Below, piece by piece: positions 1 through 32,070 of a stretch of 32,070 nucleotides of DNA. Position 1 is the first letter of the stretch; each line of letters begins with the position of its first letter. The DNA is from Candidatus Omnitrophota bacterium (lineage in GTDB: Bacteria > Omnitrophota > Gorgyraeia > Zapsychrales > JBDRMG01): assembly GCA_043812495.1 (NCBI GenBank), contig JBDRMG010000041.1, positions 1 through 32,070 of the forward strand, in the 5' to 3' direction. The position numbers were made by a program, and so were the translations under genes. The notes below the pieces were generated by a model. It saw nothing but the letters and a program-made list of their open reading frames with translations. It searched no databases and was not told the origin of the DNA.

Positions 1-19
1 GCCCCGCCAATGGCGGGGC
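1..19. repeat. GC-rich palindrome at the window edge (probably part of a larger palindromic element)
   Basis: GCCCCGCCA-A-TGGCGGGGC is a perfect 9-bp inverted repeat. Similar CCCGCCA..TGGCGGG arms recur at 22600-22622. Confidence 0.6.
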
Positions 20-32
20 TCGGAGGTCATTG

Positions 33-575
33 CTATTTAAATTGTTTTTTTACTTTGGGATTAATTAAGAAAAATACAAGTACACATTGTGTCAGGAAAG
101 GAGCAAAATCAAATAGCAAAAACTGACCGATGCTTCTATGGGGTATTCCCCAATAAGAAAAATTATCCCAGAAAACAATACGATAACTCCATTCAATTAT
201 CCAGAAAATAATATGAATCCAAGCTAAGCTTAATATAATTCTTCTTGCCCAATTCTTCATACGCATCAAAGCAAGCGACAAAAGAACTAAGAAAAATGGA
301 AATAACATGTGTATTTGGAGGGCAAAAAATCCATATCGTATTCCTCCAATAATCGAACCTACTATTGAATTATTGAAGAAGAGTATTACTTGGTAGAAAT
401 ACAATCCAAAAATAACCTTCGAAGCATAACTCAATACTACAGATTGATTCTTGTAAGGTATTTCACCGTGAGCATAAAAAGCGTTATAAAAAGATAAAAG
501 TGATAATCCAATAATTATTATTCCTGCAATTCGAATGCCAGAAAACTTCATTCTTTCCTGCATCACAGCCTCCAT
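33..575 (-). CDS. Hypothetical integral membrane protein (about 4-5 TM helices), AT-rich
   Basis: 180-aa ORF with several hydrophobic stretches and a basic C-terminus (NPKVKKQFK). The start could be 575 or 563; GGAGG precedes the second ATG. Confidence 0.7.
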   Translation of the reverse strand: MEAVMQERMKFSGIRIAGIIIIGLSLLSFYNAFYAHGEIPYKNQSVVLSYASKVIFGLYFYQVILFFNNSIVGSIIGGIRYGFFALQIHMLFPFFLVLLSLALMRMKNWARRIILSLAWIHIIFWIIEWSYRIVFWDNFSYWGIPHRSIGQFLLFDFAPFLTQCVLVFFLINPKVKKQFK

Positions 576-655
576 GTTAAATCGTTAAACTTACTTACAT
601 TTTACTGCCACGCATAGACTGGGACAAGACAAATCTAGAGGAAATGTGCTTACTC

Positions 656-698
656 AGCACTTATTTGCCCTTAATAAAAGAATAGGCAAATAAGTGCT
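656..698. terminator. 14-bp inverted repeat directly after the toxin stop codon (terminator-like hairpin)
   Basis: AGCACTTATTTGCC (656-669) pairs with GGCAAATAAGTGCT (685-698). No clear U-tract follows. Confidence 0.4.
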
Positions 699-1015
699 CA
701 GGAAATTCTTGTGATTCTTTCGAGGTGAGAAGATTTTAATTTCTCAATAACTTTGGGGATAAGCGGTTGGATGTCATTATATCTGTTGGTCGAAGCCGCG
801 AGGATGATAATGGGAATTGTTGTATTGCGAAGATTGATCTGATACTGCAAGTTCTGATCGGCTGTGATGAAGATATCAAACTTCCCTTCCATAAGTTTTA
901 ATAATTCGCCGTTTTTCTTGCCTGTCCAACCGGCTTCGGGAACCGTGCTAACCTGATGGTGTTTGAAATCCTTTTCAAGGCGTTTCGGAAGGGATTCGTC
1001 CAGAAGTATTCTCAT
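698..1015 (-). CDS. DUF5615 family PIN-like toxin (VapC45-like)
   Basis: MRILLDESLP N-terminus, G-W-x-G-x-x-N-G-E-L motif and ITADQNL. ATGA overlap with the upstream DUF433 gene. Confidence 0.85.
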   Translation of the reverse strand: MRILLDESLPKRLEKDFKHHQVSTVPEAGWTGKKNGELLKLMEGKFDIFITADQNLQYQINLRNTTIPIIILAASTNRYNDIQPLIPKVIEKLKSSHLERITRIS

Positions 1016-1230
1016 CCCCGCGCAGAACCTTTTTTGACAAGCTCCAAGACTTCGATGGCCTGCTTTTTCTTAACGGTAGGATAATCTTTGAGGAAATCGT
1101 CCAGACAGTCTCCTGCTTCAAGGTATTCGATAAGAGTACGCACAGACACCCTGGTTCCCCTGAATACAGGTTCGCCACCTAGAATTTCTTTTACGGACTG
1201 AATAATGGAATTTCTTGATTTATTGATCAT
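1012..1230 (-). CDS. DUF433 domain antitoxin (VapB45-like)
   Basis: ILGGEPVFRGTRVSVRTLIEYL...FLKDYPTV is the DUF433 signature. GGAG SD upstream. Confidence 0.9.
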   Translation of the reverse strand: MINKSRNSIIQSVKEILGGEPVFRGTRVSVRTLIEYLEAGDCLDDFLKDYPTVKKKQAIEVLELVKKGSARG

Positions 1231-1373
1231 TTTACACTCCCTATTTTTATTTAGTATATCACATATGACAATCAGTAAGTAATAAATTTGACAGGAGATG
1301 GGGCATTAGGCTTGTCCTAAAAATTTGAAAAGTGGCAAGGAATTATTGGCAGGGAAGGACAGGTAATAATAAA

Positions 1374-1456
1374 TGCCGAAGGTGGGAGTTGAACCCACAC
1401 GAGGTTTCCCTCAACGGTTTTTGAGACCGCCGCGTATGCCATTCCGCCACTTCGGC
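1374..1456 (-). tRNA. tRNA-Leu(CAA)
   Basis: Reverse complement GCCGAAGTGGCGGAATGGCATACGCGGCGGTCT-CAA-AAACCGTTGAGGGAAACCTCGTGTGGGTTCAACTCCCACCTTCGGCA. It has a long variable arm and GTTCAA T-loop; CCA is not encoded. Confidence 0.95.
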
Positions 1457-1495
1457 AAACAGTCAACAAAACCAAAAAGAATCCCAAAAAGCTAA

Positions 1496-1568
<73 letters not shown>

Positions 1569-1594
1569 TTTTATAATTTTAAAAAACATCGGGA

Positions 1595-1728
1595 CAAGCG
1601 CTCTTGCCGACTTTTCTATAATATTCCAGCTCCGACGCTCCGACTTCAACAACTTATTATTAGAAAAGTCGGAGGTCGGAGTCCCGACTGAGTACGAAGT
1701 ACGAATGTCGGGACTGAGCTACAGCCCC
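1595..1728 (-). pseudogene. Relic tRNA-Ala 5' half interrupted by palindromic insertions
   Basis: The minus strand reads GGGGCTGTAGCTCAG-[palindromes]-CTGG-[21 nt]-AGAGCGCTTG, colinear with the first ~30 nt of tRNA-Ala. No anticodon or T arm follows. Confidence 0.65.
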
Positions 1729-1757
1729 ATTAATTTCTCAAAAAAAATGAATGGCTA

Positions 1758-1786
1758 AATATAACACTTCGCCCTATTTTTGTCAA
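1758..1786 (-). promoter_or_regulatory. Sigma70 promoter of the tRNA operon
   Basis: TTGACA-N17-TATATT with an extended -10 TG, on the minus strand. Confidence 0.75.
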
Positions 1787-1960
1787 TGGAGTCCAACAAC
1801 AAACTCTTTTTCCCGTTCTAAATTCTTGACATTACAGAATATATAGCGATTATGCGGCTGACCATATAAAAAAGTCTTTTCTTTAGAAATTCTCCTTAAC
1901 GTTTACTTCTCTTTCTGATAAAATAAATTATTGCTGAATCGACAAAACTCAACAAATCTA

Positions 1961-1989
1961 TTGACTTGAGAATTGTCCGATGTTAAGAT
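1961..1989 (+). promoter_or_regulatory. Sigma70 promoter for 2033-2368
   Basis: TTGACT-N17-TAAGAT with a TGn extension. AGGAGGT SD at 2021-2027. Confidence 0.65.
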
Positions 1990-2032
1990 TTGATTAACTT
2001 ACGCTTGAAAAAGTTCTGGAAGGAGGTGAAAT

Positions 2033-2368
2033 ATGAGAAAATTTTTAGCAATGTCTTTAGTTATTATCCTTATGTTTGCCTGTGTCATTCCTGCTTTTGC
2101 TAAGGATCCTGGTGAAAAATTAGCGCGCGGTGTCGCCAATGTGATCAGCTGCCCATTGGAAATACCTAAACAAATCGATGTGGAATGGAAAGCAGCAAAG
2201 GATAGTAATCAAAACGTCGGTGCGGGTATCGCCGCGGGTTTAATCAAGGGGATGGCCTTTACCGTAGCTCGGCTAGGTTCCGGCATCTGGGATATCTTTT
2301 CTTTCCCGTTCCAAGTTCCTGAGAACTTTGAACCTGTCATGAAACCGGATTATGTTTTAGAAAAATAA
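2033..2368 (+). CDS. Small exported/membrane protein, exosortase-system-associated TIGR04073-like family
   Basis: Signal peptide ending AFA, then KLARGVANV..CPLEIP and RLGSGIWDIFSFPF, which resemble that family. Strong SD. Confidence 0.7.
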   Translation: MRKFLAMSLVIILMFACVIPAFAKDPGEKLARGVANVISCPLEIPKQIDVEWKAAKDSNQNVGAGIAAGLIKGMAFTVARLGSGIWDIFSFPFQVPENFEPVMKPDYVLEK

Positions 2369-2389
2369 TTTCCTTTTGAAAGATTATAA

Positions 2390-2427
2390 AACAAAAAACC
2401 ACTCATGAAAATGAGTGGTTTTTTGTT
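2390..2427. terminator. Bidirectional intrinsic terminator
   Basis: AACAAAAAACCACTCAT-GAAA-ATGAGTGGTTTTTTGTT lies between convergent genes. Confidence 0.85.
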
Positions 2428-2444
2428 AAGTCGATAATGGCGGA

Positions 2445-3497
2445 TTAATTTTCTTTTTCTGCAAAATACTTTAGCTGACCGCATGCGGCATGGATATCTC
2501 GACCGCGCGGTTGACGCAGCGTCGCATGAATCCCCATTTTTCGCAATTCCTGCTGAAAAACCAGTATTTCTAATTTTCGGGGCGGCTCAAGAGCAAACAC
2601 GCTAACCTCATTACAGACAATGAGATTGAGCTTAGCAATGATTCCTTTGAGAAGACGGCATAACTCCGCTACGGCCTGTTTTGTGCATGTTAGATCCCGA
2701 ATCAACAGATACTCGAAAGTAATCTGCCTTTTTGTTTCCTGAGTAAACAGGCGGCATGCCTTCATCAACTCACCCAGAGGATACCTGCGGTTAATCGGCA
2801 TCAGCCGATTCCTGACTTCGTCATTGGATGCGTGCAGGGAAATCGACAATTCGACTTGAATATTTTCTTTACTCAATCTTTTGATTTGCGGAATCAATCC
2901 GCAGGTAGAAATCGTCATCCGTCTTGCTCCAAGCGCGCACGCATAAGAAGAATTCAGAAGGCGGATGGCCTTCATCAGATTGTCATAATTATCCAGCGGT
3001 TCGCCGACTCCCATAAAAACAACGTGAGTTACGTTTTGTTTCTTTTGAAAGGATTGAACGGCCAGAACTTGCCCGACGATTTCGGCGCACGTTAAATTTC
3101 GTTTGAACCCTCCAAGTCCGCTTGCGCAAAACTGACATGCGAACTTGCATCCCACCTGCGTGGAAACGCACACCGTCATTCTTGAAGAGGCAGGAATCAT
3201 GACGGTCTCAATCTTCTGATGATCTGGCAGGTCAAACAGAAATTTCACAGTGCCGTCGCGGGAAACGTCTTTTCTATTGATGGCTACCGGCCTGAAGACA
3301 AAGTCATTCTTAAGCTCCTGACGTAAGCCGGCAGGGCAGCTGGTTATTTCATCAAACATTTTCGCGTTCTTTTTATAAATCCATTCGAAAATTTGCGTTG
3401 CGCGAAAAGTTCTTTCGTTCTTTGCGACCAGATAGTCTTGAAGCTCTTGATAGGATAGGTCTCTAATATCTCTGGGGATTGTGGGGTGCGCTGTCAT
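2445..3497 (-). CDS. rlmN: 23S rRNA m2A2503 / tRNA m2A37 methyltransferase (radical SAM)
   Basis: CVSTQVGCKFACQFC (CxxxCxxC), MGVGEP, ISLHA and C-terminal RGRDIHAACGQL. Confidence 0.95.
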   Translation of the reverse strand: MTAHPTIPRDIRDLSYQELQDYLVAKNERTFRATQIFEWIYKKNAKMFDEITSCPAGLRQELKNDFVFRPVAINRKDVSRDGTVKFLFDLPDHQKIETVMIPASSRMTVCVSTQVGCKFACQFCASGLGGFKRNLTCAEIVGQVLAVQSFQKKQNVTHVVFMGVGEPLDNYDNLMKAIRLLNSSYACALGARRMTISTCGLIPQIKRLSKENIQVELSISLHASNDEVRNRLMPINRRYPLGELMKACRLFTQETKRQITFEYLLIRDLTCTKQAVAELCRLLKGIIAKLNLIVCNEVSVFALEPPRKLEILVFQQELRKMGIHATLRQPRGRDIHAACGQLKYFAEKEN

Positions 3498-3529
3498 GGC
3501 GAATCAGAGGCTGGATTGATTGGATAGAA

Positions 3530-4483
3530 TTATTCGTTCTCGAATTCGCCCATTTTGCGAAATCGTTCGTAACGGTTATCCAAAAGATTTTTCACGGAAA
3601 AAGCGGATAGCTGCTTGATGTATTTTAAAACGACTTTCTTCAATTCATCGGCCACTTGCTCCGGGTCACGGTGGGCTCCCCCTTCCGGCTCAGGGATGAT
3701 TTCATCGATGATGCCGAATCCAAGAAGATCGTCGCTGGTTAATTTGAGGGCCTGGGCCGCTTCGGGAGCCTTCATACTGTTGCGCCAGAGGATCGAGGCG
3801 CATCCTTCCGGAGAAATCACCGAATAATAAGCGTTTTGCAAAATGCAGACCTTATCCGCAATCCCTACACCCAAAGCGCCGCCGCTACCGCCTTCTCCGA
3901 TAATAACAGCGACAATCGGTGAGCTGATCGCAGTCATTTCTTTGAGATTTTCGGCAATCGCCTGGGCCTGACCGCGCTCTTCGGCACCTACGCCGGGATA
4001 GGCGCCCGGCGTATCAATGAGAATCACGATTGGCAAATGGAATTTTGCGGCCAACCGCATCAAACGAATGGCCTTACGATAGCCTTCCGGATGCGCGCAA
4101 CCAAAATTTCTGAGGACATTCTCTTTGGTGTCCCGTCCTTTTTGATGGCCCATGATCATGACTTTCTTACCATTGATTTTTGCAAAGCCGGCCACAAGGG
4201 CCAAGTCATCAGCAAACAACCGGTCTCCGTGCAATTCGACAAAATCCGTCGTGATCATGCGGATATAGTCGAGCGTATAAGGCCGCTGGGGATGGCGGGC
4301 GATCTGCACCTTCTGCCAGGGCGTGAGATTTTTGTAAATCTCTTCTTTCATCTTACTCAGCTTGTCTTCCAGCTTTTTGATTTCGGGTTCGATATTGATC
4401 TTCTTGTCCGAACCAAAATTTCTAAGCTCGTTAATCTTATTTTCCAATTCAATAATGGGTTTCTCGAAATCTAATCCGATCAT
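3530..4483 (-). CDS. accA: Acetyl-CoA carboxylase carboxyltransferase alpha subunit
   Basis: LDFEKPI, ARHPQRP, HPEGYRKA, DTPGAYPG, GEGGSGGAL and YSVISPEGCASILW. Confidence 0.97.
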   Translation of the reverse strand: MIGLDFEKPIIELENKINELRNFGSDKKINIEPEIKKLEDKLSKMKEEIYKNLTPWQKVQIARHPQRPYTLDYIRMITTDFVELHGDRLFADDLALVAGFAKINGKKVMIMGHQKGRDTKENVLRNFGCAHPEGYRKAIRLMRLAAKFHLPIVILIDTPGAYPGVGAEERGQAQAIAENLKEMTAISSPIVAVIIGEGGSGGALGVGIADKVCILQNAYYSVISPEGCASILWRNSMKAPEAAQALKLTSDDLLGFGIIDEIIPEPEGGAHRDPEQVADELKKVVLKYIKQLSAFSVKNLLDNRYERFRKMGEFENE

Positions 4484-4512
4484 ATTTTTATCCGTTAAAA
4501 AGTCGCATTGAA

Positions 4513-5325
4513 TCAGTCAACAATGGTGACTTTCGTCCCTTTCGGCGCCAGGTCGTAAAGTTCTTCAACTTCTTCGTTGCTCATGCGGATACATCCGGCC
4601 GTCACTTGTTGGCCCAGTGACTGTGGTTCTGTGGTCCCGTGAATACCGTAACCGGGGATATCAAAACCCAGCCATCGCGTTCCCAGGATATTTTTGGGGC
4701 TTTCGGGAGGGATAATGGCACCACTTTTGTACCAAACAGGATCAACCAGTTTATTCACTACGGTGAATGTTCCCACCGGCGTGATATTGTCTGATCCCGT
4801 GGACACCGTATAAACTTTTAGAATTTCATCACCGGATTTCAGAATAAGAATATTCTGAGATTTATCGACAAAAATATTAAAAACACCCTGCCAAATGCGA
4901 AGACGTTGACCGACGCGAATGGTATCGCTTGAAAGTTTGTTGCTCTTTTTGATCAGAGCCACGGTCGTGTTGTATTTATTGGCAATCTTACCGAGGGAAT
5001 CGCCGGAGACTACTTCGTGCATCAAGGTCTGCGGCGTTTCCAATCCGGAGAAAATAATTCGCATATTCAGATCTTCAAGTTTTTTCTGAACCGTACCGAT
5101 ATCTTTAAAGTCGGGAGACTCACTGATGATTTTCTGATAAAGTTCTTTGGCATTCAAAAGCTCATTTTTTCCTTCCAGAGACACAGCCAACTCATAGGAT
5201 TGCTGGGCCGGAAGCGCGCCGGAATCAACGGGGTTTGTTTTTCTTGCTGGTCCTCTGCTGAGGGCTACTCCAAGAATAATAACCAGCAGGCCTAAACCGA
5301 TTATGAGATATCGTTTATTCATCAA
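4513..5325 (-). CDS. Membrane-anchored LysM-domain L,D-transpeptidase (YkuD family)
   Basis: N-terminal TM, LysM (VVSGDSLGKIANKYNTTVALIKKSNKL..IRVGQRL) and catalytic GIHGT...TAGCIRM. The start may be the ATG at 5322. Confidence 0.9.
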   Translation of the reverse strand: MMNKRYLIIGLGLLVIILGVALSRGPARKTNPVDSGALPAQQSYELAVSLEGKNELLNAKELYQKIISESPDFKDIGTVQKKLEDLNMRIIFSGLETPQTLMHEVVSGDSLGKIANKYNTTVALIKKSNKLSSDTIRVGQRLRIWQGVFNIFVDKSQNILILKSGDEILKVYTVSTGSDNITPVGTFTVVNKLVDPVWYKSGAIIPPESPKNILGTRWLGFDIPGYGIHGTTEPQSLGQQVTAGCIRMSNEEVEELYDLAPKGTKVTIVD

Positions 5326-5368
5326 TTCTTTTACCTCCGTGCATTCAACTTGCGCTTGCCACCCACTG

Positions 5369-5824
5369 TTAATGAAGAGGATACAGACTAGCGGCGATTA
5401 AAAGACCTATGATCGATCCTATGAGAACCTGGATAGGGGTATGGCCGATTAGTTCAATGAGGCGTTCAGACTCAATTTTGCCTTTCCAGTAAAGATCATC
5501 CATGATTTGATTTAAGATTCCGGCTTGCTGCCCGGTCGAACGGCGCACGCCTTGAGCATCGAACATCGTCACAACGGCAAAAACTGTTGCCAAAGCAAAA
5601 AAAACAGAATCAAAACCCATCTTTAAACCACAACTCATGGCCAAGGCCGTTGCGCCGGCCGCATGGCTTGAGGGCATGCCTCCGGTACCGATAAACCACT
5701 TGAAATTGAACTTTTTTTCCCTAATCACGCCCAGGAACACCTTGAGGCACTGAGCGCTGGCCCAGGCAATGGCCGTGATCACCAGAATGTCATTAGAGGT
5801 CACGGCTTGAAAAAAATCTATCAT
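5369..5824 (-). CDS. Divergent PAP2 family membrane protein (DUF212)
   Basis: AQCLK, TGGMPSSH, VTMFDAQGVRR and GHTPIQV motifs. Confidence 0.9.
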   Translation of the reverse strand: MIDFFQAVTSNDILVITAIAWASAQCLKVFLGVIREKKFNFKWFIGTGGMPSSHAAGATALAMSCGLKMGFDSVFFALATVFAVVTMFDAQGVRRSTGQQAGILNQIMDDLYWKGKIESERLIELIGHTPIQVLIGSIIGLLIAASLYPLH

Positions 5825-5950
5825 AAAAGGTTCCTGTTATGTTGATATATCTTGACGATTATAAGGTCTTATGTTAGTTTACATTATAAATTTTGACCCT
5901 CAAAAAAGCAAGGTCTTTTATCTTTACCATTGTGTTTTTAAATTTAAATT

Positions 5951-6036
5951 CAGATTCACAGATGATCACAGATAAATGACCACAGATGATCACAGATCGG
6001 TGATCATCTGTATCTTTCATCTGTGCTTATCTGTGA
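5951..6036. repeat. CACAGAT/ATCTGTG periodic inverted-repeat element
   Basis: CACAGAT at 5957, 5967, 5981 and 5991, then ATCTGT(G) at 6006, 6019 and 6029. Confidence 0.85.
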
Positions 6037-6067
6037 CGATAATGCGCGAAGCGCCTATCAATTAATC

Positions 6068-7600
6068 ATGCTCGCAAAAGTAAAAAGCTACGGTCTCTGT
6101 GGTTTAGAAGCGTATCCCATTACCGTCGAAGTCGATGTCTCGAACGGCCTTCCTGCCATCACGATCGTGGGTCTGCCGGACAACGCAGTCAAAGAAAGTA
6201 AAGAAAGGGTCCGCGCAGGGATCAAAAACAGCGGTTATCGTTTTGCGCCTGAACGCATCACGGTCAATTTATCACCGGCAGATATTAAAAAAGAAGGTCC
6301 TAGTTTTGATTTGGCGATCGCTTTAGGCATTCTGGCCGCAACCGACCAAATCAGCGTGCCTTCTTTAAAAAAATATATTTTCTTAGGCGAACTGTCCTTG
6401 GACGGCCATATTTTGCCGGTTAAGGGTGCGCTAGCCATCGCCATGTCTATCCCTAAAAATAAATTTGACGGGTTGATTGTGCCTTTGGCTAATGCCCACG
6501 AAGCCGCGCTCGCCGATCAAATCAATGTTTATCCTGTCCAGGCGCTTACCGATGTGATTCATTTCTTGGCTGAACCCGAAAGCATTAAAGCTTTTGAGCT
6601 TGATTCAGAAATGATTTTCAAAGATTCCTGTCTCTATGATTGTGATTTTAGTGATGTCAAAGGCCAGAATCACGTCAAGCGGGGTCTTGAAGTGGCCTCA
6701 GCCGGAGGCCATAATGTTATTTTGATTGGCCCGCCGGGAAGCGGAAAAACCATGCTGGCCAAAAGGATGGCGACCATTCTTCCGGATATCAGTTTAGAAG
6801 AAGCACTTGAGACCACGAAAATTCATTCTGTGTTGGGATTGGTCGAGGCGGATGTCGGCATTGTGGCCACGCGCCCCTTTCGCTCGCCCCATCATACCAG
6901 TTCGGATATCGCGCTTGTGGGCGGTGGGTCGTATCCGAAACCGGGTGAAGTGAGCCTGGCCCATAACGGAATTTTATTCTTGGATGAATTGCCGGAATTC
7001 AACCGCAATGTCCTGGAATCTCTGCGTCAGCCCCTCGAAGATCATACGGTGACGGTTTCGCGCGCTACGCGCTCACTTAAGTTTCCGTCGAAATTCATGC
7101 TTGTTTGCGCCATGAATCCTTGCCCGTGCGGTTGGTACACGGACCCCAGAAAAGAATGTTACTGCACGCCGCAAAAGATTCAGAAATACCTATCGAAAAT
7201 CTCCGGTCCGCTTCTAGATCGTATCGATATTCATCTGGAAGTTCCGTCTCTCAAATACAGAGAGCTTCTTATGGATAAAAAAACGGAAAGTTCGCAAGAG
7301 ATCAAAGCGCGCACCACCAAAGCCAGAGGCATTCAGCAAAAAAGATTCAAAGGCACAAAGATTTTTGCCAACGCCCAAATGCATCACAAGCAGATTAAGG
7401 AGTTTTGTTCGATTTCCGAGGATTCCAAGGAATTACTGAAAACAGCCATTGAGGAATTGGGCCTCTCGGCCCGTGCACATGACAAGATTTTAAAAGTTGC
7501 CCGCACCATCGCCGACTTGGCCGACGAGAAAAGCATCCTGCCTGAGCATATTTCCGAAGCGATTCAATACCGCAGTTTAGACAGGAACTTATGGGCGTAA
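6068..7600 (+). CDS. comM: YifB/ComM family Mg-chelatase-like AAA+ ATPase
   Basis: VEVDVSNGLP..IVGLPDNAVKESKERV, Walker A GPPGSGKT, RPFRSPHH, LFLDELPEF and SGPLLDRID. The real start is taken as ATG 6068 (MLAKV), because the longer ORF begins inside the repeat. Confidence 0.92.
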   Translation: MLAKVKSYGLCGLEAYPITVEVDVSNGLPAITIVGLPDNAVKESKERVRAGIKNSGYRFAPERITVNLSPADIKKEGPSFDLAIALGILAATDQISVPSLKKYIFLGELSLDGHILPVKGALAIAMSIPKNKFDGLIVPLANAHEAALADQINVYPVQALTDVIHFLAEPESIKAFELDSEMIFKDSCLYDCDFSDVKGQNHVKRGLEVASAGGHNVILIGPPGSGKTMLAKRMATILPDISLEEALETTKIHSVLGLVEADVGIVATRPFRSPHHTSSDIALVGGGSYPKPGEVSLAHNGILFLDELPEFNRNVLESLRQPLEDHTVTVSRATRSLKFPSKFMLVCAMNPCPCGWYTDPRKECYCTPQKIQKYLSKISGPLLDRIDIHLEVPSLKYRELLMDKKTESSQEIKARTTKARGIQQKRFKGTKIFANAQMHHKQIKEFCSISEDSKELLKTAIEELGLSARAHDKILKVARTIADLADEKSILPEHISEAIQYRSLDRNLWA

Positions 7601-7623
7601 GGCCGGTGAGATCTTTCTGTTCT

Positions 7624-8049
7624 CTATTTTAATAACTTTTTTGCCTTCGCTAAAAATTGGTCGGCTTTGATGATGATTTGTTCAGCATTCTCTTTTGAAA
7701 AATCCGATTTATAATCAGCATTTTCCCTTAAATCTTTCGCCATATCATAATCATCAAGAAAACTGTATTCAAGCAGATTAGCATCAACAAATAGATTCTT
7801 CAATGCCGCCCTTAAGCAAAAATGGCTCTTTTCACGATAACTTTTAGAATATAGCAAAGCTCTCGCAGCATAAAACATCGCGTAATAAGCGCTGATCGTG
7901 GCCCATTTGGCCTTGCCTATTTTGAGAACATCTTTGGAATCTTTGAAGTCGTAATCCGCTGCCGTCATTTCCTTATCGATCAGAGTCTTGTCAATTTCGA
8001 TTCTAATCAGATTCTTCTTTTCTAAACACCTTTTAAAGTGATAATCCAT
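7624..8049 (-). CDS. HEPN domain protein (UPF0332-like), toxin partner of MNT
   Basis: AYYAMFYAARALL, KSH and R-x4-Y (RENADY). It directly abuts the MNT gene. Confidence 0.85.
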   Translation of the reverse strand: MDYHFKRCLEKKNLIRIEIDKTLIDKEMTAADYDFKDSKDVLKIGKAKWATISAYYAMFYAARALLYSKSYREKSHFCLRAALKNLFVDANLLEYSFLDDYDMAKDLRENADYKSDFSKENAEQIIIKADQFLAKAKKLLK

Positions 8050-8574
8050 TTATTTCTGTTTCCACAAAATAATTCCTTTTTGGATTCGCTCATAAAGCGG
8101 CCGGTCTTTCCTCTCTAAAGCTATAAATTCACCTGTATCAAAAATCAGGGGCTGAATCTCTCTTTTTGTTTTCTGTCGTTTGATAAGCCGGCGCGCTTCA
8201 TCGGCCCGTGACGAAACAATCACAAGATCAATATCGCTATTCGGAGAGTCGATTCCCTCGGCGCAACTCCCAAAAAGGATAACACGACTGGTCAATGGTC
8301 TTAATCGGTTGATAAGGCCATTTATTTCGGTAATGGTTTGCATTACTTTATATTGTCTTACGAGAGGATGATCATAATTAAGGCTGTAGAAATTCATACG
8401 GCCTTTTTTTGAAAGACACAATAACTCCTTTTTAAGAAGCCCCTTGAGTGTTTGATTAGTCGATCCCGCGCTTATATGAGCCCCGGAAGCAATTTGGCTT
8501 TCATAAAGAGCTTCCTCGCTATGGGATGATAAATACTGCAGAATGCGCTGTTCGGATTTTGTCAGTTGCATCAT
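8050..8574 (-). CDS. Winged-HTH + minimal nucleotidyltransferase (MNT) antitoxin
   Basis: N-terminal HTH (YESQIASGAHISAGSTNQTLKGL) and VILFGSCAEG..NSDIDLVIV (GSx10DxD). Confidence 0.88.
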   Translation of the reverse strand: MMQLTKSEQRILQYLSSHSEEALYESQIASGAHISAGSTNQTLKGLLKKELLCLSKKGRMNFYSLNYDHPLVRQYKVMQTITEINGLINRLRPLTSRVILFGSCAEGIDSPNSDIDLVIVSSRADEARRLIKRQKTKREIQPLIFDTGEFIALERKDRPLYERIQKGIILWKQK

Positions 8575-8582
8575 TAATTCTT

Positions 8583-8635
8583 ATTTCATCTATATGAAAT
8601 CATTTTCATTATATCGAAATTATCTTCAAAGTCAA
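8583..8635 (-). promoter_or_regulatory. Promoter of the MNT-HEPN operon with tandem palindromic operators
   Basis: TTGACT (8635-8630)-N16-TATAAT (8613-8608). ATTTCAT-CTAT-ATGAAAT (8583-8600) has an imperfect copy TTTTCATTATATCGAAAT (8603-8620). Confidence 0.7.
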
Positions 8636-8748
8636 TAAAAATGTAAGGATGCGTTGAGGTTAGGGGCATCGGGATATATCGTCCAGCCTATTACGTCTGA
8701 AAAATTATTGTCAATCTGCATGTAAACTGCTTTGTCTTTCCCTTTTGG

Positions 8749-9843
8749 GTGACTATCGCCTTTTGTTTCCGGATCTGTCTTCGGATTTCACCCATAGTTA
8801 AAAATTTTAAAATAACATACGTAAATACCATAAGTAAAATCAGGAATATAACGACGTCTTTTTTGTTTCTCGGGACGACTTCGCTTCTTGCGAACAAATA
8901 CTACACCGTCATTGATTCTTTGAATCCTCTTTTCTTTAGCGCAAGCTCCGGGCGTATCATCGGAATCGGCCTAACCATCCTTTTGTTCCTTAACCATGTT
9001 TATCATACGCCCCCCCCCCCCCCCAGAAAACCACTGCCCTTAATATTCTTTGTCCTCACAGCCTTGGGATTAACGGCCTCTGTGATTTCCAATTCTTTTA
9101 TGTTTATTATTTACGCAGTCTTTTTGTATCTCTGTCAGTTCATAAATAATGATGGTGGACTCAAGCATGAAGACTCAAAAAAATCCCTCCTGACTTTTTT
9201 GCCTTTGGTCGTTGTTCTGTCTAGCATTACAACTATGGTTTTGTTATACGTTTTGCCTTTTGATCAAAACGCAGCGCATGTGCTGCGTGCCGTACTGGTC
9301 ACCGTAAATGGTTGTCTATTCGCCGGTTGGTTTCTGGGTAAGTTTTTATCATCCTTGCGCCAAAAGTCCTTTGGCTGGAAACATAAAAATCTCACCATGA
9401 CGTGGCCAATCGTATGCATTATGATTTCAACGCTTGCGGGACTGCTTTTTCTAGGAAATGTCTTTACAAAAAAATCGGTAAGTAAGAAGGTATTCGCACC
9501 CATTTTCACGCAGGCTCAACAATGGCGTTACTCGAAACTAAAAAAAGTCGGCCTCAAAGGAGATTTCTCTCTGGGAGATCATCACATCACTTCCCGCAAA
9601 GATCCTTCGGAGAATTATTCGGCTTATGAATACGAAAAAGGCGGAAATTATTTTGTGGCGACGTTCTCCGGCGTTCTATGGCTCTGGGGGCTTGTCTTGT
9701 TTTTATGGCTCAGGACGGGCAGGTACAAGAAATGGATTCTTTGCCGGGACCGCGATGCTTATTATTCCAACTTGGTGTGGATTGTTATGATCCCTGCTGT
9801 TTTCTTACTTATTGGTTTTATTAACGCAGGCGTGACTTATTAA
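8749..9843 (+). CDS. Hypothetical polytopic membrane protein containing a C15 tract (start uncertain)
   Basis: 364-codon ORF with many hydrophobic segments and no good SD at GTG 8749. The poly-C at 9010-9024 encodes PPPPP. Confidence 0.6.
   Translation: MTIAFCFRICLRISPIVKNFKITYVNTISKIRNITTSFLFLGTTSLLANKYYTVIDSLNPLFFSASSGRIIGIGLTILLFLNHVYHTPPPPPRKPLPLIFFVLTALGLTASVISNSFMFIIYAVFLYLCQFINNDGGLKHEDSKKSLLTFLPLVVVLSSITTMVLLYVLPFDQNAAHVLRAVLVTVNGCLFAGWFLGKFLSSLRQKSFGWKHKNLTMTWPIVCIMISTLAGLLFLGNVFTKKSVSKKVFAPIFTQAQQWRYSKLKKVGLKGDFSLGDHHITSRKDPSENYSAYEYEKGGNYFVATFSGVLWLWGLVLFLWLRTGRYKKWILCRDRDAYYSNLVWIVMIPAVFLLIGFINAGVTY
9010..9024 (+). repeat. C15 homopolymer (simple sequence repeat)
   Basis: 15 consecutive C, the longest G/C run seen in the window. 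Confidence 0.9.
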
Positions 9844-10090
9844 AAATCGCGCTTTTTGGAAATTCCTCTTTATGTGACCATGTTTTTTGTCTCTTTATCT
9901 GATTACCAGATGGCTCAATAAAGCCCAGTATAAATTTCTTGGGCTCTTTATTCTCCTCTATGCAATCATTCCTTTTATCGTCACCCAGCGACCTCAGCAA
10001 ATCCTGGCCAACCTGAAGCTGTTGCTTAACCTATTGCATTTTTCATAATCTCATTGGATTTCCGAAAAAAGATCTTAGGCGGGTAAAGGC

Positions 10091-11992
10091 TTAAAAATTT
10101 ATTCTCCCGCCGGTGCGAAGCTCATAAGCCCACGCCAATAACGCATCTTTGCTGATGACGAAAATGTTGTTCTTTTCGAATAATCTGTATTCTTTAGGAA
10201 TATCACGCAAAGCAAAGGTTTCTCTCATCCGAACAAGGCGCTGGATGAACGGATTAAACGGATAAAAATAAAAACTTCCGCGCTTTAAAAAGTCCTTCTC
10301 AAAATCACCCTCACGTACAACCAAATAATCAATATGATGATCCAGGCAATACTTATAGGTTAAAAGAGGATTGTCCGCGTAGTAAAGGTCGAAAAAGATG
10401 AATAAACGCTTTTTGATCGTGTTCCAGTATTTGTCAAAAAGGGGGACCGCTGTTTCATCATTAACAAATACTTTTCTCTGTGCATAAAGAGGAATATTAT
10501 CCGCCAGAAGCGGATGGGCCGCGATCATGACGTTTCTGGGCAGTGTATTTAAATAATGATATAAATCTTGATTGGCAGATTCATCGATCAAATAAGATCC
10601 TCGATCGATATGAAAAGACGCTAACAGCAAAAAAATAACGAGAACCTGGCATATTCTTTTTAAGTGATCGGTTTTGATTTTTGTCATCAGTTGTCCGAGC
10701 GTAACGGAAAATAAAAGCAAACTGATTATGGGAACCGGATACGCAATATATCGATTGGGCACATAAAGTTTAAATAAGAATATGTCGGCCAGTTTATACA
10801 TCAAAACGCTTGAAAGCAGCAAAAACCATAACGCGGCTGGAAAACAAATTCTTTTCTTAAATGCTTCCCATGCCACGAAGAAAATCATTGCCAATAAGAT
10901 CAGCCAAAAGCCGAATGTCCTTAAAGGTTTCGATAATTTCTGCGAATATTTGGAAATGGATAAGAAGAAGATGTTGCCCTCTTCGGTGTTTTTCTCAACC
11001 TCAAAATGCAAGGGGGCAATGGGAAGCCCGTGGTTCCATCGGCCGATGCCCCGGTAAAACTCGGGCTGATGCAGCATTTCTTTTTTGGTAAATGCCTTGC
11101 CGATTTGCAGATCATAAGACAGCAAATGTTTGGGTCCCAAAATCAAACCGCAAATCACAATTGATAAAAGAAAGTATTTGAGCCCCCGGGGAATTCTTTC
11201 CGAGGGGCTCACCCTGCCCGCCCCGCCGCTTCGCGGCGAAAGCCGCGGGCCGGGGAGCGAGCCCGAAGGGCGAGTCGAAGGGTCTCTGGTTAATGGATCC
11301 TTCGACTCCGTCTCGACTAAAGTCGGGGCTCCGCTCAGGATTTCGGGGTCGGAAACACCCCGACCCCTCAAGTATTTAATCTTTGGATTTGATAATTGGA
11401 AGGATTTCTTGTGAAACGGAATCTCGATAAACGAAAAAAGATAGATCAGGATGCTCAGCAGAAAAACCATGGGATAAAACAAACACTGTAAAATAAGGGC
11501 TAAAAGTGTCTTAGCGTAATCTTTTTTGATGAAATAATAAAGAAACATCACCAGAAAAGGATAAGCAAAGGTCCTTGTTAAGCCGCCGGCCATGCGGCTT
11601 GCGTACGTGGGGGTCAGAAGAAAAACCAAAGCCGACAAAAATCCGACATAATTTCCGGCGATCTCGCGGCCGATTTTAAAAATATAATAAGCGGCCAGAG
11701 TCAGAAGAAAAATCGTTAAAAGCGTTCCGAAGAAAACAGGTTCAAAGAAAAAACTTGATAGATAATATAGAAAATTATATCCCCATGGCCAGCTGTATTT
11801 GGCGGCTTGTGTGAGTAAATCATCCTTAAAAAGCTCGGCATCCTGATACTGCGGCACCCAATAGCTGTTGACGCGCACATCATCCGCCACGATATATTTG
11901 TTTAGAAGCGAAGGGTAATAAAAATATACCGCAAAGCCGATAGCCAAAAGGATAACGAATATTGCGATCTGCTTTTCGTTTACTTTAATCAT
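10091..11992 (-). CDS. GT-C-like polytopic membrane protein (putative glycosyltransferase) carrying a 66-aa in-frame insertion
   Basis: N-terminal TM then an acidic DD loop (IVADDVR), ~11 TMs and a soluble C-terminal domain (DLYHYLNTLP..IDYLVV). The start ATG 11992 overlaps the upstream stop. Confidence 0.75.
   Translation of the reverse strand: MIKVNEKQIAIFVILLAIGFAVYFYYPSLLNKYIVADDVRVNSYWVPQYQDAELFKDDLLTQAAKYSWPWGYNFLYYLSSFFFEPVFFGTLLTIFLLTLAAYYIFKIGREIAGNYVGFLSALVFLLTPTYASRMAGGLTRTFAYPFLVMFLYYFIKKDYAKTLLALILQCLFYPMVFLLSILIYLFSFIEIPFHKKSFQLSNPKIKYLRGRGVSDPEILSGAPTLVETESKDPLTRDPSTRPSGSLPGPRLSPRSGGAGRVSPSERIPRGLKYFLLSIVICGLILGPKHLLSYDLQIGKAFTKKEMLHQPEFYRGIGRWNHGLPIAPLHFEVEKNTEEGNIFFLSISKYSQKLSKPLRTFGFWLILLAMIFFVAWEAFKKRICFPAALWFLLLSSVLMYKLADIFLFKLYVPNRYIAYPVPIISLLLFSVTLGQLMTKIKTDHLKRICQVLVIFLLLASFHIDRGSYLIDESANQDLYHYLNTLPRNVMIAAHPLLADNIPLYAQRKVFVNDETAVPLFDKYWNTIKKRLFIFFDLYYADNPLLTYKYCLDHHIDYLVVREGDFEKDFLKRGSFYFYPFNPFIQRLVRMRETFALRDIPKEYRLFEKNNIFVISKDALLAWAYELRTGGRINF
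11172..11377. mobile_element. 190-bp nested palindromic element (11180-11369) with 8-bp target duplication, in frame within a CDS
   Basis: AAGTATTT at 11172-11179 and 11370-11377, 198 bp apart. About 68% GC by hand count, with several hairpins. Confidence 0.85.
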
Positions 11993-13481
11993 TTTCTTGG
12001 GCATCCGGCCTTCGAATATCAATAATTCTTATCACCGGATTGCTAAAGGCAAAGGTTTTGAATACCGGCTTGATTTCTTCGTAAGGGTAGTTGAATAATT
12101 CCTTGTAGCGCTCATAGGCGCGGTAAACTTCTTCATCCTGGCCTTTAAGCTTATGCGCAAAAAAATAGCGCTCATACTGAAAGCTGCTCGCCACAAGATA
12201 GGTATACCCCAGGCGCTGCCAGGTCCGGACATCATAATCAGCAAGCGACTTAACAAAAAAATAGGGAAAAACGTATTGCTCGCACATGATTTTGTCCGTC
12301 GACTTTGTCATCCACTCAATCGCTTGTTCGCGCGTGTCCTTGTTCAAATTAAAAGTGAGCTTCATGGAATCATAAAATGGCAGCCAAAGGATCATCAGGC
12401 AAAGAACCGCGACGACAGCCATAGCGATCTTCTTCTGATCCATTCTCTTTTGAATCAATAGGATGCTTTTTACGGCAAAATACACAAATGCGGGAACTGC
12501 CGGAATCACGTGCCGGGAGAAATCCGGAAAGGCCTTCATGGGTGTCAGCTCAACCGCAAAATAAAACAGCAATCCGTAAACCAATAAGATTTTTTCCTGC
12601 CAGGGAATTTTCCGCCAATGGATGAGCGAATAAATTATTCCACTTAGGGCTAGCCCCAAGAGAATCCATGTCAATCCCGGCAAAAGACTATACACAAGAT
12701 GAAAGCCGAAAAAAAACGGCCAAGGATACATTTTGACATCATGACCTTGGATGACATGCTGCGTATTCCAAGAAACGGATTCTTTGAAGGTCTGAAAATC
12801 CCAAAAGACCGGATAATTAATGGCGCAAAATATAATGACGGCGACGAGAAGAGTTAAGAGGAGATTGAGAAAATACCGGCGATAACGCGCGGACAGGACA
12901 AATAAAGGAATGGCAAAATAAAAAGGAATCAACAATATTCCTTTGTACTGACTGGATAAAGCGAGCCCGGTTGCGATCCCAAGCCAAAGACCGTTCACAA
13001 GACTATAATTCTCAGCATAGCGCAGCAAAAAGAACAGAGAAAGCATGGCAAAATACGTAAAGATAATATCCTCTTTGAAGTAATGGGCGTGAATCACAAT
13101 AATGGGCGATGCGGCTAGCGTTAAAGCGGCCATCAGGGCATACGGTTTGTCCAAGCAAAAGCGGAAAACAAGATAAGAAAATAAAATGAGAAGGACGCCG
13201 AAGACAGCGGTGGACATACGGCCTAAACGAACAATCTTATTATGGTCTTTGAAATCAAAGAGCCGGTTGGCCACCCGCACCACCTGAAGCATCAACAGCG
13301 GATGATGAAAGTCGTTTCCGCCTTTCTGAATAAATTTTACTTTTTTGGGTTCATCCACATGATACCCGAAGGAGAAATCATTGTTCCACATGTTCAAAAA
13401 AAGAGAAATCAGAAGAACCCCGCAAAGGACAAATAATTCCTGGGCCTTAGAGAGTTTCATGAAGCCGTTTTTATTTGTCAT
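11985..13481 (-). CDS. Glycosyltransferase family 39/83-like (PMT_2/ArnT-type, GT-C fold)
   Basis: FGYHVDE, FHHPLLM, LGRMSTAVFG, HAHYFKED and GLALSSQYKG. The start ATG 13481 is coupled to the upstream stop. Confidence 0.8.
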   Translation of the reverse strand: MTNKNGFMKLSKAQELFVLCGVLLISLFLNMWNNDFSFGYHVDEPKKVKFIQKGGNDFHHPLLMLQVVRVANRLFDFKDHNKIVRLGRMSTAVFGVLLILFSYLVFRFCLDKPYALMAALTLAASPIIVIHAHYFKEDIIFTYFAMLSLFFLLRYAENYSLVNGLWLGIATGLALSSQYKGILLIPFYFAIPLFVLSARYRRYFLNLLLTLLVAVIIFCAINYPVFWDFQTFKESVSWNTQHVIQGHDVKMYPWPFFFGFHLVYSLLPGLTWILLGLALSGIIYSLIHWRKIPWQEKILLVYGLLFYFAVELTPMKAFPDFSRHVIPAVPAFVYFAVKSILLIQKRMDQKKIAMAVVAVLCLMILWLPFYDSMKLTFNLNKDTREQAIEWMTKSTDKIMCEQYVFPYFFVKSLADYDVRTWQRLGYTYLVASSFQYERYFFAHKLKGQDEEVYRAYERYKELFNYPYEEIKPVFKTFAFSNPVIRIIDIRRPDAQEND

Positions 13482-15300
13482 AATATCTTTCGGTGCTATA
13501 CGCCTTGCCTTCCAATTGTCTTTTTTGATACAAAGAAAGCACTTTGTATCGCAGCATTTCGATTCCAAAACCACCCACAAAAAGGCGCATTGTCATATCT
13601 CCGTATTGAATGACCTTGACGATCTGATCCCGCTCTGAAACCGGATAATCAGGCCCTTCATTGTAGCTCGAGAGCCAAAGGGTCCGCCTTAAGTCGAAAT
13701 CACCCAGACCATTAAAATTCTTTATTCCTCCATATGTGCAAGGCATGCCGTAAATCATAATATTCATCTTCTTGTGTACAAATCCCATCTCGGGAAAAGC
13801 CAGCATCTGGGCATACATATGGGGAGCGCCGATCGTCCAGTGCGCAAACTTCTCTTCTAGAAACTCCGCCAATTTCATTTGCATCTTCAAATCGATACGG
13901 TACTGCAGGCTTCTTTCTAAGAGAACATGATAGCTGTAATCAATCTGCGGCTGTAAGAATCCGTAGGAACAGAACAAAGAGATGATAATCGCCGCACTCA
14001 GGCCGGCTTTAATGAATTTTTCCTTTTGAAGAAGAGCTCTGGAAGAAAAAAATACGCAGAACACCAGAAACGGATACGCCAATAATTGATAACGGGGACT
14101 CACCGAATAAGACTGCAGATACAAACCAAACCATGCCCCTAGGCAAACAAACATCACGATAGGAATATAATACTTCTCAAAAAAGTCCATTTTGAGCTTT
14201 TCCCTGCCTTGCGCATCAAGAAATTTCTCTTTGATAAAAAGTCCTGCGAAAACAAGAAAGCTTAAAGCGGAAATATAGGTGATCATAAAAACTTTTAAAG
14301 ACGGCCAACCTTGAAAAAGGCCCACCATATCAATCTTGTCCTGAACGCTAAAGACAATATGGACCGCCGCATACAGGGCCGCCGAAAATAACATGCCCCC
14401 CAGTCCCCAAAGCAAATTCTTTATTTTTAAACGATGGACCTTGTCGAAAAAAAACATATAAAGACTGATCATAAAAACTGTTGCGCAGACAAGAACCCCC
14501 ACGCCCTTGACCATGGTCGCGCCAATGGCAAAAAGCATGGCCTTCGGCATATCTTTGCCGGCCAGAAAATAGATGGAAAGAATCGCAAAAATCAGCGTTG
14601 GGATTTCCATATTGATGGCCTCGACTTGGCTCTGAAACAACGGCAAAGATAAAAGCAGAATCGCACCCAAAAGGGCGAATTCGGCAGGATAGAGTTTCCG
14701 AAATATCTCCCTAAGAAGAGAAACGATCCAAGCACCCAGCGCAAAAACAATCAAATGATTCACGACAAGAAATGTTTTCACATGCGGGATGAATTTCATC
14801 AAAAGAGCCTGGAATGTCGGATAAATCGAAAACAAATAGACTTTGGGACCACCGGAAATAAAATCCGACTGTTTGGCCAAATCCAGATAGTTAAAGGAAT
14901 GCTTGAAAAGCCACAGGCTTTCGGCGAAAGGTCCGCCGATCGCATCCCCGTACGGCGGATAAAAAAGAACTTCCGGTCTTGATAAAATCAAATAACCGGA
15001 TACGGCCCAAGCAAAAACTTTCGCATTGGAATCTTTCAAAAAGCGTAAGGATAAAATCAAGAAAGCCGTACCGCTTAAAAGCATCCACAAGGGGCCGAAG
15101 ATCATCTGTTCTGTTTTTCCTTGATAAAAATCCAAGGATTGCGCTTCCCGGGCACCGCTCAAGCGGTTCAGGAGGCTAATTTTGTTTTCTTGAAATAAAT
15201 TCTCAATCAAAGAAGAAAAGGACAACTTCACAAAAAAGGAAAAAACAAGCAATAAAACGATTGCGCTTAAAATCAGGATGTCGTTGCGTTGTTTTTGCAT
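13471..15300 (-). CDS. Polytopic membrane protein, probable GT-C glycosyltransferase
   Basis: 609 aa with many TMs, PPYGD loop, NMEIP, ATMVKG and PRY motif before a soluble C-terminal domain. Confidence 0.65.
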   Translation of the reverse strand: MQKQRNDILILSAIVLLLVFSFFVKLSFSSLIENLFQENKISLLNRLSGAREAQSLDFYQGKTEQMIFGPLWMLLSGTAFLILSLRFLKDSNAKVFAWAVSGYLILSRPEVLFYPPYGDAIGGPFAESLWLFKHSFNYLDLAKQSDFISGGPKVYLFSIYPTFQALLMKFIPHVKTFLVVNHLIVFALGAWIVSLLREIFRKLYPAEFALLGAILLLSLPLFQSQVEAINMEIPTLIFAILSIYFLAGKDMPKAMLFAIGATMVKGVGVLVCATVFMISLYMFFFDKVHRLKIKNLLWGLGGMLFSAALYAAVHIVFSVQDKIDMVGLFQGWPSLKVFMITYISALSFLVFAGLFIKEKFLDAQGREKLKMDFFEKYYIPIVMFVCLGAWFGLYLQSYSVSPRYQLLAYPFLVFCVFFSSRALLQKEKFIKAGLSAAIIISLFCSYGFLQPQIDYSYHVLLERSLQYRIDLKMQMKLAEFLEEKFAHWTIGAPHMYAQMLAFPEMGFVHKKMNIMIYGMPCTYGGIKNFNGLGDFDLRRTLWLSSYNEGPDYPVSERDQIVKVIQYGDMTMRLFVGGFGIEMLRYKVLSLYQKRQLEGKAYSTERYYDK

Positions 15301-15353
15301 AAGGCGGGAGAATTACAAGTATGTCTATATAGAAATTTATTCGATTATACAAA

Positions 15354-15540
15354 TAAACGCGAATTTACGCAGATCTAACGCAGATGGTCGCAGATAAATG
15401 TATGCCTAACGATAAAAATAGAATCTGCGAAAATCTGCCCGCCTCGGCCTTTGGCCTCATCGAGGCCGGGCGTTTGATCTTGCCTGCTCGCCTGTCTGCC
15501 GACAGGCAGCAGGCAAGCAGGCGCGTGAATCTGCGTTCAA
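15354..15540. repeat. CGCAGAT/ATCTGCG element, copy 1 (two nested palindromic inserts)
   Basis: Four CGC(A/G)(G/A)AT units, then ATCTGC units. Highly similar to 19761-19902, plus an extra 42 bp at 15481-15522. Confidence 0.85.
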
Positions 15541-15632
15541 GTCAACTTCCTTTTCTACATTTTGGCATGTCCTAATTCTCTGCAATTTAATTTAAAAAAA
15601 ATAGAATAACATTTCCGGAGATCTGTTTATTT

Positions 15633-16013
15633 CTACTTATTCAGAAAATAAATGCCGAGAACAACCAGGATAATACCGATAAATTTCAAAGACGTCATTT
15701 GCTCGCCGAGAACAAAGACAGCCAGGATGATCAGGATAAGAAAATTCAATCCCACCTGGGCCGGGTACGCGACCGTGATATCCATGCGCGATAAAGCGAT
15801 CGCAAATAAAAAGGGAGCCGCAAAAAACAAGACGAGACCCAGGATCACCAAAGGTGATCTGATAAAAAGAAGAAAGTACGCAAAGACGGATCTTAAGGAA
15901 TCGCACTTAATGGCTCCCATCTCATTGAGACGCCATTTGATGATAAACACGCCGCCCGCATTACACAGCACGCTTAAAATCAGCATGCCCCAGGTTAAGA
16001 AAAGGCTATTCAT
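15633..16013 (-). CDS. SMR/EamA-type small 4-TM transporter (ArnE/ArnF-like flippase)
   Basis: 126 aa with 4 TMs, ALSRMDITVAYP and FVLGEQMT..KFIGIILVVLG. Confidence 0.8.
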   Translation of the reverse strand: MNSLFLTWGMLILSVLCNAGGVFIIKWRLNEMGAIKCDSLRSVFAYFLLFIRSPLVILGLVLFFAAPFLFAIALSRMDITVAYPAQVGLNFLILIILAVFVLGEQMTSLKFIGIILVVLGIYFLNK

Positions 16014-16044
16014 TAAAAACCTCTCTGTTCATCAATGGGGTTGA

Positions 16045-16962
16045 CTATTCAATGGTATATTCGATGACATACGGCGGCCGTTTGCGCGATTCATCGTAGG
16101 TACGCCAAAGATATTCGCCTAAGATTCCCAGCATCATCATCTGAATGCCGCCAATGACTAAAACAGCGACGATCAATGATGACCAACCTTCCACCGGAGC
16201 ACCGTACAAGAAACACCATAAAACATACGCCGCATAGATAAAACCTAAAAGGGCGGTGCAAAATCCGATCACGCTCATATAGCGGATGGGAATATCGCTA
16301 AAGGACAAAAGAGAATCGATGGTGAGTTTAATCTTTTTGCCGAGCGTCCATTTGGATTGTCCTTTGTGGCGTGCTTCTTTGACGTAAAAAATCGACGCCT
16401 GGGGAAACCCGAGCCAGGCGAGCGTCATAAAAATCGAAGAATGTTTTTCGGGAACCTTTTTGAGGGCTTCGATCACCACGCGATCAATCAAAAAGACGTC
16501 CGCGCCTGAAGGCGGCACCTTGACATTCGTCAGCCAGTTCATCAGGGCATAATAGAGACCCGCGCAAAGTTTTGTGGTCGAGCTCTCTCCTTTTCGTTTT
16601 GTGCGTACTCCCCAAACGATCTTGACGTTGTCCTTCCGGGCATCAAGTAAATCCTTGATGATTTCCGGCGGGTCCTGAAGATCCGCTCCCAGGACGATCG
16701 CGCAATCACCATGCGCGTAGGCTAATCCCGCGTTTAAAGCCGCGTGACTTCCGCAGTTACGGGCAAAACGGATAATTTTGATTCTCGGGTCTTTGTTGCG
16801 CAGTTCTTTAAGAATCTCCGGAGAATGATCCGTGGAGCAATCATCGACAAAAATGAATTCAAAATCCTGAGGGTTCATTTTACTAATGGCTGTGCACAAA
16901 CGCTCGTACAAAGCCTGGAGATTGCCTTGTTCGTTAAAAACAGGGAAAATGACAGTGATCAT
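16045..16962 (-). CDS. GT2 polyprenyl-phosphate glycosyltransferase (ArnC/GtrB-like)
   Basis: VIFPVFNE, FVDDCSTD, RNCGSHAA, ADLQDPP, two C-terminal TMs and LGEYLWR..RPPY. Confidence 0.9.
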   Translation of the reverse strand: MITVIFPVFNEQGNLQALYERLCTAISKMNPQDFEFIFVDDCSTDHSPEILKELRNKDPRIKIIRFARNCGSHAALNAGLAYAHGDCAIVLGADLQDPPEIIKDLLDARKDNVKIVWGVRTKRKGESSTTKLCAGLYYALMNWLTNVKVPPSGADVFLIDRVVIEALKKVPEKHSSIFMTLAWLGFPQASIFYVKEARHKGQSKWTLGKKIKLTIDSLLSFSDIPIRYMSVIGFCTALLGFIYAAYVLWCFLYGAPVEGWSSLIVAVLVIGGIQMMMLGILGEYLWRTYDESRKRPPYVIEYTIE

Positions 16963-17615
16963 TTTTGTACCTTCCTTATGATTTTGGCCGGATTGCCTGC
17001 GGCCACAACTTCTTTGTCGAGATTGGCAATAACGTTTGAACCAATACCCACAAGGCTTTTTTCACCAATGGTAATTTGATCACGGATGCTTGTCCGTGAG
17101 CCGATATAGCAATTGGATTGGATAGTCACAGAGCCGGACACGGAAACATTGGAACCGATGCAGGTATAATCGCCGATTTGGCTATCATGTGAAAGTACCG
17201 TATGCGGCAAAACAATACAGTGATTCCCGATGGAAACGCCGCAGCTGACCACCACATAGGGCATCAAAAGCGTATTATAACCTATTTTGGCATCGGCCGA
17301 AATATTGACCGTGGGATGAATAATGGTCGCAAACCGGGATGGGTCTATCTTGAGGCTATCAATAATCTCTTTTCGCTTAAAATAATTTTCGGGATTTCCC
17401 GGAACCGCGAGAACAAAGGCATCCGGAAAGTCTTTGAGTTTTTCTTTGCCGCCCAGCACTTTAATGCCGTTGAGCTCTTTTTCTTTATGCGATGGATTAT
17501 CGTCGAGAAAACCGCAAACATCCCATTCCATTTTTTCTTTGTTAATATCCTGGATGGTCCCGAGGGCCTCTTTGGCGTTTCCGCCGAATGGAAAAAGAAT
17601 TAATTTCTTAGACAT
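16959..17615 (-). CDS. Sugar N/O-acetyltransferase, NeuD/PglD family (hexapeptide repeats)
   Basis: GGNAKE, GFLDD, ATIIHP, left-handed beta-helix repeats and AGNPAK. Confidence 0.9.
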   Translation of the reverse strand: MSKKLILFPFGGNAKEALGTIQDINKEKMEWDVCGFLDDNPSHKEKELNGIKVLGGKEKLKDFPDAFVLAVPGNPENYFKRKEIIDSLKIDPSRFATIIHPTVNISADAKIGYNTLLMPYVVVSCGVSIGNHCIVLPHTVLSHDSQIGDYTCIGSNVSVSGSVTIQSNCYIGSRTSIRDQITIGEKSLVGIGSNVIANLDKEVVAAGNPAKIIRKVQK

Positions 17616-18759
17616 TCTTGAGCGCCTTGATGACGGTTTTCATTTCTTGATCCTTCATCGTTGTGAACAAAGGCAGCAGAATCACGGAATCCCTGGCCAG
17701 TTTGGAATTTTTCAAGGAAAAAACTGCGCGCGCCTTTCGGGCATAAGCTTTTTCCTGGTGACTATTCATAATGCCCGGCCGGGTGGAAATTCCTTTCTTG
17801 AGTAAATAGCGCATCAGCTGGTTGCGGCCGAGCGGCGCGCTTTTCAAAATTCTCACGGCAAAGCTCTGCCAGTTGCTGCGGGCATATTTCGGTTGTTCAG
17901 GACATTGAAGCCAGGAAATATTTTTAAGTTCTCTCTGGTAAATACGCGCAAGCCTCCGGCGTTTGCGAAGTATTGCGGGAAGTTTCTTGAGCTGCTCAAG
18001 ACCGATCGCTGCCTGGATATCGGTCAGGCGATAATTAAACCCGATAACCGGATATTTTTCTATCATGATTTTCTTGGATTGATGGCGCGCAAGATCTGAA
18101 ACGCTCATGCCTTGATGGCGCAACAAGCGAAAGATTTTGTCATACTGTGCGTGTTTTGTCGTCAGCATTCCGCCTTCACCCGTTGTGATCAGCTTGCGAG
18201 GATGAAAAGAAAAACACGCAATGTCGCCGTGCGGTTTGCCGATTTTCTTCCATGTTTTTCCGTTTAAGGAGATTTCGCTTCCAAGTGCGCAAGCGGCATC
18301 TTCAATCACGGGAATTTTGTATTTTCTGGCCAATAGTAGGATTCCTTTTAAATCGCAGGGCATGCCCATTTGATGAACAACCAAAATGGCTTTGAAACGC
18401 TTGTGCTTTTGTTCAAGGCATCTTTGAAGCTCTCCCGAAGACATGTTAAATGTCTTCAGATCGATATCGACAAAAACGGGCTGCGCCCCGCAATAGGTGA
18501 TGCAGTTGGCGGTCGCGATAAAAGAATGACTGACCGTGATGACGGAATCTCCGGATTTTACTCCGACGGCCAAAAGAGCTAAATGTAAGGCTGTCGTGCA
18601 ATTGGACACCGCGCAGGCATACTTTGCGCCGACATATTTGGCCAAGGCCTTTTCAAACTCTTGGACCTTGGGCCCTTGCGCAACCCATCCTGATAAAATC
18701 ACTTTGCGCGCGGCCTCAACTTCTTTTTTTGTCAGATAAGGTTTCGCGATGGGAATCAT
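17608..18759 (-). CDS. DegT/DnrJ/EryC1/StrS PLP-dependent aminotransferase
   Basis: MIPIAKP, VSNCTTALHLAL, IEDAACALG, FSFHPRKLITTGEGG and GFNYRLTD. The start is taken as ATG 18759. Confidence 0.93.
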   Translation of the reverse strand: MIPIAKPYLTKKEVEAARKVILSGWVAQGPKVQEFEKALAKYVGAKYACAVSNCTTALHLALLAVGVKSGDSVITVSHSFIATANCITYCGAQPVFVDIDLKTFNMSSGELQRCLEQKHKRFKAILVVHQMGMPCDLKGILLLARKYKIPVIEDAACALGSEISLNGKTWKKIGKPHGDIACFSFHPRKLITTGEGGMLTTKHAQYDKIFRLLRHQGMSVSDLARHQSKKIMIEKYPVIGFNYRLTDIQAAIGLEQLKKLPAILRKRRRLARIYQRELKNISWLQCPEQPKYARSNWQSFAVRILKSAPLGRNQLMRYLLKKGISTRPGIMNSHQEKAYARKARAVFSLKNSKLARDSVILLPLFTTMKDQEMKTVIKALKNV

Positions 18760-18760
18760 G

Positions 18761-19732
18761 TTATGCCTTTTGTTGATCAAGCCAATGAACTAGACGTGTC
18801 AGTCCCTCTTTCAGATTAACTTGTGCCTCGAAGCCAATTTCTTCTTTAGCTTTTCCGACATCCGCCATACGTCTTTGCACTTCTACTTTTTGTCGGCCTT
18901 CGGGAAGGGGAACCTTTTTAGGTTTTAATGTAGAGCTCATCACATCCAGTAAGGACTGGCAAAGCTCCAAAAGAGACGTCTCTTGTCCGCTGGCAATATT
19001 ATACACCTCATTGATGGTATCCGCTTTTAACGCTAGTAAGCTTGCCCGCGCGATATCCTCGACATAAATAAAATCCATGGTCTGCGTTCCGTCTCCGTAG
19101 ATAAGCGGCGCTTGTCCTTCTTTGATCAAACGGTACCAGCGGATGAGCACCTCGGTATAGCGACCGTGAATATCCATGCGCGGCCCGTAAATATTAAAAT
19201 AGCGCAGGGCCTGATAGGTAAGACCATACATCTGTTGGAATGTCCGCAGCATAAGCTCATTGGCCATTTTCGCCGCGCCATAAAGCGTAAAATTATTGTA
19301 GGGATGGTGTTTTTCGGTCGTCGGGAACAATTCGGCCTGGCCGTAGACGGAAGCGGTGGATGCAAAAATGATTTTTTTGATCTTACGCGCGACGCTTGCT
19401 TCCAGAACATTAAAGGTTCCGTCATACATGACCTCAAGAGCCTCGCGTGGCTCTTGGGCGCAATGCGTGATGCGCAAAGCCGCCAGATGAAAACAATAAT
19501 CCACCCCTTCCAAAAGGCGAAGAAGAAGTGCGCGATCACGGATATCGCCCTCAACAAATGTCACCTTGCCGGACGAAAGGGCCGGTTCGATATTTTTCTT
19601 GGAACCGCGAATCAGATTATCCAGGATCACGATTTCTTTCGGATGCTCATCCAAAAGCTGTTCGGTAATAAAAGAACCGACGAAACCGGTTCCGCCGGTT
19701 ATAAGAATTTTTGTGTTTTGTAAGTTATTCAT
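18761..19732 (-). CDS. NAD-dependent nucleotide-sugar epimerase/dehydratase (SDR)
   Basis: ITGGTGFVG, ASTASVYG, YGAAK, LRYFNIYGPR and DFIYVED. Confidence 0.93.
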   Translation of the reverse strand: MNNLQNTKILITGGTGFVGSFITEQLLDEHPKEIVILDNLIRGSKKNIEPALSSGKVTFVEGDIRDRALLLRLLEGVDYCFHLAALRITHCAQEPREALEVMYDGTFNVLEASVARKIKKIIFASTASVYGQAELFPTTEKHHPYNNFTLYGAAKMANELMLRTFQQMYGLTYQALRYFNIYGPRMDIHGRYTEVLIRWYRLIKEGQAPLIYGDGTQTMDFIYVEDIARASLLALKADTINEVYNIASGQETSLLELCQSLLDVMSSTLKPKKVPLPEGRQKVEVQRRMADVGKAKEEIGFEAQVNLKEGLTRLVHWLDQQKA

Positions 19733-19760
19733 AGATAATTTTTTTGAAATTAAAATGATT

Positions 19761-19902
19761 TAAACGCAAATTTACGCAGATCAAACGCAAATGGTCGCAG
19801 ATAGATATATTGAACGATAAAATTGGATCTGCGATAATCTGCCCGCCTCGGCCTTTGGCCTCATCAAGGCCGGGCGTTAGATTTGCGTTTATCTACGTTT
19901 AA
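19761..19902. repeat. CGCAGAT/ATCTGCG element, copy 2
   Basis: Direct-repeat homologue of 15354-15540 with the same CCGCCTCGGCCTTTGGCCTCATCRAGGCCGGGC insert. Confidence 0.85.
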
Positions 19903-19945
19903 AATATGAATTTTTAAACACCTATCAATAAGAAGCTCCTCCTGT

Positions 19946-21379
19946 TTATATTTTTACTTCTTGATTTCTGATAAAGATGAAATAAATAGCAGCAGCTGTC
20001 AGGATAACAATCCCCCCTTGAAGAGCGTACATCGCATGCGACATCCAGGGTCCCATATTCATATAATAGAATTGATCGGGAAATTCAAGAACTTTTCCGC
20101 TCCATGGCCAGGCGTGAATCGGCAGCCAGACTTTTGAGAAAACCAGAGACAATAGACCCAAAACCCAGAAGTGAATTCTCTTGATAGTCAGCTGATCCAT
20201 GGCCTTTATAAGAAACGGCACCAAAAAGGGGAATGTGTTCATTTGCTTTCGAGACTCGCTGTCCAAGGCAAACACCACCACCAAAACCATGCACAACAGC
20301 AATCCCGGGCCGCACTCTTGAATCAGGCGGCAAAAAGGCTTCCACAAAAAGAAAAGAAAAAGAACGACAGGTCCAAAATACATCACGTGGGAAACAAGGA
20401 ACGCTCCCGGCTGCATGGCGCTGACGATCAAAAGATTCGTGATCAAGTAGTCAAGCGGCCGGGCATCGTGCTTGACGGCTCCATAATACAAAATTAGTTT
20501 AACGACCATTATCACCGATACGGCCATGATCCATCGAGTCGGCCGCAAGTGCCTTGTCCAGTATTTTCCTTGATAAAGTTCGCCCTGATTGAACAGTGGG
20601 CTGAGCGTCGCGAAAAGATAAGCGATCACGATCCCAATGCTGACGTAGATGACGGACATGATGGGTCTATTGGATCCCATGGAAAAAATGCCGTAGGCAT
20701 AAATGGCGCCGGAATGAAGCACTTTCAAAATCATCTGCATTTTCCAAAGGACAAAAACGCTAAGGCCAATCGGTAAAGCAAAATTCAAAAAAAGAGGCGC
20801 CGGGCTGGTTTCTTTGAGAGCGTGCTGATCGCGCGGAAAAAGAATTAAGATTGTTCCCGTGTAAAGAATCGTCGGCCAAATGAAAGAACCGATGACGACA
20901 AGGGACAAAAGAGCCCAGACATTATTCTTAAGATAAAAATAAATCAAAGACAGCGTGATCGCGTAGGCAAACAGATCGGTCGAAACCTGAATATAAGGAA
21001 TGTACTTAAGAATATGGAAATTACAAAATAAAGCGATTGCTCCCAACCAGCGACCTTGTTGAGATAGACGAATCTCGTCGCTAATGAGGCACCACACATA
21101 AGCGATGAGCCCCAACAAAAGGACGTTGATGAATCCAAAGGCATGAACAATGTTGTCGATCGTTAAGGGAATCGAGAAAAGTTTTAAAGAATAATGAACC
21201 AGGGCGCAGGGAAGAATTCTTTGCAAGCGGTAATCATCGAGACCATGCTCAAAGACCAACGGTTGAAAAAACTTGGTGATGAGTAAATAATATTTTTCGT
21301 CCCCCAGTGAACCGGCCTGGGGTGCTTTTTCGCCAAAAAAGAATCCGGCAAGCCCGATCAGAAGGGCCAAGGTGATCAA
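19946..21379 (-). CDS. Polytopic membrane protein, possible GT-C glycosyltransferase (start may be ATT 21433)
   Basis: About 12 TMs, GDEKYY loop after TM1, RILP, STD and ESR motifs. It lies inside the glycosylation operon. Confidence 0.65.
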   Translation of the reverse strand: MITLALLIGLAGFFFGEKAPQAGSLGDEKYYLLITKFFQPLVFEHGLDDYRLQRILPCALVHYSLKLFSIPLTIDNIVHAFGFINVLLLGLIAYVWCLISDEIRLSQQGRWLGAIALFCNFHILKYIPYIQVSTDLFAYAITLSLIYFYLKNNVWALLSLVVIGSFIWPTILYTGTILILFPRDQHALKETSPAPLFLNFALPIGLSVFVLWKMQMILKVLHSGAIYAYGIFSMGSNRPIMSVIYVSIGIVIAYLFATLSPLFNQGELYQGKYWTRHLRPTRWIMAVSVIMVVKLILYYGAVKHDARPLDYLITNLLIVSAMQPGAFLVSHVMYFGPVVLFLFFLWKPFCRLIQECGPGLLLCMVLVVVFALDSESRKQMNTFPFLVPFLIKAMDQLTIKRIHFWVLGLLSLVFSKVWLPIHAWPWSGKVLEFPDQFYYMNMGPWMSHAMYALQGGIVILTAAAIYFIFIRNQEVKI

Positions 21380-21444
21380 AGAGTATTTCTTTGAGGATAG
21401 ATAACGTAACAGGTCAGAAAAAGAAGCGCTAATATTTTCCTCCT

Positions 21445-21578
21445 CTCAATAAGCGCATGATTTATGCGTGCCGATCGTTGTCGGCTAAGCATAAATCATA
21501 TGCGCGAATTGACCCCGTCTCTTGCATTCTGCAAGAATGCGGCGGGGATAAAGCAAATACAATTATAATATTTCCTCA
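21445..21578 (-). repeat. Two-hairpin scaffold element, copy A
   Basis: Minus strand TGAGGAAATATTATAATTGTATTTGCTTTATCCCC-hp1-GGGGTCAATTCGC-hp2-GCTTATTGAG. Confidence 0.8.
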
Positions 21579-22580
21579 GATGTCCAGAAGCTGCCCGTTA
21601 TTCTTTAGGGATTGATCCGCGAGTTCCAGCATCCGCACTACTCGTAACCCCGCTTGGCCGTCATTAATCGGGGTTTCATTTTTTGCGATACACTGGGCAA
21701 AATAGATGAGTTCGCGCTTGAGAGCTTCCGTGCGGTCCAACCGCGGTGAGCGCATATCCCCCGAGCGATAATCCACCAATAAACGGTAAAGACCCTCCTG
21801 GTTGTCAATGGTGATTCCTTTATCGTAAATTTTAATCTTTTCATCGGCTTCGAGATCGTCCCATAAGAGCATCTTCTTTTCTCCGCCGATGATGGCCGTG
21901 CGGATTTTCACCGGAGAAAGCCAATTGGCGCTGATATGCGCGATAAATGAGTCCTCAGAATACACCGTGATATACGCCATATTCTCGCGCCCCGAACCCA
22001 GATGATCGGCCCCTTGAGCGCAAATCGCCAAAGGCTTATTTTTGATCACATAATCCATGATGGAAAAATCATGCGGAGCCAAATCCCAAATCACATTGAC
22101 ATCATCCTGAATGAGGCCAAGGCTCACGCGTGTCGAATCATAATAATAGAGCCGGCCAAGTTCATCATGATCAATGAGTTCTTTAATCTTTTGGACAGCG
22201 CCGGTAAAAATAAAAGTATGGTCCACCATGATAATGCATTTGTTTTTCTGCGCGATGTCAATGAGCTCCTGGGCTTCCTGCGTGGTTTGCGTAAAAGGCT
22301 TTTCGATAAAGACATGCTTGCCGGCCAATAAGGCTTTCTTAGCAAACGGATAATGGGTCGAGACAGGTGTGATAATCGCTACGGCATCAATATCTTTGGC
22401 CTCGATCAGTTCCTTTTCGCTTTTTGCGAGAGTGATATGCGGATATTGTTCTTGCACTCGTTTTAAGGCATCCGGATCCCTATCCCAAATGGCCCGGACA
22501 GATGTTTCTTTGATCATGATTAAATTGCGAATGATATTGGGACCCCAATAGCCGAATCCAATGACTCCGACGTTAATCAT
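21576..22580 (-). CDS. Gfo/Idh/MocA family oxidoreductase (WlbA/WbpB-like NDP-sugar dehydrogenase)
   Basis: VGVIGFGYWGPN, GKHVFIEKP and WDLAPHD. Start ATG 22580 with GAGGAG SD. Confidence 0.9.
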   Translation of the reverse strand: MINVGVIGFGYWGPNIIRNLIMIKETSVRAIWDRDPDALKRVQEQYPHITLAKSEKELIEAKDIDAVAIITPVSTHYPFAKKALLAGKHVFIEKPFTQTTQEAQELIDIAQKNKCIIMVDHTFIFTGAVQKIKELIDHDELGRLYYYDSTRVSLGLIQDDVNVIWDLAPHDFSIMDYVIKNKPLAICAQGADHLGSGRENMAYITVYSEDSFIAHISANWLSPVKIRTAIIGGEKKMLLWDDLEADEKIKIYDKGITIDNQEGLYRLLVDYRSGDMRSPRLDRTEALKRELIYFAQCIAKNETPINDGQAGLRVVRMLELADQSLKNNGQLLDI

Positions 22581-22590
22581 GCATTTTCTC

Positions 22591-22691
22591 CTCAATGAGC
22601 CCGCCATTGATTCAGTGGCGGGCGAATTGACCCCCACACCAATTATGAAATAATTGGTGTGGGGGTATAAACAAATTTAAATAGAATATTT
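22591..22691 (-). repeat. Two-hairpin scaffold element, copy B
   Basis: Minus strand AAATATTCTATTTAAATTTGTTTATACCCC-hp1-GGGGTCAATTCGC-hp2-GCTCATTGAG. Confidence 0.8.
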
Positions 22692-22793
22692 ATTTAATAT
22701 AAATATAACTATCATGGGCTAACTTTGTAAATTATTTTACATGGGATTACGGGCTATCACAAGGCAAAAATTGGTGTTTCTGAACAAAGATTA

Positions 22794-22828
22794 TTTGTTC
22801 CTCTTTGTTCCTCTTTGTTCCTCTTTGT
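22794..22828 (+). repeat. 10-bp tandem repeat (TTTGTTCCTC) x3.5
   Basis: TTTGTTCCTC TTTGTTCCTC TTTGTTCCTC TTTGT. Confidence 0.9.
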
Positions 22829-22842
22829 GGCATATTTGATGA

Positions 22843-22871
22843 TTGATTTTCTTGATAGGCGGTGGTATACT
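22843..22871 (+). promoter_or_regulatory. Sigma70 promoter for the small membrane protein gene
   Basis: TTGATT-N17-TATACT with a TGn extension. Confidence 0.6.
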
Positions 22872-22894
22872 ACCGCACATAAGGGATGTGTCCG

Positions 22895-23125
22895 ATGGCA
22901 GACGAGAATAAAGGCAATGTCCAGCAAAAAGGACATCAAAAAGAACAGCTCAGTTATGAAGCGTATCAGACCCTGAAGACACAACAGGCAGAGAAGGCAA
23001 AGAAAAAGAAAGAGCTTCCTAAGGTCGTCAAAATCATCCTGGCTCTTCCTTTTATTATTATTTTCTTGTTCGGCCTCCTTTATATTCCATATCTTTTTAT
23101 CGTAGGTATGATGAACAGCAAGTAA
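22895..23125 (+). CDS. Small hypothetical protein with a C-terminal TM helix
   Basis: Charged N-terminus then IILALPFIIIFLFGLLYIPYLFIVG. AAGGGA lies upstream of ATG 22895. Confidence 0.65.
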   Translation: MADENKGNVQQKGHQKEQLSYEAYQTLKTQQAEKAKKKKELPKVVKIILALPFIIIFLFGLLYIPYLFIVGMMNSK

Positions 23126-23181
23126 TTCCTGCCTTGCGACCAGCGTAACGCCATTCTTACAACCATCCTTATTTGATAAGT

Positions 23182-23784
23182 TTAATCTAATAAAGGTTTT
23201 ATCTTCTCGACCACTCGCTCGGCAATCAGCTGATAGCCCTCTTTGTTCGGATGAATCCCGTCGTTTTTTAGCTGTGGGTTGTCCAAAATTCTCTTCATAA
23301 CCTGCGGGATCAGCAAGGCCTTGTGTTTTTTCGCTATTTTCCTAAAGTCATATAAATATTCGTCACTCAGCAATCCTATCTTGACTGTCACAAGCGCCAC
23401 CATGGCTCCCTGGTGATGGATGTCTGTAATGATTTTCTCCAAATTGGTAAACGTTTCTCTCTTAGGAATCCGTTGGAAAAAATCATTGGCCCCAAATTCC
23501 ACAATCACAAGGCGCGGATCACGATTGAGGACATCCTGTTTTAGGCGCTTGAGAGCATCACGTGTTGTGTCGCCCCGACGCCCGGCATTGATGACCTTTT
23601 GATCCAACAATCGCTCTAAAACGGAAGGGTAGCTGTCCTGAGGCTCCGCGCCCACTCCTTCGGTGAGGCTATCGCCAAAACAAATAATATTCTTTCCTTT
23701 GGAATTTTGGTTCAAAATTGAAGGGGCGCATCCGAGCCAAACGACCAGAAACAAAAGAATCACGAACGTTAGGAATTGTTTCAT
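23182..23784 (-). CDS. SGNH/GDSL arylesterase (TesA-like), probable lipoprotein
   Basis: Lipobox-like LGC, FGDSLT, INAG, GAND and DGIHPN blocks. Confidence 0.92.
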   Translation of the reverse strand: MKQFLTFVILLFLVVWLGCAPSILNQNSKGKNIICFGDSLTEGVGAEPQDSYPSVLERLLDQKVINAGRRGDTTRDALKRLKQDVLNRDPRLVIVEFGANDFFQRIPKRETFTNLEKIITDIHHQGAMVALVTVKIGLLSDEYLYDFRKIAKKHKALLIPQVMKRILDNPQLKNDGIHPNKEGYQLIAERVVEKIKPLLD

Positions 23785-23823
23785 GGCTTTTTGTGAGCTT
23801 GAGGATCGGCGGGAAGAATCCGT

Positions 23824-24144
23824 TTACTTTTGTCTTTCAATAACCTGTTCTAAATCTTGGGCTAAGTCTTTGCGGCCGAGCTTTCTGAGTTCAACGGCCT
23901 GGCGACTGGCATTGAGGAGATCTCCCTTGCTGTAGTAGGCTATCCCTAGGTTCCAGCGAAGCTGAGCGTTGGAAGGATTATCAGCTACAATCTCCTTGTA
24001 AAGTCCAATCGCTTTATCGTATTTTCCTTGGTTATAGGCGGCCTCCGCGACAAGATGCTTAAAGGAAGACTTGATTTTCCCGCAGGAAACAAAAGCGATG
24101 GAACAAATAATCAATGCTAAAAGATAAATCCACTTTTTTCTCAT
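23824..24144 (-). CDS. TPR-repeat lipoprotein
   Basis: MRKKW...FVSC lipoprotein signal and TPR motifs AYNQGKYDKAIGLY / NLGIAYYSKGD. Confidence 0.8.
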   Translation of the reverse strand: MRKKWIYLLALIICSIAFVSCGKIKSSFKHLVAEAAYNQGKYDKAIGLYKEIVADNPSNAQLRWNLGIAYYSKGDLLNASRQAVELRKLGRKDLAQDLEQVIERQK

Positions 24145-24342
24145 ATTTTTATTGTACACCTTTGGGTTGACGAAGCAACAGAACAAATAAAAAAAATGAC
24201 TTCCCCTCTTATTCTGGGCATTTTGAAAAATAGCTCAATACGGCACTCTTTGTGTTTTTATAAAAAAAACTAAACACAAAAAGGGAAATGCGATAGAATA
24301 AATGTACCGTTAACGAGCTATTGCTTAGAGGAGTGTGGCAAG

Positions 24343-24696
24343 ATGGGTGAAGAACGACGCCAAGAAAAACGTATCAGAGAAAACTTTGGGCTCATTTGTA
24401 AGGTCTTTAGCAAAACCGAGCTCGAGGCGGATCTCTCCAAAATTGTCGATTTTAGCCAAAAGGGCCTTTGTTTTATCGGCGACGATCAAATCGGCCAAGA
24501 GGATATTCTTCAGCTGATGTTTCGTGTTCCGCCGGATTTTAAAAAGAAGGTTGAAATTTTTGGGCGCGTTGTCCGCACGCAGGACATCGGGGATAGAAAA
24601 TTTAAAATCAGCGTTGCCTTCATTGATTTTCCCGAAGAAACAAAGACCATCCTCAAAAACAGCATTCAGCAAGCCGGCTTTAAAGATAGTGCATAA
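24343..24696 (+). CDS. Stand-alone PilZ domain protein (c-di-GMP receptor)
   Basis: ERRQEKR (RxxxR), DFSQKG (DxSxxG) and GRVVR. GAGGAG SD. Confidence 0.88.
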   Translation: MGEERRQEKRIRENFGLICKVFSKTELEADLSKIVDFSQKGLCFIGDDQIGQEDILQLMFRVPPDFKKKVEIFGRVVRTQDIGDRKFKISVAFIDFPEETKTILKNSIQQAGFKDSA

Positions 24697-24717
24697 AAAA
24701 TCCGCCATCCTTCCGCA

Positions 24718-25581
24718 ATGACCGTAGACGCTATCGTTGCCCTCATCCTTTTTTTCTTTGCCTTCATCGGATTCATGAAAGGCTTTCTGGGGACATTCCT
24801 GGGGCCTTTCTTCTTCGTGATTTGTCTGGTGGGGGGACTCTCCTATTTCTTTCTTGCTCCTCAGGCAAATTTTCTATCAGCATTCCTGATTATGTTTTTT
24901 GGTCCCCTTCTTTTGTCGATTGTCTTTTTGATTCTGAAAATCCTCTGGCCGAAAAGAACAAAGGGCGTCAGAATTGTATCGTTGATGAGCCGATGCCTGG
25001 GGGCATTCTTTAACTTAACTTGGGGAGCTTTCCTGACGGCCATGACTCTGTTGTTTATCGTAATGATCCCGCTCAACTTTGGAATATTTCAAAACCTTAA
25101 ACAGCAAGTGATGAGTTCAACCTCGTACGTTCTCACGGAGCGATTCATGAAAAACAGGGCTTTGTCTGTAATAAATTTTGAGAATGTTCTTGAAGCCTCG
25201 AAGGACCCGCAAAAAGTCAAGGCGATTCAGTCCACTCCGGAGTTTCAGGCTTTTTATCAAGACAAACGCATCCAAGAGATTCTTTCAGACGACAACGCAA
25301 GAAGGCAATTTGAAGAAAAGAATATTCCCCAACTCTTAAGCAATCCAAAGGTAGCGGAATTACTTAAAGACAGGGAACTGATGAAGAAGGTCGTCAATCT
25401 CAGTAATCTTTTGGCCCAAGACAAAATCCCCTCCACAGATACTCCTCAAGATTCCCCATCGCCAAATATTCTTGAACTCAACGAAGCACCCGATGGGTTG
25501 ATCGATAAGAAGGCCGACACACATTCATCCTCGCCGAAAGTTTACGAGAATCAGGACGGGACCCTGGAAGTGGTTTATTGA
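24718..25581 (+). CDS. CvpA (colicin V production) family membrane protein with an extended C-terminus
   Basis: VDAIVALILFFFAFIGFMKGFL and SRCLGAFF, four TMs then a soluble tail. Confidence 0.75.
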   Translation: MTVDAIVALILFFFAFIGFMKGFLGTFLGPFFFVICLVGGLSYFFLAPQANFLSAFLIMFFGPLLLSIVFLILKILWPKRTKGVRIVSLMSRCLGAFFNLTWGAFLTAMTLLFIVMIPLNFGIFQNLKQQVMSSTSYVLTERFMKNRALSVINFENVLEASKDPQKVKAIQSTPEFQAFYQDKRIQEILSDDNARRQFEEKNIPQLLSNPKVAELLKDRELMKKVVNLSNLLAQDKIPSTDTPQDSPSPNILELNEAPDGLIDKKADTHSSSPKVYENQDGTLEVVY

Positions 25582-25700
25582 GGAAATATCAAATTATATT
25601 TGCTCTATCCCCGCCTCTTGCATTCTGCAAGAATGCGGCGGGGTCAATTTGCACTTATCAGTTACGTTCCCTACGGTCACGTAACTTATGTGCTCATTGA
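25579..25700 (+). repeat. Two-hairpin scaffold element, copy C
   Basis: TGAGGAAATATCAAATTATATTTGCTCTATCCCC-hp1-GGGGTCAATTTGC-hp2-GCTCATTGA. Confidence 0.8.
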
Positions 25701-25797
25701 AATGACGGCGCAATTTATGGATCCCGATGGCTATCGGGAGAACATAAATTGCTGCCGGAATTAACCCCGCTGCTTTTGGCGGGGTAAGTATCAATTT
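25701..25797 (-). repeat. Two-hairpin scaffold element, diverged copy D (tail-to-tail with C)
   Basis: Minus strand TTGATACTTACCCC-hp1-GGGGTTAATTCCGGC-hp2-GCCGTCATT. Confidence 0.65.
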
Positions 25798-25806
25798 TTT
25801 ATTCTA

Positions 25807-26113
25807 CTTCGCCGAATACCCCGCAGCTTGCTGCGGGTATGAAGGCGAAACTAGAACCCTACGAAGTCCAGCTTCGCCAAAATGCTTTCGCTTTTGGCTT
25901 CGCCGAGATCCCGCCGAAGTCCAACACGAAAAGTATTGGACGAAGGCGGACTCCTAAACGAAAGTTTTGGAGCGTAGTAGGGTTGGATATTCGGTCCTCC
26001 TTCGCCAAGGCTTCGGAGGGATTCTGCGAAGCTTTAGCGAAGCAGAACTTCGAAGAATGAACCATCCAAGATTTCCCATAAGATACCCCGTAGATTGCTA
26101 CGGGGAGGTTCAT
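25807..26113. mobile_element. Non-autonomous palindromic element with IS200/IS605-like subterminal hairpins
   Basis: Related hairpins ATACCCCGCAGCTTGCTGCGGG (25816) and ATACCCCGTAGATTGCTACGGGG (26083) lie at the two ends. The interior is packed with hairpins and has no credible ORF. Confidence 0.6.
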
Positions 26114-27528
26114 TTCCCAATACAAAAATTCGAGAAAATGTGATCAAGGCAATCGCTGGTGACATTGCGACCCGTGATGGCATCCAGATGATTGATAGCG
26201 GCTTTCATGTCCTCAGAGACTAATTCACAAGGCAGGTTGCCGGATAAATTTTCTTGAGCTTCCCGAAGGACGCCCCGGCTTTGTTCTAAGGCTTGGATAT
26301 GACGGGCATTGCTCACAAGGATGCCTTGCGTGCTGACAACTTTTCCATGCCAAACATTTTCAACAATCTTTTCTTCGAGTTTATCAATGCCCATTTTCTT
26401 GAGGGCAGAAATCTTTAGCCGAATGCATTTATTAAATTTCTTCCGCACCTTTTCTTCGTTTATTTTCTTCTTCAAATCACTCTTGTTAAAAAGGACAATA
26501 ACGTTTTTGCCTTGAACATGCTCTATTAGCATCGCGTCTTCACCGGTCAAAGGTTGACTTGCATCCAAAACAAACAAAATCAAATCAGCTTCCTCAATCG
26601 ACAGGTGGCTTCGCCGGACGGCTTCTTTTTCGATCAAATTGCGAGGACGCAAGATTCCGGCCGTATCCACCAACTGCAAAGGAATCCCTTTGATCTGCGC
26701 TGTTTCTTCGATGGTATCGCGCGTGGTTCCGGCAATTTCGGTCACAATGGCCCGCGGACTTTTCAGTAACACATTGAGCAGGGAAGATTTTCCGACGTTG
26801 GGTTTGCCCGCAATCACAACTTTGATGCCCTCTCTTAAGATCCGTCCGTGATGGCTAGATTCTAAAAGTTTTTCGATGCGCTTCATCGCCAGAGCGCTTT
26901 TCTTCATCCATGAGCGTCGACCGGAAACATCGATCTCTTCATCCGGAAAGTTCATCGTCGCTTCGATGTCCGTATAAATATCCATCAATTCTTCGCGAAT
27001 GGATTCAAGCGCATGCGTTAAATCTCCTTTGAGCTGATTTAAGCTTATCTTTAAAAAAGCATCTGTCTTCGCTTGAATAATATCCAAGACGGCCTCGGCT
27101 TGCGTTAAATCCAAGCGGCCGTTTAAGAAGGCCCTTTTGGTGAATTCGCCGGGTTCGGCCAAGCGAGCACCCTTCTGGAGGGCTTGATGGAGAATAGCGC
27201 GAAGCGGCACCATTCCTCCGTGCGCGCTGATTTCAACGATATCCTCCTTGGTGTAACTGTGCGGCGCGCGCATCACCGTCAGAAGCGCTTCATCGATCAT
27301 TTCATTCTCTGGTTTCTGTGCTTTGGTTTCTGTTCTCTTTTTGACAATCCATCCATAATAGGCGGTGTAATTCTTAAAGGAAGACACCTTTTTCTTTCGC
27401 CTTGAAAGAAACATTTTCCCGGCAATGGCTATGGCGTCGGGTCCGCTTAAGCGAACGATTCCGATGCCGCCCTGACCCGGCGGCGTGGAAACAGCCACAA
27501 TCGTATCATTTAAATGGATAGATGACAT
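26110..27528 (-). CDS. mnmE: tRNA modification GTPase MnmE/TrmE
   Basis: DTIVAVSTPPG, GEFTKRAFLNG, GKPNVGKSS, GTTRD, DTAG, NKSD and terminal FCIGK. Confidence 0.97.
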   Translation of the reverse strand: MSSIHLNDTIVAVSTPPGQGGIGIVRLSGPDAIAIAGKMFLSRRKKKVSSFKNYTAYYGWIVKKRTETKAQKPENEMIDEALLTVMRAPHSYTKEDIVEISAHGGMVPLRAILHQALQKGARLAEPGEFTKRAFLNGRLDLTQAEAVLDIIQAKTDAFLKISLNQLKGDLTHALESIREELMDIYTDIEATMNFPDEEIDVSGRRSWMKKSALAMKRIEKLLESSHHGRILREGIKVVIAGKPNVGKSSLLNVLLKSPRAIVTEIAGTTRDTIEETAQIKGIPLQLVDTAGILRPRNLIEKEAVRRSHLSIEEADLILFVLDASQPLTGEDAMLIEHVQGKNVIVLFNKSDLKKKINEEKVRKKFNKCIRLKISALKKMGIDKLEEKIVENVWHGKVVSTQGILVSNARHIQALEQSRGVLREAQENLSGNLPCELVSEDMKAAINHLDAITGRNVTSDCLDHIFSNFCIGK

Positions 27529-28865
27529 AATTCCCTGACCTCGGCAACGACAAATGAGGAACCCGTGACTAAAATGATATCTTCCGGACGGGCCCTTTGG
27601 AGAGCTGTATCAAGCGCGTCCTGAACATTTTCCTTTAAGAGTACTTCTTTTTGCGTAAATAACTCTTGTGAATTGGTTTCTTCAAAACGAAAGGCGCGCG
27701 GATGCGCCGAGCTTGTCAAGATCACCGTTTGAACCAGCTCATTAAGTTCTTGGCAAATTCCCCGAATATTTTTGTCTTTGGAAATTCCACAAACAAGAAT
27801 AACTTTTTTATGCGGAAAAATTTCTCCGACGCTTTCTTTAAGAAGCCGGCAGGATTCAACTGTGTGCGCGCTATCCAAAATCATTAAAGGTTCCTTTTGG
27901 ATGATTTCAAAGCGCCCGGGCCATACGGCCTTTTCCAGTCCCTGGGCAATAGATGAGGCGTCAATCGTATATCCGAAATTCCTCAGGGATTCGACTATTC
28001 CGACGCTTGTGCATGCATTGATCGCCTGAGATTTTCCCATTAATCGAATAGCCAGATGATTGTACTGCGCCAAAAGACCTTTGATATCAAGAATTTGTTT
28101 CTCCGGATCCTGCTTTAAGCGTTGAAAACGCAGATGTTCTCCGACAAGAAAATACGAAGCCCCCATGTCCTGACATCGAGCTTGGATGGCCTCCAAGGCC
28201 TGCTCAGGCTGAGGCGCGATGATAACGGTTTGATTTCCTTGTTTAATGATCGCTGCTTTTTCTTTAGCAATAAGATCAAGCGTTGAGCCAAGCAGTTTTT
28301 CGTGTTCATATCCGATTGAAGTAATCCCGCAGACCAGCGAATCAATCGCGTTGGTCGCATCCAAACGGCCTCCCAGGCCTGTTTCAAGAACCGCAAAATC
28401 AACTTTGTTCTGCGCAAAATAAACAACCGCGCATAAGGTTAAAATCTCAAAATAACTTAGGCCGCTCAGTTCCTTGGATGAGCGTCGTGGCTCGATGACA
28501 TCTTTGAGCTCATCTAAGGTCGCACAAAAATCAATTTCGCTGATTTTTCCCGAAAAAGAATCTTCTTCTCGATTGAACGGATCCAGAATGCGAATACGCT
28601 CTCTGACCTCATGCAAATGGGGAGATGTGTAAAGGCCGACACGATATCCGGCTTCCTTAAGAATATAGGCTGTGAAGACACATGTGGACCCTTTTCCCTT
28701 GGTGCCGGCGACGTGAATAAACTTGATATTCTCTTGAGGATTCCCGAGATATTGAAGAAGTGCGCGAACGCGCTCAAGGCCGAAAGACGAGGACTGCGCT
28801 TGATCCAGACCTCGCTCATAATTGATAAAGGAATCCAGATACTGCGTGGCCTCTGTATAGTTCAT
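27510..28865 (-). CDS. folC: Bifunctional folylpolyglutamate/dihydrofolate synthase
   Basis: IHVAGTKGKGS, YTSPHL, ETGLGGRLDATN, WPGRFE and LVTGS. Confidence 0.95.
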   Translation of the reverse strand: MNYTEATQYLDSFINYERGLDQAQSSSFGLERVRALLQYLGNPQENIKFIHVAGTKGKGSTCVFTAYILKEAGYRVGLYTSPHLHEVRERIRILDPFNREEDSFSGKISEIDFCATLDELKDVIEPRRSSKELSGLSYFEILTLCAVVYFAQNKVDFAVLETGLGGRLDATNAIDSLVCGITSIGYEHEKLLGSTLDLIAKEKAAIIKQGNQTVIIAPQPEQALEAIQARCQDMGASYFLVGEHLRFQRLKQDPEKQILDIKGLLAQYNHLAIRLMGKSQAINACTSVGIVESLRNFGYTIDASSIAQGLEKAVWPGRFEIIQKEPLMILDSAHTVESCRLLKESVGEIFPHKKVILVCGISKDKNIRGICQELNELVQTVILTSSAHPRAFRFEETNSQELFTQKEVLLKENVQDALDTALQRARPEDIILVTGSSFVVAEVRELCHLSI

Positions 28866-28909
28866 CGAAGGAATTAATGGTTTTTTCTTAATGAAGTTGG
28901 AAGAAAAAA

Positions 28910-29001
28910 CCTGATTGGAGTGATTATAACTCAGATTACAGTAAATTTTATTATTATCAGATTGCTAATCTTTGGAATCTCAAATAATCTCTGAAATCAG
29001 G
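28910..29001. repeat. Degenerate GATT/AATC periodic inverted-repeat element
   Basis: CCTGATT..GATT..CAGATT..CAGATT followed by AATCT x3 and AATCAGG, the same architecture as 5951-6036. Confidence 0.5.
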
Positions 29002-29076
29002 GCCATTCTTCCGTTTATTATCTTTTTGTTCTTCCATGCCTTATTAAATATCAACCAACTTAAATAAGAATGGCCC
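29000..29076. mobile_element. 77-bp MITE-like element, copy 1
   Basis: 11-bp TIR GGGCCATTCTT / AAGAATGGCCC. Homologous to 31267-31345. Confidence 0.65.
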
Positions 29077-29078
29077 AA

Positions 29079-30635
29079 TTAATGTTTAAAGTGCCTGACG
29101 CCGGTTGTGACCATGGCGATTTTGGCTTGATCGGCACAACGGATGACTTCGGCATCGGCGATGGAACCGCCGGTTTGAATGATGGCTTTAATGCCGGCCT
29201 TGGCGGCCAATTGAACGGTGTCTTCTTTGGGAATAAAGGCATCAGAAATAAGAAGGGAGTTTTTTGCTTTTTTGCCGGCCTTGCGGATGGCCAAACGCGC
29301 GCTTTCGACGCGTGAGGTCTGCCCGCAACCGATTCCGACGGTCCTTTTATCTTTGACGAGACAAATGGCATTGGATTTGATGTGCTTGATCACTTTCCAG
29401 CCAAAGAGTAAGGACTCGATTTGAGAAGCGGTGGGTTGATTCTTGGTCACTGTCTTTAAATCCTGAGCGTGAGTGGTTTGACGATCACATTCCTGGCAAA
29501 GAAATCCGCCGGAAACATCTTTGTATTCCAACTCTTTCTTTTTGAAATCCTCGAGTTTGACTTGAATCAAACGCAAATTCTTTTTCTTTTTGAGAGCCTT
29601 CAGGGCCCCTGCATCAAAACCTGGAGCAATCACGCATTCCATGAATCCGCTTTTGATAATGAGTTGCGCGGTTGCGCGGTCGACTTTTTGATTCAGGCCG
29701 ATGATCCCGCCAAACGCCGAAACAGGATCACAGTCGAGCGCTTCGCTAAAGGCCTTGGATAAGACTTGATTTTCCGCGACCCCGGTCGGATTATTATGCT
29801 TGATAATGGTAGCGGCCGGTTGATCAAAATCACAAACAACACGCGCGGCGGCATCGCAATCCAGAATATTATTAAAGGAAAGCTCCTTGCCGTGAAGCTG
29901 TTTCAGCCCCGATAGTCCTCCCTGATTGTCCACAAGCCGATAAAAGGCAGCGGCCTGATGAGGATTTTCGCCGTAACGAAGATCTTGTATTCTCGTAAGC
30001 CGTAAAGAAATCTCGGATGGCAATCCCGAAAACTCACCCGAACGCAGCCGGTTATTGAGATACTGATAAATCAGGCGATCATACTGCGCCGTTCGATGAA
30101 AGGCCTCGATGGCCAAATGCGTCAGGACATGATCCGACAACATACCGCTATTGGTGTCCAGTTCTTGCAAAATATCCTTATAGCGCTCGGGATCACAGAC
30201 AACCGCAACGCTTTTGAAACTCTTCGCCGCCGAACGAAGCATGGACGGGCCACCAATATCAATATTTTCGATCACCTCTTGAAGCGACACGTTCTTCTTC
30301 TGAATCACGCGTTCAAACGGATAGAGATTCACCACGACCATATCGATAAGGCCGATTTTATGGTCTTTAAGCTCTTTAAGATGCTGGGCATTCTCGCGAA
30401 CAGCCAAAAGCCCGGCGTGGATAGCCGGATGCAGGGTCTTGACGCGCCCGTCGAGCATTTCGGGAAAACCGGTATAATCGCTCACTTCACGGACAGGCAC
30501 CCCGGCATTGTTAATCAAGCGGGCTGTTCCGCCGGTTGAGATGATCTCAATTCCAAACGCATGCAGACCTTTGACGAACTCAGCCAAACCTGTCTTATCG
30601 GAAACACTGACGAGGGCTCTTTTGACTTTGATCAT
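29079..30635 (-). CDS. purH: Bifunctional AICAR transformylase / IMP cyclohydrolase
   Basis: RALVSVSDKTG, GRVKTLHP, IDIGGPSM, LRYGENPHQ, KHNNP, SDAF and terminal RHFKH. Confidence 0.97.
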   Translation of the reverse strand: MIKVKRALVSVSDKTGLAEFVKGLHAFGIEIISTGGTARLINNAGVPVREVSDYTGFPEMLDGRVKTLHPAIHAGLLAVRENAQHLKELKDHKIGLIDMVVVNLYPFERVIQKKNVSLQEVIENIDIGGPSMLRSAAKSFKSVAVVCDPERYKDILQELDTNSGMLSDHVLTHLAIEAFHRTAQYDRLIYQYLNNRLRSGEFSGLPSEISLRLTRIQDLRYGENPHQAAAFYRLVDNQGGLSGLKQLHGKELSFNNILDCDAAARVVCDFDQPAATIIKHNNPTGVAENQVLSKAFSEALDCDPVSAFGGIIGLNQKVDRATAQLIIKSGFMECVIAPGFDAGALKALKKKKNLRLIQVKLEDFKKKELEYKDVSGGFLCQECDRQTTHAQDLKTVTKNQPTASQIESLLFGWKVIKHIKSNAICLVKDKRTVGIGCGQTSRVESARLAIRKAGKKAKNSLLISDAFIPKEDTVQLAAKAGIKAIIQTGGSIADAEVIRCADQAKIAMVTTGVRHFKH

Positions 30636-31171
30636 GGTAGCTTATTTATTTTTTCTTTGGCCAGCTTGATGATTTCCTGCATAAACCGCGGCAAGTCTTC
30701 CGGCTTGCGGGACGTTACGATGTTCCCGTCCACCACAACTTCTTGGTCAATATATTCGGCCCCGGCCGCAATCAAATCGTCTTTGATCGCGAAAAAACAC
30801 GTGACCCTCTTTCCTCTAATTATATCCGCAGAGACCAAAAGCCAGCCGCCATGACAGATGGCGCCAACAATTCCATTTGCTTTATGAATGTCTTTGATGA
30901 AGTTAACGATCTTTGGATAGCGTCTGAGAATATCCGGCGCGTAACCGCCCGGAATGATCACGCCGATAAAATCAGACGCCTTGACTTCATCGATGGATGC
31001 ATCAACGTTAATCGGATAGCCTTCTTTGCTTGCGTACGTCTTTTTGGTTCCCGTGCCGATACTGACGACATCCAGATGTTCCTCTTTGAGCCTCAAGAGC
31101 GGATACCAAACTTCCAAAACCTGATAGAGGTCTTCCGCGAGAACCGCAATCTTCGAAGAGATCTTTTTCAT
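30632..31171 (-). CDS. PfpI/DJ-1 family (type 1 glutamine amidotransferase-like) protease/deglycase
   Basis: LEVWYP, IPGGYAPD, AICHGG and VVVDGNIVTSRKPEDLP. ATGA overlap with purH. Confidence 0.92.
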   Translation of the reverse strand: MKKISSKIAVLAEDLYQVLEVWYPLLRLKEEHLDVVSIGTGTKKTYASKEGYPINVDASIDEVKASDFIGVIIPGGYAPDILRRYPKIVNFIKDIHKANGIVGAICHGGWLLVSADIIRGKRVTCFFAIKDDLIAAGAEYIDQEVVVDGNIVTSRKPEDLPRFMQEIIKLAKEKINKLP

Positions 31172-31226
31172 GCGTTACCCCTTCCCTTGATGGACTTTGG
31201 ACGATTCCTTTTGGATGAGTTGGCGA

Positions 31227-31266
31227 AAAAGAGGTTCTTTCATATTTAGGAAGGATGAAAGAACCT
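31227..31266 (-). terminator. Intrinsic terminator between rpsU and pfpI
   Basis: A 12-bp stem AGGTTCTTTCAT / ATGAAAGAACCT is followed on the minus strand by CTTTTT. Confidence 0.55.
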
Positions 31267-31345
31267 GGGCCATTCAATCTTTTTCATCATCTATTTGTCT
31301 TGTTTTAAGTTACGAGATATTTATCAATCCAAATAAGAATGGCCC
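31267..31345. mobile_element. 79-bp MITE-like element, copy 2
   Basis: TIR GGGCCATTC / GAATGGCCC. It shares AAATAAGAATGGCCCAA exactly with copy 1. Confidence 0.65.
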
Positions 31346-31425
31346 AAAAAAGACGTTTATTCAATCAACAGAAACACTCAAATTTATTTGTCGGCGAGTA
31401 TCTGAAGTCGCCAAGCGAAGACGAT

Positions 31426-31593
31426 TCATCTATTGCGAATCATTTTTCCTTTTCTTCTTTTCTTCTCGGAGGGCTTGGAATAATATCGCCTCTCCTTGAG
31501 CTCCATCAGAAATCCTTCTTTCTGACATTGCTTTTTGAATATCCTCATGGCTTTTTCAAAGCCGTTCTTGTCTGTCACTTTCACTTCAACCAT
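31426..31593 (-). CDS. rpsU: 30S ribosomal protein S21
   Basis: MVEVKV...FEKAMRIFKKQCQKEG..ELKERRYYSKPSEKKRRK. Start ATG 31593 after GAAGGTG. Confidence 0.92.
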   Translation of the reverse strand: MVEVKVTDKNGFEKAMRIFKKQCQKEGFLMELKERRYYSKPSEKKRRKGKMIRNR

Positions 31594-31649
31594 AATTGAT
31601 GAATTCACCTTCTTTCTTGCAAAATTTTTGACCACACCGAATGCTTTTT

Positions 31650-31677
31650 ATTATACTCAAAACGCCCGCAATGTAAA
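31650..31677 (-). promoter_or_regulatory. Sigma70 promoter of rpsU
   Basis: TTTACA-N16-TATAAT on the minus strand. Confidence 0.6.
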
Positions 31678-31771
31678 GGATGTATCCACTTAAAGCAAGA
31701 ACATATCGCCGCTTTAGATAGCGCCGGCGCCCTCTTCTCCATTTTTCGTGAATCCTCCTACAATAAAGCCA

Positions 31772-32001
31772 GATAGTGCACTCGCTTCGCGCGTGCACTA
31801 TCCTCCTTTAGGGCCGCCCCTATTATCAAAGGGGCGGGGTCGTATCAAAATTTTCCTATCGGGTCCCGCCCTTTGCCTTTAGGCAAAGGGCGGTCGGAAT
31901 TATCCGCAGGATATTTTCTTTTTATAATGAATCAATTACCCTGTGCCAAGAGCACAGGGTATGAAGGTCTATTCCCAAAGACGAAGCTGGACTTCTTTGG
32001 G
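31772..32001. repeat. Cluster of palindromic elements, including a relative of the 25807 element end
   Basis: GATAGTGCAC/GTGCACTATC, two CCGCCC..GGGCGG hairpins, TACCCTGTGC-CAAGA-GCACAGGGTATGAAGG and CGAAGCTGGACTTC. Confidence 0.7.
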
Positions 32002-32070
32002 CGTTTTCCCTTGTTCTTTTATATATTTTTCCACTACTTCCCAATTCCCACGCTCGCCTACTGTCCCCAC

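What the first reader, a model, noticed from the sequence alone, without database searches (positions are those of the whole stretch)
11172..11377. Nested palindromic element inserted in frame, adding 66 aa to a GT-C-like membrane protein
Seen: AAGTATTT occurs at 11172 and 11370, exactly 198 bp (66 codons) apart. It flanks 190 bp of ~68% GC in an otherwise AT-rich gene. The protein reads ...NPKI-KY-LRGRGVSDPE...ERIPRGL-KY-FLLSIV, and removing the insert plus one repeat restores ...NPKIKYFLLSIV, a normal loop-to-TM junction. The insert is a Russian doll: terminal hairpins GAGCCCC/GGGGCTC (11180-11210) and GGGGTCGG/CCGACCCC (11345-11367), and a central GAGTCGAAGG/CCTTCGACTC stem. Its outer CCTG(AGCG)/CGCTCAGG arms are each interrupted by a further palindrome, one with a CTCCG duplication. 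Known precedent: Rickettsia palindromic elements add peptides to proteins. Inference: several successive insertions left the frame open and stop-free, so the gene may be under selection and this repeat family may create new protein sequence. Alternatively the structured insert is removed or bypassed at the RNA level.
Basis: partly seen in the sequence, partly recalled or inferred. Interest (0 to 1): 0.85.

Follow-up and report, generated by a model that had tools for sequence, protein, structure and literature searches.

The report
Mini-transposon inserted in frame in glycosyltransferase
A small hairpin-rich jumping DNA element landed once, in frame, in a membrane sugar-transferase gene of an uncultured bacterium and added 66 probably floppy amino acids; such events are known, but this element family joins the ends of an unclassified transposase-bearing insertion sequence to the hairpins of a small single-strand DNA nuclease gene.

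Summary
In detail: an 8-bp direct repeat, 190 bp at 68% GC, and a 66-residue gap against homologues. The reading needs correcting. The nest was built before it arrived: the whole composite sits at a second site in this genome (184/192 identical), and without its inner 40-bp palindrome it would shift the frame. It is a MITE. Relatives run from 30 to 549 bp; 56 of 84 end-paired copies have an exact 7-10-bp duplication, mostly 8 bp around a central TA. Their ends match (window: 17/18 and 12/18) the terminal repeats of a 1.1-kb insertion sequence with a Tn5-like DDE transposase, found in relatives but not in this assembly. The longest family members carry a small GIY-YIG gene of the Ssn type between the same ends, probably as a passenger. 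The host is a GT-C-fold enzyme with conserved residues intact; the insert is predicted disordered in a loop. Three more in-frame cases were found, one in the only secDF of its genome. Nothing supports RNA-level removal. The scan noted this family earlier on other DNA (e1-802025, e1-1215480). In-frame MITEs are known from Rickettsia.

The parts
11172..11179 (+). left copy of the target-site duplication (8 bp; or 6 bp at 11173-11178 if the terminal T belongs to the element)
   Evidence: fits the family target consensus ANWTAWNT
11179..11211 (+). left terminal hairpin cap holding a degenerate terminal inverted repeat (12/18 to the IS end)
11212..11284 (+). left inner arm of CGTC/SRM type, interrupted by the sub-palindrome
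   Evidence: the same arm type flanks GIY-YIG genes
11216..11255 (+). 40-bp GC-rich sub-palindrome, absent from the C8 sister copy and present at 5 other places in this genome (C29, C1, C10, C53, C56)
11296..11341 (+). right inner arm (pairs with the left arm), with a nested small hairpin between two CTCCG copies
11345..11370 (-). right terminal hairpin cap holding the terminal inverted repeat (17/18 to the IS end)
11370..11377 (+). right copy of the target-site duplication
10091..11992 (-). host gene: 633-aa GT-C-fold membrane glycosyltransferase (P0001); insert = residues 206-271, in the basic loop between helices 174-186 and 269-291

Best explanation
The insert is one copy of a non-autonomous miniature inverted-repeat element (MITE). 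Shown: its ends are terminal repeats (consensus TGAGGGGTCGGGGAGTTT), each folded into a hairpin cap; its inside is a pair of CGTC/SRM-type palindromic arms with further hairpins nested in them; family members make an 8-bp (7-10) duplication at a palindromic A+T-rich target with a central TA; a 1.1-kb insertion sequence with the same ends encodes a Tn5-like DDE transposase in two reading frames. Inferred: that transposase, supplied in trans, pasted the ready-made 190-bp composite into the gene in one step. The family descends from a cassette in which these ends enclose a small Ssn-type GIY-YIG gene and its hairpins, by loss of the gene. Inferred for the host: the element landed in a basic, probably cytoplasmic loop, happened to keep the frame, is translated as a 66-residue disordered Pro/Ser/Arg/Gly-rich loop, and is tolerated rather than useful.
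For: Sister copies at unrelated sites of this genome: C8, C2 and C64 with their own exact 8-bp repeats, C29 with 6 of 8. 56 of 84 end-paired elements have exact 7-10-bp repeats against 72 of 6642 mismatched flank pairs. T at position 4 and A at 5 in 85 of 90 strand-symmetrised 8-bp targets; a symmetric target suits a dimeric DDE enzyme (established knowledge). Two full-length IS copies, L464 (G004) and L488 (G194), carry the consensus repeat at both ends and flanks that fit the same target; a third genome has two right ends after the same ORF. The ORF has D..D..E-x6-K residues, a weak DDE_Tnp_1_6 hit under the cut-off, and its model matches Tn5 transposase at Z 12.4, rmsd 4.2, 207 aligned. 1126 homologous clusters, the listed ones mostly on contigs of 1-2 kb, as expected of a repeated element that breaks assemblies. 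Uncapped GIY-YIG cassettes lack such repeats: 1 of 57. Host: GT-C fold, insert region pLDDT under 50 while the rest folds well (mean 85.7), 56 of 66 conserved columns kept against a median of 57, only copy found in G000.
Against: The transposase was not found in this genome, nor in 19 of 20 element-bearing genomes tested, nor by profile in 5 of 5; 2 of 401 phylum genomes and 1 of 401 class genomes had it. Both full-length IS copies carry stop codons and their flanks match at only 6 of 8 positions, so the IS itself is not shown to make the 8-bp duplication. The window's left end is only 12/18 like the IS end. Positions 4-7 of the ends vary widely. The insertion looks recent, so the undecayed host gene does not prove that it still works.
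Confidence: 0.72

Rival explanations
1. The capped GIY-YIG (Ssn-type) protein is itself the mobiliser: it nicks single-stranded DNA at the hairpins and host repair pastes the element, and the shared ends with the DDE IS are secondary.
For: The only intact gene seen between two hairpin caps is this roughly 100-aa nuclease (C64, L189-191, L270, L380). These 6 proteins form a clade among 107 homologues (SH-aLRT 96, quick tree). Copies in records titled Sumerlaeota are deletion derivatives of the nuclease cassette. This genome holds the capped nuclease gene but not the IS. SsnA cuts ssDNA a few bases 5' of its hairpin and its authors raise mobility as a hypothesis (PMC11893778).
Against: One capture of a cassette between IS ends also gives a clade. 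The C64 copy has no in-frame ATG. Copy-rich genomes lack the capped nuclease (best hits 37-56% identical). Uncapped cassettes have no tidy duplication (1 of 57). A DDE IS with the same ends exists. SsnA showed no activity on dsDNA, and no strand-transfer activity is reported in the sections read.
Confidence: 0.15
2. One reading: several hairpins inserted one after another inside the gene, each time keeping the frame under selection.
For: The element is a true nest; the 40-bp sub-palindrome moves between carriers.
Against: The whole nest is at C29 too; removing the sub-palindrome gives a 158-bp, frameshifting insert; only the outer ends carry the family duplication.
Confidence: 0.04
3. The insert is removed or bypassed at the RNA level (splicing, ribosome hopping), so the protein has no extra loop.
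For: Strong structure and direct repeats that could serve as take-off and landing sites.
Against: The frame is open, so nothing needs bypassing; no Rfam family reaches its threshold; the repeats are explained as a target duplication; most copies are intergenic.
Confidence: 0.03
4. The insertion is real but has crippled the enzyme (or is a recent, mildly harmful passenger on its way out); the open frame is luck.
For: Recent insertion (perfect repeat, 184/192 to C29); chance of an open frame is about 15%; the gene family is patchy (14 of 168 genomes in the order), so it may be dispensable; strong mRNA hairpins may slow translation (inference). This rival concerns the host protein only and is compatible with the MITE origin.
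Against: Tolerant site: two homologues have natural loops about 45 residues longer here; all 4 of 56 insertions with at least 100 codons of open frame on both sides are in frame and stop-free, one in the only secDF of G088.
Confidence: 0.25

Closest known systems
Prokaryotic MITEs mobilised in trans by IS transposases, type II (PMC10969869, passages read)
   Same: 50-500 bp, terminal repeats shared with an autonomous IS, target duplication, hairpin-rich, can fuse in frame with host ORFs.
   Different: The cognate IS matches no Pfam family above cut-off; each end is itself a hairpin that can move alone (30-43 bp); the inside comes from a nuclease cassette, not from the transposase gene.
Rickettsia palindromic elements (RPE; Ogata 2000 and 2002, seen only as summarised in PMC10969869 and PMC3733652)
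   Same: About 150-200 bp palindromes inserted in frame, adding a peptide to unrelated proteins.
   Different: Different phylum; here in-gene copies are a minority (4 of 56 by a strict test); a candidate transposase and a defined duplication are identified. Sequence homology to RPEs was not tested.
Ssn nucleases with NTS/SRM hairpins (Chenal et al. 2025, PMC11893778: abstract, introduction, sections 6, 8, 12 and passages read)
   Same: Single-domain GIY-YIG gene of about 100 aa between inverted GTCAT-type hairpins; 61 of 86 homologous genes have such tags on both sides.
   Different: Extra terminal caps and an exact duplication; the published SRM pattern matches 0 of 56 capped elements and both sides of only 4 of 86 homologous genes; the word 'duplication' does not occur in the paper's main text.
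CGTC-tagged REP dimers (Di Nocera et al. 2013, PMC3733652, passages read)
   Same: Inverted pair of tagged palindromes; intragenic copies; in one species CGTC dimers sit inside a longer palindrome.
   Different: That paper says CGTC repeats seem to lack a dedicated transposase and does not mention GIY-YIG; here a capped subset has a candidate DDE mobiliser.
IS4/IS5-type DDE transposases (Tn5/IS50 best structural match)
   Same: RNase H fold, D-D-E with a basic residue 7 after the E; IS50 duplicates 9 bp (recalled).

Membership tests
MITE | terminal inverted repeats | tested here: met
   (17/18 and 12/18 to the consensus; left end degenerate)
MITE | target-site duplication | tested here: met
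   exact here; 56 of 84 in the family against 1.1% in controls
MITE | small, no transposase, several copies at unrelated sites | tested here: met
MITE | autonomous IS with the same ends | tested here: met
   L464, L488; not found in the window's own assembly
MITE | mobilisation by that transposase | not testable with these tools
   needs a transposition assay
Ssn/SRM system | single-domain GIY-YIG of about 100 aa flanked by inverted hairpins (sister elements) | tested here: met
   PF01541; flanks
Ssn/SRM system | hairpin fits the published SRM pattern | tested here: not met
   0 matches in the window element, 0 of 56 capped elements
Ssn/SRM system | assignment to cd10448 | not testable with these tools
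   no CDD library; NCBIfam gave only sub-threshold GIY-YIG hits
Ssn/SRM system | site-specific ssDNA cleavage | not testable with these tools
   biochemistry
Rickettsia RPE families | in-frame palindromic insertion in a coding sequence | tested here: met
Rickettsia RPE families | sequence homology to an RPE family | not tested
   no RPE sequences were fetched
IS982 family (for the helper IS) | ends 5'-AC and no K/R six or seven residues after the catalytic E (PMC7335449, passages) | tested here: not met
   ends are (T)GAG and K is invariant 7 residues after E
IS256 family as mobiliser | Transposase_mut gene with matching ends | tested here: not met
   0 in G000; 2 of 5 genomes have it and the ends seen do not match
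IS1595 family as mobiliser | DDE_Tnp_IS1595 gene in carriers | tested here: inconclusive
   0 of 5 incomplete genomes
DDE (RNase H-fold) transposase | fold and acidic triad | tested here: met
   Z 12.4 to Tn5 transposase; the top ranks are all transposases or integrases; motifs
GT-C glycosyltransferase (host) | multi-helix membrane fold with an acidic motif after the first helix | tested here: met
   top Foldseek hits STT3, PglB, AglB, DPY19 (E 5e-8 to 1e-3); D38 conserved; no Pfam or NCBIfam hit
GT-C glycosyltransferase (host) | donor, acceptor and activity | not testable with these tools
   needs assays

The most novel reading that the evidence does not exclude
An unclassified, very widespread DDE insertion sequence has lent its ends to an Ssn nuclease-hairpin cassette, making a hybrid mini-transposon that spreads the nuclease gene and CGTC-type repeats with a precise 8-bp duplication; or, bolder, the capped Ssn clade takes part in the movement itself. 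Either way this gives a named enzyme pair and substrate for testing how CGTC/SRM repeats, said to lack a transposase, get around, and its copies supply translated 49-66-residue loops to working proteins such as SecDF.
Probability: 0.4. Interest if true: 0.62.

Novelty: new variant of a known kind. Interest (0 to 1): 0.42.

Why it matters
The single insertion is an ordinary kind of event. The family matters more: it shows, with controls, that a subset of Ssn-type cassettes and their hairpins really moved as units, which the Ssn paper only hypothesised, and it points to a candidate DDE helper of an unassigned IS family. It also adds clean, recent, datable cases of new protein sequence arising from selfish DNA, with the empty site known to the base.

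Tried and rejected
IS256 and IS1595 as helpers. Pfam scan of 47 of 76 ORFs beside 23 unpaired ends found no DDE transposase, only one Y1 (IS200/RAYT-like) gene and one phage-type integrase. A scan of all loci and G000 for long elements with exact repeats found no IS. The helper transposase gave no hit in viral contigs, plasmids or phages and no solved-structure hit by sequence; Foldseek alone gave no match at E<=0.001. Sequencing runs: no RNA holder listed; contigs of two DNA runs covered two parts of the gene at 100% but none spanned a junction, so reads neither confirm nor refute the assembly. Rfam: one sub-threshold hit. Many alphaproteobacterial hits of the genome-wide pattern scan belong to another repeat family and were dropped before counting (filter). 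The careful tree did not finish; the quick tree was used. The test for repeats beside uncapped cassettes used only the innermost tags and may miss outer ones. Whether the terminal T and A belong to the element could not be settled: 4 of 9 single-mismatch repeats differ at an outermost base, which mildly favours a 6-bp duplication.

Full report
Observation. The 8-bp repeat, the 198-bp spacing, the 68% GC core and the hairpins are as described. The segment folds far better than shuffles. It lies in the frame of a 633-aa protein on the minus strand. Homologues lack it: a gap of about 66 columns in 8 of 8 first hits, in homologues from 13 other genomes of the order including the same family, and a span of 136 residues against a median of 68 in 149 homologues. 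An assembly chimera would not be expected to restore the homologue length so neatly (inference); reads were uninformative.

Host. The model (mean pLDDT 85.7) matches STT3, PglB, AglB and DPY19, so the GT-C call holds. Residues 192-257 have pLDDT under 50, between helices 174-186 and 269-291. The loop is rich in Lys/Arg, so I infer it is cytoplasmic, away from the acidic motif at D37-D38. The protein keeps 56 of 66 conserved columns (median 57) and is the only copy found in this 90%-complete genome.

One insertion, not several. BLAST finds the whole composite at C29 (184 of 192 bases identical, flanks 6 of 8 alike) and a shorter form at C8 that lacks exactly the 40-bp sub-palindrome. The C8 form adds 158 bp, a frameshift. 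So the nest was assembled elsewhere and arrived complete. Over 55 elements without masked bases, 50 of 330 strand and phase combinations are frame-preserving and stop-free, so this outcome needs no special mechanism.

The family. Two more sisters with exact repeats are in this genome (C2, C64). A right-end pattern rang in 9 of 301 phylum genomes, up to 27 times in one; an end-plus-target pattern in 17 of 168 order genomes. Records titled Omnitrophota, Planctomycetota and Sumerlaeota also hold it (titles as deposited). Of 84 end-paired elements, 56 have an exact repeat (45 of 8 bp, 8 of 9, 2 of 7, 1 of 10); 9 more differ by one base and several of the rest are false pairings. Control: 72 of 6642 mismatched pairs. 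The target is palindromic with a central TA; the outer A and T are fixed by my search design. An enlarged set gave 70 exact cases of 30-549 bp, including solo caps. Copies within a genome are not independent.

The nuclease cassette. C64 carries a GIY-YIG frame between the same ends. So do L189-191, L270 and L380, and broken versions occur in records titled Sumerlaeota. Wider homologues are flanked by inverted GTCAT-type tags in 61 of 86 cases (2 of 172 shuffled sides). This matches the Ssn/SRM system of PMC11893778, a paper I was led to by earlier notes of the scan and then read in part. The capped proteins form one clade, 6 of 107, but the strict SRM pattern does not match the capped elements. 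Of the six, only C64 has an exact repeat and it lacks an in-frame ATG.

The helper IS. I looked and found L464 in G004: 1.1 kb, the family's consensus repeat at both ends, two frames around a conserved A-run, DDE motifs, one premature stop. L488 in G194 is a second full-length copy with stops, and G094 has fragments with the same right end. It has 1126 homologous clusters, none of the listed ones named beyond 'hypothetical', a sub-threshold DDE_Tnp_1_6 hit and a Tn5-like fold. It is not IS982. Against it: absent from 19 of 20 carrier assemblies including this one, and its two copies have only 6 of 8 matching flanks. Repeated IS are often lost from binned genomes (established knowledge; consistent with the short contigs), but that remains an excuse until intact copies are read. 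The programmed -1 frameshift is inferred from the conserved A-run and the split frames.

New protein sequence. With at least 100 codons of open frame on both sides, 4 of 56 copies are intragenic and all 4 are in frame and stop-free: this one, L130 (+58 aa in SecDF, the only secDF in G088), L347 (+49 aa) and L378 (+58 aa). By contrast L097 shifts the frame near the start of an integrase gene. That pattern suggests purging of disruptive hits and tolerance of in-frame ones (inference; two cases share a genome). Nothing shows the peptides have a function. The L347 case appears to be what note e1-1215480 described.

Verdict. Real feature; a MITE working like an RPE; most likely moved by a DDE transposase in trans (0.72), with the Ssn-type nuclease a passenger rather than the engine (0.15 for engine). 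Nine paper searches found no description of the family, within the limits of the library. New variant of a known kind; interest 0.42.

Noticed in passing
G000 C64, C29, C17, C18, C50, C66 and others: 16 GIY-YIG domain matches in a 1.9-Mb genome, most in short frames; several sit beside tRNA genes, two with part of the tRNA repeated on both sides (C66, C18).
   Followed up: partly
G000 C29:25316 and C64:53107: The element's terminal TGA supplies the stop codon of the neighbouring host gene (a signal-peptidase-like ORF at C29, an ABC-ATPase-like ORF at C64; names from reading the sequence), because the target's central TA often lies in a TAA stop.
   Followed up: partly
G000 C53:1-33714: An open frame of at least 11,238 codons fills the contig and reads through a hairpin repeat that holds the same 40-bp sub-palindrome at 3678-3729.
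   Followed up: no
window 8749-21379: Cluster of several multi-pass membrane proteins (one PMT_2 hit at 11985-13580; three more without Pfam hits) beside sugar-modification genes: likely a surface-glycan locus with several GT-C-like enzymes.
   Followed up: no
window 7624-8574 (-): HEPN plus nucleotidyltransferase gene pair, the layout of MNT-HEPN toxin-antitoxin modules.
   Followed up: no
window 3-19, about 22600-22622 and 25610-25643: Three short CCCGCC...GGCGGG hairpins of another repeat type.
   Followed up: no
L201, L203, L204: Uncapped GIY-YIG cassettes flanked by long (about 20-35 bp), imperfect repeats of the host gene junction rather than a short exact duplication; may mark a different insertion route.
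   Followed up: no
L387, L393, L392: Elements of this family inserted inside the GIY-YIG gene of another copy of the same family.
   Followed up: no
L377:4978-5351: A 374-bp element whose inside looks like the start of an IS110-type transposase gene (motif recalled, not tested).
   Followed up: no
L067-L185, alphaproteobacterial records: A different abundant palindromic repeat family shares the inner hairpin pattern but has other arms and no such duplication.
   Followed up: no
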